Part shown: piece after piece, positions 1 to 64,000 of the stretch
How positions within the stretch are numbered: the first letter of the stretch is position 1
Layout: the number at the start of each line of letters is the position of its first letter
Source of the DNA: an uncultured virus (IMG/VR IMGVR_UViG_3300027241_000181)
Lineage: Duplodnaviria; Heunggongvirae; Uroviricota; Caudoviricetes
Length of the DNA stretch: 64,000 bases
Virus record (IMG/VR): IMGVR_UViG_3300027241_000181
Strand: one strand, 5' to 3'
Program-made: the position numbers and the translations under genes
Notes under the pieces: generated by a model
Told to the model about the DNA's origin: nothing
The model's database searches: none
The model's input: only the letters and a program-made list of their open reading frames with translations

Positions 1-41
1 AAGGTCACCGCATTGGAATCACTAATGGTGCTTTCAAGTCC

Positions 42-1007
42 TTGATGAAAATCATTGGAATGAGCAAGCAATTTGCTGATCGCTTTGAACGACTGTTCAA
101 TGCTGAAGCTAAAGCTCAATTCATCAACACGGTTAAGAACGCTATGGCTTCTAACCGCGGTAACTTAAGCCAAATCACTTTGGTTTTGAATCCAGTTTCT
201 AAGTTGATTGTCAACTTTACCAAACATTCTAACGAGTTGATCTCAAACTCTCAGTTCATTGAGAATGCAGAAGAGATCATTGATCGCGGTAAGTTTGGAG
301 TAGTAAACTGGACAACTGATCCTGGAACTGGTATCATTACCATCAATGCATTCAATCCTAATGCTTCATGGGCTGTTCCTGGTGATGAAACAGAAGTGTT
401 CCAAGCGGGTATCACTCTTAAGAACTCACCTATCACGGGTTTTCAAGTATCTCCTTACGTAAATCGTATGTGGTGTACTAATGGCTTGACCACCTCAATG
501 GCAGCTGACACTTACAACTTGACTTCATTGACAGCTGATTCAATGGAAAAGTTCAACGAGTACCTTCGTGATCTTGCTAAGCGCCAATTCATGCCAACTG
601 AGTTTGACTCATTGGTTAAGAAGGCCAAGAACACTGCAGCTTCTTTGAAGGAAATGCAATGGGCTCACAAGTTGATTAAAGATGCAGGTGCAGGTGATCG
701 TGCAGACAACTGGATTCCTTTGGCACAAAATGAATTAGCTTACTCTCGTGCTGGAGTTTCAACTAGCGAGTTGAACTCTAAAGAACTTGCTAACGCAACA
801 ACTGACCAATCTATCTGGTCTATCGTTAACGGAGTCACTCACTTTGCAACTCACGGTCAAGACATCGTTGAAGGTGTACAAGCACATGATGGTACTCGCT
901 TGATGGTTCAAGCCGGTAACATTCTTGGTAAAGATTGGAACCTTGGCAATCAGGTTCGATCTCCCTTCTCCGGTTTTGGAACCCAAGTTGGAGAATTGCT
1001 CAACTAA
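42..1007 (+). CDS. Hypothetical protein, DUF932-like; may start upstream of the window
   Basis: 321-aa ORF with RMWCTNG, resembling the RxxCxNG motif of DUF932; followed by a strong hairpin. Confidence 0.45.
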   Translation: MMKIIGMSKQFADRFERLFNAEAKAQFINTVKNAMASNRGNLSQITLVLNPVSKLIVNFTKHSNELISNSQFIENAEEIIDRGKFGVVNWTTDPGTGIITINAFNPNASWAVPGDETEVFQAGITLKNSPITGFQVSPYVNRMWCTNGLTTSMAADTYNLTSLTADSMEKFNEYLRDLAKRQFMPTEFDSLVKKAKNTAASLKEMQWAHKLIKDAGAGDRADNWIPLAQNELAYSRAGVSTSELNSKELANATTDQSIWSIVNGVTHFATHGQDIVEGVQAHDGTRLMVQAGNILGKDWNLGNQVRSPFSGFGTQVGELLN

Positions 1008-1015
1008 TTCTAATT

Positions 1016-1044
1016 GAAGAGCGGCCTAGTGCCGCTCTTCTTAT
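1016..1044 (+). terminator. Intrinsic terminator-like hairpin
   Basis: GAAGAGCGGC-CTAGT-GCCGCTCTTC followed by TTAT. Confidence 0.7.
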
Positions 1045-1053
1045 CTCTATTCT

Positions 1054-1350
1054 ATGAGTATTCTAACATACGCACAAATCTACCTTGGCCTAGGCATCTT
1101 CTTTTCACTATTGATGGATCTAATGCATTACAACATTCGCAATGTAGTTGATGAAGAAACCTACGAAAAGAATCGATACACTACGGCTGAAAGACTATAC
1201 ATGATTTTGGTTTGGCCATTGGTAATCTATTCAGTTATTCTAACCCTTTTTAATGGAACAACAGTTGAAGACTTAGAAAATAAAGTTGAAGCCGAGAAAA
1301 AGAAGTTAGAAGATCTTAAAAAGGAAGACGATGCTGAGAATCAGGCTTGA
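1054..1350 (+). CDS. Small membrane protein with two TM segments and a charged tail
   Basis: Two hydrophobic stretches, then a Lys/Glu-rich C-terminus. Confidence 0.6.
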   Translation: MSILTYAQIYLGLGIFFSLLMDLMHYNIRNVVDEETYEKNRYTTAERLYMILVWPLVIYSVILTLFNGTTVEDLENKVEAEKKKLEDLKKEDDAENQA

Positions 1351-2020
1351 GACATCACCCTGGAACACCCGCCAAGAACAACTTAGAGACAACCCATGGC
1401 AGATGATGATCGTCTGTATGATGTTGAATCAAACCAACTACAAACAGGTAGAAAAAGTACGGTATAACTTCTTTGATCGATTTCCAACGCCTGAGGAATT
1501 GATGTTTGCATCAGATGAAGAGATCATTGAAATCATTCGATCTCTTGGATTCTATAATCGACGAGCTAAACAATGGAAACAATTTAGCCGCGAGTGGCTC
1601 GAATTAACAGACACTTTCAAAGATCCTGTCACCATCCCTGTGGATCGGTTGGGAGATTTAACAGGAGTTGGTAAGTACGCCCTCGATTCATGGAAGATCT
1701 TCCAGCTGTATGATTATTCAGTTGATCCGGAAGATCACGTTTTGAACTGGTACATCGATTGGGCTCGTCAAGAGGTTGAAAAGATTGAACGAGAGCAAAA
1801 CGAACCCAAAGCAACTGTGGTCTATTACTTACACTACGAAGATGAGCGTGAAATGCAATCAGCGTGGAGTAAAAGACAAGATTTCGTTTGTTGCGTGTGG
1901 GCTCGAACTCACAGAGAGGCAATTGAAAAGACCAAGAGAATTGCAGGCGGCAAGCACATCAAGATCATGGGTCTCGCCAATGGAAAACCCGAGTGGGTCA
2001 ATGAAACTAAACACCTTTAA
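1331..2020 (+). CDS. HhH-GPD DNA glycosylase, MBD4-like (G:T/G:U mismatch type), with a C-terminal extension
   Basis: QEQL..NPW..MI.CMMLNQT, LGFYNRRA, HhH LTGVGKYALDSWKIF and PEDHVLNWY parallel the MBD4 glycosylase domain. Confidence 0.85.
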   Translation: MLRIRLETSPWNTRQEQLRDNPWQMMIVCMMLNQTNYKQVEKVRYNFFDRFPTPEELMFASDEEIIEIIRSLGFYNRRAKQWKQFSREWLELTDTFKDPVTIPVDRLGDLTGVGKYALDSWKIFQLYDYSVDPEDHVLNWYIDWARQEVEKIEREQNEPKATVVYYLHYEDEREMQSAWSKRQDFVCCVWARTHREAIEKTKRIAGGKHIKIMGLANGKPEWVNETKHL

Positions 2021-2030
2021 TTACGTATAA
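2003..2030 (+). promoter_or_regulatory. Bipartite phage promoter (KAAAC-N16/17-GTATAA class)
   Basis: GAAAC-N17-GTATAA, 5 nt before the ATG at 2036; the motif recurs through the window. Confidence 0.6.
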
Positions 2031-2035
2031 TCTAT

Positions 2036-2329
2036 ATGGAAAACAAATCAATTGCACTAGAAGCTCACGAGCTTATTAATAATCGTTCAGAAGAAAAAGA
2101 TCGTATGTATGGCCCCTTCTCTGAAGGCATGGATCGTGCAGCGATGGTCTTCAACGGTATGACAGGTTTAAATGTTACCGGTCGTGAAATGTACATGGCT
2201 TTAATCGCTCTTAAGTTTTCACGTGAAAGCTACAATCACAAGCGCGATAATCTCTTAGATGCGGTTGGTTATATTCAAGGTTTAGAAAACTACATCAACG
2301 AGAAGAATGAGTACCCAATTACTGAGTAA
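2036..2329 (+). CDS. DUF6378-like phage protein
   Basis: A.ELIN.R...YG ... LKFSRE....KRDNLLDAVGY pattern. Confidence 0.65.
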   Translation: MENKSIALEAHELINNRSEEKDRMYGPFSEGMDRAAMVFNGMTGLNVTGREMYMALIALKFSRESYNHKRDNLLDAVGYIQGLENYINEKNEYPITE

Positions 2330-2477
2330 AGGAACCCAAGTCCACCATCCAAAATTTGGACGTGGATCCATCAAGGATTTCTACGAGTTTTATAACGTTA
2401 TATTCGTTGATGTGGTATTTGAAAACCATGGAAATGAACCAGTCTATGTTAAATTAGACGACTTAAAAACGGAGTAA
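2307..2477 (+). CDS. 56-aa Tudor/SH3-like protein resembling the PcrA/UvrD C-terminal domain; not in the ORF track
   Basis: Manual translation MSTQLLSKGTQVHHPKFGRGSIKD...VDVVF; TAATG overlap with the next ORF. Confidence 0.55.
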   Translation: MSTQLLSKGTQVHHPKFGRGSIKDFYEFYNVIFVDVVFENHGNEPVYVKLDDLKTE

Positions 2478-2653
2478 TGAAAAGAATTATCGAACATTTT
2501 GAATCTAAAAGGTTAGGTCACAAACTACACCAACTTCAAAAGCGCTACAATCGAGCCATCGAAAACGGTTACACTGAAAAGGCTGAAGCGTATAAACGAA
2601 GAATAAATTCAATGGTCGAAAAACTATCACATATCAAAGGACATGGAAGCTAA
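2477..2653 (+). CDS. 58-aa basic hypothetical protein; not in the ORF track
   Basis: Manual translation MKRIIEHFESKRLGHKL...; overlaps both neighbours. Confidence 0.55.
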   Translation: MKRIIEHFESKRLGHKLHQLQKRYNRAIENGYTEKAEAYKRRINSMVEKLSHIKGHGS

Positions 2654-3002
2654 CTTCACAATCAAAAAGAACGGTCAAGAATTTATGACCGCAGACAAAT
2701 TAAACTGGATTTCTTACACGGCTAAAGACAAAGTTGGTAAGAGAATTGAAACCAATCCAGCCCTAAATTATGCAATGGCGCTCGAACTCGAGGTTGCAGA
2801 TATTAATTCATTAGATCTAGCAAACTTGAAAAAAGCACAGGTAAAAAACTCAGCTGCATATACAAGCCCATTGATTACAAGTGTGGTTGAAAACTCAAGA
2901 GAGTATGTCAAATTCGAGTGCGGAGAAGACGTGTTTGAAGTATTGATCAAAATCAATACCACTCCAAAGCCTCGTACATCACCTGTAGGCCCTGCAATGT
3001 AA
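2643..3002 (+). CDS. Hypothetical protein
   Basis: 119-aa ORF in an operon-like run. Confidence 0.6.
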   Translation: MEANFTIKKNGQEFMTADKLNWISYTAKDKVGKRIETNPALNYAMALELEVADINSLDLANLKKAQVKNSAAYTSPLITSVVENSREYVKFECGEDVFEVLIKINTTPKPRTSPVGPAM

Positions 3003-3214
3003 TGGCTAGAATGCCTAAACTTGATGAGTTTCACTATCATGAAATGACAGATCGATTGAGCGTCATTATGATGGTGATTGAAAACAATTTGACTCAGCAT
3101 CCAGTTGCTAAGTTGAATAAAGACATTCAAACGCTAATTGACGAGGCTAACGACAAACTGGCCGAAGCGTATCAAATAGCTGGAAATCTTGAAATAAAAT
3201 ATGAAAATGATTAA
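3002..3214 (+). CDS. Hypothetical protein
   Basis: 70-aa ORF with TAATG coupling. Confidence 0.6.
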   Translation: MARMPKLDEFHYHEMTDRLSVIMMVIENNLTQHPVAKLNKDIQTLIDEANDKLAEAYQIAGNLEIKYEND

Positions 3215-3683
3215 AGATATTTTTAGAAGAATACAACGTGTCATCGACTTTCTACCCATGATTTGGAAGGGTTATGACTTTGATTTCCGTTACTCAGTAG
3301 AATTATTCAAGCACCAACTTGAACGTCAGGCCAAGTTCTTTGAATCTTCTAAATCTTATCGTCGTGATTCTCTTCATCAAGCTTCTAGAATTAGAACTGT
3401 CATCAAACTAATGGACATTGTATATGATGAAAAGTATAATGACGAAATGGCAGTCATGATGGAAAAGATATACGGCGAGCAAAAGTTTGAGTTTATTGAA
3501 AACAAAGCAACTGGCATGTATTCTCTTGACATTAGATGGGAAAAGGCAGTTGATGATCAACACAACGAAGAGATCATGCAAATTTGGTCAGAGCAGATGA
3601 AAATAACTGCATATAAAACCAAACGAGCCCATGACATCCTGTGGAGAATGATTGAACATAACATAAGATACTGGTGGGATTAA
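3201..3683 (+). CDS. Hypothetical phage protein
   Basis: 160-aa ORF ending in WWD, overlapping the previous gene. Confidence 0.65.
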   Translation: MKMIKDIFRRIQRVIDFLPMIWKGYDFDFRYSVELFKHQLERQAKFFESSKSYRRDSLHQASRIRTVIKLMDIVYDEKYNDEMAVMMEKIYGEQKFEFIENKATGMYSLDIRWEKAVDDQHNEEIMQIWSEQMKITAYKTKRAHDILWRMIEHNIRYWWD

Positions 3684-3726
3684 ACAAATCCCACTTCGTG
3701 TATAAAATAACTAAACGTTTCTTAAA

Positions 3727-4947
3727 ATGAAGATAGCATTAGTACTAGCTAAAGGAGTAGAAGGATGTGGATTGACTCGCCACACCATTGAATTTTACAA
3801 CTGGTTGATTAAAGAAGGTCACGAAGCAACCATTTACGCAGCAACAGAAAAGATGTGGCCTCGTCACAAGTCAACTGACATTATTGCAACTAACTTTAAG
3901 CGCAAAGACATTCCTAAGGTCGCTAAAGAATTGAACGAATGTGATGTGGTCTATTACACTTCATTCCCTCACAAATCAGTAGGTGATGAATTTAACGAAG
4001 ACTTTATCGAACATTGTGTATATGGTCTAACCAAACCAGTAAAGGTTGGTAACTGCCTTGACCACAACATGGCGAATCTTAATAAGAACCATCGCTATTG
4101 GGAGATCATGAGTCAAATGGATGCAATGTTCAATTACTCGTTGACATCTAACTTCGCAAACAAAATGCGTGAGCACGCTCCAAACACTCCATTGATTGAG
4201 ATGAATCTCAATCCTTACGATTACGATGCTTGGAAGCCTGTTTGGAAATCAGCTGAAAAGCAGACTCGAAGAATCACTTACTTTGGTCGTTTCGCTGGAT
4301 TTAAGGATCCATTCAGAATGTTTGATTTGATGAACCTTTTGAAAAATGAAGACGTGGTAACTGAAGCTCGAGGCGTTGAACGTTCTATTGGTGCCCTACC
4401 AATGTTCTTGAACGATGATCGCACTCCACGTCAAGATGTATTTGAAGTCCATGACACGAAGAATCCAGTCACATATCCTCAACTCACTGATAAGGTCTAC
4501 ATTTACGGTCCTTATAATCTAGCTGAAGGTATGGGTGAGTTGTCAAACTCAATGTTTGGTGCAGAATTCTTTAACCTACCCGAACGCCTTTACGGCTCAA
4601 TGATTGAGTATGCAATGTGCGAGGTAATTGCAGCAGGTACCATTCCTTTGTTTGATAAACACTGGGGAGATCACGTTATTCACCGTACTGAAGGGGTTCC
4701 TTTCAGTCAACTAAAAGATTTTGCAATCTTCGTTGATAAGAATAACGTTGAAGCTTCAATTCCTCAGATTCTAGAATTGGCAGCTGATCACAAGCGTCGA
4801 GATGAATTCAGACAGAATTCATTCCGTCTAGCTAAATTGCACAATGCACCTGAAGTTGTTAACACTGATTTGTTCAATGCTATCGCAAGTGTTAATAAAA
4901 GACAAACAGAAAAGCCAATTACTTTACAAACAAATTCACTTTTCTAA
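3727..4947 (+). CDS. agt: DNA alpha-glucosyltransferase homologue (T4 AGT-like, GT-B fold)
   Basis: N-terminus MKIALVLAKGVEGCGLTR matches T4 AGT (MRICIFMARGLEGCGVTK); also DH, GR...FK, GVERS and EY..CE..AAGTIP.F; about 400 aa. Confidence 0.85.
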   Translation: MKIALVLAKGVEGCGLTRHTIEFYNWLIKEGHEATIYAATEKMWPRHKSTDIIATNFKRKDIPKVAKELNECDVVYYTSFPHKSVGDEFNEDFIEHCVYGLTKPVKVGNCLDHNMANLNKNHRYWEIMSQMDAMFNYSLTSNFANKMREHAPNTPLIEMNLNPYDYDAWKPVWKSAEKQTRRITYFGRFAGFKDPFRMFDLMNLLKNEDVVTEARGVERSIGALPMFLNDDRTPRQDVFEVHDTKNPVTYPQLTDKVYIYGPYNLAEGMGELSNSMFGAEFFNLPERLYGSMIEYAMCEVIAAGTIPLFDKHWGDHVIHRTEGVPFSQLKDFAIFVDKNNVEASIPQILELAADHKRRDEFRQNSFRLAKLHNAPEVVNTDLFNAIASVNKRQTEKPITLQTNSLF

Positions 4948-4958
4948 GTACAAGATAT

Positions 4959-5423
4959 ATGGCAAACACAGATAATAAATGCTCAGACCTTAACGTAGAA
5001 GATTTCTACACAGGCGTTGAAGACACCTTTGGTCTAATCTACAACAAGCAAAAAGAATTACAAGCTCGCCTTGGATTTGACTTCACAGGTTGGACCCTTA
5101 AGCAGATTGCAGACTTTTGGATGGTCAACAAGCACGCTCTAAGTGATGAACTAAACGAAATGTTCGATTCACTAGGAGGTGTTAACGATGGAATTGGTTC
5201 AGCTGCATGGAAGTACTGGAAGAAGGATAACGCTAAGGCAGTTGACATGAAAGTTGAAGATCTTAGTGAAGCAGATCGATTGGAACTCTACTATGAGTGG
5301 GTTGATGGCTTGCACTTCTTCATGAATTTCGCAATTTCAATCGGTATGACTTCAAAAGATGTAGTCAACCTTTACATGGCCAAGAACGCAGAGAATCACG
5401 ATCGTCAAAACCGAGGATACTAA
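4959..5423 (+). CDS. gp56: dCTP/dUTP pyrophosphatase (T4 gp56-like all-alpha NTP-PPase)
   Basis: DELNE, AWKYWK, EWVDGLHFFMN and KNAENHDRQNRGY motifs. Confidence 0.85.
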   Translation: MANTDNKCSDLNVEDFYTGVEDTFGLIYNKQKELQARLGFDFTGWTLKQIADFWMVNKHALSDELNEMFDSLGGVNDGIGSAAWKYWKKDNAKAVDMKVEDLSEADRLELYYEWVDGLHFFMNFAISIGMTSKDVVNLYMAKNAENHDRQNRGY

Positions 5424-6826
5424 TGTTATTAGACGTAGAACAAAGAGACAAAGAAGTCATTATTTCATATTACGACAAGGAAGGCAAGGTTAATTTCAAG
5501 CGCTACCCTGTTGAGCAATTTAAGAACTGGTACATCACCGATCCAATGGATCGTTATAAACATGAGACCTTGACAAACTGGGACGGTCGTCCTATCAAGT
5601 TGGGTCCTGCTCGCCAGTTCAATAAGTTCTCTTTGATCTATTACTTAGACAATTTACCCGAACGAGACAAAGAAGAAATCTTTGCATACAATCTTCCTCG
5701 TACATACTTTGTCGATATTGAAACCGAGATCGTAGATGGTTTCCCTAAAGCTGAAGAAGCCAAATCACGAATCCTAACATTCTCAATCATTACGCCAGAA
5801 CGTAAGGCCATTGTTCTTGGATTAGAAGAACTTTCTCTTGAAAAAGTTAAGAAAATCGAAGCTGACACTAATGAATACTTCAAACAATTCGATCAGGATT
5901 GGACCTTTGAATACCGTCAGTTTAAGAATGAACATGACATGGTGGCAACATTCATTTATCGGTTCTTACCTAAGTTTCCGATGATGACGGGCTGGAACTT
6001 TATCAACTATGACTGGCAATATATCGTTAACCGATGTAAGCGTCTCCAGATTGACATCAAAGAAGCCTCAATGACTCAATCACTTGATAAGAATGATTCT
6101 AGACCGCTGCACATCGGCATCTTAGATTACATGCAATTGTATGATAAGTACGATCGCACGGTCAAGGTAAAAGAATCTAATGCTTTGGATTATGTATCTG
6201 GTCAAGTACTGAAGACAAATAAGATCAAGTATAATGGATCCTTACAGGACCTTTACGAGAATGACTTTACAAAATACGTATTCTATAACGTAGTTGACTC
6301 ATGTCTAGTCTATTATATAGATCAACAGCTTAAGTCAATGGAAGTTCTATTGACCCTGGCTTCAATCACCAAGATGCCTCTCTATAAAGCTGCATCACCA
6401 GTTGCTGTAACGGAAGCTCTGATTGCACGTAAGATGTCAGCCCTTAATAAGAGAATTGGATCAGAACAAAGAGATGAAGGTTCAAAGGATGGCCAATATG
6501 CTGGTGCTTATGTTAAAGAACCGGTTGTTGGTTTCTATCAAGGTGTATCTGCATTTGACTTTGCTTCACTGTACCCCTCAATCATGCGACAGTTTAACAT
6601 CTCACCTGACTCATATAAAGAAATCATTCCAAAGTCTGAGATTCCTGAAAGACGAAAGAATGAAGATGAAATCGTCTGTGTTAACGGAGTTGTGTACGAT
6701 AAGAAAGATTCAATATTGAAGCAAATTCTTTCAGATCTTTACACACAGCGTAAAGAATATAAGGCAAAATCTTACGAGTATTTCACTAAAGCTGAAGAAG
6801 CTAAAAAGGTACTAAAAGGATTTTAA
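5423..6826 (+). CDS. gp43A: Family-B DNA polymerase, N-terminal subunit (3'-5' exonuclease and motif A)
   Basis: ExoI VDIET, ExoII GWN...YD, ExoIII YNVVD, motif A DFASLYPSIM; ends in the fingers (RKEYK) with no motif B or C. Confidence 0.9.
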   Translation: MLLDVEQRDKEVIISYYDKEGKVNFKRYPVEQFKNWYITDPMDRYKHETLTNWDGRPIKLGPARQFNKFSLIYYLDNLPERDKEEIFAYNLPRTYFVDIETEIVDGFPKAEEAKSRILTFSIITPERKAIVLGLEELSLEKVKKIEADTNEYFKQFDQDWTFEYRQFKNEHDMVATFIYRFLPKFPMMTGWNFINYDWQYIVNRCKRLQIDIKEASMTQSLDKNDSRPLHIGILDYMQLYDKYDRTVKVKESNALDYVSGQVLKTNKIKYNGSLQDLYENDFTKYVFYNVVDSCLVYYIDQQLKSMEVLLTLASITKMPLYKAASPVAVTEALIARKMSALNKRIGSEQRDEGSKDGQYAGAYVKEPVVGFYQGVSAFDFASLYPSIMRQFNISPDSYKEIIPKSEIPERRKNEDEIVCVNGVVYDKKDSILKQILSDLYTQRKEYKAKSYEYFTKAEEAKKVLKGF

Positions 6827-6862
6827 TCAGTTATTATATTTAGAGCCCCTCGTAACAGCCAT

Positions 6863-6870
6863 GATATATA
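6863..6870 (+). promoter_or_regulatory. GATATATA late-type promoter motif upstream of nrdB
   Basis: Same octamer that precedes the structural genes. Confidence 0.45.
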
Positions 6871-6970
6871 CAATGTATCGTAAAGTTACACCCCGGGTCC
6901 ATCAGTTCTAATGAATTAAGGACCCTTTGTCGTCTAATAGCAATAGTAAAAAAAATACGTTTTTTAAAAA

Positions 6971-7981
6971 ATGTCAAAATCTCAATTATTTAAAGAAAGA
7001 ATAGAATTTAAGCCCTTTGAATATCCAATTTATTACACAGAGGGATGGCTAAAACAAGCACAGGCCTTTTGGCTTCATACGGAGATTTCGATGCAAGGCG
7101 ACGTGAAAGATTGGAATGAAAATCTTTCAGCATCTGAAAAGAATTTGGTCGGTAACATTTTATTGGGGTTTGCACAGACTGAATGTGCAGTTTCTGATTA
7201 TTGGACCGGCATGGTAACCAATTGGTTCCCTAAACATGAAATTAAGCAAATGGCAATGATGTTTGGTTCGCAAGAAACCATCCATGCAACAGCGTATTCA
7301 TATCTAAACGAAACATTAGGCCTTGAGGATTTTAAGGCATTCTTACATGAGCCTTCAACAGCTGCACGTTTTGAGTTCTTGATGGGTACTACAGCGGATT
7401 ACACCCATGAAGATTTGGCTAGGTCAGCGGAAGCTCGAAAAGACGTTGCTCGTTCATTGGCTATTTTTTCAGCCTTTGCCGAAGGAGTAGCTCTATATTC
7501 TTCATTTGCGGTTCTATACTCGTTTCAAATGAGAAACCTTTTAAAGGGTATTGGTCAGCAAATGAAATGGTCAGTTAGAGATGAATCTCTTCACTCAAAA
7601 ATGGGATGTCAATTGTTCCGTCAAATGTGTGAAGAGTATCCAGACCTAAGAAATGCAGTACAATCACAGGTTGAAGAAGCTGCACATCTTATGGTCGAAA
7701 TGGAAATGAATTACATCGATAAGATTTTTGAAGCTGGCGATCTAGAAAATCTAAATGCATCAGACTTAAAAGAGTTCATCAAGAAAAGAGCCAATGAAAA
7801 GCTCAATGAAATTGGTTATGAATCTATCTTTAAGTTTGATGAATCAGCAGCCGCAGAACTTGATTGGTTCTATCACTTAACAGGCGGGCATACGCATACA
7901 GACTTCTTCGCAGTACGCCCTACGGATTACTCAAAGGCTGGTGAAGATGAAAACTGGGATGAAGACGATTTGTTTTCTTAA
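6971..7981 (+). CDS. nrdB: Ribonucleotide reductase class Ia beta subunit
   Basis: FWL.TEI, ETIH...Y, EGV.LY.SF, RDESLH and TDFF...TDY motifs. Confidence 0.95.
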   Translation: MSKSQLFKERIEFKPFEYPIYYTEGWLKQAQAFWLHTEISMQGDVKDWNENLSASEKNLVGNILLGFAQTECAVSDYWTGMVTNWFPKHEIKQMAMMFGSQETIHATAYSYLNETLGLEDFKAFLHEPSTAARFEFLMGTTADYTHEDLARSAEARKDVARSLAIFSAFAEGVALYSSFAVLYSFQMRNLLKGIGQQMKWSVRDESLHSKMGCQLFRQMCEEYPDLRNAVQSQVEEAAHLMVEMEMNYIDKIFEAGDLENLNASDLKEFIKKRANEKLNEIGYESIFKFDESAAAELDWFYHLTGGHTHTDFFAVRPTDYSKAGEDENWDEDDLFS

Positions 7982-8005
7982 ACAGATTTGAATCTAGCGG
8001 TATAA
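7979..8005 (+). promoter_or_regulatory. Bipartite phage promoter upstream of nrdA
   Basis: TAAAC-N16-GTATAA. Confidence 0.65.
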
Positions 8006-8024
8006 AGTACATAAGAATTATAGA

Positions 8025-9824
8025 ATGGAAGAAATTAATCATGGTGAATTTTTAGGATGGGAAGTTGGAGTTGACTTTCCAATATGGGCCAACACTGAAG
8101 TTTACGTTAAAACAGTATCTAAAGGTTATCTTTTAGAAGGTGAAACACCAAAGGATGCATATTGGAGAGTTGCTACCACTGTAGCAAAGAGATTACGTAA
8201 GCCTGATTTGGCTAGTAAATTCTTTGATTACATGTGGAAGGGTTGGTTGAACCTAGCAACTCCAGTTTTCTCAAACACTGGAACCGAAAGAGGTCTACCA
8301 ATTTCATGTTTTGGTATTGATGTAGGCGATTCAATTCAAGAGATTGGTAACAAGAATCTTGAAATGATGCTACTTGCAAAACACGGTGGCGGAGTTGGAA
8401 TTGGAGTTAATATGATTCGTCCTGCAGGTTCGAACATTTCACAGAACGGTACGTCAGATGGCGTAGTTCCTTTTATTAAGATCTACGATTCATCGATTCT
8501 AGCGACAAATCAGGGTTCAGTTCGTCGAGGTGCAGCATCAGTTAATATCGATATCGAGCACGGTGACTTTTGGGAGTGGCTAGAAATTAGAGAACCCAAA
8601 GGAGACGTTAATCGTCAATCTCTAAATATGCACCAATGTGTTGTTGTCTCAGATTCATTTATGATGAAGCTTGAACAAGGAGACAAGGAAGCCCGTAAAC
8701 GATGGGCTGCAGTTCTTCGTAAGCGTAGAACGACCGGCGAGCCTTACATCATGTTTAAAGGTAACGTTAACCGTCAAAATCCAGATGCTTACAAGAACAA
8801 TCAGTTAAAGGTTTTTATGACCAACATTTGTTCTGAGATTACTCTTCATACTGACGAGAACCACTCATTCGTTTGTTGTTTGTCTTCAATCAACCTTGCA
8901 AAATACGACGAGTGGAAGGACACTGATCTGGTTTACACTGCAACATGGTTCCTAGACGGCGTCCTAGAAGAGTTTATCACACGTGCAAAATACATGCGTG
9001 GCTTCGAGAACTCTGTTCGTTCAGCTGAAAAAGGTCGAGCACTGGGTCTTGGAGTTCTTGGATGGCATACGTACCTACAAGAAAGAGGTATTGCATTTGA
9101 CGCAATGGGCGCACAATTTGAAACACGTAAGATCTTCTCTCAAATTAAGATTGAATCGGAACGAGCTTCACGAGACATGGCAAAAGTGTATGGCGAGCCA
9201 CTGTGGTGTGTTGGAACAGGTATGAGAAATACACACCTTCGTGCCATTGCCCCAACAGTTTCAAATTCAAAACTGTCAGGAAACGTATCAGCGGGTATTG
9301 AGCCATGGGCTGCCAACGTTTTCACCGAGCAAACTGCAAAAGGTACATTCATTCGCAAGAACCCAACCCTTGACACGGCACTGAACATGATCAAACTAAA
9401 CTCTAAAGAAGTTTGGGATCAAATTTTGATAGATGGTGGATCGGTTCAAGGAGTAGAATCTCTTGACAAGTGGTACGCCAAAGAAGGTGAGAAATTCACA
9501 TACATCAATCAAAAGGAATATGATAAACTTTCTGAAATTGAAAAAGACAAGTGGGTTCCATTCAAAGATGTATTTTTGACCTTTAAGGAAATCAATCAAA
9601 TGGAATTAGTTCGTCAAGCTGGTATTCGTCAACAATACATTGACCAAGCGGTTTCACTTAACCTTGCCTTCCCTAACGAGGCTGAACCCAAGTACATCAA
9701 TCAAGTTCACCTAGAGGCATATAAGCAAGGCGTTAAGACATTATACTACATGCGAACAGAATCAGTGCTAAGAGGAGATATTGCTCAACGAGCAATGATT
9801 GACTGCTTAAGTTGTGATGGATAG
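8025..9824 (+). CDS. nrdA: Ribonucleotide reductase class Ia alpha subunit (no ATP cone apparent)
   Basis: PISCF, GGGVG, NICSEI, AIAPT, KTLYY and C-terminal CLSCDG. Confidence 0.95.
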   Translation: MEEINHGEFLGWEVGVDFPIWANTEVYVKTVSKGYLLEGETPKDAYWRVATTVAKRLRKPDLASKFFDYMWKGWLNLATPVFSNTGTERGLPISCFGIDVGDSIQEIGNKNLEMMLLAKHGGGVGIGVNMIRPAGSNISQNGTSDGVVPFIKIYDSSILATNQGSVRRGAASVNIDIEHGDFWEWLEIREPKGDVNRQSLNMHQCVVVSDSFMMKLEQGDKEARKRWAAVLRKRRTTGEPYIMFKGNVNRQNPDAYKNNQLKVFMTNICSEITLHTDENHSFVCCLSSINLAKYDEWKDTDLVYTATWFLDGVLEEFITRAKYMRGFENSVRSAEKGRALGLGVLGWHTYLQERGIAFDAMGAQFETRKIFSQIKIESERASRDMAKVYGEPLWCVGTGMRNTHLRAIAPTVSNSKLSGNVSAGIEPWAANVFTEQTAKGTFIRKNPTLDTALNMIKLNSKEVWDQILIDGGSVQGVESLDKWYAKEGEKFTYINQKEYDKLSEIEKDKWVPFKDVFLTFKEINQMELVRQAGIRQQYIDQAVSLNLAFPNEAEPKYINQVHLEAYKQGVKTLYYMRTESVLRGDIAQRAMIDCLSCDG

Positions 9825-9835
9825 CATTATTTAAG

Positions 9836-9859
9836 AACCCGCTTTGAGCGGGTTTTTTT
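9836..9859 (+). terminator. Intrinsic terminator
   Basis: AACCCGCT-TTG-AGCGGGTT followed by a T-tract. Confidence 0.85.
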
Positions 9860-9914
9860 ATGTGAAACAAATTACCAATTTTACTATACAATAACTAAAC
9901 GAAAATAATTAAGC

Positions 9915-10664
9915 ATGAAAATTCAAATCAATCGCGTAGATCAGAACCAATTCGTAGAGTTCGTTAATCGCCTGAAGTCAATCGATTCATTCCTGTACTT
10001 CAAGTTGCGTAACGGTAACATTCAATCTGCGGTTTATCTACCACAACGTGATGCAGTTAAAATGCATTCACAGCCAATTTCAGAGTTGTTCACTGTCGAT
10101 GGTGATCTTCCTGAAGGTAAGGAAATCAAAGTTGCTTTCTTTGACGCTAACAAAGTTCTTGAAGCAATTAAGATGTTTGGTTCAGATCAAATCTCAGCAG
10201 AGATCGAATTGATCGAGAACGAAGAAGACTATGTATCATCTACAATGAAGATTTTCAATAATGAACTTGAAATCACACTAGTTTGTTCTGAACCTTCTCT
10301 TGGTTTCAAAGATCTTACAGATTCTCAAATTGAAGGCATCTTTTCACGTGAAGGGTCGGCATTTGATTTTACGCTTGACACTTTCACACTTGGTAAAATC
10401 AAGTCACTGTTTAATCTTGATAAAGATGAAACGTTTGAAATTAAAGCGAATGGCGAAGGTGTTCGAGTTAAAGGTAAGACTTATAACTATCAAGCAGGTT
10501 CAGAGTACAATGGTCAATCAGCTTCTGCAACCCTTTACAAAAAGTATTTGAATCTTCTAGACCGTGAAGAGTACGCAGTTTACGTATCAGCAAATAAGGT
10601 TGTTATGAAGTCTAATGACTCTAACACATTGTTGACGATTGCTACTTGTCAAACGGCTGAATAA
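9915..10664 (+). CDS. Probable sliding clamp (gp45-like)
   Basis: 249 aa, acidic, alternating beta/alpha pattern; translationally coupled (TAATG) to the polymerase C-subunit; clamp loader genes are present in the window. Confidence 0.55.
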   Translation: MKIQINRVDQNQFVEFVNRLKSIDSFLYFKLRNGNIQSAVYLPQRDAVKMHSQPISELFTVDGDLPEGKEIKVAFFDANKVLEAIKMFGSDQISAEIELIENEEDYVSSTMKIFNNELEITLVCSEPSLGFKDLTDSQIEGIFSREGSAFDFTLDTFTLGKIKSLFNLDKDETFEIKANGEGVRVKGKTYNYQAGSEYNGQSASATLYKKYLNLLDREEYAVYVSANKVVMKSNDSNTLLTIATCQTAE

Positions 10665-11872
10665 TGACTTTAGAAGAACTAAAGAATACTTCCCTAGATC
10701 GACTAGGAAAAGACGAGCTACAAAGCTTGGTGGACTATTATCAAAAAGAGTCCGCCAAGTTTACGGCTTATGAGCAAGCGGTTAAGGTAACGCTAAACTC
10801 AGTTTACGGTGCATTTGGTAATAAGTGGTTTCACTTCTTTAATCTAGATATTGCCGAATCAATTACCTTACAGGGTCAAAACGCTATCCTGTATTCTGAA
10901 CAAGTATTAAATAAGTACTTTCATGATTTTTGGCATAAAGACACTAAGTTACACGAACACATCGGCGTAACAGTTAAAGGACAATGCCACCGCCCATCTG
11001 TAATTTACATTGATACTGATTCGTGCTACGTACAGTTCGATGAGATGTATAAAACATGTGAATGGACAGGAGAACCGATGACCATTGATACATTCATCCT
11101 AGCAGTATACAATTTTAGAATTAAAGAGTATATTGTTAAAGCAATGGAAAAGTATGCAGTAGCAGCCAACACCGATAACTTCTTAGTTTTTGAGCTAGAA
11201 ACAGTGGCCTACTCTGGCATTTGGATGAGTAAGAAAAAGTACATTCAGGATATTGCGTGGGATGATAAGATTCCTACGACTGAACGCCATAAGCCACTGA
11301 GTAAAGTAAAGACCATTGGATTTGATACCATTCAATCCTCTACTCCTACGTTTGCTAGGGCTAAATTAACAGAGGCCCTTAAGATTATGTTTAATGAAGA
11401 GGCTGGCCCTACAGCAGACACCCTTCAAAAACTTACATCATTCTTAAGCGAAGCCAAGAAGCAGTTCAAGATGGCCAAGCTCGATGAAATTGCGTTCAAT
11501 AAGAGAACAAATAACATTGAAAGATATATTGTTGATGATCATATTGAATTTCAGTTTGGTCTAAAGTGTCCGCCCAACGTAAAGGCTGCAGGATATTACA
11601 ACTTCTTGTTGAACAACAACCAAAAATTCAAATCAAAGTATCGACTGATTGGTAATGGTGAGAAGTTGAAGATCTATCACGCAATTGATCCAGGTGGAAT
11701 TTCAGACGTATTTGCATACCTTCCAGGAGATCATCCTTATGAATTTGCGCCACAGGTTGATTACGAAACACAGTTTGAAAAATCAATCATTGATCCCTTG
11801 AATCGATTGTTAACGTCAGTTGGATTACAGTCCATTAATCGTAATCTAATTTACTCAACTTCTTTGTTCTAA
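10664..11872 (+). CDS. gp43B: Family-B DNA polymerase, C-terminal subunit (motifs B and C, thumb)
   Basis: Motif B KVTLNSVYGAFGN, AESITLQGQ, motif C YIDTDS, KKKY, SSTP and QFEK..IDPL. Confidence 0.9.
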   Translation: MTLEELKNTSLDRLGKDELQSLVDYYQKESAKFTAYEQAVKVTLNSVYGAFGNKWFHFFNLDIAESITLQGQNAILYSEQVLNKYFHDFWHKDTKLHEHIGVTVKGQCHRPSVIYIDTDSCYVQFDEMYKTCEWTGEPMTIDTFILAVYNFRIKEYIVKAMEKYAVAANTDNFLVFELETVAYSGIWMSKKKYIQDIAWDDKIPTTERHKPLSKVKTIGFDTIQSSTPTFARAKLTEALKIMFNEEAGPTADTLQKLTSFLSEAKKQFKMAKLDEIAFNKRTNNIERYIVDDHIEFQFGLKCPPNVKAAGYYNFLLNNNQKFKSKYRLIGNGEKLKIYHAIDPGGISDVFAYLPGDHPYEFAPQVDYETQFEKSIIDPLNRLLTSVGLQSINRNLIYSTSLF

Positions 11873-11896
11873 ACAAAACACATTCACGTAGTATAA
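11870..11896 (+). promoter_or_regulatory. Bipartite phage promoter
   Basis: TAAAC-N16-GTATAA. Confidence 0.65.
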
Positions 11897-11913
11897 ATTA
11901 AAATACACTAATC

Positions 11914-12042
11914 ATGGAAGATAATAAACTCATGACCCAATTAGTTGAACTTCACACTGAAAATCCAAACGACATGGAATTTGGAGCATCTGTTCGCAAA
12001 CTAGTATGGGATTACATCCAGCAAAACAGTCCAGCTTACTAA
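11914..12042 (+). CDS. 42-aa hypothetical protein; not in the ORF track
   Basis: Manual translation MEDNKLMTQLVELHTENPNDMEFGASVRKLV...; lies directly after a promoter motif. Confidence 0.55.
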   Translation: MEDNKLMTQLVELHTENPNDMEFGASVRKLVWDYIQQNSPAY

Positions 12043-12046
12043 AAAT

Positions 12047-12256
12047 ATGGCACTCAGACCAAGAGACCTTGAAGGTCTATCACAAAACGAAATATTCTTT
12101 GTTGAACGATATGATTTCATTTACCGTGAGTTGAATCGTCTACAGGATAACATGTCAAAGATTGAAATCGAGACAGGTAAACTATTAACAGAGCTTCAAG
12201 CTCTTCGAGAAAAAGAACAACAAACCCTAGAAAACAATGGCGAAGAAATTAACTGA
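12047..12256 (+). CDS. Small coiled-coil hypothetical protein
   Basis: 69-aa ORF overlapping the uvsX start. Confidence 0.55.
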   Translation: MALRPRDLEGLSQNEIFFVERYDFIYRELNRLQDNMSKIEIETGKLLTELQALREKEQQTLENNGEEIN

Positions 12257-13361
12257 ATTCACATTTGAAGATCTTAACGCAGAGTTGAAGGACATCAATC
12301 CGTTAGGTTCTATCATGGAACACTCTTCTTTTAGTGAAGTTACAGAGTGGATCGACACCGGCAACTATAACCTGAACGCATGTATCTCAGGGTCTGTGTT
12401 TGGCGGATGGCCAAATAATAGAGCATGTTCGGTTGCTGGTCCTTCAGGAACGGGTAAGACATATTTGATGTTGAACACGGTGAAGAGGGCAATTGACATG
12501 GGCTACAGTATCATCTATTATGATTCTGAAGCTGCGGTGGATCGAGATCAAATGAAGAAGTTTGGCATTGATACAAACAAAGTTAACTATCAACCCGTTA
12601 ATACGGTTCAAGATTTCCGTACTTCAGTCACCCGCATCACCAAGAAAATGCAAGATGCAAAAGCATCAGGCGCAGAATTGCCTAAGATCCTAATTATTCT
12701 TGATTCTGCCGGTAACCTTGCAACCGCAAAGGAAATTGACGATGCTGCATCGGGGTCTGATAAGTCGGATATGACACGTTCAAAGGTTCTAAAGTCAATC
12801 TTTAGAATTATCATGACTCCGATGGCAGATCTAAAGATTCCTTTCTTGTTCACCAACCACACATATCAATCACAATCCTTTATCCCAACTCAAATTGCAG
12901 GTGGAGGTACAGGTCCTGAATATGCAGCGTCAATCGTTTTATTCTTGAACAAGGCACAATTGAAAGAAGGAGATCAGAAAGCAGGTATTATCGTTACTGC
13001 GTCACCTAACAAGAACCGTTTCGCTAAACCTTCAAAGATCAAGTTTCACTTGCACTTCTCTAAAGGCATGAACCGTTACGTTGGTCTTGAAAACTACGTA
13101 TCATGGGATATTTGCGGTGTCGATCGAGGAACTATCGATCCTAAGACCGGTGAGAAGATCTTAAAGAAAACTGCACGCACTTGGGTTTGTGAACACCTTG
13201 ACGAAGCAGTCGATAACAAAGACTTCTTCACTGATAAGGTATTCACGACTGAGGTTCTAAAGAGAATCGATGCACACATTCAACCGATCTTCAACTACAA
13301 TATGGAAGAGATCGAAGATATAAACATTGATGAGATCTTAGAAGATGTTGCTAACGATTAA
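12237..13361 (+). CDS. uvsX: RecA-like recombinase (UvsX)
   Basis: IDTG...LN..ISG, Walker A GPSGTGKT, YYDSE, ILDS.GNL, TNHTY and GGG.G..Y. Confidence 0.92.
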   Translation: MAKKLTEFTFEDLNAELKDINPLGSIMEHSSFSEVTEWIDTGNYNLNACISGSVFGGWPNNRACSVAGPSGTGKTYLMLNTVKRAIDMGYSIIYYDSEAAVDRDQMKKFGIDTNKVNYQPVNTVQDFRTSVTRITKKMQDAKASGAELPKILIILDSAGNLATAKEIDDAASGSDKSDMTRSKVLKSIFRIIMTPMADLKIPFLFTNHTYQSQSFIPTQIAGGGTGPEYAASIVLFLNKAQLKEGDQKAGIIVTASPNKNRFAKPSKIKFHLHFSKGMNRYVGLENYVSWDICGVDRGTIDPKTGEKILKKTARTWVCEHLDEAVDNKDFFTDKVFTTEVLKRIDAHIQPIFNYNMEEIEDINIDEILEDVAND

Positions 13362-13650
13362 CGAAGATCGTCTCCCAATTAAATTTATCCTAGGGATTGA
13401 AAAGGATCTGGAAAGTTATCCAGATCCTTTTGACATCTTACATTTCTATATCAATCTGGCCTATCGTAATCCAGATCGTTATAAGGATAGTTTTACCAAA
13501 CATGCTGTAGTCCAATATCACTTCAAAGACTTTTCACCAGAAGTGATCGATGCATCTCTAAATAAACTATTAGAAGAAGGTTATTTAGAACAGACTAAAG
13601 ATCAACCGGGCAAAGAAGCCTACAAAATTATAATAAATCCATTCGAATGA
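13345..13650 (+). CDS. Hypothetical protein, possible winged helix
   Basis: C-terminal SLNKLLEEGYLE...AYKII pattern. Confidence 0.5.
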   Translation: MLLTINEDRLPIKFILGIEKDLESYPDPFDILHFYINLAYRNPDRYKDSFTKHAVVQYHFKDFSPEVIDASLNKLLEEGYLEQTKDQPGKEAYKIIINPFE

Positions 13651-14222
13651 TTGTAGTAATTGATAACTTCGTAAAAGATGAAATGTTGCTTAAAGATATT
13701 GCAGCTGATCAAACTTTTTTTGCCGATCCCGGTGTTTATTATTACTGGGGAGGATGGTGGGATTCATCAGCTAATACAATTAAGAAAAGATTGATTGAAT
13801 ATATTTGGGGACATAATTGTCCAATCAATGAGAGCTTTAATATCAATGGATTTGAATATTGGACTGGAATTCAAACTGCTAATCCAGAAAAAGGATTCAA
13901 AAATATTCTTGGAAATCATTACGATAAAGATGAAGCTTGGTTTGAAAAAACTGGTGCTATTGTGATTCCATTAATAGGAACAGTATATTATCCAGCAGGT
14001 CAAGAATTTGAAGGTGGAGAATTAGCAATTTACACAGACGGAGTGAACTCTCCACCTGAGATCGTAAAGGCTAAACCTAATCGATTAATTATCTTTGGAG
14101 CAGGCAATTATGTTCATGAAGTTAAACCAGTAACGAGTGGAACTCGACATGCAATTGCAATTAATCTATGGGAAAATGAACCATATAGTAAACAAGTTGG
14201 TCAATTTCGTATAGAAGCCTAA
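13647..14222 (+). CDS. 2OG-Fe(II) oxygenase (prolyl-4-hydroxylase-like)
   Basis: HxD (HYD), GGEL, PNRLIIF, distal His (HEV) and Arg (GTR) motifs. Confidence 0.85.
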   Translation: MIVVIDNFVKDEMLLKDIAADQTFFADPGVYYYWGGWWDSSANTIKKRLIEYIWGHNCPINESFNINGFEYWTGIQTANPEKGFKNILGNHYDKDEAWFEKTGAIVIPLIGTVYYPAGQEFEGGELAIYTDGVNSPPEIVKAKPNRLIIFGAGNYVHEVKPVTSGTRHAIAINLWENEPYSKQVGQFRIEA

Positions 14223-14235
14223 AATATACTCAATA

Positions 14236-15549
14236 ATGCAGTTCGGTCAAGATTTTGAAAAGATATTCTTTAAGCTATCTCTACAGAGGGTAAAGTATTT
14301 AGATACCATCAAGGGTGGTTTCTACACTTCTGAAGAGATTGATCACTTATCTAAATTAGCTCACAAGTTCTACGAGCGGTTTCACGAGACTCCTTCTAAG
14401 GATCAGATGAAGCTACTCGTTAAGAGTTCAAAGCAAAAAGAAAAGGTAAGTGATGAAATGATTGACCTCATCTATGATGTCAATCTACATGAATACGATG
14501 ACGAATGGTTGACCTCAACCGCAGAGTCTTGGATCAAATGGCGCAACTTCAATGAATCTCTCGCAGATTCAATCGAGTTCATTAAGACCACTACAGTTAC
14601 ACCTGAAAACGTTGATGCTTTAGTCAATAAGTTTAAAGGTCTAATCAATGACCGTAACTCAATTAACTTTGATTCTAACCTGGGTCTAGACTTCTTTGAC
14701 CCTAATGCCCACGATCAAAAAGAAACTGAAAAGGTAAGTTCGGGTTACAACTTTATTGACCGTCTTCTTGGCGGTGGATATGATAGAGGTGGTAACTTAA
14801 TTGTTTACGTTGGTGAACAAAACATCGGTAAGTCAATCTTTCTAGCGAATGATGCTGCAACCGCTGTTAAAATGGGTCACAACACTGCGGTCATTACTGC
14901 AGAAATGGCGGACCATAAGTTTGTAAAACGTATTGGTTCAAACCTTCTATCAATTCCAATCAACGAGTACCAGGAAAAGTCAAAGAATAAGGACTACATT
15001 CAACGTAGATTGGAAACTGTTGGTAATGGTCTAACTCCTCCTGGAAATCTATTCGTTAAACAGTTTCCAACTTCACAGGCGACGGTTCTCGATATTGAAT
15101 CGTACCTCAAACAAGTTGAAGAAGAAAAGAAAGTAAAACTAAATGTAATCGTAATTGACTACATTAACATTCTTTCAAATTACAGAAATCCAAACTCGGA
15201 GAACACCTATCTGAAAATCAAACAGATCGCTGAAGATCTTCGTGCAATGGGAGTTCGTAACAATTGGCTAATTGTTACAGCGACACAGATCACGCGTTCA
15301 GGATATAATGCATCTGACATCTCAATGTCTGACGTTGCGGAATCTGCAGGTCTATCACACACTGCAGATGTAATGTTGGGTATTATTCAAGATGATTTGA
15401 TGCGAGCGAACTTTGAGTACTGGTTGAAAATCCTAAAGATCAGAGATGGTGAAGGTAAGGGTACAAAATGTAGGTTGATAATCAACTATAATATGATGAG
15501 ACTAAACGAAACCGAGGACATCACCGGTTCAAACATACATACACTATAA
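14236..15549 (+). CDS. gp41: Replicative DnaB-like helicase (gp41)
   Basis: Walker A GEQNIGKS, TAEM, IVIDYINI, TATQITR, AESAGL..TAD and LKIRDG. Confidence 0.92.
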   Translation: MQFGQDFEKIFFKLSLQRVKYLDTIKGGFYTSEEIDHLSKLAHKFYERFHETPSKDQMKLLVKSSKQKEKVSDEMIDLIYDVNLHEYDDEWLTSTAESWIKWRNFNESLADSIEFIKTTTVTPENVDALVNKFKGLINDRNSINFDSNLGLDFFDPNAHDQKETEKVSSGYNFIDRLLGGGYDRGGNLIVYVGEQNIGKSIFLANDAATAVKMGHNTAVITAEMADHKFVKRIGSNLLSIPINEYQEKSKNKDYIQRRLETVGNGLTPPGNLFVKQFPTSQATVLDIESYLKQVEEEKKVKLNVIVIDYINILSNYRNPNSENTYLKIKQIAEDLRAMGVRNNWLIVTATQITRSGYNASDISMSDVAESAGLSHTADVMLGIIQDDLMRANFEYWLKILKIRDGEGKGTKCRLIINYNMMRLNETEDITGSNIHTL

Positions 15550-15552
15550 GAT

Positions 15553-15999
15553 ATGTCACGCGAAAGACACGATAAAATATTTGACAACAACTTCGAATCA
15601 ACTGAATTCGAATTGGATGGCTCCATGACCTTTAACCTCAGTCCACAATGGACTGATGATCGACCTGAAGAAGAAAAGATTCAACAGCGAATCCTACAGG
15701 AAAAGATTCACGCTCTAATTGAATCTTCACGATTCAAAACCTTTAATGATCTAGACGAGTTCTCAGATTCACGTAAGTTGAAGAAGAACGACATCAATAG
15801 CGTTTATGATTACATTGAAGGAGAACTTGTACGTAACCACTCTAGAATTGAAATCTTTTCTGAGTTATGCGATTACTTTAACGTTCACCCAACCAAGTTC
15901 TATAATTCCCTATCAAACACCTTTAAGGAGGGTTTGATTGAAGAACTTGACAACAAAACAGGAATTCTTAAGAAGAAGAACATTAACCGATTATTCTAA
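15553..15999 (+). CDS. Hypothetical protein, possibly a gp33-like late-transcription coactivator
   Basis: C-terminal half (EIFSELCDYF...LSNTFKEGLIEEL...INRLF) weakly recalls gp33; ends in an xxLF motif. Confidence 0.35.
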   Translation: MSRERHDKIFDNNFESTEFELDGSMTFNLSPQWTDDRPEEEKIQQRILQEKIHALIESSRFKTFNDLDEFSDSRKLKKNDINSVYDYIEGELVRNHSRIEIFSELCDYFNVHPTKFYNSLSNTFKEGLIEELDNKTGILKKKNINRLF

Positions 16000-17123
16000 T
16001 GATCGATCAGAAAACACTTCAACAACCCGTTAAAAGGGTGTGGATCCTAGGTGATATGCACTTAGGGGTTCGTGCCAATTCTCAGGAGTGGTTGGAAATT
16101 CAACAGGACTTTTACGATAAGGTGTTTATTCCAACCCTTGAAAAGAACGTTCAACCTGGTGATGTGTTGGTTCAGGTTGGTGATGCATTTGACAATCGTC
16201 AGTCCATCAACCTAAAGGTTCTCCACTATGCAATCAACCTGTTCGAAAGACTGGGTAAGATTCTACCTACACATGTTATTGTTGGTAACCACGACATTTG
16301 GGCCAAGAAATCTAATGACGTGTCTGCGATTGATTCAATCAAGTGGATCCCAGGTGTACAGGTTTATAAAGACCCGATCGAATATAAGTGGTTAGACAAG
16401 AAGATCTTACTGATGCCATGGAGAAGAGACGTTGATCATGAGTCTGAAACCCTCGCTGAGTTTCCTAACTCTAACATCGTTTTCTGTCACTCAGAAGTAC
16501 GTGGCGTTGCATTGAATTCAAAGGTTAAGAATGAACACGGGTCTGACTCTCAAAACTTTGATCGTTATGACGCAGTGTATTCAGGTCACATTCACTACCG
16601 TCAAAAGAAAGGACAACTCCGAATGGTTGGTACTCCGTACCAACTAACCCGTTCAGATTCTGGAAACCCTAAAGGATTTGACCTGGTTGACTTGTCAACA
16701 ATGGAAGAAACCTTCTTTGAGAACAAGTATTCACCCAAGTTTGTAAAGTACAACATTACTACACTGTACAATACCACTCTAGGTGACTTTAAGAAACACA
16801 TTGACAATAACTTTGTTGATCTGTACATTCCAAGTTCGATTGCACAGACTGCATCCCTTGGCACCCTAATTCAGAAGATTCAAAAGTCCGCTCGACGAAT
16901 CGAACCCAACATCTATCAGGAACAAGACATCATCGACAAGGATCTGTATGATATGGATGAGATTGAAGGACAGTACAAAAATTATAACATCCAACACCTA
17001 TTCAGAACCTACGTAGATGGGTTACCTCATGACGATGAAATGAAACAAAAGATACATCAGACTCTAAAAGATCTACATGACAGATGTGTCTATAACTACG
17101 AGGTAAACACTGAGGAAGGATGA
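15999..17123 (+). CDS. gp47: Recombination endonuclease, Mre11/SbcD-like (gp47)
   Basis: GDMHLG, GDAFD, GNHD, CH and SGHIH phosphoesterase motifs. Confidence 0.92.
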   Translation: MIDQKTLQQPVKRVWILGDMHLGVRANSQEWLEIQQDFYDKVFIPTLEKNVQPGDVLVQVGDAFDNRQSINLKVLHYAINLFERLGKILPTHVIVGNHDIWAKKSNDVSAIDSIKWIPGVQVYKDPIEYKWLDKKILLMPWRRDVDHESETLAEFPNSNIVFCHSEVRGVALNSKVKNEHGSDSQNFDRYDAVYSGHIHYRQKKGQLRMVGTPYQLTRSDSGNPKGFDLVDLSTMEETFFENKYSPKFVKYNITTLYNTTLGDFKKHIDNNFVDLYIPSSIAQTASLGTLIQKIQKSARRIEPNIYQEQDIIDKDLYDMDEIEGQYKNYNIQHLFRTYVDGLPHDDEMKQKIHQTLKDLHDRCVYNYEVNTEEG

Positions 17124-18793
17124 AGATTAAGTCGATAGAGTTTAAGAACATCGCATCTTACGGAAACAAGGTTCAAAAGATTGAATTCTCTGACGATAAG
17201 GCGGAGTTGTATTTGACCCTGGGTAAAAACGGTGACGGTAAGACCACCATTGCGAATGCAATCATCTTTGCCCTGTATGGTAAGGTTGAAGGTGTTCGAA
17301 TGTCAGATCTTCCAAACCGTATTAACCGTGAATTATGGGTTCGTATCAAACTTCAGTGTGGTACGATGGACATTGAGATTGAACGTGGTCTTGCACCCTC
17401 TAGGTTCTCAGTCCTAGTTAATGGGGTTGAGTTTGACAAAGCGGGTAAGAGATCAGTTCAAGAGTATCTTGAAGAAGAGGTGTATGGAATTCCATATCAC
17501 GTATTCAAGAACATTATTATCCTATCAATCAACGACTTTAAATCCTTCTTGACCATGTCCCCAATGGACAAGAAACAGATCATTGACCGTATGTTTGGGT
17601 TCTCAATCCTGAACGACATGCAACGAACCGTTAAGGAGGAACGTAAGAACCTAAAGACGGATATTGATTCGTATGACACTGAACTGCGACAGATTGAAGA
17701 ATCAATCGTTCAGGTTAAAATGAAGTTGAATCAATTACAAGCGGAGAGTGATGAAAAGTCCAAGGGTCAGATTGAAAAATTAAAGTCACAACTGGTAAAG
17801 TTTGATGACAATCGTAAGAAACTTGAAGAGGCAAGAGATCAGATCACTGACAGGATTGGCACGTTTGAAACTGATCTTGAAACCAAGACCTCAAGTTACA
17901 CCAAACTAAAGTACGAACTTGAATCTGCGAAGAGAAAACTGTCCCTATACGAGAACAACACCTGTCCAACTTGTGAAGCACCTTTAGATTCTGAATTTCA
18001 CGTTCACAAGAAAAAGGAGTACAAAGACCGAGTTAATGAAACTCCAGAACAACTTCAAAAGGCGGAACAAGAGGTTCAATTAATCAAACAAAAGATTAAT
18101 GATACTCGTGTTAAAGAACGTGCGGTCTTAGATAAGGTTTCAACCCTGAATACCAACATTCGTTCAATCAAGAATGAGTTGATTAAGATCAAAGAAACGG
18201 TTGGGGCATCAGAACAGTTTGAATCCTTGAACTCCCTAATTCGTGAGTTTGAAGACCAAGAGGTTCAAAAGAGTCAGGATAAGTCTAAACACTCTAATGA
18301 TTATCAGTTCTTAGAGTTGATTGAATCAATCCTAGGTGAAGACGGTGTGAAGAATCTAGCGGTTAAGACTATTCTACCTGGATTGAACACCAACATCGCT
18401 GCAATGGCGAACACAATGCACCTTCCGTTCCACATTCGATTCAATGACAAGTTTGATTGTATCATTACCAATCACGGTGAAGAGGTTAACCCAATGACCC
18501 TATCAACCGGTGAACGTAAGAAGGCGGATTTCATTATCATCATTGCCATCATCAAGATCCTAAAACTCAGATTCCCACAATTGAACCTTCTATTCCTTGA
18601 CGAATTGTTGAGTTCTGTTGACCAGGATGGTGTTTACAACATCTTGAAGATTCTATCACAGGTGATCAAAGAAAACCAGATCAACACCTTTGTTATCAAT
18701 CACACCGTTCTACCTCACGAAATCTTTGACAAAAAGTTACAGATCTATCGTGATAACGGGTTCTCGAAGTTCGAGATAGAGTCCATCGAATAA
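17120..18793 (+). CDS. gp46: Recombination ATPase, Rad50/SbcC-like (gp46)
   Basis: GKNGDGKTT, coiled coil with CPTC zinc hook, LSTGE and LFLDE. Confidence 0.92.
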   Translation: MKIKSIEFKNIASYGNKVQKIEFSDDKAELYLTLGKNGDGKTTIANAIIFALYGKVEGVRMSDLPNRINRELWVRIKLQCGTMDIEIERGLAPSRFSVLVNGVEFDKAGKRSVQEYLEEEVYGIPYHVFKNIIILSINDFKSFLTMSPMDKKQIIDRMFGFSILNDMQRTVKEERKNLKTDIDSYDTELRQIEESIVQVKMKLNQLQAESDEKSKGQIEKLKSQLVKFDDNRKKLEEARDQITDRIGTFETDLETKTSSYTKLKYELESAKRKLSLYENNTCPTCEAPLDSEFHVHKKKEYKDRVNETPEQLQKAEQEVQLIKQKINDTRVKERAVLDKVSTLNTNIRSIKNELIKIKETVGASEQFESLNSLIREFEDQEVQKSQDKSKHSNDYQFLELIESILGEDGVKNLAVKTILPGLNTNIAAMANTMHLPFHIRFNDKFDCIITNHGEEVNPMTLSTGERKKADFIIIIAIIKILKLRFPQLNLLFLDELLSSVDQDGVYNILKILSQVIKENQINTFVINHTVLPHEIFDKKLQIYRDNGFSKFEIESIE

Positions 18794-18801
18794 GATATAT
18801 A
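18794..18801 (+). promoter_or_regulatory. Late promoter motif GATATATA
   Basis: Intergenic, directly before the gp15-like gene. Confidence 0.65.
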
Positions 18802-18805
18802 GTGT

Positions 18806-19594
18806 ATGGCAACATACAACGTAAAGTACAACAAGGATGACAGTGTTATTAGACACTTGATCATCGGACTTCTTGCAGACCTTAACAACAAAGTTTACTT
18901 CTATCGTCAGATGGATGCAGATACTCGAGTTGAGGTTGACGTGCCATTCTATTACTCTATTTCTGGAGATGAAGACTTTTTAAAGGATCAGTTTCTGTTC
19001 TTAACCAAGGACGGTTTGAACTGTGCTCCAGGAGATGTTAGAGCGGATGGCAATTATGACATTGTTCCAAGAGGTGTTGCAAACCTAACTTCAATGTCAA
19101 TTGATTCTTCTAAACTGGTTAACAAGAGAACCAGGGGTGAATACGCTAAGATGAACGATCAAGGTGCTATGGAAGGTTACACAGCGGAGTTTGAGATGAT
19201 TCCGGTCAATCTTTCATTTGATATTGAGATTATTACTTCCTCACAACTAGATAACTTTAAGATCACTGAGATGATCATTAAAAGGTTGTATAAGTCAAAC
19301 TACTTTAACGTCGAGGTTGGCCACTTAGATGAAGGCACATATAGAATCTCTTCATACTATGCAATGCCCGAGGACTACACAACCGAGAGACCAATTGAAT
19401 TTACATTCGACTCTAAAGAAGGTTACAAAATTACTTTCTCAGTTGAAGTTAGTTCATTCATTCCATCGTTTGAATTTGAAACTGAAATGCACATTGGTAA
19501 CAGAATGTTTGAAATTCATTCTTACACCACTGAAACTGCGCCCGACAGGTTCGATAGAACTAATGTATCCAATCCCCCGGGCATCGTAGATTAA
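18806..19594 (+). CDS. Tail terminator / sheath stabiliser (gp15-like)
   Basis: IR.LI....L...., VP..Y, VPR..., P..L.F.IEI.T....D.F.I.E pattern of T4 gp15. Confidence 0.65.
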   Translation: MATYNVKYNKDDSVIRHLIIGLLADLNNKVYFYRQMDADTRVEVDVPFYYSISGDEDFLKDQFLFLTKDGLNCAPGDVRADGNYDIVPRGVANLTSMSIDSSKLVNKRTRGEYAKMNDQGAMEGYTAEFEMIPVNLSFDIEIITSSQLDNFKITEMIIKRLYKSNYFNVEVGHLDEGTYRISSYYAMPEDYTTERPIEFTFDSKEGYKITFSVEVSSFIPSFEFETEMHIGNRMFEIHSYTTETAPDRFDRTNVSNPPGIVD

Positions 19595-19632
19595 CTGATA
19601 TATAGTTAAAGATTAAAATAAATCACTCAAAG

Positions 19633-20400
19633 ATGATTATTTCACCATTTTTCCAACTAAGCGAGAATCAAGTTCTAGTTGCAGTAAGAAACCTACCTTA
19701 TGTAGTTAACACTGAAACTAACGAGATCTCAGAAGCAGAAGGTCAAATCCCTTCAGAATTTACAAGACTTGTTGAAGCTCTTTCAGCATTCAGATTTGAA
19801 AACAATGAAATCAGATGGTTTCATGGAGTTAACAGAATGAGATACTCGATCGAAGAAGGCAAGTTCTTCTTGGGTAATAGCGAGATTTTATCTGAATCTT
19901 TCGTTAATCACGTTTTGGCAGCCGGTGTCATTAGATACGAACATAAAGAGACCGCTGAGCTATTCGTTGAAGCAGCTTCTAACGTTGATAAGTACATCGC
20001 TCTAGATTTCGTTCAGACATTTGAAAATGCTAATAACGTTGTAGATCTATTCAAACTAGAAGAAAACGTTTACACATCTACGTTCAACAAATCTACAAGA
20101 ATGCAGAAGTTCACAAGAGTTAACACTGCAAATACAGCGATTGAGTACGTAACTGAAAAGACTGGTCTTGACGCTTCAATGTTCCTATCTAATCTATTAG
20201 AAGGTGAAGCAGCTGATAGAGTTGTAACTCTTAAGAAGATCGAAAATCTAGAAGAAATGATTCACTTCTTAAAGGATCAGAGAAATCTTCTAGCTGACGC
20301 AGACAGATCTATCGATGAAATCAAAGCAGCTGATGCTCTGATTGAAGGTGAGATCAAGAAGATTGAGGCAGATATTGCCGAAGTCAAATCTGCACTTTAA
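19633..20400 (+). CDS. Hypothetical late protein with a C-terminal coiled coil
   Basis: 255 aa; GATATATA at 19597-19604; late-type codon use. Confidence 0.65.
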   Translation: MIISPFFQLSENQVLVAVRNLPYVVNTETNEISEAEGQIPSEFTRLVEALSAFRFENNEIRWFHGVNRMRYSIEEGKFFLGNSEILSESFVNHVLAAGVIRYEHKETAELFVEAASNVDKYIALDFVQTFENANNVVDLFKLEENVYTSTFNKSTRMQKFTRVNTANTAIEYVTEKTGLDASMFLSNLLEGEAADRVVTLKKIENLEEMIHFLKDQRNLLADADRSIDEIKAADALIEGEIKKIEADIAEVKSAL

Positions 20401-20420
20401 TTTACTTTAACCCTACACGA

Positions 20421-20460
20421 AAAGGCCAGGAATAAACTTTCTGGCCTTTTAGGTGTATAA
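20421..20460 (+). promoter_or_regulatory. Terminator-like hairpin overlapping a bipartite promoter for gp55
   Basis: AAAGGCCAG...CTGGCCTTT inverted repeat; TAAAC(20433)-N17-GTATAA(20455). Confidence 0.6.
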
Positions 20461-20488
20461 AAGGTATCAAATAATACACAACACAACA

Positions 20489-20860
20489 GTGGCTAGAAAT
20501 TATCTTAATAACAAGGATCTTTACAACGAGATCGTTAAGTCAAAAGATCAGGACAAATTAACTTCTGATGCTGAAAAAATGCTGATGCTTTTGGCGGATC
20601 GAGCCATTCGTAAAATGAAATACGTCTACGATGAAGATCGAGAGGACTGTCTTCAGTTTGCGCTACTAGATATGTTGAAGTATTGGAGAAACTTCAATCC
20701 ACAATACCCTAATGCATTTGCATATTTTACAGAGATTGCAAAGCGAGGTTATGCAAAGGGTTGGAATAAGATTCATCCACAAAAGTATAAGGGCACACTT
20801 TCAATCGATCGTGCAGGTTATAGAACCGAAGATGGAGAAGGTGGAATTTACACAATTTAA
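20489..20860 (+). CDS. gp55: Late-transcription sigma factor (gp55-like); likely GTG start at 20489
   Basis: NYLNNKDL, REDC...A.....KY..NF.P and NAFAYFT.I motifs. Confidence 0.85.
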   Translation: MARNYLNNKDLYNEIVKSKDQDKLTSDAEKMLMLLADRAIRKMKYVYDEDREDCLQFALLDMLKYWRNFNPQYPNAFAYFTEIAKRGYAKGWNKIHPQKYKGTLSIDRAGYRTEDGEGGIYTI

Positions 20861-21336
20861 TGTCAATTAAACGGGTTAAACCTACTAAGAAATCTGGATT
20901 CATCCAAGGTTACTATAAGCCTCACAACTTAGAAAAGTATGTGGGTCCGCAACCCGTTATTTTCAGAAGTTCATGGGAACGTAAGTTCATGATTTGGTGC
21001 GACACCAATGAAAGAGTTCTAATGTGGTCTAGTGAACCGATTGAAATCAAGTATTGGTCAACTCTTTACAAAAAAGAAAGAACCTACCACCCCGATTTTT
21101 ACATTAAGATCCTAAAGGAAGATGGTTCCCAAGAGCAATTGATTGTTGAAATCAAACCCGAAGCTCAAATCACTAAGCCTGAACCACCGAAGACAAATTC
21201 GAAAAAGGCAATTGACGGTTATAAATTCTTAGCCGAACAGTACGTTACGAATCGTGATAAATATATTTCAGCTAAAAAGTATGCTGAAGACCGAGGTTGT
21301 AGGTTTGTTGTTATGACAGAAAACTCGCTTAAGTGA
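20860..21336 (+). CDS. Head completion nuclease (gp4-like, TnsA-type PD-(D/E)xK)
   Basis: G.YKP.N..KY.G, RSSWE.KFM.WCD, WSSE, YHPDF and EIKP. Confidence 0.85.
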   Translation: MSIKRVKPTKKSGFIQGYYKPHNLEKYVGPQPVIFRSSWERKFMIWCDTNERVLMWSSEPIEIKYWSTLYKKERTYHPDFYIKILKEDGSQEQLIVEIKPEAQITKPEPPKTNSKKAIDGYKFLAEQYVTNRDKYISAKKYAEDRGCRFVVMTENSLK

Positions 21337-21938
21337 TGGGAGAAATCAAATCTAAAATAGCAAAGTATTCTAAGGATAATGGAGGTAAGACGGCTGCTCG
21401 AAAGGCGGCCGAGGTATGGTATAACAAAGCTTTAAACTCTTTTAGAGATAAAAGTGTTGCTAAATCGAAAACTTTACCCTTTATTCCCGGTAAAATATAT
21501 GTTTTCAGGTATGATAACCCGAAAACAGAACAATATCTTGCATGGTGGGACAGAAATCCCGTTGTGTTAGCGCTCGATCCAGTAGCAGGAAATGATTGCG
21601 GAATCAATCTAAATCTATTACCGGTTGAAATTAAAGAAAAACTGTTAGACGATATTTACACACGTCTCAGTGGTTCTATTAAGACACTAACGACAAGAGC
21701 AAAGGATGATGCCAATGCTCAGGGTCGATTACAAATGACTTATGCAGGTGCAAAAAGTTATTTAGACAGATACGGGTTTGGATTTGCTGTTAGGCAGTAC
21801 ATCCCGATGTTGAAAAGAAAGCAAGCGGTTGTTAGTTATGAGAACTGGCACCTAATTGCGTTGTGCGATTTCATAGAACTAGAAGGAGCTTCATTAGCTA
21901 GCATTCAGAGACAGTTCAGAGATTACAACAAAAAATGA
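21333..21938 (+). CDS. DNA end-protector protein (gp2-like)
   Basis: PGKIY.F.Y..PK, WD..P.V and GINL..LP motifs; adjacent to gp4 as in T4-like phages. Confidence 0.75.
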   Translation: MMGEIKSKIAKYSKDNGGKTAARKAAEVWYNKALNSFRDKSVAKSKTLPFIPGKIYVFRYDNPKTEQYLAWWDRNPVVLALDPVAGNDCGINLNLLPVEIKEKLLDDIYTRLSGSIKTLTTRAKDDANAQGRLQMTYAGAKSYLDRYGFGFAVRQYIPMLKRKQAVVSYENWHLIALCDFIELEGASLASIQRQFRDYNKK

Positions 21939-21970
21939 AGAATATATAACGAGAAACTAGTTTTTAACAC

Positions 21971-23578
21971 ATGGCAGGTTTTGTAGAAAATAGAAACGGT
22001 CCCCTATCGACGGGCAGAAGACCATTCACTCTTAGTGATGGTCTGAAGCGACTTTCGTCGTTCGGTATGTATTATGATGATTTGGTATTGCGCCAATCTC
22101 AAGCAATCGGACCAATGGAAGCGCAATTCGGTTACGGTCAGATCAACCCGATGGGTGTTGACAATGACGACATCTATGCTGCGTTTGCAGCGTTGTCGAT
22201 GACCGACACCAACATGAGAAAGCAAATTCCTTTCTTTGATAAAAACTATCCTGCTAAAAGAGATGAGCTTAGAAGATTCTCACTTCATGATGAAATTGAA
22301 GACATTCTTGACATTCTTTGTGATGAGACAGTTGTCTATGATGAAAAGAACTTTTTCTGTTATCCTGACATCATCGGATTTGATGTATCAGATGAAGTAG
22401 ATGCTTATTTTAAGAGAGCATTTAGAGAAATCTATCAATACTTTGGTTTTAACCAAGATCAATCTGCATGGTACTATTTTAGAAAGTTCCTGATTGATGG
22501 TTACCTAGCGTTTGAAATCATTTATTCACCTGACCAAAAGCAGATCATTGGTTTTAAAGAACTAGATCCTGTAACCCTAATGCCAGGTTATAATAAAGAA
22601 GACGGTAAAAAGGTTTGGATTCAATATAAGGATGATCCTATTAAGGAAAGAGTTCTTTATGATGCACAGATCATTTACATCTCATACTCTTCAATTACAA
22701 CTGCATCAAGAGTTTCTTATGTAGAAAGATTGGTTAGAGCATTTAACCTAATGAGAATCATGGAACACACCCGAGTTATTTGGGCAGTGACTAACGCTTC
22801 ATTCAGAATGAAGTTTGTGATTCCAATGGGTGGTAAATCAAAAACACGTGCTAAGCAATCTCTAGCACAATTGATGAATAACTATAAAGAAGTCGTTGAC
22901 TTTGATTGGGAATCAGGTACACTGACAACCGACGGTAAGCCAATGATGCAGTTCAACAAAGAATACTGGTTGCCTTCAAAAGAAGGTGAATCACCAGAGA
23001 TTGAAACCCTAGGAGGTGATGGTCCAGATCTATCAGACACGGAAGCTCTTAAGTACTTCTCTGATAAGTTGAAGCATGTATCTAAGATTCCATTCAACCG
23101 TTTCATGTATGAAGATGGCGGTGGTGAATTCAACCTTGCAGCTGACGGTATGATTAGAGACGAAATCAAGTTCTCTAAATTTGTTAGACGTTTGAGATCA
23201 GCTTTCCAAGAAGTTCTTGTAAAGCCACTGTTCATCCAGTTGTCTATTAAATTCCCAGAGTTTGCAGATGATGCTGCATTTAGAACTCAAATCGCTCTAA
23301 GATTTAATGAAGAGAACATGTTTGCTGAACTGAAGAACATGGAAATCATGGAACGTAGAATTGACTTCATCGGTTCATTGAAAGATAACCTAGTTATTAC
23401 TGATCCTGCAACGATGGAAGAAGAACACTACTTTGATATGGACTTCTTAGTTGACAGATACTTAAAACTAACTCCAGACGATAAAGCAGCTAACGATGCA
23501 TATAAAGCTCGTAAAGAAGCTAAACAAGCTGGTGAAGATGATCCAGACCCAATGGCAGCGATGGGCGGAGGAATGTAA
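21971..23578 (+). CDS. gp20: Portal protein (gp20)
   Basis: FRKFLIDG, ELDP, YWLP.KEG...EIETL.G, KYF..KL...SKIP..R and IRDEIKFSKFV.RLR..F. Confidence 0.92.
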   Translation: MAGFVENRNGPLSTGRRPFTLSDGLKRLSSFGMYYDDLVLRQSQAIGPMEAQFGYGQINPMGVDNDDIYAAFAALSMTDTNMRKQIPFFDKNYPAKRDELRRFSLHDEIEDILDILCDETVVYDEKNFFCYPDIIGFDVSDEVDAYFKRAFREIYQYFGFNQDQSAWYYFRKFLIDGYLAFEIIYSPDQKQIIGFKELDPVTLMPGYNKEDGKKVWIQYKDDPIKERVLYDAQIIYISYSSITTASRVSYVERLVRAFNLMRIMEHTRVIWAVTNASFRMKFVIPMGGKSKTRAKQSLAQLMNNYKEVVDFDWESGTLTTDGKPMMQFNKEYWLPSKEGESPEIETLGGDGPDLSDTEALKYFSDKLKHVSKIPFNRFMYEDGGGEFNLAADGMIRDEIKFSKFVRRLRSAFQEVLVKPLFIQLSIKFPEFADDAAFRTQIALRFNEENMFAELKNMEIMERRIDFIGSLKDNLVITDPATMEEEHYFDMDFLVDRYLKLTPDDKAANDAYKARKEAKQAGEDDPDPMAAMGGGM

Positions 23579-23596
23579 CACACAGATAAATAGACT

Positions 23597-23941
23597 ATGA
23601 AAAATCTAAAGACATTTGAACAATACTGGTCTTCAATTACTGAAGATGCTATTAAAGCCGGAGAAGAATCAGAAGTTGTGATCGACGATATGATTACAAC
23701 CGATGGAACTGAAATCTCTTCAGAAGAGATCTTAGGCATTGTAATATCTTCTGAAACAGAGGAAGAAACAGTAGATAAAATGTACGATAAGTTTGGTCAA
23801 TTATCATTTTCTACTGAAGACATTGAAAAGATCAAAAAGTATTTCAATGATTATCAAGCAGAAGTGAAAGAGAAAGAAAAAGAAGCTGAGAAAGAAGCTG
23901 ATGGTGGAGATGGAGAGGAAGATCCTCTAGCAGATCTATAA
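23597..23941 (+). CDS. Small acidic prohead core/internal protein
   Basis: Between portal and protease; N-terminus MKNLKTFEQY...ITE; GATAAATA upstream. Confidence 0.55.
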   Translation: MKNLKTFEQYWSSITEDAIKAGEESEVVIDDMITTDGTEISSEEILGIVISSETEEETVDKMYDKFGQLSFSTEDIEKIKKYFNDYQAEVKEKEKEAEKEADGGDGEEDPLADL

Positions 23942-23998
23942 AAAATCATTTTTCTCTTTTTTCATCAGGATATATAAACCAAATATACTATAAGGTTC

Positions 23999-26134
23999 AT
24001 GAATCAACATAATCTATTGATCCTTGAGAGATCATCGAATACACTGGACTTCAAATCAGAAGGAGGTTCATACGTACTCGAAGGTATTTTCGGAGAGCTG
24101 GACAAAAAGAATAGAAACAATCGTATCTATACAGCTGAAGAATACTTACCACAAATCGAATCTCTACAGGAGAAAATCAAGTCATCTAAGCTATTAGGTG
24201 AGCTTGATCACCCACAAAAATTTGACATTTCTCTAAGAAACGTTTCACACGTAATCGAGGAACTTCACTACGATCAAGATTCTAAGCAAATCAGAGGTAG
24301 AATCAGACTACTAGACACAGATGCTGGAAAGCAAGCTAAAGCTCTAGTTGATTCTGGCATTCCATTGCACATCTCTTCAAGAGCTGCTGGTGTTGTTGAA
24401 TCAGACGGTAAAGTTAAAATCAAGCAACTTTTCACTTACGATCTAGTTGCTGATCCAGGTTTCGAGAACGCTGAACTTGCAAGAGTAAATGAATCTTACG
24501 GACTAGCTAACGACGATCTAATTCAAATCTATGAAATTGGAGGAGTTGCTACTCTACTTGAAACAGAAACTAAAATCGAAAATAACGATACAAACATCAT
24601 GGAAAACAAAGCTAGATTTATAGCGGTTGAAGATTTCAACAAGTACTCTGCCTACCTTGCTGAAGAGATCAAATCGCTTAAAGAAGCTCTAGCCGCCGTT
24701 TCTACTGAGACTATTGAAGAGAAGATGAAAGCTCTTACAGAGTACGTAGAATACGTTGCTGAAAGAGCTGACAAAGGTATTCAGTACTCTGAGTACGTTG
24801 CAGAAAAATTAGATGGTAACATCGAATACTCTAACTACTTGGCAGAAAAGTTGGACCAAGGAATTGAATACTCTGAGCACATCGCTGAGTCAGTAAATAA
24901 CGTTAAGGATTACGCTAATTATTTGGCAGAATCTTACAACGAAGGTGTTACTACAGGTGAGAATGTTCAAAAGTATCTAAACTACCTAAAAGAAAACATC
25001 GAGTCAATCTCTGAATACGCTGATTACATTGCTGAAACTATTAATTCTAACCTAATCGTTGAAGAAGAAGGTGAAGGAGCAGCAAAAGATCACGAAGAAG
25101 CAGCAGACAAGAACGAGCTAGAAAACGTTGGTGACAATTCAGCTGAAGGTTCAGTTGATGCAGCTGGTGAAGAAGCTGGTGTTGAAGCTGAAGACCTAGA
25201 GGCTGACACTAAAGAGGTTTACTCTGAAGATGACAAGAAAGAACTTGACGCAGCTGATCAAGACGCACCAGAAGATGAAGGTGAAGAAGCTGCTAAAGAA
25301 GTTGTTGAAGCTGAAGAGTCAGAAGAGACTGAAGAGACTGAAGAAGTCGAAGAAGGAAGAGCTTTCGCTGCTGCAGCTAAAGAAGCTAAAGATAAAGGTG
25401 AGAAAGAATTTGAATTCGACGGTAAGACATACCCTGTAACAGTTAAAGAAGGTGAAGAAGTTGAAGAATCTGCTGAAGGTGCTATCGACGCTGAAGACCT
25501 AGAAGCTGATATGGACGAAGTTTCTTCTGAAGACGATAAGAAAATCACTAAGCAAGCTGATCAGGAAATTCCATCTGAAGAAGATGCAATCACCGATGAC
25601 GCTCTAGAGTCTTACAAAAGAGAAATCTCTGAGAAGCTTTCTTCTCTAATCAACAAAGCTACTGAAAAGAAGACTAACGATCCTCACTTCTTCAAGTTTG
25701 TATCTGAATCTACTAAGACAAGATTCAACGAACTAGAAGTTGAAGACAGAACTAAAGTTCTTTCAGCAGTTGAAGGTAGAGGTTACCTAACAGAGTCACA
25801 AATTGTTACTCTAATGGAAGGTGCTCTAGTTGAAGTTGCAGGTCAAACTACTCCTTACTTTGTGGAAGCTGCTCCAGCTGAATACAAAGAGATCTGGAAT
25901 AACCTATCTGAAGCTAAGAGAAATCAATTATCTGCTCAAGCTAAGATGGTGAAGCTTTCTACTCCTTACCAAGTTGCTAACTTCTGGCAAACAAGAGATC
26001 TAAGAGAAGTTGCTCCAGTTATGGAAAAGCTAACTATGATCACAGAAGCTAAGAAAGAAGAAGCTCCTAAGAAATCTATCGGTTACGATGTAACTGGTAT
26101 TGGCGAAGAAATCGCTAAGAGATTTAAGAAGTAA
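23999..26134 (+). CDS. gp21: Prohead protease (gp21-like) fused to a scaffold/core region
   Basis: LEGIF, KNRNNRIY, LGELDHP, VSH, ISSRAAG and YDLVADPGF; then 14-aa Y..Y.AE repeats and an acidic region; GATATATA at 23969. Confidence 0.88.
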   Translation: MNQHNLLILERSSNTLDFKSEGGSYVLEGIFGELDKKNRNNRIYTAEEYLPQIESLQEKIKSSKLLGELDHPQKFDISLRNVSHVIEELHYDQDSKQIRGRIRLLDTDAGKQAKALVDSGIPLHISSRAAGVVESDGKVKIKQLFTYDLVADPGFENAELARVNESYGLANDDLIQIYEIGGVATLLETETKIENNDTNIMENKARFIAVEDFNKYSAYLAEEIKSLKEALAAVSTETIEEKMKALTEYVEYVAERADKGIQYSEYVAEKLDGNIEYSNYLAEKLDQGIEYSEHIAESVNNVKDYANYLAESYNEGVTTGENVQKYLNYLKENIESISEYADYIAETINSNLIVEEEGEGAAKDHEEAADKNELENVGDNSAEGSVDAAGEEAGVEAEDLEADTKEVYSEDDKKELDAADQDAPEDEGEEAAKEVVEAEESEETEETEEVEEGRAFAAAAKEAKDKGEKEFEFDGKTYPVTVKEGEEVEESAEGAIDAEDLEADMDEVSSEDDKKITKQADQEIPSEEDAITDDALESYKREISEKLSSLINKATEKKTNDPHFFKFVSESTKTRFNELEVEDRTKVLSAVEGRGYLTESQIVTLMEGALVEVAGQTTPYFVEAAPAEYKEIWNNLSEAKRNQLSAQAKMVKLSTPYQVANFWQTRDLREVAPVMEKLTMITEAKKEEAPKKSIGYDVTGIGEEIAKRFKK

Positions 26135-26141
26135 TACTAAC

Positions 26142-26173
26142 GAGCCCAGATCCATTGGGTCTGGGCTCTTCTT
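26142..26173 (+). terminator. Intrinsic terminator
   Basis: GAGCCCAGAYCC...GGGTCTGGGCTC followed by TTCTT. Confidence 0.75.
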
Positions 26174-26341
26174 ATAAAACATAATCAGGTAAATAAAAAA
26201 TCATATTTTTCATTTTTTTCAAAAAAATCTGAAAAGGTTATCAAATTAACTGAATATATACCCTAATCGACAAGAACGAAGAAGCAAAACGTTCAAGCAT
26301 GTCGAATCAAAACCAAACGCCAAAAAAAATTATAAATTACA

Positions 26342-27835
26342 ATGGCAAATTTAATCAATGAAGCTGAAATCAGAGCAACATGGGCTCCTATCATCGAGTC
26401 TGCTACTGGTATCAACGATTCAAACAAACTAGCTTGGATGTCAGAATACTGCCACAATCACAAGCTTTATGAAGAAGCTACACTTTCTTCAGTTCTACCA
26501 TCTATGGTAAAAGGTATGGGTGCAGTTTCTTTCCCATCAGCATTCAACACTGCAGGTTCTGCAGGTGACGGTTCTGGTGACAAGTCTCCATCACTACTTC
26601 CTCTAGCAATGCAAGTTGCTGCACAAACTGTAGGTCTAGATCTAGTTCCTGTAGTTCCTATGGCTGGTCCAATGGGTCTACTTTCTTACCTAGACTTCGT
26701 ATACGACGGTGGCGCGAAGAGAGATGACGCTAAACTAGCTAACGTATACTACTTCTCAACTGATTCAGGTACTGGTGCTGATATCGCTGGTGGTGCTACT
26801 CACGCTGCATACGAGTTCGTTGGTACTTCAAGAATCGACGGTAACGACATCTACAAGGTGATCGGTACTGCACTAATCGATGCTAACGTACAAGCTGACT
26901 TCAGATTGGCTGTAGCTGTTCCAGCTGCAACAGTTGAACTAGTTAAGGCTCTAGAAGACCACATTCCTGGTTTCTCTGCATCTAACGCTGCTGGCGATCC
27001 TTTCAAGAGAGAAGACGGTGAGAGAAAGGCTGAGAACATCATGGGTCTATCTCTATTCTCTAAGTCAGTTGCTGCTGAAACTTTCCAAGTTGCTGCTGCA
27101 GTTACTAGAGAGCAAGTTCAAGATCTTAAGCAATTCGGTGTTGACGCTGTAGCTCAAGTTGAGGCAGTTCTAACTAACGAACTAACTCAGTCAATCAACA
27201 ACCTAATCCTAAGAGAAATGAAGGTTCTAGGTTACAGAAACGTTAAGTCTGTATTCCCAGCAGCTCCTCTTAATGTACTTGGTAATTCAACTGGTTTCGA
27301 CCTAAAACTTCCTGCTGCTGCTGATCTAGCTGGTGGCGAGACTGTTGCTTCAGTTCACAGAAGACTTCTTTCACAGATTCTAGCTGCTGCTAACTTGATC
27401 GCTAACAGAGGTAGAAGAGGTGCTGGTAACTTCGCAGTTGTTGGTCCACAGACTGCAACTGTTCTTCAAGCTGTAGCTGGTTTCGTTGCAAACCCAATGG
27501 CTAACACTATCTCTCAAGCTGCTGGTGCTATCTACCCTGTAGGTTCTGTTGCTGGTATCAATGTTTACACTGATCCAAGAAAAGCATGGGACGATTACAC
27601 TGTAGTAGTTGGTAGAAAAGGTGATGGTAACTCTCCAGGTCTAGTATTCATGCCATACCTAATGGCTGAATCAGTTCAGACTATCGCAGAGGGTACTATG
27701 GCTCCTAAGATTGCTGTTAAGTCTAGATTCGCTCTAGTTGAAGCAGGTTTCCACCCAGAGACTCAGTACGTATCATTCGAAGTTACGAATGACGCAGCTG
27801 GTGCTACTTGGTCTAACCTACTAAACCTAGCTTAA
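26342..27835 (+). CDS. gp23: Major capsid protein (gp23-like)
   Basis: W.PI.E, VPM.GP.G, EQVQDLK, RGRRGAGNF, FMPY and P.IAVKSR; follows the protease; strong codon bias. Confidence 0.92.
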   Translation: MANLINEAEIRATWAPIIESATGINDSNKLAWMSEYCHNHKLYEEATLSSVLPSMVKGMGAVSFPSAFNTAGSAGDGSGDKSPSLLPLAMQVAAQTVGLDLVPVVPMAGPMGLLSYLDFVYDGGAKRDDAKLANVYYFSTDSGTGADIAGGATHAAYEFVGTSRIDGNDIYKVIGTALIDANVQADFRLAVAVPAATVELVKALEDHIPGFSASNAAGDPFKREDGERKAENIMGLSLFSKSVAAETFQVAAAVTREQVQDLKQFGVDAVAQVEAVLTNELTQSINNLILREMKVLGYRNVKSVFPAAPLNVLGNSTGFDLKLPAAADLAGGETVASVHRRLLSQILAAANLIANRGRRGAGNFAVVGPQTATVLQAVAGFVANPMANTISQAAGAIYPVGSVAGINVYTDPRKAWDDYTVVVGRKGDGNSPGLVFMPYLMAESVQTIAEGTMAPKIAVKSRFALVEAGFHPETQYVSFEVTNDAAGATWSNLLNLA

Positions 27836-27861
27836 TCTTTAGATTTAGTATAATCCTTCTT

Positions 27862-27894
27862 GAAGGGCTCCAGAAATGGAGCCCTTCTTTTTTT
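27862..27894 (+). terminator. Intrinsic terminator after the major capsid gene
   Basis: GAAGGGCTCCA-GAAA-TGGAGCCCTTC followed by a T-tract. Confidence 0.9.
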
Positions 27895-27934
27895 ATAGGA
27901 TATATAGGTTATAGATAAAAATACATCTACAACT

Positions 27935-29149
27935 ATGAAATTAAAGATGAAATCTGCGATCAAGCTTTATGAATCTTTCTTAAAGGAAGGTGCTGAAGCC
28001 CCTGCCGCGGCAGAAACAACGTCCGCTACTTCAAGAGAGGCGGTTATTAAAGATGTCGATACTATCATCACATCACTAGAAACTCTAGTTTCTCAAGTAT
28101 CTGAGGAGCTAGAAGAAGAATTCAATACTCCTGAAAAAATTGAAGAAGCCGGCGACGACAACATTATCGTTCAATGGATTACTTCAATGAAAGCCGTTAA
28201 AGCTCAAAAGAAGGTTAATAACATTAAGGTTAATAAAGTTGCTCTTGAGATTGCAAGGGATGAAGCTCCAAACACAGAGCAAAAGAACAAGATCAAAGAC
28301 AGGGAAACCCTTCTTACCAGTCAAATCAAATCTCTACAAGATGCTGTCAATGATAGATTTGCTAACAAAGGAGGTTTAGTAGATAAGAAATTATCAAACG
28401 CTAAAATTGAAGGAGAGCTAGCAGTTATCAAAGCTCACTCAGGTGCAGGTATTGATAAAAAAGAAGCTGGTGATTTAAAGCAAAGAATGGCCGATCTTCA
28501 AAAAAGATACAAAGAAAATGAAGCTGCTCTAAAAGAGCTTGAACCTTCTGAAGAAGATAAAAAAACAGCTGCGAAATCTGCGCAAGATAAAAAGGATCAA
28601 GAAGCAGCTGCGGCGGCGAAAGCTAAAAAAACATCCAATAATGAACCTCAACAGGAACCTGAACAGGAACCTCAACAGGAACCTCAACAGGAAGAACCTA
28701 GAAAAGACGATAACATGGAGGCAGATATTGCTCAATATGATCAGAATATCAAAGATGAAATGGCAAGAGAAGCTGATCTTAAGAAGAAGCTAAAATCAGT
28801 TGAAGACGAAAAGGCAAAGTCAACCGATCCCGAATCTTTCGACGAAAAGATCATCAATATTAAAGCCGAAATCGATAAGTCTAAACAAGATATTAAACAG
28901 ATGAAAGATGCTAAATCTGCACTGGTTAAAAAGACTGCTACAAAAGAATCATTGATTCTAAGGGCTGAAGAATTGGGTTTAAATGAACTTGCTTCTGAAA
29001 TTTCAGAAAAAGAAGAATGGCAACTAAACGGAACACCTTTATATTCCAAGTACGATGCTAAAATTAAAAAGGTAGAATACTCTAATTCTTTAAACGAATC
29101 ACGTTACACTATTAACACAGTTAAAGATAGATTTGCAAAACTAATCTAA
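27935..29149 (+). CDS. Charged coiled-coil late protein, possible internal head protein
   Basis: GATATATA at 27899; N-terminal KLYESFLKE; EPQQ repeats. Confidence 0.6.
   Translation: MKLKMKSAIKLYESFLKEGAEAPAAAETTSATSREAVIKDVDTIITSLETLVSQVSEELEEEFNTPEKIEEAGDDNIIVQWITSMKAVKAQKKVNNIKVNKVALEIARDEAPNTEQKNKIKDRETLLTSQIKSLQDAVNDRFANKGGLVDKKLSNAKIEGELAVIKAHSGAGIDKKEAGDLKQRMADLQKRYKENEAALKELEPSEEDKKTAAKSAQDKKDQEAAAAAKAKKTSNNEPQQEPEQEPQQEPQQEEPRKDDNMEADIAQYDQNIKDEMAREADLKKKLKSVEDEKAKSTDPESFDEKIINIKAEIDKSKQDIKQMKDAKSALVKKTATKESLILRAEELGLNELASEISEKEEWQLNGTPLYSKYDAKIKKVEYSNSLNESRYTINTVKDRFAKLI
28643..28690 (+). repeat. Four 12-nt tandem units encoding EPQQ/EPEQ
   Basis: GAACCT(C/G)AACAG x4. Confidence 0.85.
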
Positions 29150-29647
29150 TCTCTTTCGAGGATTAGCATTCTTTTTGAACACTTTCATCAGCTCCTTCTG
29201 TTCATTCAGGAGGAGCTGTTGACATTTTTGGCGAAACTCAAGTGAAGATTTCAGTACACTCTGGTTAATGCCAACCTCAAGGGCATCCCAATACTCTGGG
29301 TGTACAAAGTTTCGAGCGCTAAAGTCACCCATCTTAGATTTGATCGGACGTCCAGAGATTGCGCAAGCCCAATCGATCGATCTATAAGAATCGTATACAT
29401 CGTCGATCTTTTTAAGATCACCTTCAATCCAGTCATAGAACAGCTTGGTCTTGTGACGATCATTTGAACCTCTGAATAATCCTAATACAGCCTTCAGTTT
29501 CTGCTCATCCTTTACAAAGTCTTTGATGTTTGGATGTTCTAGTAGAAAACGCTTATGTAACTTGGACAGGGTTTCAAACGCAACTCCATGTTTGCCCCTG
29601 ACCCCGTCTTTATATTTGATGTGCGGATATTTCTTAGCGTATGCCAT
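29141..29647 (-). CDS. Basic hypothetical protein on the minus strand (likely start MAYAKKY...)
   Basis: Fills the gap between convergent and divergent genes; an ATG at 29647 avoids overlap with the clamp loader. Confidence 0.7.
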   Translation of the reverse strand: MAYAKKYPHIKYKDGVRGKHGVAFETLSKLHKRFLLEHPNIKDFVKDEQKLKAVLGLFRGSNDRHKTKLFYDWIEGDLKKIDDVYDSYRSIDWACAISGRPIKSKMGDFSARNFVHPEYWDALEVGINQSVLKSSLEFRQKCQQLLLNEQKELMKVFKKNANPRKRLD

Positions 29648-29648
29648 T

Positions 29649-29676
29649 GAAACTAACTGTAAGCTGTGAGGTATAA
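29649..29676 (+). promoter_or_regulatory. Bipartite phage promoter for the clamp loader
   Basis: GAAAC-N17-GTATAA. Confidence 0.65.
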
Positions 29677-29696
29677 CCTCTGTAAACGTGTAAATT

Positions 29697-30653
29697 ATGC
29701 AATCATTGACGCAACTCTTTACTGAAAAGTACCGTCCAAAGAACTTGGACCATTTGATTCTACCCGAACGAGTGATGAACAAGTTCAAAGATGGAATCCA
29801 ACAGAACATGCTGTTCGCTGGAAGCCCAGGGACTGGTAAAACATCAACTGCTAAGGCAATTGTCAATCAGTTTGAGTTACCTTACCTATATATTAACGCT
29901 TCAACAGATACATCAGTTGATGTTATCAGAACTCGTATCACTGACTTCTGTTCAACCATGTCAATCCTAGATGACCGAAATAAATTCAAGGTAGTTATTC
30001 TTGATGAGGTCGATGGTGTATCTGATCAGTTCTTCAAGGCTCTTCGTGCTACGATGGAACAATTTGCTTCCAACTCACGATTCATTGCAACATGTAACTA
30101 CATTAACAAGTTACCAGATCCAATTCTTAGCCGATTTGAAGTCATTAACTTTGACTTTGATAAGAATGAAGAAGCTGAATTAACTAAGAAATACATTCGC
30201 CGCGTTCATGAAGTTTGTAAAGACGAAGACTTGACGATTGAAAAAGATGCATTGGTTGAGTTTGTTCGTCGTAACTTCCCAGACCTTCGCACAACTTTAA
30301 ACAAACTTCAAGGTTATAAGTCACAGGGTACCACTTCAATTGGTATCGAAGATGTAAAACGATTCAACTCGGTCTATAAAGACGTGTTTGAACTCATCTT
30401 TAACGAAATGGATCCAGTGAAGAACTATAAGCTTCTCGTTAGTGAATACTCTAATCGTGTTGATGATGTTCTACAATCACTAGGACAAGACTTCATTGAA
30501 TACATCAAGCAAGAAAAAACACAGGCTGCAAGATTTATTCCTCAAATCATCATTGTTGTCGCTGAGCATCAAGCTCAACGAATCAATGTGATTGATCCAG
30601 TTATTACAATGTTGTCATGTATTTACAAAATACAAACAATTATTAAGCAATAA
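29697..30653 (+). CDS. gp44: Clamp loader large subunit (gp44, RFC-like AAA+)
   Basis: EKYRP, GSPGTGKT, INAS, ILDEVD, SRF and FPDLR. Confidence 0.93.
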   Translation: MQSLTQLFTEKYRPKNLDHLILPERVMNKFKDGIQQNMLFAGSPGTGKTSTAKAIVNQFELPYLYINASTDTSVDVIRTRITDFCSTMSILDDRNKFKVVILDEVDGVSDQFFKALRATMEQFASNSRFIATCNYINKLPDPILSRFEVINFDFDKNEEAELTKKYIRRVHEVCKDEDLTIEKDALVEFVRRNFPDLRTTLNKLQGYKSQGTTSIGIEDVKRFNSVYKDVFELIFNEMDPVKNYKLLVSEYSNRVDDVLQSLGQDFIEYIKQEKTQAARFIPQIIIVVAEHQAQRINVIDPVITMLSCIYKIQTIIKQ

Positions 30654-30704
30654 TTTCCTCGGGTCACCGGAATTTGTTATATTAGCCCTATAAAGATAAA
30701 AGTT

Positions 30705-31937
30705 ATGAAATTAGGCAAACACACGTTAATGATCGATGGCAACTACTTTGTATACAGCCGTCTATATGTCATGCCTCGTAGCAAGTCCGGTAAACTGTTA
30801 GGAGATGAAAAGGAAAAAGCACAGTTCATGCGCAAGCTGTGTATCGATATTGCCAGCGAAATTCGTAAAATGCGACCTTTCATTGATCAGGTTGTTGTTG
30901 CTGTTGATTCTAAGTCTTGGCGTAAAGATCTGTTTCCTGAAGCTGAATACAAGGGTACTCGTGTAGCCGATGACTCAGTCGATTGGGATGCAGTGTATAG
31001 TGTATACGATAGCTTTCGTACGGTTCTTCAAAAACAGGGTGTTATTGTTCAACAAACTAATGGTGCCGAAGCTGACGATATTCTGTTTGCATGGGCAACT
31101 GAATTAAACAATCAGGGCCGCAATTGCATCGTATGGACAGGCGACCGTGATCTTATTCAATTGGTTGATTACACCCAAGCCACTGATGGTTATACTCTTT
31201 GGTACTACAACACTAAACGTAATCTTATTGCATTTAACGGTTTCACCGCTCTATTAGAGGGTGAGTCTAATGATACCAAGTCTGATGATGACTTACTATT
31301 TAACCTATCAGGTTCTGACATCGCAGGTAGTCTTAAAGATGATATTAATGATTGGGTTAAACGTAATCGCGTTAGTATTGAAGAAATAGATTCACGTGAA
31401 TTTCTGTTCAAAAAGATTCTTATCGGTGATAAATCAGATAACATACCTTCAGTTGTCACTTACGATAAGCAAATGAATAATGGCAAGCATCGTACCTTTT
31501 CAATCACAGAAAAGCAATCTGAAAAGATTCTTGCACAATATGAAAAAGACTATGGTAGTTTTCAGGTAGAACATTTGTTCATCAAAGAAAATCGTCAGCA
31601 CATGTGCGATGTAATCTATAGGTCGGTTGGTAACTCAAACGTAGAACAGATTGCTTCTAATTTGATGCAAAACATTCAACTAATGTTTCTTCACGTTCGC
31701 ATCATACCAGAACCTATTCTAAAAGCAATCTATAAGGAAATCTCTAAGCCTTATGATAGTCCTAATTTCCATAATCTATCACAGATGGAACGCATCCTTG
31801 AAGGAACGGGCTTTACTGATCGCGATAAACAAGTCGTACCCAAAGGAATGGATCCCTTTAGCGGTCTAAAATTAGTTGATGAAAAGCCAAAGAAGGAAGA
31901 TCAACCTAAGACTAAGAAGCTGAACGAATTGTTCTAA
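30705..31937 (+). CDS. rnh: RNase H / 5'-3' flap exonuclease (T4 rnh-like)
   Basis: IDGN, SWRK....YKG.R, EADD, TGDRDL.QL and GDKSDNIP. Confidence 0.9.
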   Translation: MKLGKHTLMIDGNYFVYSRLYVMPRSKSGKLLGDEKEKAQFMRKLCIDIASEIRKMRPFIDQVVVAVDSKSWRKDLFPEAEYKGTRVADDSVDWDAVYSVYDSFRTVLQKQGVIVQQTNGAEADDILFAWATELNNQGRNCIVWTGDRDLIQLVDYTQATDGYTLWYYNTKRNLIAFNGFTALLEGESNDTKSDDDLLFNLSGSDIAGSLKDDINDWVKRNRVSIEEIDSREFLFKKILIGDKSDNIPSVVTYDKQMNNGKHRTFSITEKQSEKILAQYEKDYGSFQVEHLFIKENRQHMCDVIYRSVGNSNVEQIASNLMQNIQLMFLHVRIIPEPILKAIYKEISKPYDSPNFHNLSQMERILEGTGFTDRDKQVVPKGMDPFSGLKLVDEKPKKEDQPKTKKLNELF

Positions 31938-31966
31938 ACTTAACATATTTACGGGGTATAATTAAT

Positions 31967-32398
31967 ATGCTGGACGAAACTAAATTGTTCGACTTCATTA
32001 AAATGATGTTCGAAAAACCCAAAGAGTACGATGCTATTAAACAGCATAATAAGAAGCGTCATTTCTTTATGATCAATCGTTTCTTTTCGATTAAGTTTCC
32101 TGATAATGCAAACGCGTTCAATCTTAACGGTATTGAAGGTTCTCACGTGGTTGATAGTTGGAGAATGGTCGCAGGTAGATTTAAAGGCGTTCCAGGTTGG
32201 ATTTACACCAAGACCAAAAAAGCTTCACCGTCTGCAGCCAAAGTAAAAGATCAATATATACCTTCAGACGAAGCAGTTAAATTCTATATGACCAAAAATG
32301 AAATTGGCAAAAGAGAATTTGAAGAACTGAAAAAGTTTGCGCAATTTGAATTGTACAAAGACCTTCAAATGATTGAAAAATCAATCAAAGTTTATTGA
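31967..32398 (+). CDS. Probable clamp loader small subunit (gp62-like)
   Basis: LFDFI...F, FMINRFFS...D.AN..N pattern; TAAAC-N16-GTATAA at 31935-31961. Confidence 0.6.
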   Translation: MLDETKLFDFIKMMFEKPKEYDAIKQHNKKRHFFMINRFFSIKFPDNANAFNLNGIEGSHVVDSWRMVAGRFKGVPGWIYTKTKKASPSAAKVKDQYIPSDEAVKFYMTKNEIGKREFEELKKFAQFELYKDLQMIEKSIKVY

Positions 32399-33045
32399 TG
32401 AAAATATACAACTCATCCGACTTCGTAGATGTGATTGACGTGACGCTGTTCAAGTATAATCACTATGATAATTTGATTTGGACTAAATGTCTGAATCAGT
32501 TGGACTACATGAGGGTTGACGATGAATCTATTTTAGTTACTCCATATCAATTGGAGACGATGTTTGAATATAACTTTGAGAAAGAAATTAGACGTATTAA
32601 GGCCATCACCTTTGAGTTGATTCACAAGGATGCTTCATCTCTATTCTTTCTTCACAAGATTGTTGAAGATTTTGGCAGATTAAAATGGATCAAATTAACA
32701 CTTTCCAAGCGTAGAAACTTTAGTAGAGTAATTGAAGATTTTGAAAATACAACTCGACAAATAAAGTATTCTTATAAGATTCTTAGAGCGACCGTTAGAT
32801 TGAGCGAATTTATTGATGTTCATGAAATTAAAAAGATCAATCCACTGTTGAGATCTGCTGGTTTGATTGGTGAAAAGCCATACAACTCAATGCCTATTAA
32901 GCGATTGACTATGGGAGTTGAAAGTATTTTAGGTTCAGAAGACATGTCTGATCAAACGGCCGAATCCCTTGCAATGATTTTAGACATCATTGACCATAAA
33001 CTGGAAGGTGATAATCCTGAAGTACTTTTAGTCACGGATTGGTGA
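32395..33045 (+). CDS. Hypothetical protein
   Basis: 216-aa ORF overlapping the previous stop. Confidence 0.6.
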   Translation: MMKIYNSSDFVDVIDVTLFKYNHYDNLIWTKCLNQLDYMRVDDESILVTPYQLETMFEYNFEKEIRRIKAITFELIHKDASSLFFLHKIVEDFGRLKWIKLTLSKRRNFSRVIEDFENTTRQIKYSYKILRATVRLSEFIDVHEIKKINPLLRSAGLIGEKPYNSMPIKRLTMGVESILGSEDMSDQTAESLAMILDIIDHKLEGDNPEVLLVTDW

Positions 33046-33074
33046 GATATATAAAAGAAAGTCTCACTTTCTGA

Positions 33075-33575
33075 ATGAAAAAACTACGCGAATTACTAAA
33101 GGATTTTGGTAAGCGTGAGGAGTTGGTTTACATTGTTGTTCTGTTATGGATTACAATGGGAGTTCTTGGAGCTTATAAAGATACTGATTTCACTCAACTT
33201 GCAGCCTACTTTGGTTCACTAACAGCATACGTTGCAACTTATATCTGGGGAGAGTCTCGTAGGCCAAGTGAAAAGACTGGTTTAATGAAAGAGGGTCCAA
33301 ACTCTAGACGAGAAGTAATGATATACATTATCGTTGCTCTATGGACCATTGTTGGTGGATTTGCAATATGGTTTAAGGCTAATTTGAGCGATCTAGCAGT
33401 TTACTTCGTATCACTTACGGGTTTCATTGCATCTTGGATTGCGGGTGAAGTTTACAAACCTCAGGATATTGTCAAATCTAAACCGGTTTCAAAGCCAACT
33501 TTCAGTCAGAAACCATCGGTTCCAAAGATCATTGGTGAAGAACCTTCCGACGAGGCCAAAAACATTGAAGTATAA
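33075..33575 (+). CDS. Four-TM late membrane protein with an internal duplication; holin candidate
   Basis: Two copies of RE..Y.IV.LW...LA.YF.SLT...I.GE; GATATATA at 33046. Confidence 0.55.
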   Translation: MKKLRELLKDFGKREELVYIVVLLWITMGVLGAYKDTDFTQLAAYFGSLTAYVATYIWGESRRPSEKTGLMKEGPNSRREVMIYIIVALWTIVGGFAIWFKANLSDLAVYFVSLTGFIASWIAGEVYKPQDIVKSKPVSKPTFSQKPSVPKIIGEEPSDEAKNIEV

Positions 33576-33582
33576 ATAGTTT

Positions 33583-35520
33583 ATGGTAACTGGCTCAACA
33601 GCAAATGAGATCGGAGATTTCATCATTGGAAAACTTGTCGATCCGTATGAAAACGTAATTCGTGTGACAGATTGGTCTATTTTGGCCGGTCTAAGTAACG
33701 ATTATACGGTAGGTAAAATTAGTTTTACTGAAGGGTCTACGACCGTTTCAGGGTACGGTACTAATTTTAATCTAAGTCCTGGTGATTCTATCATCGTAGG
33801 TAATCACGTACTTGAAGTTGCACTTCAAGTTACTCCACTTCACATTGAACTTGCTGATCCAGCACCTTTCACTGCATCGATGGCAACTTTCATGATTTTG
33901 CCAGATGCAAACAATGAGTTTATTTACGAATACCGATGGTCTCACACTAATGAAGAATTCAGTGAATTCAAATTATTGACCAAAGATATGAATCCTGGTG
34001 ATCTGATGTTTATCGCATGGGATGGAACGAGACCACTTTGGATTGACGTTAAAGGTACTGTTGATCGTTTAACGCTAGGTGCGTCATTAACGATGATCAG
34101 TATTACGTTCACACTTGAAACCACTGAAGGAGAAATCATAGCTTGTCCACAGTATTGCTTAGGATGCGATGATCCATATTCATATATTGGTTGCGCCAAC
34201 ATTAAACCATGTACGACTGATGAAAATATCTTTAAGCCATACGAATTAAATAAGAGCGATAATCTGTACAGACAGCTTGTAGAAATTTCAACTGACATCT
34301 TTGGATGGCCAGTAAGATATTACAGAACTGAACCCGATGAAAGAACCAGAGACGTTACTTTCATGGAGTATTCTTTGTTTAACGTAGTTGCCCAAGGAGA
34401 CGTTAAAGTTTCGGTTCCAGATAATGAAATGCCAACACAACAAATCAATTACGACATCTTCGGCATGGGCTTTGAAGATTTTGAAATTCACATTGCTGAC
34501 TATCAATTTGAAAAGACTTTCGGACCATTTAAGAGACCAAGAGTTAAAGATTACTTGTACTTCCCAAAACTAAACAGGATGTACGAGGTCAAATCTGTGT
34601 CACTGGCAGATGAGTTCAATGTTAACCATACATACTGGAGAGTGATGCTAGCGAAATATCAAGATCGTTCGGCGGTTATCAAGTCTCCAGAGGCAGAAGC
34701 AGAATTGCAAGACCTAGTAGTTGGAATGGATGACATTTTTGGAGCTGAAATTCAGGACGAGAGCAAAAAGGTTACAAAGCCGCAACAACTTCAAGGAGTA
34801 TCTCATATTTGGGAAGATGGCGTTAGAACTGGTGCAAATGCCCTAGTTAAAATAGTTGACTATGATTTGAAAAACAGATGGACAATTGTATCTAAGCATC
34901 ACTATAATCTAAGTACTGTTCCAAATGATCAGACTGCAGTTGAATATATTCAACCTGCAAAACAAACGCAAGAAGAAAACTTAGCATTTACATTCTGGGT
35001 TCAACCGACCTTTGATAACTTAGATACAACCAAATATGTTTTGATCCAAGGCGAACAGTTTGGCGTTGGTTTAACGGCAAGACTTTCATCATCAAAATTA
35101 GAGTTGATGATTAATAATCAACCATACACTTTCATGCACGGTATGATCATGTCAACTGACGAATGGTATGCGATTGTTATCAATCTATCAAACGACTTTA
35201 GAGAAATTGGAGTGTATATGTACTATCTAAATGAACAACTCAATTACGTTAGACCACAAGATGGTAATAACAACCTTGAACTTCAATTTAGAGAAATTAG
35301 ACCTACAACACAATCATTTATTTGGGATGTGGATAGAGGTTATCAATTAAGAGGTGGTAAATTAAAGATGACAAACATTAGAATTTGGAAAAAGACCATT
35401 GAGGAAGAACAACATTCCAATGTGTTAAACCAATCTCTAGTTAGAGACGCACAATACGCATTGGTGATAGATAACGCCATTCCATCTCTTTCGTACCAAC
35501 GATATAGAAACGCAAGATGA
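33583..35520 (+). CDS. Neck protein (gp14-like core) with an N-terminal extension and a C-terminal LamG-like domain
   Basis: Central FG..V.YY, D..F.E, FG...., RP...D.LYFP..NR.YEV; C-terminal FTFWV, WYAIVI and NIRIWK; TATAAATA at 33571. Confidence 0.65.
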   Translation: MVTGSTANEIGDFIIGKLVDPYENVIRVTDWSILAGLSNDYTVGKISFTEGSTTVSGYGTNFNLSPGDSIIVGNHVLEVALQVTPLHIELADPAPFTASMATFMILPDANNEFIYEYRWSHTNEEFSEFKLLTKDMNPGDLMFIAWDGTRPLWIDVKGTVDRLTLGASLTMISITFTLETTEGEIIACPQYCLGCDDPYSYIGCANIKPCTTDENIFKPYELNKSDNLYRQLVEISTDIFGWPVRYYRTEPDERTRDVTFMEYSLFNVVAQGDVKVSVPDNEMPTQQINYDIFGMGFEDFEIHIADYQFEKTFGPFKRPRVKDYLYFPKLNRMYEVKSVSLADEFNVNHTYWRVMLAKYQDRSAVIKSPEAEAELQDLVVGMDDIFGAEIQDESKKVTKPQQLQGVSHIWEDGVRTGANALVKIVDYDLKNRWTIVSKHHYNLSTVPNDQTAVEYIQPAKQTQEENLAFTFWVQPTFDNLDTTKYVLIQGEQFGVGLTARLSSSKLELMINNQPYTFMHGMIMSTDEWYAIVINLSNDFREIGVYMYYLNEQLNYVRPQDGNNNLELQFREIRPTTQSFIWDVDRGYQLRGGKLKMTNIRIWKKTIEEEQHSNVLNQSLVRDAQYALVIDNAIPSLSYQRYRNAR

Positions 35521-36200
35521 TCATACGATACTCTGAATTTCAAGCCCTATATGAAAAGGGAGCTAAACTTGACGGAGTTGCAAGTCAACTTCTAAAAGAT
35601 TGTTTTAAGAAGTGGGTCACTGACCATAAATCTGGTAAAAGTCAAGGTAGCTTCTATCAGCAAATAGAACTTCCAGGATTGGAGTTTGATTTTGACGCAA
35701 ACATTCATTTCAAGTCAAAGGGATTTGACATTCACAATACAACCGGAGCAGACGGTCGAGACATCGATGACGATGACGAAGATCAAACACCTTACATCAT
35801 TATTGACTTTGACGTTAACCCAAAGTGGTTACCAGGGTATTGGTCTGAAATTTATATGCACCTTGCAGATGTTATTAGACATGAAATTGAACACATCACA
35901 CAAGACGGTCCAAACATTGGCAATTATAGGGGTGGTAAACCGAATGAAGACGATCAACAGATGAGACTGTTAATTAAGTCTGGAATTCTACCACAACACA
36001 TGTATCTATTGCTACCAAAGGAGGTTGATGCAAATCTTCAAGGTTTAAGATACGAAGCCAAGAAAAGAAAGATGTCAATGATTGATACTGTCAATCAATA
36101 CTTAGACACACAGGATTACCTAACCCCTGAAACCAGAGAAGAGGTGATCAACCACTGGAGATTCAGAGCCGAAAAGATCGGCGGTATTCCGAAGTTCTGA
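35517..36200 (+). CDS. Putative zinc metallopeptidase (HExxH)
   Basis: VIRHEIEHITQ with a downstream Y....E..A third-ligand motif. Confidence 0.65.
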   Translation: MIIRYSEFQALYEKGAKLDGVASQLLKDCFKKWVTDHKSGKSQGSFYQQIELPGLEFDFDANIHFKSKGFDIHNTTGADGRDIDDDDEDQTPYIIIDFDVNPKWLPGYWSEIYMHLADVIRHEIEHITQDGPNIGNYRGGKPNEDDQQMRLLIKSGILPQHMYLLLPKEVDANLQGLRYEAKKRKMSMIDTVNQYLDTQDYLTPETREEVINHWRFRAEKIGGIPKF

Positions 36201-36230
36201 TATATACTACCAGAATAACTTATTACCATT

Positions 36231-36884
36231 ATGTCGGATAAGAAAACTCTTCGTTCCCAAGCGGACGAGATTAGAAATGAATTGGATAGTTTGATCGGAG
36301 ACAATGAATCCCTTGAAGGAATCATTGACGTAGATCCACAGCTTCCAGCACACCATAGACCAACATTTAACTTCTTAGAGGTTAAAACTGGTGCAGATAA
36401 ACAGGCTAAAAAGACCATTGATGCCTTGATGAGGTTCTATCTAGATTCCGACATCATTGAACATAATGAATACGTTAAAGCCAAGAGAAAGATGGACGAG
36501 ATGACGATGTCATCTCTAGTGTATCAACTCCAAGCGGGTGAAAGAGCACTAACTCGTTTATTAGAGACCATCGAGGATGGCGACATGGCTCCTAGGATGT
36601 TCGAGGTTCTTGCAACCCTACAAAAGTCAATGTTGGACATCATCAAATCACAAACGATGTATTTGATGGCAACTGAAGAATCAATGAAGCGTATCGCTAG
36701 AGATTCTGAATTATATCAGGAAAAGACAAATCGTCAAATCTCTGAGGACTTTAACAATGAAAAGGGTTCATCTAACGTTCAGCGTGGAACCAAAGATCTG
36801 ATGTCAAAGATTCAGGCTTCAATCGCAGGTAACGTCGAAGACGCTGAAATTGAAGAAGATACAACAGATAACACTGAAGAATGA
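36231..36884 (+). CDS. Terminase small subunit (gp16-like)
   Basis: PRMFEVLATL motif; overlaps terL; GATATATA at 36199. Confidence 0.7.
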   Translation: MSDKKTLRSQADEIRNELDSLIGDNESLEGIIDVDPQLPAHHRPTFNFLEVKTGADKQAKKTIDALMRFYLDSDIIEHNEYVKAKRKMDEMTMSSLVYQLQAGERALTRLLETIEDGDMAPRMFEVLATLQKSMLDIIKSQTMYLMATEESMKRIARDSELYQEKTNRQISEDFNNEKGSSNVQRGTKDLMSKIQASIAGNVEDAEIEEDTTDNTEE

Positions 36885-38710
36885 GCGATTACGTAGGAGA
36901 TAACGTTTGGATCCCAAAGGATAACGATGATTCCACCGCAGCAAAACTAGTATGGTCATCTAAAAAGGTATCTGATCTAGTAGTTGCGATGGACCAGGGT
37001 TATCGTCCAAAGATTTCTTTGCCCTTCTATGAGGGTAAACAATTTCTACGAAAGGGTAACATTGTATTTGAATACACTGACGAAGAAATTCAAGAACTTG
37101 CAAAATGTGCAAGTGATATTGTATACTTTGCTGAAAAGTATGCAGTGGTTATGACTGACGAAGGTATTCGTAAAGTTAAGCTTAGAGACTATCAAAAGGA
37201 CATGTTACGTAACTTTCAAAATGAAAGATTTAATGTAGTTCTAGCTTCTCGCCAAATGGGTAAAACCGTTACAGCTTCAATCTTTAACGCATGGTACCTA
37301 ACTTTCCAAGTTGACAAGAACACTCTACTTCTTGCGAACAAGTCAGATACAACTAAAGAAATTATCGATAAGGCCAAAACCGTAATTGAGAACCTACCCT
37401 TCTTTATGAAACCGGGCATTATTAAGTATGACGTTATGAACGTTAAAGCTGATAACGGTTGTCGTCTTGTAGGTCAATCTACCACTGCTAAAGCAGGTAT
37501 CGGTTTTACGATTCACACTCTATTCTTGGACGAGTTTGCACACATTCACGGTTCAATTGTAGATACGTTCTATGAAAACGTATATCCTACCCTGTCGGCG
37601 TCAAAGGTATCACGTATCATCATCACTTCTACACCTAACGGTTTCAATAAGTTCTATGAAATCTATTCAGCTGCAGAGAAGGGGCTAAATGCCTATAAAG
37701 CCACTCGTATTGACTGGTGGCAACACCCCGACAGAGACGATGAATGGTATGAACGTGAATTAGGTAACCTGGGCTCTGAAGAAGCCTTTAACCGCCAATA
37801 CGGTAATGAATTCGTATCATCATCAAACCTACTATTTGACCCCGTAACGATGAAGAAACTTCGCAAGGGAATGGCTAAATACGAATACGAAGATCTTGAA
37901 GAGTTTGAAAACATTCACATGGATTTGAAGGGATACCTTGGGTTTGCTCCGGATTTTGATGTTGAATACGCAAAGGAAGAAGGTAGATATTATGTGTTCT
38001 CAGTTGACATTGCCGAAGGTAACGGTGGCGACTATTCTGTAATCAACCTATTCGAGATAGTGCCAATGAAAAAGAAGCAAATGAAGTACGTTCAAAACCC
38101 AGGGGCAATGTACGATTTCTTCACGTTAAAGCAGATTGGTCTATTTAGGTCTAATGAGCACGTAATTGAAGACTTTGCTAAAGTACTTTATACCCTATCA
38201 GTTGAAATCTTTGAGCCTGAGAACGTTAAATTGATCATTGAATACAATACCTATGGTTCTATTCTAATTAAGTATTTGACAACTCTATTCCCACAGAGAA
38301 ACGAGTTTGATGAAGAGATGATTGTTAGATTCAGACACCGCCACGATGCAAGGGTTTTGAAACCAGGCATTAGAGTCAAATCCGACAATAAACCTGTGAT
38401 GTGTCAGAACCTTAAAAAGCTAGTTGAGGGTAATAGAATTGATTTCACTGAACATCAAACAGTAACAGAAGCATCAATGTTCGGTACTCTTGTAAATGGT
38501 TCTTATGGTGCTCAACATGGTAATGACGATACTCTAATGACGTGTGTCACGATCACTGAATTCTTCTTAACAGTTGATTACGCTGACTTCATTGAAGAGG
38601 TTCTTGATCACATTGATGAAGAACTTCACAACTACATGGAGAAAATTCTTTATAAAGATCAAAACACTGACGGAGATCTACAATATGACATTTATGATCT
38701 GTTGAATTGA
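36881..38710 (+). CDS. terL: Terminase large subunit (gp17)
   Basis: LRDYQ, SRQMGKT, LLANK, FLDEFAHI, STPNG, VDIAEG.GGDYS and DD.LM. Confidence 0.95.
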   Translation: MSDYVGDNVWIPKDNDDSTAAKLVWSSKKVSDLVVAMDQGYRPKISLPFYEGKQFLRKGNIVFEYTDEEIQELAKCASDIVYFAEKYAVVMTDEGIRKVKLRDYQKDMLRNFQNERFNVVLASRQMGKTVTASIFNAWYLTFQVDKNTLLLANKSDTTKEIIDKAKTVIENLPFFMKPGIIKYDVMNVKADNGCRLVGQSTTAKAGIGFTIHTLFLDEFAHIHGSIVDTFYENVYPTLSASKVSRIIITSTPNGFNKFYEIYSAAEKGLNAYKATRIDWWQHPDRDDEWYERELGNLGSEEAFNRQYGNEFVSSSNLLFDPVTMKKLRKGMAKYEYEDLEEFENIHMDLKGYLGFAPDFDVEYAKEEGRYYVFSVDIAEGNGGDYSVINLFEIVPMKKKQMKYVQNPGAMYDFFTLKQIGLFRSNEHVIEDFAKVLYTLSVEIFEPENVKLIIEYNTYGSILIKYLTTLFPQRNEFDEEMIVRFRHRHDARVLKPGIRVKSDNKPVMCQNLKKLVEGNRIDFTEHQTVTEASMFGTLVNGSYGAQHGNDDTLMTCVTITEFFLTVDYADFIEEVLDHIDEELHNYMEKILYKDQNTDGDLQYDIYDLLN

Positions 38711-38730
38711 TAAATTGTCGTAGTTTCCTT

Positions 38731-38738
38731 GATATATA
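38731..38738 (+). promoter_or_regulatory. Late promoter motif GATATATA
   Basis: Intergenic, before the tail sheath gene. Confidence 0.7.
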
Positions 38739-38769
38739 GTTAAAGCAAAAAAAAGTCCAATATAAAATT

Positions 38770-41064
38770 ATGGCACTAAGTCCACAACTTCTACAATTCA
38801 AGAGCTCTGGTGTATACAGACTTGAATTCGATAAGTCGCAGACTGTCAACATTCCAGCCGAAACAATCAGATTGATTGTTGGTCACTCTAAGAAAGGACC
38901 ATACAATTCTCCTGTTTTGATCGACTCAGTTGAACAGTTCATCAATGTTTTTGGTAGCATTGATCGCAACTTGGAGAAAAAAGGCATGTTCTTCCACAGA
39001 TCAGCTCTTACAGCTCTAACAAGAGGTCCTATCCTAGCTCTTAACCTAGCTAAATTTGATAGCAATGACAAAATTTCTTATGCAGCACCTGTAACTGATG
39101 CTTCAGATGCACTTTCAACTGCAATTGAGAATGAAAATGAGTACTCAAAGTTTTTCAACATTGAAAAATTCTGGACTCCTTCTGACGACGCAGTTAACAA
39201 TGTAGTCGGTAATGCTATTAAAGGTAACGTTCTAAGATTTGCTAACATTAAGCAAGATCCTATCACTGTTATTGTTAGACAAGCACAAGACGTTAAACCT
39301 TTCAATATCACTGCAAGAGAGTGGTACGGAGAAGGTAACGTTCCTGCATACCTAAATGACTTTGATTATATGTCAGACTTCATGGTTGACGTATTCGTAT
39401 TCAAAGGAGGCTTTGATGCACTTGTAATGGACACAGATCCTATTTATGGCGAATTCTTTACAGCTGATGGTCTAGATAAGACTAAGCTTGCTGAATTTGC
39501 TAACCTAAGACAAGTATCTCTAATTGCACAATACACTGGTTCTATTCTTCCAGGTTTCACAGATCTAGAAGGCAACCAAATGTACGTTGAGACAATGATC
39601 AATTCTGAAGCAAGAAGAACAGGTTTGTTCTGCGCTGTTCTAGAAGATGCAGTTCTTGACGAAGCAAACGGTACTGCAGTTGATTTAATCGGTCACACTG
39701 GTGATTCTCTAGACGCTCTATCGTATTCTTTAACTACAGGTGATAGAGATGTTATGATTGATGCTGCATGGGTATATGCTGCTGGTTCAAACACCGCAAC
39801 ATTCACATACCAGGGTATACTTACTCCACCAACGTTTGATCTAAAGGTTGGTCACTACATTCATGCTGACGCTACCAATAGACTTGCTAAGGTAACTAGA
39901 ATCATTAAAAACGTTATTCCAGCTACTACAGCACCAGCACCTCCGGCAGATCCAATTACAACTTACACAGTTTACGTACATACGACACCAGCTGCAGTAT
40001 TTGCAGGAGCTTATTCTTCATACGAAGAAGCAACTGCTGTCTATTACCCATTCGTTCTAGATGGAGCGAAGATTGGTACACAGTCTATCCTAGATTGCCT
40101 AGACGCAGTAAACACTGGTACAAACCTAGGTAACACTCTAGCAGACAAAGATAACATCACGTACAGATACATTGTTGATACATTTGGTTCTTATGAATCT
40201 GCGAACGGTATTCTAAATAAGTCACAGCTTTCAAACCTAGCTAAGACTAGACAGAATGCTTCTGCCATCCTAAACGCGCCAATGATCTTTGAATTCAAAG
40301 CATCTACAAACCCATCTTTCATCGATGATAATGGTGCATTCAATGTAAATTACGTTGCGAATGGCGGTAACCTAGACAAGAACCCAACTTCATTGTATTC
40401 TCTACCTTCAATCAACGAAGGTGCTAACTTTGCATTCTACTACGGTCCAGGTCTAGTTGTTAGAGAGAACAATAAAGATCTAATCGTTCCTCCAGCATCT
40501 TACGTTTCTAACAACTTCATTGACAAGTACACTGATTCTCTACCATGGGCAATCGTTGCTGGTCCAAGAAGAGGTGTAGTTTCTGGTTCTGGTGTATCAG
40601 GCGCAGAATACGCATTCGACAAGGCGGACAGAGATGTTCTTGAGCCATTCGGTTACAACCCAATCGTCTTCCAAAGAGGCGTTGGTCTAACAATTCTCGG
40701 TAACAAGACTGCACAGCAGTCTGTTCAATCAGCGCTGTCATCGGCTCACGTAAGGGAGGTGTTGATCTTCATACAGGAAGGTATTGCCAACATTCTTAAG
40801 GATTACGTATTTGAGTTCAACACTGCTCAAACAAGACTTGAAATTAAAACTCTAGCTGACTCATTTATGGAATCAGTTAAAGCTGACTTTGGTGTTTACG
40901 ATTACAAAAACGTAATGGACACTACAAACAATACCAATGATGTGATTGATGCAAATATGGGTATCGTCGATACTTATGTTGAACCAGTTAAAGGTCTAGA
41001 GATTGTTGTTCACAGAACTACGATCCTAAACACTGGAGAAATCTCAACTGGTAACTTCAGCTAA
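38770..41064 (+). CDS. gp18: Tail sheath protein (gp18)
   Basis: SSGVY..E.D.S, GHSKKGP.N.P, F...FG, VPP, PW...AGPRRG, G.NPI, GNKT and VFEFN...TR. Confidence 0.92.
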   Translation: MALSPQLLQFKSSGVYRLEFDKSQTVNIPAETIRLIVGHSKKGPYNSPVLIDSVEQFINVFGSIDRNLEKKGMFFHRSALTALTRGPILALNLAKFDSNDKISYAAPVTDASDALSTAIENENEYSKFFNIEKFWTPSDDAVNNVVGNAIKGNVLRFANIKQDPITVIVRQAQDVKPFNITAREWYGEGNVPAYLNDFDYMSDFMVDVFVFKGGFDALVMDTDPIYGEFFTADGLDKTKLAEFANLRQVSLIAQYTGSILPGFTDLEGNQMYVETMINSEARRTGLFCAVLEDAVLDEANGTAVDLIGHTGDSLDALSYSLTTGDRDVMIDAAWVYAAGSNTATFTYQGILTPPTFDLKVGHYIHADATNRLAKVTRIIKNVIPATTAPAPPADPITTYTVYVHTTPAAVFAGAYSSYEEATAVYYPFVLDGAKIGTQSILDCLDAVNTGTNLGNTLADKDNITYRYIVDTFGSYESANGILNKSQLSNLAKTRQNASAILNAPMIFEFKASTNPSFIDDNGAFNVNYVANGGNLDKNPTSLYSLPSINEGANFAFYYGPGLVVRENNKDLIVPPASYVSNNFIDKYTDSLPWAIVAGPRRGVVSGSGVSGAEYAFDKADRDVLEPFGYNPIVFQRGVGLTILGNKTAQQSVQSALSSAHVREVLIFIQEGIANILKDYVFEFNTAQTRLEIKTLADSFMESVKADFGVYDYKNVMDTTNNTNDVIDANMGIVDTYVEPVKGLEIVVHRTTILNTGEISTGNFS

Positions 41065-41094
41065 TTAGATATATAAAAAAAGCTTAAGAAGAAA

Positions 41095-41649
41095 ATGCCT
41101 TTACCACACTATTCAAACGATCAGACCAGCAGAAAGGGTAGAAACTTTGAACCAGTACAACAGTCACTGTTCGAAGTAACAATTATCCCACCTGCAGGTG
41201 TACAAGGTGCTAACATGCTTCTTCAGCAAGTTAAGTCAATTTCTGGTCTAGCAATCAACAAAGAGATTGGTACTCAGGAGCAGAAGTTTAAGTTTGTAAC
41301 ACGTTCATTTGCATCTCAACCAGATTCAACTGCACTAGACGTTGCAATCGCTTTCGAACTTAACTTGAACGAAGCTAACGAAGCATACGTATACAAGACG
41401 CTAAAACAATGGTATAATTTGATTTACAATCCAAATACCGGTGCTTTTGGCCTAAAGAAAGATTACGTTGGTACTATCATCGTAACACAATTTAACAGAG
41501 CAGGTGACATCTTTAGAACAGTTACTCTAGAAGATGCGTTCATTTCATCAGGTCTTCCATTCCTAGAGGGTGGTGACTATTCAGACGCAGCTCCTCAAAC
41601 CCTAGAGGTTACTTGGAGAGTTGATTCTTGGAAAGAACAACTTGCATAA
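41095..41649 (+). CDS. Tail tube protein (gp19-like)
   Basis: Follows the sheath gene; FEV.I, W..LIYNP.TG, DY.G...V.Q..R.G; GATATATA at 41068. Confidence 0.85.
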   Translation: MPLPHYSNDQTSRKGRNFEPVQQSLFEVTIIPPAGVQGANMLLQQVKSISGLAINKEIGTQEQKFKFVTRSFASQPDSTALDVAIAFELNLNEANEAYVYKTLKQWYNLIYNPNTGAFGLKKDYVGTIIVTQFNRAGDIFRTVTLEDAFISSGLPFLEGGDYSDAAPQTLEVTWRVDSWKEQLA

Positions 41650-41659
41650 TTTTATAAAA

Positions 41660-41693
41660 GAGGAGCAGGTTCATAAGATCTGCTCCCTTTTTT
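41660..41693 (+). terminator. Intrinsic terminator
   Basis: GGAGCAG...CTGCTCC followed by a T-tract. Confidence 0.8.
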
Positions 41694-41729
41694 GACACTT
41701 TTTAAAAGATAATATCTTATCAAGGTAGT

Positions 41730-41954
41730 ATGAACGATACATCAAAGCTTACCAAAAAACTTCAGGTTCTTCTGTCTGAAGATGAGGTGGCAATTCTCAA
41801 CAGAATCATTCTTAATGACGCAATTGAAAACGGATCAAGACCAATTTCAATGTCAGCTTTCATTAGAGAATTAATCCGACTTAAAATCGAATCTACGTCA
41901 GATGATCAGAAGACATTTGACAAAACCAGGTTAAAGCAACTTAAAAACAAATAA
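41730..41954 (+). CDS. Small protein, ribbon-helix-helix-like
   Basis: KLQVLLSEDE...L...., SMSAFIRELI pattern. Confidence 0.5.
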   Translation: MNDTSKLTKKLQVLLSEDEVAILNRIILNDAIENGSRPISMSAFIRELIRLKIESTSDDQKTFDKTRLKQLKNK

Positions 41955-41956
41955 TT

Positions 41957-42883
41957 ATGAGCGAAGAAAACGATTACAAATCAATGGTTGACGAGAAAGA
42001 CGGCATCGTTGAAGAAGTAAAAAAGAACGGTCTTGGCAAAGCGTCAATGACTAGGTTTAACAATGACACATTGGATTCAGACATTCATTTGGGATATGTT
42101 GATGTTAAAGTCGAAGATGTACCATCTGAGGGTATGTTTTATCCAGTCGATACTTCAATTAAAATTAGATCTGCGAGAGTAGCTGAAATTAGACACTTCT
42201 CAACACTTGACGAAAGCAACATTCTCGATATCGAAGAAAAGTTAAATCAAATCATTAAAGGTTGTGTCAGAATTCAATCAGGTTCAAGAATTCTTTCATA
42301 TAAGGACATCCTTGAGGAAGATAGAATCTATTTACTTCTTTTGATCAGAGATCTTACTTTTCCTGAACCAGAGAATAAAATCATGATTAAGCATCAACAC
42401 GATGGTAAAAACATGGATGTAGAATTATCAATTAAGTACCTTCAGACCGAAGATATTGATTCAGAGATTGCTCCATATTACAGTGAAGAAGCTCGCGCAT
42501 TTGTTATTCAAACTAAATCTGCAGGTGAAGTTGTAATGAGACCACCTTCAATCGGTGTGATGGAAGAGGTTACAAAATTCATTCAACTTCGTCAAAGAGA
42601 GCGTAAGACGTTTGATCAATCATTCTTACAAATTCTTCCATACATTACAACTGATTGGAGAGGATTTGGTTCTAAGGTTATTTTTGAAAAAGAAATTGAG
42701 TTCCAGGGTTGGAATGAAAAGAAATACATGGTCATCTATAGATTAGCTGAAAAGATGAAGGTCGGTGTTAAAACTGATTTGAAAGTTGACCACGAGGGTG
42801 AGGAGGTCCTCGTACCTATGAACTTTCCCGGTGGGATCAAATCTCTTTTCCTTATTTCAGATCTCTCTGGAGAACTTCTTTAA
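41957..42883 (+). CDS. Baseplate hub / tail assembly chaperone (gp26-like)
   Basis: PSEG.FYP, IKIR....E and DR.YLLL.IR; lies between tube and tape measure. Confidence 0.65.
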   Translation: MSEENDYKSMVDEKDGIVEEVKKNGLGKASMTRFNNDTLDSDIHLGYVDVKVEDVPSEGMFYPVDTSIKIRSARVAEIRHFSTLDESNILDIEEKLNQIIKGCVRIQSGSRILSYKDILEEDRIYLLLLIRDLTFPEPENKIMIKHQHDGKNMDVELSIKYLQTEDIDSEIAPYYSEEARAFVIQTKSAGEVVMRPPSIGVMEEVTKFIQLRQRERKTFDQSFLQILPYITTDWRGFGSKVIFEKEIEFQGWNEKKYMVIYRLAEKMKVGVKTDLKVDHEGEEVLVPMNFPGGIKSLFLISDLSGELL

Positions 42884-43154
42884 GACTAAGTTCTATCTTG
42901 CGCATCACATTCGACTACAACCGAGTGAGATTGAACAGATGCCATACTATGAGTACTGGTATTATGTTAAGCACCTGATAGACCACTTAAAAGAGCAAGA
43001 TAAATCAAATAAGAAGGAACAAGAGCAGTATGATGACCAATCTGCTGAAATGAAGTCACAAGCTAAAATGCCAAAGATGCCAAATTACGGTAACTTTAAC
43101 GCAGGTAGCATGGGAGGAATGAAGATGCCTTCAGTTAAAATGCCAAAGCTCTAA
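42831..43154 (+). CDS. gp51-like hub assembly protein; start uncertain (GTG or frameshift)
   Basis: SLENFFKTKF.LAHH....SEIEQMP.YE...Y...L resembles T4-like gp51 proteins. Confidence 0.6.
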   Translation: MGSNLFSLFQISLENFFKTKFYLAHHIRLQPSEIEQMPYYEYWYYVKHLIDHLKEQDKSNKKEQEQYDDQSAEMKSQAKMPKMPNYGNFNAGSMGGMKMPSVKMPKL

Positions 43155-43191
43155 TATATAGACTAGAGTAAAAAACATCTATGCTAAATAA

Positions 43192-45447
43192 GTGAAACTT
43201 TTCAGTTCTCCATTCGAGAAACTTTCATCTCAAAGTCTTCAAAACATTGAAACCGCCACTAGGGTGACAGCAGAGTCTGTTTCACCCGGCGGTGCTTTGT
43301 TGGGTAAGATTGAAGAAATGATCGGTTACTTGAAAAAAATAGAAAAGAATACATCTGTATATAAATCTCCACTGACTGGTTTAGATAAAGCTACATTAAA
43401 GCTAATTGGTCCAGCAGCTCAAGGCATTGCACAGGCTTTTAAAATTATCATTGATTCTATAAATGCCGCTCCGTCTGGAGAACAAATGGAGAAAAAGATC
43501 AATTCAGTCGTCAAGGGTATATCAGCCGTTGTAGGACTAGGTAAAGCTATTTTCAAATTTGCAGCAATGTTGGCGCTTTCACTTCCTCTATTAATCATAG
43601 GTATGGTGGCCCTACCATTAGCGGCCTTCATGATCTTAGCAGTTGCCAGTATATTCTTTTTGATCCAGGCAATGGGCATTGATAGAACAATCAAAAAGGT
43701 TGCAACAGGATTAGCTATTGCAGGTTTAGCATTTATAACACTTTCAGGTGGATTGGCAGTGAGTTATCTAATCATTGAATCTACGTTCGGTGGAGTTGGT
43801 AATGGAGCCATTGCTAGTATGGGAGTTTTCCTAGCTGTCTTAGTTTTAGGAACCGCAATAGTATTTAGTATCGCAGGTCTTTTATCACCGCTTATTCAAC
43901 GAGGTGCAATCGCGATTGGATTGTCGAGTCTACCGCTTTTAATTTTAGCAGCTTCATTTGCGATTTTTAGAACTGCCGTTCCACCAACCTCAGAAGGTTG
44001 GACTACGATTGCTCAAGTCGGAGCAACTGTCACCGGACTTGGAGTTTTAATGGCAGCTGCCGGAGCCGCTGCAGTACTTATTATTCCTGGCGCGGCAGCA
44101 ATGGTGATATCGGGTTTAGCATTATTATTAGTCTCTGCTGGATTTGCAGCCATTGCAGCTGTAATGAAACCTGGAAAGTTTGATTATTTGTTAGCGGATT
44201 CAGGCCATGTAACCGAAGGTTTCTTAGGGTTTGGTGCTGGTAGAATGATGTCAAACATGGAATGGGCAATTCTATCCCTTGCACGATCGTTTACATTACC
44301 TGTTAAATCAATTGCTTCAATGTATGCCGCTGCGCCGGCCTTGATCATGTCAGGTTTAGCTCTAATATCGATTTCGAAAGGTATCGAAAAGTTTCAATCG
44401 ATGCAAATTGATTATGAAACTCTACCTGGTCAAATTGATAAAGTCACGACTGTTTTAGCCGACTCATTTGCTAAAGTGGGCATGAAATATCCTGGAGGAG
44501 GTGCTGGACTAATCGGTGCAATGTTCGGTAGCGGTTCAGATACATCTGTGGTTGCACAAGGTATTTCAGCTGTTTCGGGTATGGGTAGAGCACTAACCGG
44601 TATTGCAACTGGAGTACAAGAAATGGCGTTACTAAGATTCCCTACTAAGTGGGATAAAAACGGTAACCCTATTGCATTTAGACAGCTAAAGGATGAAGAC
44701 TTTGACGCCGTCACTCGCAACACTCAAAAAATCGTAGTTGCTCTATCATCTACATTTGGTAAGATTGGCGCAATGCCAGAAGCAGCTGACCCATGGGGTT
44801 GGTTTGGTAACTCAAAGGTAGAAGAAGGTATTGAGATTGTTCAAAAGATGTCAGATCCGCTGGTTAAATTGTCAGAGTTCATTAAAACGTTTTCTCAGCA
44901 AGAAATTGATGTTAAAGGAACCGTTGATAAGACCAAGCAAATTATCGGTGCAATGACAGCTGTTTTTGTGGAAGCCGGCAAGAGTATGACGGTTGATCAA
45001 ATTGAAGCCGCTGCAGAAGCATACGAAGATATGGCCGATGCAATGGAAGACATGGCCGATTCAATGCAAGATTGGACCAAAGGTGTTAATTCACTTGATC
45101 TAAAGAAAGTCACAGAGGTCAGAAAGTTATATGAAGGTCTTGCATATCTTGCAAAGAACGATGGAGAAACTGCCATTGAGAAAATGGGATCTTCACTAGT
45201 TGAAGCCTTGAATCACTTGTCAGAGCTATTAGAAAAAGCAGGAGACAAGAAAGGAAGCTTCCTCGATGGTTTACTTCCAGGTGGTGGTGAAACTGCTCCT
45301 CCTAAAAAGCCAGGCACAGGTGCTGAAGTTCCAGGTAAAGAGAATAATAAATCTGAATCTTCTGCAATTTCAACGGCCGAACTCAAGAAGCTAGCGCAAA
45401 TCCTTCAGTCAGGTATTGACGTTAGAGTAGTCAACGACAGATTCTAA
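43192..45447 (+). CDS. Tape measure protein
   Basis: 751 aa, Ala/Gly-rich and helical with long hydrophobic segments; follows the chaperone genes; AATATATA at 43153. Confidence 0.7.
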   Translation: MKLFSSPFEKLSSQSLQNIETATRVTAESVSPGGALLGKIEEMIGYLKKIEKNTSVYKSPLTGLDKATLKLIGPAAQGIAQAFKIIIDSINAAPSGEQMEKKINSVVKGISAVVGLGKAIFKFAAMLALSLPLLIIGMVALPLAAFMILAVASIFFLIQAMGIDRTIKKVATGLAIAGLAFITLSGGLAVSYLIIESTFGGVGNGAIASMGVFLAVLVLGTAIVFSIAGLLSPLIQRGAIAIGLSSLPLLILAASFAIFRTAVPPTSEGWTTIAQVGATVTGLGVLMAAAGAAAVLIIPGAAAMVISGLALLLVSAGFAAIAAVMKPGKFDYLLADSGHVTEGFLGFGAGRMMSNMEWAILSLARSFTLPVKSIASMYAAAPALIMSGLALISISKGIEKFQSMQIDYETLPGQIDKVTTVLADSFAKVGMKYPGGGAGLIGAMFGSGSDTSVVAQGISAVSGMGRALTGIATGVQEMALLRFPTKWDKNGNPIAFRQLKDEDFDAVTRNTQKIVVALSSTFGKIGAMPEAADPWGWFGNSKVEEGIEIVQKMSDPLVKLSEFIKTFSQQEIDVKGTVDKTKQIIGAMTAVFVEAGKSMTVDQIEAAAEAYEDMADAMEDMADSMQDWTKGVNSLDLKKVTEVRKLYEGLAYLAKNDGETAIEKMGSSLVEALNHLSELLEKAGDKKGSFLDGLLPGGGETAPPKKPGTGAEVPGKENNKSESSAISTAELKKLAQILQSGIDVRVVNDRF

Positions 45448-45576
45448 CCTTCAACCCAGGATTAGAACCAATCCTTCTATGCCTTCTAATGTAATTGGTT
45501 TCATAGGTAGACAACTTTATTTCTTAGTGAAACAAACTCCTTAGATGTTATATAAATTACATTAGTCGATAAGATA

Positions 45577-47028
45577 ATGAACAAGGGAGTAACATTTGTT
45601 TTAACATCATGTGGAAGAGTTGATCTTTTAGAAAAGACCCTAGAGTCTTTCTTTAAGTTTAATACATATCCAATCGACAGATATTTGATTACTGAAGATT
45701 CTGCTGATTTAAAAGTTTTCGAACAATGCAAAGTCTTAAATCAAAAATACGATAATAAGCTCGAATTCATTTTCAATTACGAGAAGTTAGGACAGACAGG
45801 ATCCATAGATAAAGCGTATTCAATGGTGGAAACAGAATACGTATTCCATTGTGAAGAAGATTGGGATTTTAATCGATCGGGTTTTATTGAAAAATCAATA
45901 AAAGTTTTAGAAAAATATCCAAAGATTTTACAAGTTTGGATTAGACCAAAGTCAGACAAGATTCTTAATAGTATTGATTCGCAAATTCACTCGGTAGAAG
46001 AAGGGGTATCTATAAGAATAGTAAAGCCCGTCAGTTTTACTGTCAAAGGAGCTAATGACGATGGAACCGATATGATAATTAAAAATTATATGGGTTTTAG
46101 TTGGAATCCTGGATTGAAAAGATTAAGTGATTGGAAACTTTTAAGTGAAGGTTACTCAGGCCTTAACAGAGAACACCTAGTCGACGCATATTATAGAGAT
46201 AGAGGATTTTCAGTTTGGAGCCTTTCTGAAAATGATGAAGATGGATATGTTACACATTCCGGATGGGATAGAAGGGCTGATAATCCTGTTCTTAAAGAAC
46301 AAAAGGTAGGCATTTCAGTTGTAATGCCATCTTTTCTTGGTGAATACGCTGGCAGTAGATCAAATCCCGTTGAAAAGTTTATCAGAGCTGTTGAATCATT
46401 TAAAGCACAGATTTACAAACAAAAGGAATTAATCATCATCAGTGATGGCTGTGAAAGAACTAATCAGATCTACGAAGAAAGATGGAAACAAGATCCTTTA
46501 ATTAGGTTGATTAAATGTGAAAAATCAGATTCAACTTGGCCTGGAACACTAAGAGAAGTAGGAAGGTCAGTAGCGAGATATAATTGGATATGTTACCTAG
46601 ACACAGACGACATCATTTTAGAAAATCATTTATCTTTAATTAGTAATGCAATTACGACAGCGCCAAATGGAACTACTGTTTTATTTGACATGTATTACAT
46701 GCTTCCTTTAATTGAAAATCCAAATAAGCTAATGCTTCAATATTTTGGAATGGATAATAATGTTAAAGGATATGAAGAATTAAGAAACGCATGTCAATTA
46801 ATTGTAATTAATCAAAAGATTGCATCTACTAAAGCAATGGGCCAAAATGGAACTTGGCAAATCGTTCATCATAAAGAAGTTCCTCATCGTTGGAGGAATT
46901 CATTGACGATGGGAGAAGACCTAGACTTTATCAATCGTTTAAAAACAACTGAAAAGTATTCTACATTTAGAGGGCAATTTCTTTTATGTCACAATACCAA
47001 TAATAGAAAAACAATTTGGGAAATCTAA
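45577..47028 (+). CDS. Two-domain glycosyltransferase (tandem GT-A/GT2 domains)
   Basis: N-domain TSCGR.DLL..TL.SF and FHCEEDW; C-domain ISVVMP, ELIIISDGC, YLDTDD and GED. Confidence 0.85.
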   Translation: MNKGVTFVLTSCGRVDLLEKTLESFFKFNTYPIDRYLITEDSADLKVFEQCKVLNQKYDNKLEFIFNYEKLGQTGSIDKAYSMVETEYVFHCEEDWDFNRSGFIEKSIKVLEKYPKILQVWIRPKSDKILNSIDSQIHSVEEGVSIRIVKPVSFTVKGANDDGTDMIIKNYMGFSWNPGLKRLSDWKLLSEGYSGLNREHLVDAYYRDRGFSVWSLSENDEDGYVTHSGWDRRADNPVLKEQKVGISVVMPSFLGEYAGSRSNPVEKFIRAVESFKAQIYKQKELIIISDGCERTNQIYEERWKQDPLIRLIKCEKSDSTWPGTLREVGRSVARYNWICYLDTDDIILENHLSLISNAITTAPNGTTVLFDMYYMLPLIENPNKLMLQYFGMDNNVKGYEELRNACQLIVINQKIASTKAMGQNGTWQIVHHKEVPHRWRNSLTMGEDLDFINRLKTTEKYSTFRGQFLLCHNTNNRKTIWEI

Positions 47029-47039
47029 ACTCATTTATA

Positions 47040-47282
47040 ATGATAACTTCACAAACAAATCAATACAACTCATCAACTGTTAAATCTAGTTCTTACAACT
47101 ACGAGCACAAGGTCCTAACAGTTCACTTTGATCACGCAACTTACGTTTATGAAAACGTGTCAGTCGAAGACTACGTATTCTTCGCTTCAGCCTCCTCACA
47201 GGGTCGCTCTCTAAATGAATTTATCAAGGGTAAGTACGAGTTTCAAAAGATTAACGAAATCAAAGAAGCTTCGGCCAAGTGA
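47040..47282 (+). CDS. KTSC domain protein
   Basis: SS.V....Y......L.V.F....Y.YENV....Y..F..A.S.G...N..IK..Y. Confidence 0.8.
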   Translation: MITSQTNQYNSSTVKSSSYNYEHKVLTVHFDHATYVYENVSVEDYVFFASASSQGRSLNEFIKGKYEFQKINEIKEASAK

Positions 47283-47284
47283 TT

Positions 47285-47311
47285 GAAACAAACTCTCAAG
47301 TTAGAGTATAA
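47285..47311 (+). promoter_or_regulatory. Bipartite promoter for the tRNA cluster
   Basis: GAAAC-N16-GTATAA; further copies at 47462-47488 and 49156-49182. Confidence 0.7.
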
Positions 47312-47366
47312 ATAACTGAATATCGTTCTTTAACATACTGTAATCAAAGACAAAAATTAACTCTTT

Positions 47367-47440
47367 GGACCCATAGCTCAATTGGATAGAGCAACACACT
47401 TCTAATGTGTAGGTTACAGGTTCGACTCCTGTTGGGTTCA
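47367..47440 (+). tRNA. trnR: tRNA-Arg(UCU)
   Basis: GGACCCA/TGGGTTC acceptor; anticodon arm ACACA-CT TCT AA-TGTGT; GGTTCGACTCC. Confidence 0.93.
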
Positions 47441-47563
47441 CAAAAAAAGTTTAAACCCGATGAAACTATAACATACCATCAGGTATAAATAACACAACAA
47501 AATAGTTCTTTGTTTTTGGTTACACAAAGACGGGAGACCCTGGAAACAGACTCCCTTTTTAAT

Positions 47564-47645
47564 GCGGATGTGGCGAAATTGGTAGACGCGCCAGACTTAG
47601 GATCTGGTTTCTTACGAAGTGAAGGTTCGATTCCTTTCATCCGCA
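47564..47645 (+). tRNA. trnL: tRNA-Leu(UAG)
   Basis: GCGGATG/CATCCGC acceptor; CCAGA-CT TAG GA-TCTGG; long variable arm. Confidence 0.93.
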
Positions 47646-47699
47646 CAAACCCAGACGTGTACTAAAACACTGTTCTTTGACATATTAGTTCTAATAAAG

Positions 47700-47784
47700 G
47701 GAGGCGTGGCAGAGTGGTCGATCGCGGCAGTCTTGAAAACTGTTGACTGTAACAGGTCCGTAGGTTCGAATCCTACCGCCTCCG
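47700..47784 (+). tRNA. trnS: tRNA-Ser(UGA)
   Basis: GGAGGCG/CGCCTCC acceptor; GCAGT-CT TGA AA-ACTGT; long variable arm. Confidence 0.93.
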
Positions 47785-47845
47785 CGAAGAGATTGCAATT
47801 CTATTGAGAATTGATTCTCTTTATTAACCTTTAAACAAGAGTAAC

Positions 47846-48010
47846 ATGAAAAAATCTCTTTTTCTAGCTGCAATGGCATTCGCCGCTGTAGCTTGTAACA
47901 ACACTGAAGAGGTTGTAACTGAGGAAACTACTACCGTTGAGGAAGTTGTTTCTGAGGAAGCTACCACTGAAGTAGTTGCGGAAGAAGCTACCGAAGTAGT
48001 AGCTGAGTAA
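47846..48010 (+). CDS. 54-aa acidic lipoprotein; not in the ORF track
   Basis: MKKSLFLAAMAFAAVAC lipobox signal, then low-complexity E/V/T/A repeats. Confidence 0.75.
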   Translation: MKKSLFLAAMAFAAVACNNTEEVVTEETTTVEEVVSEEATTEVVAEEATEVVAE

Positions 48011-48069
48011 TCCCACTGAGTCTAGCCTAGGGGACGGGACTAACACTCAACTCGATACCGTCCCCTAAT

Positions 48070-48145
48070 GCCTCCTTAGCTCAGTTGGTAGAGCCACTGA
48101 TTTGTAATCAGTAGGTCGTTGGTTCGAGTCCGACAGGAGGCTCCA
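48070..48145 (+). tRNA. trnT: tRNA-Thr(UGU)
   Basis: GCCTCCT/AGGAGGC acceptor; ACTGA-TT TGT AA-TCAGT; encoded CCA. Confidence 0.93.
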
Positions 48146-48146
48146 A

Positions 48147-48242
48147 GGTGGTAATTAGACGAAAATGAAATTCATGCTGTGATGTTAACCTAATCAGCAC
48201 ATTCAGAAGTAGAAATGAGTAACCGCAAATTACTCGCCACCA
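48147..48242 (+). ncRNA. Unassigned tRNA-like structured RNA
   Basis: GGTGGT/GCCACC terminal stem stacked on a GAGTAA-CCGCAAA-TTACTC hairpin; internal TGCTG/CAGCA stem. Confidence 0.5.
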
Positions 48243-48248
48243 AGAAAA

Positions 48249-48342
48249 TGGAGAGATAAACGTAAAACCCTAAGAGCACAGTCGACGGACTGCTTAGGTT
48301 GGGACCTTGATGCTGCAAGCGCGCTAAAAAGGTGAAGCTCCA
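48249..48342 (+). ncRNA. Unassigned structured RNA (three-way junction)
   Basis: TGGAG/CTCCA closing stem; CCTAAG/CTTAGG with CAGTC-GACG-GACTG; ACCTT/AAGGT. Confidence 0.45.
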
Positions 48343-48349
48343 AAAAATT

Positions 48350-48422
48350 GCGAAAGTAGCTCAGTTGGTAGAGCATGACCTTGCCAAGGTCAGGGTCGCC
48401 GGTTCGAACCCGGTCTTTCGCT
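48350..48422 (+). tRNA. trnG: tRNA-Gly(GCC)
   Basis: GCGAAAG/CTTTCGC acceptor; TGACC-TT GCC AA-GGTCA. Confidence 0.93.
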
Positions 48423-48423
48423 C

Positions 48424-48723
48424 AAAATAGTAATGTGACCGAACAAGGGGTTAAGAGTCCTTAAGGTACTGGCTGAACTGCTGAAAAGCAGGAATGTTGG
48501 ATCACACAGATCTATGAGATAAAACCACTCAAACTACAGGGTAGAATGCGCAACCTGGTAGTCAATGAGGTCCCGCCAAGATACGCTATCTGATCTTTGC
48601 AACGGGTGCTGGTATGCAATCCAGCTGGTCATTACAACAGAACTAGCTACTCTGTTGGACCATGGGTGAAAAGGGGTAGATCCAAGGTGTATGGGTAGTC
48701 AGGAATCCCATTATTACTATTTT
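48424..48723 (+). ncRNA. Unassigned 300-nt structured RNA between tRNA-Gly and tRNA-Ala
   Basis: Perfect 11-bp closing helix AAAATAGTAAT/ATTACTATTTT and several internal hairpins; no plus-strand ORF in the track. Confidence 0.6.
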
Positions 48724-48727
48724 TCAT

Positions 48728-48804
48728 GGGGGTATAGCTCAGTTGGCTAGAGCATCTGCCTTGCACGCAGAGGGTCGTGGGTTCGAATCCCTCTACCTCC
48801 ACCA
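48728..48804 (+). tRNA. trnA: tRNA-Ala(UGC)
   Basis: GGGGGTA/TACCTCC acceptor with G3:U70; TCTGC-CT TGC AC-GCAGA; encoded CCA. Confidence 0.95.
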
Positions 48805-48856
48805 TGAGTTTCTTTGTTCTCAGGCAAAACAAAGTGGAGCTAATGTGGCGAAATTA

Positions 48857-48893
48857 GACGGTTGAGCTTCGGTTCAACCGTCCATTTCTTTTT
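48857..48893 (+). terminator. Terminator-like hairpin after tRNA-Ala
   Basis: GACGGTTGAGC-TTCG-GTTCAACCGTC with a T-rich tail. Confidence 0.7.
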
Positions 48894-48896
48894 AAT

Positions 48897-49157
48897 ATGA
48901 GTAAGATCAAAGAAATCATTGAAGGTTGGGGAAGATTGCTCTTCCAAGATTACGATAACCTAGCACCTGCCCTGAAAGAAAGAACAGAGCAGCGTCTTTC
49001 AATTTGTCATGATTGCAAGATTCGTAACGGTGTAATTTGCGATCCAACCAAAACAGGAACTCATGCGGAAACAGGTAAGATTGTTCGAGGATGTGGTTGT
49101 CACCTAAGAGCTAAAGCTCTATCTGTAAATTCTTCTTGTCCACTTGGTAAGTGGTGA
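48897..49157 (+). CDS. Small Cys-rich (metal-binding) phage protein
   Basis: RLSICHDC...C...GCGC.L.AK......CPLGKW. Confidence 0.7.
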   Translation: MSKIKEIIEGWGRLLFQDYDNLAPALKERTEQRLSICHDCKIRNGVICDPTKTGTHAETGKIVRGCGCHLRAKALSVNSSCPLGKW

Positions 49158-49191
49158 AACAATTTTAGATTTGACTGTATAAATACTAAAC

Positions 49192-49265
49192 GGCCCGTTC
49201 GTCTAGCGGTTTAGGACATCTCCCTTTCACGGAGAAGATCACGAGTTCGAATCTCGTACGGGTCA
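49192..49265 (+). tRNA. trnE: tRNA-Glu(UUC)
   Basis: GGCCCGT/ACGGGTC acceptor; TCTCC-CT TTC AC-GGAGA. Confidence 0.93.
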
Positions 49266-49286
49266 CGAATCTTAATTCAATTCAAA

Positions 49287-49421
49287 ATGGCAAAAGAAAA
49301 ATGTGTAAGCTGTAGCGTTGAAACTCAATACGAGGAGTCAACTCACATCGATTTTCGTTATCATTATGTTGAGGGTGCTGGACAATTGTGTTCAAGCTGC
49401 CACGACGAAATATATAACTAA
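49287..49421 (+). CDS. 44-aa zinc-finger-like protein; not in the ORF track
   Basis: MAKEKCVSC...YVEGAGQLCSSC (CxxC...CxxC); TAATG coupling to the next gene. Confidence 0.7.
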   Translation: MAKEKCVSCSVETQYEESTHIDFRYHYVEGAGQLCSSCHDEIYN

Positions 49422-49627
49422 TGAAAGTCTATATCTACATTTCACAAAAAGACTTGTTGGTTTTCAACGGTCTATTGGCAGACAGTTCGTATATGGGTTC
49501 AGGTATTAAAATTGAATATTTTGAAGAGCACTCGCCTGGAACCCTAATGGTATCAATGGCACTTGATACGTTCATTTATTTTCAAGATCAAGATGTGCTC
49601 TTTCAAACTGAATTAATTCAAAACTAA
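49421..49627 (+). CDS. Hypothetical protein
   Basis: 68-aa coupled ORF. Confidence 0.55.
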   Translation: MKVYIYISQKDLLVFNGLLADSSYMGSGIKIEYFEEHSPGTLMVSMALDTFIYFQDQDVLFQTELIQN

Positions 49628-49628
49628 C

Positions 49629-49943
49629 ATGAATCGAAGAGACAAACAAACTCGAGTCTTCAAACAGCTTGTTGATCGTCAGCTTCTTCCTTTCGGTAAA
49701 ACGTATGAAGACGTAATTAGTGACCCGATGTGGTACCTTCGTTACAAGACTACGCCTGAAGCCGAAAAAGAATTCATTCAATGGGGTGTTGAGTTCTTGC
49801 GTAAAGAGCTTAGCATGACCAAGAAGGGAGCTGAAAACGAGATGAGCTGGTTTGTTCTACAATGGGGTCTTACAACCAATCAAGAGCTTAACGTTGAGGA
49901 TTTCATCGCTCAACCAGCTGACAAAGTGGCCAAAGCCAGCTAA
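49629..49943 (+). CDS. Hypothetical protein
   Basis: 104-aa ORF followed by a hairpin. Confidence 0.65.
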   Translation: MNRRDKQTRVFKQLVDRQLLPFGKTYEDVISDPMWYLRYKTTPEAEKEFIQWGVEFLRKELSMTKKGAENEMSWFVLQWGLTTNQELNVEDFIAQPADKVAKAS

Positions 49944-49967
49944 TTTGAAACTTTTTTCAATTTTTTT

Positions 49968-50008
49968 AACCCGAGATTTTTTAGTCTCGGGTTTTTTTGT
50001 TATATTTA
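49968..50008 (+). promoter_or_regulatory. Terminator hairpin followed by a Bacteroidota-like -7 box (TATATTTA)
   Basis: AACCCGAGA...TCTCGGGTT with a T-tract, then TTGTTATATTTA. Confidence 0.55.
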
Positions 50009-50040
50009 CTAAGTAATCAGATAACTAATAGACAAAAAAC

Positions 50041-50367
50041 ATGGCAAGAACTACTTTCACCGCAACAGAAGACATGATTGGTAAGTACATCAACGAGTAT
50101 CTTTACTCTGACGTTAATCCAGTTGGAAAAATCGTTGGTATCAAATCGAAGACAATTCTTTATGTACAACCGATCGAAGCTACCAAGAATAAGACTGAGA
50201 TGGAATTCATTCCAGGTGGTTTTTCAGCACATTGTACCAACAACAGTGCCCAAGAGTGGGAGTTTGAAGAAGTTGGTGAAGTTGTTGAAATGCGAATGAC
50301 CCTTGGACGTTATGATTGGCGCAAAATCGCTGATGCTCCACGTAAACACTATGATTATAACTTCTAA
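50041..50367 (+). CDS. Hypothetical early-type protein
   Basis: 108 aa; YSDV.P, F.PGGFSAHC.N...Q.W. Confidence 0.65.
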   Translation: MARTTFTATEDMIGKYINEYLYSDVNPVGKIVGIKSKTILYVQPIEATKNKTEMEFIPGGFSAHCTNNSAQEWEFEEVGEVVEMRMTLGRYDWRKIADAPRKHYDYNF

Positions 50368-50374
50368 TAAAAAT

Positions 50375-50608
50375 ATGGTACTAGACTTAAATCAAGAAAT
50401 GGCCTGGGTAACTTTCTTCAACGAAGGATGGGAAACCATCTGGCACCCAGTAACCGACATCACCGGCAAGCAACTCCACTTTGATGAAACTATCATGGAC
50501 TATTGTCGCGAACGGTACAATGCTCGCGAAGGCCGCGATTGGACTTACTTCGGTATTGCACCCACCTCCCAAATGTTACTAAAGAACGCTGTAAGAGACA
50601 ACCTATGA
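50375..50608 (+). CDS. Hypothetical protein (likely ATG start at 50375)
   Basis: In-frame ATG just after the previous stop. Confidence 0.55.
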   Translation: MVLDLNQEMAWVTFFNEGWETIWHPVTDITGKQLHFDETIMDYCRERYNAREGRDWTYFGIAPTSQMLLKNAVRDNL

Positions 50609-50802
50609 GATATACTGTAACCTTTCAAATTGACATTGAATCACGCGATGATAAGCATGCAGTTTCAAAGGCACAAATGATTGCCAATCGGCAGAACGAT
50701 AAGCACCCTGCACAGCGTTGGATCGTGTCAGATGTATCTACTCGCCCATGGGCATCATTTAGTTTTAAGAAAGTTGACATCAGTAGTTTAACCGGTAAGT
50801 AA
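50605..50802 (+). CDS. Hypothetical protein (likely ATG start at 50605)
   Basis: ATGA overlap with the previous gene. Confidence 0.55.
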   Translation: MRYTVTFQIDIESRDDKHAVSKAQMIANRQNDKHPAQRWIVSDVSTRPWASFSFKKVDISSLTGK

Positions 50803-51059
50803 TGGAAGATCATCATTATTTTGAAAATCCAGCACCCGAAGAAAAGGTGCTACGTTACGATGCCATCGTGCCAAACGTATGGGACTACACTATGTCTGAA
50901 TATGCAAGTGTCTTAGCTTCTCACCACAATCGAGTTGGTGGTTTCGCTAAAGAATCAAAACGTCAATTGGTTGAAGAACACTTTGCTCCTCACAGGGTTC
51001 ACTGGCGCACACAAACACGGTATTGGGAAGATTACGATAAACAAGATGCATGGCGATGA
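50802..51059 (+). CDS. Hypothetical protein
   Basis: 85-aa coupled ORF. Confidence 0.55.
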   Translation: MEDHHYFENPAPEEKVLRYDAIVPNVWDYTMSEYASVLASHHNRVGGFAKESKRQLVEEHFAPHRVHWRTQTRYWEDYDKQDAWR

Positions 51060-51637
51060 ATCACAGACAATTTACATGGTGGCGTAGGTTTTACACAACA
51101 CGACACTTAAAGCAACTGCCCTGGAAAGGTTACTCCGAGCTTCTCCAGAGAATCGATTATGGTGAGTATGAATTCAATCATCTTGGGTTTGAAGTGTACT
51201 TAGAGGATAAGGTTTATCTTGCAGAGATTGAAAAATTAAAGCAAACCTTAAAGTCAAAGAGTCAAGATGTGATTGAAGAAGCCATCATTCACCTGCGTAA
51301 GAAATTCCACAAACGCAAGGAATTTATCATGGAACGACATTTGATTGAAGAACAGAAGTCTTTGAATCGACTTGCGCAGGACTTAGCTTCAGAATTTGGA
51401 ATGGAAAAGGAACATGTTGAAGAGGTGATGGAAACCTTTGATGGAACAACACGGCACATTTACTATCATTTACAGTCTATTAATAATAATCGCGTACCCC
51501 CGACCGCGGAGGAAGTAGAAATGATCCCAAAGACCGTTGAACCCCAACCTCGACACGTGCTCAGATATGATGAAATGAAGTGGCAGCCCCTATGGCAAGA
51601 AGTTATCACAGAAAAAAAGGTCTGGGGAGCACTTTAA
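51050..51637 (+). CDS. Hypothetical protein
   Basis: 195-aa ORF. Confidence 0.65.
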   Translation: MAMNHRQFTWWRRFYTTRHLKQLPWKGYSELLQRIDYGEYEFNHLGFEVYLEDKVYLAEIEKLKQTLKSKSQDVIEEAIIHLRKKFHKRKEFIMERHLIEEQKSLNRLAQDLASEFGMEKEHVEEVMETFDGTTRHIYYHLQSINNNRVPPTAEEVEMIPKTVEPQPRHVLRYDEMKWQPLWQEVITEKKVWGAL

Positions 51638-51672
51638 AATAAACAGGCGGAGTACCATGTGATATATACTCT

Positions 51673-52374
51673 ATGATGGAGTTTGATCAGGATTGGTTTA
51701 GCCAAGGGCCTATAGATTACGAGTTCAAGAAATACACTTTAATGGCGAAAATTAAGCGCCTTGAAGGTATGATTAAACTTGGTATAATCTGGCCTATTAT
51801 TCAGGAGGTTGAGTACCACTTGGATTACCTGTATCGTTTCAAATATGAGAAAGAAACTCTTGACGATAAGTTAAAGATTGCTAAGGATATTGACTTCGTT
51901 AACTTTAGAATTATTTACGAAATTCCTGATGATCAAATAGGAGATCAGATGGACGTTCTTCACCGTATTGCAAACGAAGCGATAGTTAAATTTGAAGACG
52001 TTTACATGGAAGCAAGATTGGCTTGGAGAGACATTGAACCGCATATTAGAATAACGTGGATTCCTTCTAAAACTCCAATTTTAAAGTCAGGATTTGCAGC
52101 GATGGTTGACAATAGACAAAAGATTCACCTGTGTAAATTTGAAAAACCATCAAAGTTAGGAGGAGATTGGAGAACTTTCAAACTTGAAAAGATTGAAGAA
52201 GTTCCATTCACACCAGAAGCAATGGGTAAAATGGTAGAGATCCATACGCAAATGGACACTCGGATTCCATTTGCAAGAATGGACTATAATATCAATTGTT
52301 CGTTTGAAGACGCAATCTTCCCGATAGCCAAGAGTATATTATATTCTTCCTTAATGAAGGATTTCACCTCATGA
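51673..52374 (+). CDS. Hypothetical protein
   Basis: 233 aa; DWF...PIDYE.KKY.L.A; GATATATA at 51661. Confidence 0.65.
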   Translation: MMEFDQDWFSQGPIDYEFKKYTLMAKIKRLEGMIKLGIIWPIIQEVEYHLDYLYRFKYEKETLDDKLKIAKDIDFVNFRIIYEIPDDQIGDQMDVLHRIANEAIVKFEDVYMEARLAWRDIEPHIRITWIPSKTPILKSGFAAMVDNRQKIHLCKFEKPSKLGGDWRTFKLEKIEEVPFTPEAMGKMVEIHTQMDTRIPFARMDYNINCSFEDAIFPIAKSILYSSLMKDFTS

Positions 52375-52414
52375 GGGTGATATATAACCAAACATAAAAT
52401 AAGATAGCATAGAC

Positions 52415-55138
52415 ATGCCTTACGTTTCAAAGGATGACATAATGGTTTATATCGGCAGTAACCTTTCAGTGGTTGCTGGCCAACCATCGACCGTCGAGCT
52501 AATCTTGTACAAAGACTACATCAACAATCAGTTGAATGCCGCTGATGCCGATTCAATTACGGTATCTCTGTACAATTCATTAGGACAAAAGATGTATCAG
52601 TACTCAAACCCAGTTATTTCGGGTATTACTGATCTTCTAACAATGGGTAACCCAGCAACAGCAACGCAGGGTTACATCTCTTTCTCGATCACACCAAACC
52701 AGAGCGCAAATCTGGCCAATGGTAACCTTTATGCTCAAGTAACAATCACATACTCTAACTACTATCCATCAGCGAAGACTTACATTATTCCACAGTTGAT
52801 GATTGGTACAGTTAGCGGATCAAGTATTACAGGTACTGGTTCAGGTTCAGGTTCTGGTTCAGGATCGGGTTCAGGATCAACTTCACTTTCAGGTTCAAGT
52901 AACGCTTCAAGCCCTTACGTTAGATACCAAGTATCTGCAGTTGATGGCTCAAACCCATCACTGAAATCAGTCACGTTCAATGCCTCTGATCCTTCACTGG
53001 TAACTTCAATCAAGTTTTACAACTTAGATCAGAACAACGTTAGAAACGTACTGCTTGAAAATTATCTGATAAAGAGAGACCCGGGCGGTTCTAACGTCAA
53101 CGCTAACATCGTTGTTACAAACGCAGGTTCTCCAAACCAATACGCTATCTACGAAATTACAGGTTATAATAGAATTAACGCTGAAGCCGGTGGAGGAGAC
53201 GATAACGATAATGATTACACTGAAGTTCTAGTTACATACGAAGATAGCTCATACTCTCCAGTTGCTTCACCATACGTATGGGAAGTAGGACAGTACATTA
53301 GTTATGACATTGATATGTTTGGTGGAGCAGGTTCTGGTTCAGGAACTGCAGGATCAGACGGCACTTCAGGTTCTTCAGGTACAGACGGTACTTCAGGTTC
53401 ATCAGGTACTGATGGCGTAGCGGGTCCACAGGGTCCTGCAGGTGTAGATGGTGTAATAGGTTCTGACGGTTCATCTGGTTCTTCAGGTACTGATGGTACT
53501 TCAGGCTCATCTGGCTCTTCAGGTACTGATGGTACTTCAGGCTCATCTGGTTCTTCAGGTTCTGATGGTACTTCAGGCTCATCTGGTTCTGATGGTACTT
53601 CAGGTTCTTCAGGTACTGATGGTACTTCAGGCTCATCTGGTTCTTCAGGTACTGATGGTACTTCAGGTTCTTCAGGCACTGATGGTACTTCAGGTTCTGA
53701 TGGTACTTCTGGTTCATCTGGTACAGATGGCGTTGGAGGTATTACACAGGCTGGAACTAACATTGATGTTTCGGGTTCTGGTACAGTTGCAGACCCTTAT
53801 GTAATTAGTGCTTCTTCATTAGCAAGTGGATCTTCAGGTTCATCAGGTACTGATGGTACTTCGGGTTCTTCAGGTACAGACGGTACTTCGGGTTCTTCAG
53901 GTACAGACGGTACTTCGGGTTCTTCAGGTACAGACGGTACTTCGGGTTCTTCAGGTACAGACGGTACTTCGGGTTCTTCAGGTACTTCAGGAGATAATGG
54001 TACTTCAGGTTCATCAGGCACGGACGGCACATCAGGTTCATCTGGCACAGACGGTACATCGGGTTCTTCAGGTACAGACGGCACTTCAGGTTCATCAGGT
54101 ACTGATGGCACTTCTGGTTCTTCAGGTACTTCAGGTGACAATGGTACTTCGGGTTCTTCAGGTACTTCAGGTGACAATGGTACTTCGGGTTCTTCAGGAA
54201 CTGATGGTACTTCAGGATCATCAGGCACGGACGGTACTTCAGGTTCTTCAGGAACTGATGGTACTTCAGGTTCATCGGGTACTTCAGGTGACAATGGTAC
54301 TTCGGGTTCTTCAGGTACTTCAGGTGACAATGGTACTTCGGGTTCTTCAGGAACTGATGGTACTTCAGGATCATCAGGCACAGACGGTACTTCAGGTTCT
54401 TCAGGAACTGATGGTACTTCAGGTTCATCGGGTACTTCAGGTGACAATGGTACTTCGGGTTCTTCAGGTACTTCAGGTTCATCTGGCACGGACGGCACTT
54501 CTGGTTCTTCGGGTACTAATGGTACTTCAGGTTCTTCAGGTACAGATGGTACGTCAGGTTCTTCAGGTACTAATGGTCTTGGAATTCCTTCAGGTGGTAC
54601 ATCAGGTCAAGCGCTTGTTAAAATTGACTCTAACCCATATAACGTACAGTGGTCTACTATCTCAGGAGGTTCTGGTTCAGGAACTAACAAGTATCTACTA
54701 AGACTTGAATATGATTCATCAAACCACCTAGTTAATAACACTACAGATAACAAGTTTGTTTCTGCAACTGGATTCTTGACTGCAAACGCATCAGTTGACT
54801 CAGTTTCAGTTAATACTTCAACGGCAATTTATACAGCTACAGTTTCATTCAATGAATCAAATCCACCACTTGCAATTCAGGTTCTTGCATGGGATCCTGC
54901 AACTTACAAGTATGAAGTTCACGCCTACAGAGTTGACGCTGCACTAGCTAAAATTGATTCTGCAGCTGCAAACTTCTCTACGTCTGGCACAAATCAACTT
55001 GTTCCAAACTTCTTAAATGGTGCATTTACAACATCAATGACACTTGACGTAAGAAAAGACTTTATTAAATACGGTAATAAATCAGGTTTGGGTTCTTCTG
55101 CAAGAAACGCTCACGCATACGTAATATTTGTATTCTAA
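52415..55138 (+). CDS. Fibre-like virion protein with long Gly-X-Y (GTS-GSS-GTD) repeats
   Basis: 907 aa; GATATATA at 52379; two repeat tracts separated by [23 protein letters not shown] motif after the repeats. Confidence 0.75.
53323..54577 (+). repeat. Tandem 9/27-nt-period repeats encoding GTSGSSGTD / GTSGDN
   Basis: For example consecutive identical GGTACTTCGGGTTCTTCAGGTACAGAC units near 53855-53962. Confidence 0.9.
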
Positions 55139-55142
55139 GACT

Positions 55143-57089
55143 ATGGCAATCTACAATCCAACCAATCCACCCCTATTTCTATCCGGTAGAATCACATCTA
55201 TTAACGGTTTAGATCAGTATCCTTATGAGGATTCAACTGGCATTAAAGCAACCGGTGCATATTACACCTTTGAAATCACAGTTGATCAAGTAACTTCGCA
55301 ATCCATCGGTACTGCTAATTCTCGTTCAGGTAACGTTAAAGAGTACAATGGATTGGACATTAAGGCTGGAGATTGGGTTACAAGTGAAAATGGTCAGATT
55401 GTTCTAAAGATTGAATCAATCGAAACTAAATCCGAAACGTCTATTTCTTTTATCGCAAAAGACGTAGATATGATTGCGTATAAACTTTACGCTTCAAATT
55501 ATCTTACAACAAATTCTAAGCTAGCTTTCTTTGAAGTTTCAGATAACAATGTGCCTCTTCTAACTACTGGGGCAGTTCAATCTTTCTTTCCAACTCCAGC
55601 GTCAATGGATAAGATCCAAGGTCGCTTTGCAGCTGAAGAAGAAACAGAAAGATACAGATTTGAATTTTCAACTTCTCAAACAGGTTATAATTCAGGCGAC
55701 ATTATTACAGTTTCAGCTGAAGGCGAGTTTGTAAAGCTTGGAACTCCGGGTGCTGCAGAAGTTCCAGTTGGTTTGGTTCTTGAAAAGACAATGAATGACA
55801 CTGTAGTTTACATTAAGCCATTTAACACGTTAATTGATAACCACTCAAACCCTGAACTTCTTAATGGTAATGCTGGTGAAATCTACTACATGGACCCTAC
55901 AGTTCCTGGTGGAATCACAACAACTGCTTCAAGAGGAGCTAAAGCACTTTTCCTACAAGTTAAAGATCCAGTTCAAACTGAAGTTAGAGCTACTATTTCA
56001 AACTACTTACCGGGTTCTTCAGACATGATTATCTTTAATGAGATTCCAGTGTTTGATGGTTCTTCAGATGAAGTTTCAACAGTTCAAGATTTTGTTGACC
56101 TAATTAACGTATCAACTGATGATCACCATATCACAGCATCTAAAGAATCAGAGTTTTCATCTTTGCTTTCTAACGCATCTGTTGCAACTAATGGTGTATC
56201 AATCCTAGCGCTATCAGATAACACAGGCGCAAGTTACACCCAGATTGATGTAACAATCAGCGATGGTACAAATTCAACAACAGTTCTATTTGACCAAACA
56301 ACAGTAACTTCTCCAATCGCATATCCAGATGCACCGGAATACCTATTGGTTAATGCTCAGATCGCAGCTGATCTTTTTAACGCTGCTTTTCAAGCTGATG
56401 GCCTAGATCTTGAAGCAATCGCAATCATACCAGGAGACGGAGCTTACTCATCTACCTTTGGACAATTGAAGATTCAAGCTATTACATCAACGGCTTCAAT
56501 CTCTATCACAACAACTGACGTTGACGTTCTAGGAGATACATTCCTATCAGGTTTTGGTATCGCGGCTTCAGCCCCTGCAAACGGAGCTGACTTCTTGATT
56601 TTAACAAGACAAGATGGTGGAGATCTAATGATCACCGGTAATGGAACATATATCAACCAAAACGGTATCACATCTTCATCAGCGGGTTCTTCTGCAGTTC
56701 TTCTAATGCTAGAAGGCGTTAATGACGAACCAGAAACGGGAGTTAATGTATCAGTTGATAAAAACCAGGTTGTGGCTTCAACCACAACACACGATCACTA
56801 TGTGACAGGAATCAATATCGACTACACTCCATTCCAGGATAGCGATGTAATTGTTAAAATTAACGGTGTTGAAGTTAACATCGGAGATGGAGACAACGAA
56901 GATGATTGTTACTTTACAGATCCTACCCTTTCAGGTTACAATACTGATGGAAACGCAATGGTCGCCAAGCTGATTAAAGACATTGCATCCGGCGACGTAT
57001 TGATCTGGAACCCTACCTATGCAGGTTATGGACTAGATCCATCAGATGATATTGACGTTATTTACCAGGCTTCTTCTTACGACCTGTAA
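55143..57089 (+). CDS. Acidic, beta-rich probable virion structural protein
   Basis: ATG at 55143 just after the fibre gene; Thr/Ser/Asp-rich. Confidence 0.65.
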   Translation: MAIYNPTNPPLFLSGRITSINGLDQYPYEDSTGIKATGAYYTFEITVDQVTSQSIGTANSRSGNVKEYNGLDIKAGDWVTSENGQIVLKIESIETKSETSISFIAKDVDMIAYKLYASNYLTTNSKLAFFEVSDNNVPLLTTGAVQSFFPTPASMDKIQGRFAAEEETERYRFEFSTSQTGYNSGDIITVSAEGEFVKLGTPGAAEVPVGLVLEKTMNDTVVYIKPFNTLIDNHSNPELLNGNAGEIYYMDPTVPGGITTTASRGAKALFLQVKDPVQTEVRATISNYLPGSSDMIIFNEIPVFDGSSDEVSTVQDFVDLINVSTDDHHITASKESEFSSLLSNASVATNGVSILALSDNTGASYTQIDVTISDGTNSTTVLFDQTTVTSPIAYPDAPEYLLVNAQIAADLFNAAFQADGLDLEAIAIIPGDGAYSSTFGQLKIQAITSTASISITTTDVDVLGDTFLSGFGIAASAPANGADFLILTRQDGGDLMITGNGTYINQNGITSSSAGSSAVLLMLEGVNDEPETGVNVSVDKNQVVASTTTHDHYVTGINIDYTPFQDSDVIVKINGVEVNIGDGDNEDDCYFTDPTLSGYNTDGNAMVAKLIKDIASGDVLIWNPTYAGYGLDPSDDIDVIYQASSYDL

Positions 57090-57129
57090 AAAAACGCATT
57101 TTTTCCAGAAAATATCACTATATTATATC

Positions 57130-57160
57130 AAAAAGGGAGCTAAACGCTCCCTTTTGTTTT
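57130..57160 (+). terminator. Intrinsic (possibly bidirectional) terminator
   Basis: AAAAGGGAGC-TAAAC-GCTCCCTTTT. Confidence 0.8.
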
Positions 57161-57224
57161 GATATATAGTCTTGAAGCTGGCACAAAGTCGGCTTCAAGA
57201 ACAAAAAATACGAAAACCACATAC

Positions 57225-59087
57225 ATGGCACAAATTCGTTCAAAACAAATTTCAGATTTCTTAGCACAGGTTAACTGGGCAACTGTTAAGACAACTGAAA
57301 TCCCTAACGCATTCGACGTTGACGCAAGATTCGACACAGTAGAATCTGATCTAGTAGACGAAAGCGCTGCAAGAGGCGCCGCTGACTCGGCTCTATCTGC
57401 ATCTGTCGATTCTCTAGAAACTGCTCTATCTGCTGAGATTGAGGCTACTAACACTGATGTTACTGAACTTTACGCAGCTCTATCTGCTGAAGCTGACACA
57501 AGAGAAACTGAGATGAACACTCACCACGATGAGCACGTTAGTCTTATCACCGCTGAGTCTGGAAGAGCTATCGCTGCTGAAGGTTTCCTAGGCGCATCTG
57601 TTGATTCTCTAGAAGTTGCTGTTTCTATCGAATCTGAAAGAATCAATGCGATTCTTGACGGTTCTACAGTTGATCTAGACCAATTTGCAGAAGTTGTTTC
57701 TTACGTAAACGGTCTTGACCTTGTGAATGATAACTCATTCATCTCAAGAGAGACTTTCGTTGATGGTAGACTAAACAGACTAGACTCTTCAGTTGATTCT
57801 CTAGAATCTGCTCTAGCTGGCGAAATCGAAGCTACTAACGGCGACGTTACTGCAATCAATGCTTCTATCGACTCTCTAGAAAACAAGGCTGGTACTGACG
57901 TTTCAGCTCTTATCGCTTCTGTTGATTCTCTAGAAGGTGTTGACGCAGACCTACAACAGGCTATCAATTCTCTTGAAGAGAAGCACAATGATGAGATGAA
58001 CACTCACCACCTTGAGCACGTATCTCTAATTACAGCTGAAGAAGAAAGAGCTATCGCTGCTGAAGGTTTCCTAGGCGCATCTGTTGATTCTCTAGAGCTT
58101 GCTCTAGCGAACGAAATCGAAGCTACTAACACTGATGTTACTGCACTTTACGCAGCTATCGATGCTGAAGAAGGAAGAGCTGGCGCTGCTGAAGGTTTCC
58201 TAGGTGCTTCTGTTGACTCTCTAGAGCTTGCTCTAGCGAACGAAATCGAAGCTACTAACACTGATGTTACTGCACTTTACGCAGCTATCAACACTGAGTC
58301 TGGAAGAGCAGGCGCTGCTGAAGGTTTCCTAGGCGCATCTGTTGATTCTCTAGAAGTTGCTGTTTCTATCGAATCTGAAAGAATTAACGCAATTCTTGAC
58401 GGTTCTACAGTTGATCTAGACCAATTCGCAGAGGTTGTTTCTTACGTACAGGGTCTTGACCTTGTGAATGATAACTCATTCATCTCAAGAGAGCTTTACG
58501 TTAACAACTACCTAACATCTCTAGACGCTTCAGTTGATTCTCTAGAATCTGCTCTAACTGGCGAAATCGAAGCTACTAACGACGACGTTACTGCAATCGG
58601 CGCTTCTATCGACTCTCTAGAACTTGCATTGAACAACGGTTCAGGCGCTCTAGTTGATTCAGTTGACTCTCTAGAGCTTGCTCTAGCAGCTGAAATCTCA
58701 ACTACTAACGCTGAAGTTGCAGGTATTAACTTGTCAATTGACTCTCTAGAGCTTGCTCTAGCGAACGAAATCGAAGCTACTAACGGCGACGTTCTAGCTA
58801 TCATCGATTCAGTTGATTCTCTAGAGCTTGCTCTAACAGCTGAGACTAATTTAAGAATTTTCGGTGATACATACGCTGAAGTTGAAGTTACTGGTATTAC
58901 AGCTGCTGCTGGTCCAGTTGTTATTTCATCTCCAGTTCTATTCGCAGAAGGTTCTTTCGATACAGAAGTTTACGTTAACGGTCTAAGAGTAGCATTTACT
59001 CAAATGAATCCTAATGATTTCGATCTAAACCTAGTTTATGCTATCGAAGCTTCTGACATCATCAGAATCGTTGGTGTTCAAGCTTAA
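57225..59087 (+). CDS. Coiled-coil fibre protein with (A)SVDSLE repeats (likely ATG start at 57225)
   Basis: GATATATA at 57161; many S(V/I)DSLE units; duplicated LDGSTVDLDQFAEVV module; C-terminal VYVNGLR. Confidence 0.75.
   Translation: MAQIRSKQISDFLAQVNWATVKTTEIPNAFDVDARFDTVESDLVDESAARGAADSALSASVDSLETALSAEIEATNTDVTELYAALSAEADTRETEMNTHHDEHVSLITAESGRAIAAEGFLGASVDSLEVAVSIESERINAILDGSTVDLDQFAEVVSYVNGLDLVNDNSFISRETFVDGRLNRLDSSVDSLESALAGEIEATNGDVTAINASIDSLENKAGTDVSALIASVDSLEGVDADLQQAINSLEEKHNDEMNTHHLEHVSLITAEEERAIAAEGFLGASVDSLELALANEIEATNTDVTALYAAIDAEEGRAGAAEGFLGASVDSLELALANEIEATNTDVTALYAAINTESGRAGAAEGFLGASVDSLEVAVSIESERINAILDGSTVDLDQFAEVVSYVQGLDLVNDNSFISRELYVNNYLTSLDASVDSLESALTGEIEATNDDVTAIGASIDSLELALNNGSGALVDSVDSLELALAAEISTTNAEVAGINLSIDSLELALANEIEATNGDVLAIIDSVDSLELALTAETNLRIFGDTYAEVEVTGITAAAGPVVISSPVLFAEGSFDTEVYVNGLRVAFTQMNPNDFDLNLVYAIEASDIIRIVGVQA
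57555..58491 (+). repeat. Near-identical internal duplication of about 195 nt (57555-57750 and 58296-58491), plus shorter repeats
   Basis: ESGRA.AAEGFLGASVDSLEVAVSIESERINAILDGSTVDLDQFAEVVSYV.GLDLVNDNSFISRE occurs twice. Confidence 0.85.
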
Positions 59088-59121
59088 TTGAATAACAACC
59101 TTTAAGTGATTTAATTCACAG

Positions 59122-59150
59122 AGGGCTTCCCGCAAGGGAAGCCCTTTTTT
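59122..59150 (+). terminator. Intrinsic terminator
   Basis: AGGGCTTCCC-GCAA-GGGAAGCCCT followed by a T-tract. Confidence 0.9.
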
Positions 59151-59197
59151 ATTGACGAATAAATAAAACAAAGCCAGTAAAAACACTTACAATATAG

Positions 59198-60388
59198 ATG
59201 AAGATAGGAATCACAATCGGTCTACAATCCGATTACGAAAGTATATGGATCAACGGTATTAAATTGAATGCCCTGCTCTTAGCAAATGCTCTAATGAAAA
59301 TAGGCAAATATGAAGTTGTAATTCTCGATACTAGCCGAAAGGTAACAGATCTATCAAAGGTTTCATGGGACGTTAATAAATTTCCAATCGAAGATTATTG
59401 GAAAGTATATCCAACCGTGGATATTTTAATAACACTTGGAACTTCTTTTCCAACTGAGATTTTAGATCAATTCAGAAAATCAGGACCAAATAAGAAGGTT
59501 GTCAAATACATGTGCGGTAATTCTTATGTAATTGATATGGAGCGTTCTATTTTTAAAGAAGGTAATGATCTGGGTAAAGCACCATGGGATCCAGGAGCCG
59601 ATCAATTATGGTACGTACCCCAACAGGGCTATCAAAATCATGAATACTATAAGGTTGCATTTAGAAATGAAAACGTTTTCCCAGTTCCTTTTGTATGGGA
59701 TCCTATGTTTTTAGATATTGAGGTGCTTAGGGCAAGAATTAAAAAGACAAAAACGCCATACTACATTCCAGGTAAAGAAAACTCTGAAAAGCTTCTATCA
59801 GTATTTGAACCTAACTTAAACGTAGTCAAATATGCAATGATACCTATTATGATTGCAGAGAAAGCACTTAGAGAAGGTGTAGAATTTAAGAAAATGAATG
59901 TGGCGAGTGGACAAAGACTTCTTAAGAATGGATACTTTAAGTCAATGATTGCGACTATGGATATTGTCAATGGCTCACAAGGTCCAAAGATTAGTTTCAC
60001 ATCACGATACCCCGTTACTCACTACTTAGCTAATGGAGCTGACGTTATAGTTTCACATCAGTGGGAAAACCCACTAAATTATTCTTATCTAGACGTGATG
60101 TACTTTGGATTTCCACTAGTTCACAATGCTGATATGATCAAGGATGCAGGGTACTACTATTCAGATTTCAATGTCAATGAGGGATACAATCAATTAAAAT
60201 ATGCAATTGAAGAACACGATAATAATCTAGAAGAGTATAAGCTAAGAAATCAAAAGGTACTAGACAGATACACTGTCAAAAACCAAGATCTATTAGATAC
60301 TTACGAGAAGTTAATCGAAAATCTCTTTGAAAAGGATAAACATCAATTAAGTTACAATTACAATTGGCAAACTAATACATATTTCTAA
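59198..60388 (+). CDS. DUF2827-like protein (putative GT-B glycosyltransferase)
   Basis: IGITI, SIW.NGI..NA, FEPNLNVVK....P, VSHQWENPLNY.YLD and PLVHN. Confidence 0.75.
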   Translation: MKIGITIGLQSDYESIWINGIKLNALLLANALMKIGKYEVVILDTSRKVTDLSKVSWDVNKFPIEDYWKVYPTVDILITLGTSFPTEILDQFRKSGPNKKVVKYMCGNSYVIDMERSIFKEGNDLGKAPWDPGADQLWYVPQQGYQNHEYYKVAFRNENVFPVPFVWDPMFLDIEVLRARIKKTKTPYYIPGKENSEKLLSVFEPNLNVVKYAMIPIMIAEKALREGVEFKKMNVASGQRLLKNGYFKSMIATMDIVNGSQGPKISFTSRYPVTHYLANGADVIVSHQWENPLNYSYLDVMYFGFPLVHNADMIKDAGYYYSDFNVNEGYNQLKYAIEEHDNNLEEYKLRNQKVLDRYTVKNQDLLDTYEKLIENLFEKDKHQLSYNYNWQTNTYF

Positions 60389-61144
60389 ATGAAAATCAGC
60401 GTTATCATGATGAGCTACTTGGATGAATATCCAAATGCTAGAACCAATTCTATTCCAAAATTCAAAAGAGCTGTAAATTCTTTTTTAGAACAAGATTATG
60501 AAAATAAAGAATTGGTAATAGTAGCAGATGGATGTGACATAACTAAGAGCCTATATGAAAAGCATTTTTCAAAATACGATAATGTTAATTTAATTTGGGT
60601 TGAGAAATCAAAATCTAGATGGCCTGGAAAGATTAGACAATTAGGCATTTATTATTCAACAGGTGATTATATTGCATATTTAGATGCAGACGATGTTATT
60701 ATGCCTACTCATTTAAGCTCAATTTCAAAAGCAATTACTGAATCTAATGGTGCAAAGTTCTTGCTTAATACCGGCGGATCTGTACCCATCATCATTGATG
60801 AACCCTATAAGTTTGAAAAAACTGGAATAATTGAAATAACTTCAAGCTTTAAGTTGGATATGCAAACTATTGAGAACAATGCTAAGGCCGGCAAAATTTA
60901 CATTGTAGACCTGCCATTGTATGGCAAGTTAATGTTATACAAGTTAACATTTGAAGATCCTTCAGGCACACATCTTGTCGTCCATTCCAGAAATGTAAAT
61001 TCAAAATGGAGCAGTATCGATGATCCAATGGGCGGTGAAGACAAAGTATTTATTGAGGAATTGAAAAAAGAATACAAACCTTATATGTTCAAAGAGTATA
61101 CATATATAGTCTGCCACTCTAAAATGAAAAATCATGACGTATAA
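60389..61144 (+). CDS. Family 2 glycosyltransferase
   Basis: ISVIM, ELVIVADGC, GDYIAYLDADD and GED. Confidence 0.88.
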   Translation: MKISVIMMSYLDEYPNARTNSIPKFKRAVNSFLEQDYENKELVIVADGCDITKSLYEKHFSKYDNVNLIWVEKSKSRWPGKIRQLGIYYSTGDYIAYLDADDVIMPTHLSSISKAITESNGAKFLLNTGGSVPIIIDEPYKFEKTGIIEITSSFKLDMQTIENNAKAGKIYIVDLPLYGKLMLYKLTFEDPSGTHLVVHSRNVNSKWSSIDDPMGGEDKVFIEELKKEYKPYMFKEYTYIVCHSKMKNHDV

Positions 61145-61146
61145 CC

Positions 61147-62277
61147 GTGAAAAACTATTTAGATCTATTAAACGAGTTTAATAACACTCCAAAACCGGTT
61201 GAATCTGAAAAAACTCAGGAGATTCAAAAGCCTATTCCTCCTTCTCCAGTTCTAAGACCTAGACCCGAAATTAAAAAGGTTGAATCCAAGCCAAAGATCG
61301 AAGATAAGAAAGTGGAACCTGCGCCTCCAAAGAAAAGTAGATTTGAACAAGCAAAGGAACAAATAGAAAAAGAAAAAACACTTCCAAGGCAAGAACCAAC
61401 TCAAACTAAAATAGAGCCAACATCGCAGCCAACGATAAATGTTAAAACTTTTACAAGACCTATCATGAAAAAACCCGATCCAGCTCTAACACCCGCTCCA
61501 AAGGTTGAATCAAGAAAAGCTATTGATTATCCTAAAATCTCAATTATAATGCAGACTTATCTTGGAGATTATCCAGGTTCTCGTATAAATTCTGAGCTTA
61601 AGTTTAAAAGAGCAATTGCAAGTTTCATTAAACAGACTTATGAAAATTGTGAGTTGATTATCGTTTCTGATGGATGTAGTGTAACTCATAATTTATGGAT
61701 CAATGAAATTCAAGGAATTAATCGCATCAAATATGCCTATGTAGATAAATCTGGATATGGCAATATGTATGAAAAAGATCAAACTGGAGAAAAGATCTAT
61801 AGAGGAATTCCAAGAGCAGTGGGCGTAACTATCGCAACCGGTGATATTATTACATATTGTGACTCAGATGATTTTATGCTTCCGTATTTTTGTGAAATGC
61901 TAGTTCTTCAACATCGTGCAAATCCAAATTCAGATTGGATGGTAAATTCAGCATGGTTTGATCATGAAGCAATGATAACTTCATCCGCTGCTGCCGGAGA
62001 AGTCTTAAAATCTTATGAAAATGCTAGAGTCTTAAACTCTCCTTTTTCTAAAGATTATAAATTTGTTGAATCAAGGGTTAAGGAAGGTTTTGTAGTTAAT
62101 ACACCTTGGTTGCTAGCTCACATGTCAAGTTGTGAAGTTAAATGGGAAGATTCTAAAGGAGGTGTTAGTGAAGATACGCTATTCGGTAGAAAGCTAAGAT
62201 CTAAATATCCAACTGGCCACGTCTACTCAAGCCCAACGTATTTGAGATGTCACTATTCAGGCCTCTGGGACGTTTAA
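61147..62277 (+). CDS. Family 2 glycosyltransferase with a Pro/Lys/Glu-rich N-terminal extension
   Basis: About 125-aa low-complexity N-terminus, then ISIIM, ELIIVSDGC, GDIITYCDSDD and SED. Confidence 0.85.
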   Translation: MKNYLDLLNEFNNTPKPVESEKTQEIQKPIPPSPVLRPRPEIKKVESKPKIEDKKVEPAPPKKSRFEQAKEQIEKEKTLPRQEPTQTKIEPTSQPTINVKTFTRPIMKKPDPALTPAPKVESRKAIDYPKISIIMQTYLGDYPGSRINSELKFKRAIASFIKQTYENCELIIVSDGCSVTHNLWINEIQGINRIKYAYVDKSGYGNMYEKDQTGEKIYRGIPRAVGVTIATGDIITYCDSDDFMLPYFCEMLVLQHRANPNSDWMVNSAWFDHEAMITSSAAAGEVLKSYENARVLNSPFSKDYKFVESRVKEGFVVNTPWLLAHMSSCEVKWEDSKGGVSEDTLFGRKLRSKYPTGHVYSSPTYLRCHYSGLWDV

Positions 62278-63462
62278 AAATACGGGATCATATCCATATT
62301 TTTGACAATAGGCGTTCATTTTCTTTTGTAGCTCTGACGAAACTGATTGAAGTTCATTCTTTAAACTTTCAAATCCTTGATGTTTTCGATCATTAACCAC
62401 GCTCTGTGGAGAAACCCATTTTACGTTTAGATTCTTATCTTTTAAGAAATTGAACAAATCTATGGCTTGATCTTCAACCCGATATGTAAACTTGGGTCCC
62501 ATTTTAATTATTAATTCGTCCCATCTTAAGATAGAATGAATAGCCTGTTCAACGGGATTCGATGATCTAGATACCCTGCCTCTTCTAATTCTAAATTTAA
62601 GAGATTCGGGCCTAACGTCTTCAGTGAAAACAATTGATGGAATAGAATCCTTAGGGTTTCTGACGTTATAAATTAAGATTTCAGGTTTTAACTTATCAGT
62701 GTGCTTAATCCACGGCCATGGCCCATTTTCAATTACATGTTGCCACGCTACAATTCCATCCTCCATAAGTTTTTCGTGACCTATTCTTAAACCCCAGCTA
62801 CTTAATATAGAAGCTGTAAAACCTGTCCCAGTTCTAGGATGTCCTACGCCTAAGATTAAAACCTTTTTACGATCTAATCCTAGCGATTTTTCCATGTGCT
62901 TAACATACTGTTGCATTATTTTGGGCTTTTCTTCTTCACTAGCGTGATACCAAGTCCATGCAACTGAACCCTGAATACCTTCAATTTCTTTTTGGACTTT
63001 ATCACTTTCATGTTTTAATTCATTAACATGATCATAATACTCTTCACCGAGTTCAATCTCCAACTTAATTGCAGTAGTAATTAAAAGAGCCCAGTTATAA
63101 TCATCATTAGCTTTAATACTGCTCTCATATAACTGCTTAAGTCTTAATCTTTCGCTATCAGAAGTATCAGGTGATAGTCTGTCAGGGTGACACTTAACCA
63201 CCATTTTTCTAAAAAGTTTCTTAAATGAAGGATCTCTTTCAGGCTCTTCTTCTGAATCTTTCGCTTGATTGGCCTGTTCAGCTGCATCTGAAGTTACCTT
63301 ACTATCAAATAAATCTGGCCTTTTTAATCCTGCAATCGCGGAGCTAAAATCAGAATTAATATTAGATTGTATTTCCTTTAGATCATTCAAGTCCTCAATG
63401 AAGAACTCATATTGTCTAATCATTCGTTTGAAATCTATTATCTGAGAGCCTAGCTTTTTCAT
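62257..63462 (-). CDS. J-domain-like (HPD) protein fused to a sulfotransferase-like domain
   Basis: KKLFRKMVVKCHPDR; then ILGVGHPRTGTGF (5'-PSB-like), YNVRNP (3'-PB-like), YRVED and QKYGY. Confidence 0.7.
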   Translation of the reverse strand: MKKLGSQIIDFKRMIRQYEFFIEDLNDLKEIQSNINSDFSSAIAGLKRPDLFDSKVTSDAAEQANQAKDSEEEPERDPSFKKLFRKMVVKCHPDRLSPDTSDSERLRLKQLYESSIKANDDYNWALLITTAIKLEIELGEEYYDHVNELKHESDKVQKEIEGIQGSVAWTWYHASEEEKPKIMQQYVKHMEKSLGLDRKKVLILGVGHPRTGTGFTASILSSWGLRIGHEKLMEDGIVAWQHVIENGPWPWIKHTDKLKPEILIYNVRNPKDSIPSIVFTEDVRPESLKFRIRRGRVSRSSNPVEQAIHSILRWDELIIKMGPKFTYRVEDQAIDLFNFLKDKNLNVKWVSPQSVVNDRKHQGFESLKNELQSVSSELQKKMNAYCQKYGYDPVFLNVPEA

Positions 63463-63600
63463 GCAATTTACGTAGATTAAGTCTTTGATTAAAATGATTA
63501 AAAATCAGCCAGTATGTAAACTTTAACCCAATCTTTGTGTATATATACCATAGTGAGAAAACCCTCAAACATAAACCTCAAATAAACAATCTAGTAAGAC

Positions 63601-64000
63601 ATGTCTCAAATCAAAATCAAACAGATTGATGGCTTGCAAGAGATTCTTGACGCTATCATTCTTTCGATCACGTCTGGATCGCTAAAGTCAACCTTTACAC
63701 AGGTTGGCCATGGCTTCTCAGCAGGTCAGGTTGTTGCCTTCGACGGTGGTACATGGGTCCTTGCTGATGCATCTATTGAGGACAAACTAGGTAGAATTGT
63801 TATTGAATCAACTCCATCCGCCGACACTTTTGTCGGTGTTCAGGTTGGTAAGGTAACAGTTGCTACTTGGAATCTTGTCCCAGGTGCGTTTTATGTTGTT
63901 GACGATTCAGGAACGGGTAATCCTGTATTGTTCACAACAAACGACGCGTATGCATACAGTAACCCAATCATGCAGGCAATTACCGAAACGACAGCACATG
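63601..64000 (+). CDS. Probable virion protein, truncated by the window end
   Basis: Open frame MSQIKIKQIDGL...HGFSAGQVVAFDGGTWVLADA; N-terminus resembles the 57225 gene (MAQIRSKQI); promoter-like TAAAC-N17-GTATAT upstream. Confidence 0.7.
   Translation, partial: MSQIKIKQIDGLQEILDAIILSITSGSLKSTFTQVGHGFSAGQVVAFDGGTWVLADASIEDKLGRIVIESTPSADTFVGVQVGKVTVATWNLVPGAFYVVDDSGTGNPVLFTTNDAYAYSNPIMQAITETTAH

Follow-up and report, generated by a model that had tools for sequence, protein, structure and literature searches.

A tRNA-flanked spacer in a large phage genome

What occupies the 300 nt between two tRNA genes of a large phage? The spacer in question lies at 48424-48723 of the window (the whole stretch of 64,000 nt analyzed here, from the uncultured virus record IMGVR_UViG_3300027241_000181), within a region of the plus strand (47367-49266) in which ARAGORN identifies seven tRNAs. 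It is punctuated upstream by tRNA-Gly(GCC) at 48350-48423 and downstream by tRNA-Ala(UGC) at 48728-48804, and the single overlapping ORF of at least 40 aa is a minus-strand frame that passes through tRNA-Ala. The source of the window is a large tailed phage, with a tail-sheath domain at 38770-41064 followed by a protein that shares 33-46% identity with proteins encoded by a 462-kb uncultured phage, Tenacibaculum phages PTm1/5, PAU, and Lak phages; we infer a Bacteroidota host. An original prediction, made from the letters of the sequence, held that the spacer encodes a multi-helix noncoding RNA belonging to a tRNA-punctuated block, and that this RNA was a candidate for an undescribed system.

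Homologues and covariation

Folded on its own, the spacer is not unusually stable (z = -1.42, with 19 of 200 shuffles folding as well), and its minimum-energy structure misses two covarying helices of the first junction described below, so that proof of a structured RNA has to come from homologues. We collected these using three pattern scans and an iterated HMM, which gave matches in 119 of 178 sequences; chance pattern matches dropped by the HMM numbered 4 of 17, 5 of 82, and 47 of 74 in the three scans. Removal of partial and duplicate copies left 71 distinct full-length homologues. They come from large phages, Lak megaphages among them, have cores of 273-292 nt, and share a mean identity of 0.58. 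We distinguish a window subfamily (17 sequences including the window's own, 60-100% identical to the window) and a main clade (54 sequences, 43-53% identical to it). As the search patterns required both UA...AU hairpins, the conservation of those hairpins is built in, while the junctions, pseudoknot 1, and the palindromes discussed below were absent from the patterns.

An unsupervised G-test on the 71 sequences returned 19 column pairs with values above any seen in 25 tree-based null alignments. None of the 19 is less than 89% paired, and among them are both junction helices and two pairs of the pseudoknot 48453-56/48594-97. An 83-pair model, which was drawn on the window's sequence and is therefore favored over slid controls, has 95.3% of its cells paired in 18 subfamily sequences and two-sided changes at 43 of the 83 pairs, compared with 84.0% and 27 for shuffles and 32-45% paired for the slid controls. 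The covariation check on collected homologues that the original prediction had proposed thus came out in its favor, and the spacer at 48424-48723 is confirmed as a real structured RNA.

The RNA was found in fifteen Lak phage records at 90-99% identity to one homologue (L133); a Lak copy lies, for instance, at 492015-492322 of MK250015, on the minus strand. The 735-kb phage LR756501 carries a longer copy (L234:470-819, minus strand), in which the loop B arm contains an insertion of ~45 nt and the UA...AU loops are altered; as a result, members of that kind would be missed by the search patterns. Among the matches listed in a BLASTN search of 48050-48900 against named phages, none covers most of the query, and the matches are short pieces, many of them under tRNA genes; with the spacer alone, only a 47-nt piece of LR756501/3 matched. 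A search of bacteria and archaea with one genome per species gave five matches, of which only one is real, on a 26.8-kb contig of a Cryptobacteroides MAG, and the element therefore appears to be essentially phage-borne. Relatives of the protein encoded downstream were also searched for further copies, and no new copy was found there. In one homologue contig (L025:1-67, minus strand), a second long-RNA copy starts directly after the first, 307 nt downstream, and is ended by the contig edge; this double copy, seen on a single contig, is either a tandem duplication or an assembly artefact.

Architecture of the element

All parts of the element lie on the plus strand, and every stem named in the original prediction was found in its predicted place. 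The ends are joined by an outer closing helix, in which 48424-48435, the 5' strand of what we call unit A, pairs with 48712-48723 of unit B. The perfect 11-bp end pairing reported for it holds as 11 Watson-Crick pairs plus one G-U; a comparable terminal duplex occurs in none of 20,000 mononucleotide shuffles, and the helix is 85.8% paired with two-sided changes at five of nine pairs. Inside it lies a manA-type junction (junction 1, 48436-48467), consisting of a UG linker, a 3-bp helix (48438-40/48465-67, 211 of 213 cells paired), the motif GAAYA, and a hairpin at 48446-48462 (269 of 284 cells). By inferred numbering, this hairpin is the equivalent of manA P3, and its loop at 48453-56 forms pseudoknot 1. 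The next arm, at 48469-48500, has a stem paired in 270 of 284 cells and ends in a GNRA tetraloop (48483-86) which, when located by a GNRA-like pattern, reads GAAA in 61 homologues, GCAA in 6, GUAA in 3, and GGAA in 1. It is followed by the upstream partner strands of a second junction (48509-48526), with 48509-15 pairing with 48676-82 and 48524-26 with 48665-67 (213 of 213 cells). An extra helix considered here, 48516-18/48528-30, is broken in some relatives by eye and was left out of the count.

The middle of the element is formed by a hairpin with a palindromic loop A (48533-48562; 6-mer at 48547-52, with a core 4-mer among GGCC, GCGC, and GUAC) and the equivalent of manA P8 (48572-48606), in whose loop strand 48590-93 is complementary to 48699-702 and strand 48594-97 to 48453-56. 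Unit A ends at 48608-48630 with a P9-like hairpin (48608-25), paired in 355 of 355 cells although the search pattern already specified its inner GG/CC pairs and its loop motif, and with a closing strand (48626-30) that pairs with 48658-62 in 277 of 284 cells. Unit B opens with a P1-equivalent hairpin at 48635-48657, whose 9-nt loop B is made up of 2 nt, a 6-nt palindrome (48644-49), and 1 nt, a layout that recalls the HIV-1 dimerisation loop. The closing strand of unit B, junction 2, and a long-range strand occupy 48658-48682, a stretch remodelled in the window subfamily, where GAAAAG replaces GAAYAA. The manA P9 hairpin (48691-711, with an 11-nt loop) and the outer closing strand complete the element at 48691-48723.

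Evidence for two manA cores

We consider it very probable that this RNA family contains two manA cores. The long RNAs carry twice the module that is found in the manA of cyanophage S-CREM1, and the Rfam manA model splits one homologue (L092) into adjacent full-model matches at 509-721 and 727-814, the border between which coincides with the unit border drawn independently here. The 3-bp helices of the junctions pair in their own register (211/213 and 213/213 cells) and not when crossed (289/426). For the closing helices it is the swapped register that pairs (229/284 and 277/284 cells, versus 137/284 and 155/284 unswapped). A strict automatic rule finds at least two junctions in 46 of the 54 main-clade RNAs versus 8 of 2130 shuffles; by the same rule, 6 of the 17 members of the window subfamily have two junctions. 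Junction 2 in this subfamily reads GAAAAG or GAAAGG, its inner stem is lost, and its 3-bp helix barely varies.

Covariation shows the two units to be unequal: unit A (48424-48630) lacks the 5' hairpin, and unit B (48635-48723) lacks the middle. It also shows that the closing helices are swapped, the 5' strand of A pairing with the 3' strand of B and the 3' strand of A with the 5' strand of B. The order of the pieces differs from that of a plain tandem copy, as the partner strand of junction 2 sits inside unit A. We conjecture that such an arrangement could have originated from a tandem array followed by deletions.

Relationship to manA

Of the Rfam families, only manA (RF01745) matches the whole element, at 25.5 bits (E 5e-4) against a cut-off of 55.2 bits, and no family passes its cut-off on the element. 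The match is best at the junction and the 3' hairpin, and the spacer alone scores 12.6 bits. The manA model also matches seven other homologue loci in one scan and 8 of 20 loci in another (23-36 bits), and none of the homologues scored reaches the manA cut-off. With a model of the window subfamily (R1), the reciprocal comparison gives 96-148 bits for 9 of 9 distant long RNAs and no more than 26 bits for manA-type loci; R1 gave no match to single-unit cyanophage manAs, to which an HMM of the long family gives weak matches (E of at least 0.16). The S-CREM1 manA, for which PMC9964418 is the source of the accession, scores 96.6 bits as a single module composed of a UA...AAU hairpin on the closing helix, UG, a 3-bp helix, GAAYAA, a stem, and UAA with the partner triplet. 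RNase P, tmRNA, GOLLD, ROOL, and introns had been named as the Rfam families to compare; the element matches none of them (the GOLLD, ROOL, and group I intron models give no match to it), and the sub-threshold manA match is what emerged instead.

Several parts are common to manA and the element: the UG-NNN-GAAYAA / UAA-NNN junction with its following hairpin, the GNRA arm, a P8 loop strand that carries first the P9 partner and then the P3 partner (the order seen in cyanophage-type manA), and a terminal UA...AAU hairpin with an 11-nt loop stacked on the closing helix, the invariance of this loop being due to the construction of the search. The S-CREM1 manA is, like the element, positioned between tRNAs. 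There are also clear differences. While manA is <200-215 nt long, the element has ~300 nt, two junctions, and swapped closing helices, and the 5' P1 hairpin that precedes the closing helix of manA is missing from unit A, its equivalent being located inside the element at 48635-48657, before junction 2. The P4 multiloop of manA with P5-P7 has no clear counterpart and is skipped or deleted in the Rfam alignments; the same is true of the L5-L7 contact, as the G-test gave no covarying partner for such a loop. Conversely, the extra palindromic loop A belongs to the element and not to manA. The phages differ too, manA being found in cyanophages and the element in Bacteroidota-type large phages such as Lak.

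We hold with high confidence that the element is homologous to manA. Because it scores below the cut-off and lacks P4-P7, it is not a plain member of the family but a new architectural variant. "Undescribed system" was therefore too strong a term for a relative of manA, although the double-core form is indeed absent from Rfam. The largely open-access literature searched describes neither a manA that has a double core or a length of ~300 nt nor the occurrence of the element in Lak phages. The accessible text of PMC6784885 mentions Rfam for tRNA introns only, and that of PMC10085705 has nothing on manA; the accessible portion of PMC10690425 reports RNA candidates of 29-151 nt, and its supplements may hold fragments of the element. 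The homologues extend the manA family to Lak megaphages and the 735-kb phage, where the Rfam cut-off misses them.

A full tandem form of manA

A second family, ~390 nt long, consists of two full-size units with a closing helix that spans both. It was found via an ordinary-manA scan, in which 20 of 51 loci were tested and 6 of these pass the Rfam cut-off, and via a search with model R1; extra matches lay upstream of one clade. A strict test was passed by 11 of 29 distinct manA-type loci (L182, L189, L194, L196, L201, L203, L205, L207-209, and L214), and the same form was recognized by eye in L180, L185, L225, L228, and L199; the cyanophage-type loci, L213, and L223 have a single unit only. The ~390-nt form shares with the element its two junctions, the closing helix over both units, the 9-nt P1 loop (that of loop B, perfectly palindromic in 8 of 11), and a partner in the 5' unit for the P9 loop of the 3' unit, where complementarity to a loop of the 5' unit is maintained with compensatory changes. 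Unlike the element, it has both units at full size and P1 at the 5' end. A tRNA is nearby at 1 of 9 scanned loci.

Rfam annotates the 3' unit alone in these loci, reading the P9 hairpin of the 5' unit as P1, and in L189, L194, and L196 the 3' half clears the Rfam cut-off. Some cut-off-passing manA sequences are therefore only the 3' half of a longer RNA; the family boundaries need revising, and the ~390-nt form deserves its own model. In the accessible rows of the 2010 manA alignment (PMC2864571), one looks like the 3' half of a ~390-nt RNA, and several have P1 loops containing AGCU or GAUC.

Loop contacts and palindromes

Pseudoknot 1 (48453-56/48594-97) has all four pairs formed in 62 of 70 sequences, compared with a mean of 12 and a maximum of 23 in shuffles that ignore relatedness, and its target changes 10 times on the tree. 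The second contact, 48590-93/48699-702, is complementary but invariant, with the first pair broken in 21 of 70 sequences. By helix numbers mapped onto those of a manA preprint from the helix order in the Rfam consensus, the two contacts appear to match L3-L8 and L8-L9 of manA, respectively. In the accessible part of that preprint (10.64898/2026.07.01.735769), intermolecular L5-L7', L8-L9', and L3-L8' kisses are described in pentamers, 8-, 10-, and 60-mers. The pentamers are held either by L5-L7' and L8-L9' or by L6-P6', L5-L7', and L3-L8', and five variants are described as forming 8-, 10-, or 60-mers, based on cryo-EM.

Loop A is self-complementary in 69 of the 71 homologues. On the tree it changes 13 times, in 7 cases by a double change from one Watson-Crick dinucleotide to another, versus 0 of 18 in a control loop; a wobble-tolerant palindrome test gave no separation (11/13 versus 12/18). 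Loop B, with about 19 of its positions set by motif and not by folding, is self-complementary in 59 of 71 and in its inner four bases in 65 of 71, leaving 6 of 71 in which even these four are not, and it switches among four palindromes. The two loops are not mutually paired, being complementary in only 5 of 71, and for the loop of the unit A hairpin no partner was found; the window and a relative with 99% identity to it differ at the two variable bases of this loop. Because adjacent bases cannot pair within one strand and the loops switch between palindromes, the pairing would be expected between copies, and palindrome switching in loops A and B thus points to intermolecular contacts. Palindrome switching is likewise taken as support for intermolecular pairs at the OLE and GOLLD bridges in the accessible text of PMC12286853. 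We regard higher-order self-assembly of the element as rather probable.

ROOL, GOLLD, and OLE are, as described in the sections of PMC12286853 available, large structured RNAs whose kissing loops are symmetric; palindromes switch in OLE and GOLLD, and ROOL and GOLLD occur in phages near tRNA islands, as the element does. They show no Rfam match to the element and no shared core was detected, and GOLLD is often >800 nt long, unlike the element.

A proposed model and its alternatives

Our preferred interpretation, which we regard as more likely than not, is that the element belongs to the manA family and acts in trans as a phage-encoded RNA, with its two units fused head to tail, and that it multimerises via kissing loops. 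The RNA would be co-transcribed with the tRNAs and released by their processing. It would then fold as a covalent pseudo-dimer, in which the fused units supply each other with the P8 loop-P9 loop contact that joins neighbors in the manA ring, and could multimerise without protein through its two symmetric kissing loops, placed on two-fold axes, and the P3-loop/P8 contact. The product would be a closed RNA-only oligomer. The weakest step is its role: our guess, a doubtful one, is that during infection an abundant, stable particle may function as scaffold or decoy for host proteins that bind or cut RNA. According to the preprint in its accessible part (10.64898/2026.07.01.735769), manA forms RNA-only cages of up to 60-mers, yet it is still described as cis-regulatory; the element itself has a tRNA on either side and no gene to control, which speaks for a free RNA.

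It is rather unlikely, in our view, that the double-core RNA acts as a monomer or simple dimer, for example in binding a protein or ligand, with palindromes that give at most a dimer and no cage. The fusion could satisfy the neighbor contacts within a single chain, the palindromic loop B is missing in the six homologues noted above, and EGFOA and OLE RNAs stop at dimers or trimers according to the accessible parts of 10.64898/2026.07.01.735769 and PMC12286853. Two different self-complementary loops per chain, however, imply two symmetric partners and hence rings or chains, and the manA variants described as 8-, 10-, or 60-mers set a precedent for larger assemblies. Convergence on short manA motifs by an independent RNA family would account for manA scores of 12.6-36 bits, about half the cut-off or lower, and for the failure of R1 to detect single-unit cyanophage manAs. 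We judge it improbable, as the junction, the terminal hairpin, the order of the P9- and P3-partner strands, and the P1 loop shared with the ~390-nt family all correspond in order, and the 3' halves of that family pass the manA cut-off. As for a non-functional spacer, or one that matters only for its DNA-level palindromes, the modest single-sequence z-score would fit, but covariation at 43-100% identity to the window and sequence changes that keep a symmetry presumably unneeded in a protein-binding DNA site make this a negligible prospect.

A cis-regulatory element or riboswitch could be imagined given that manA was scored as cis-regulatory and a possible riboswitch by Weinberg in 2010 (PMC2864571, in its accessible part), and that the original prediction gave the RNA two possible closing helices. 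The outer helix stands. The alternative, 48430-48440/48627-48635, is present in the sequence and 87.7% paired in the window subfamily, but it shows no covariation: its pairing level is equalled by 185 of 500 shuffles, the pairing has a probability of 0.0, and 13 of 17 subfamily members retain it versus 1 of the 54 main-clade RNAs, which leaves a functional switch between the two helices unsupported. Moreover, a tRNA and a terminator-like hairpin, rather than a gene, lie downstream in the window, and no neighboring ORF family is present at more than 11 of 120 loci, so that no gene is common across the family; we therefore rate a riboswitch as highly improbable. The same rating applies to maturation of the neighboring tRNAs by a catalytic activity of the element, whether RNase P-like or self-processing. 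Size, conservation, and proximity to tRNAs (a same-strand tRNA lies within 30 nt in all 17 members of the window subfamily) would suit such an activity, but for 20 of the 54 main-clade members the available DNA shows no tRNA within 500 nt, and RNase P, tmRNA, intron, and ribozyme models give no match in the spacer at E<=10. The RNase P resemblance once suspected thereby finds no support, and the motifs behind it are part of the P1-equivalent stem and junction 2; the accompanying remarks that the P4 consensus (the catalytic core) and tmRNA ends are missing agree with these results, and ARAGORN finds no tmRNA. With RNase P RNA and tmRNA the element has in common only its size class and paired ends. 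The only tmRNA match, a weak one to the permuted form (E 2.2), is located outside the element, at 48777-48848.

A broader scenario can be put forward tentatively: manA may be a modular protomer from which large phages have, on two occasions or more, made tandem dimers by fusion, as the compact ~300-nt interlocked form (the element, in Lak and other very large phages) and the ~390-nt full tandem. The fusion would fix one neighbor contact of the ring covalently and add two-fold kissing loops, to give a cage symmetry unlike that of the pentamer-based manA. If true, RNA quaternary structure would here have evolved in nature through duplication and the swapping of helices, much like that of pseudo-symmetric protein oligomers. 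The element is a target for cryo-EM with specific, covariation-backed predictions on interfaces and symmetry.

Representation in RNA contigs

In each of the four runs examined, which come from four studies and were taken from 24 RNA runs with shares of 0.07-0.21, the element is covered by RNA contigs. One contig of 1594 nt spans tRNA-Thr through tRNA-Ala, and contig differences in the first hairpin keep its pairs (48447 and 48449 with 48459 and 48458). Contigs of the element have depths of 99-601 in the four runs and 46600-46959 is uncovered, but contigs cannot rank genes and the gap proves nothing. Two runs share contig ends at 48440 and 48667, which do not agree with the predicted RNA ends. 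The contigs attest to the presence of the element sequence but not to strand, ends, or level, and library DNA is a possible source.

The tRNA block and neighboring features

The double-core manA-like RNA as a whole (48424-48723, plus strand) is defined by the manA match, the homologues, and covariation, and together with the constant tRNA proximity in its subfamily this bears out the prediction of a multi-helix noncoding RNA, here shown to be conserved, within a tRNA-punctuated block. The tRNAs that flank the homologues vary (Thr, Gly, Arg, Asn, Ala, and others), so the association is with tRNA punctuation and not with Gly and Ala as such. The block is closed by an intrinsic-terminator-like hairpin on the plus strand (48857-48890, hairpin 48857-48882), which is a consensus match only; the terminator scan found 2 in the region against 2.4 expected by chance, and a promoter scan of the region was also at chance level (6 found, 5.7 expected). 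The stretch 48808-48890 folds with z = -3.51 and contains, in order, a hairpin, a short stretch like the start of a tRNA-Leu D-arm, and the terminator-like hairpin, which is replaced by a different hairpin in the homologous locus L061.

Further structured elements had been proposed for the block, and this gains support from two neighboring spacers, which have compensatory changes in a few relatives. In the spacer after tRNA-Thr (48147-48241), the paired ends resemble an acceptor stem and a hairpin resembles a T-arm, and L005 and L061 have compensatory changes in both. This spacer has no convincing Rfam match (z -0.45) and is possibly another uncatalogued RNA. The paired ends of the spacer element before tRNA-Gly (48250-48341) change from GGAG/CUCC to GGGG/CCCC in L079, and it too has no Rfam match (z -1.17). 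Stable hairpins lie directly 5' of tRNA-Thr (48028-48067, z -2.75), kept with changes in L066 and L079, and of tRNA-Leu (47512-47555, z -2.40). Just upstream of the tRNA block, a KTSC-domain protein is encoded at 47040-47282, and an ORF of 907 aa with long GTSGSS-type repeats is found at 52415-55138. Group I introns occur in tRNA clusters adjoining two homologues (L007:1162-1373 and L092:82-287). Lastly, tRNAs with the amber-reading CUA anticodon are located near two others (L033:1404-1477 and L106:477-549), which suggests stop-codon recoding in those phages.
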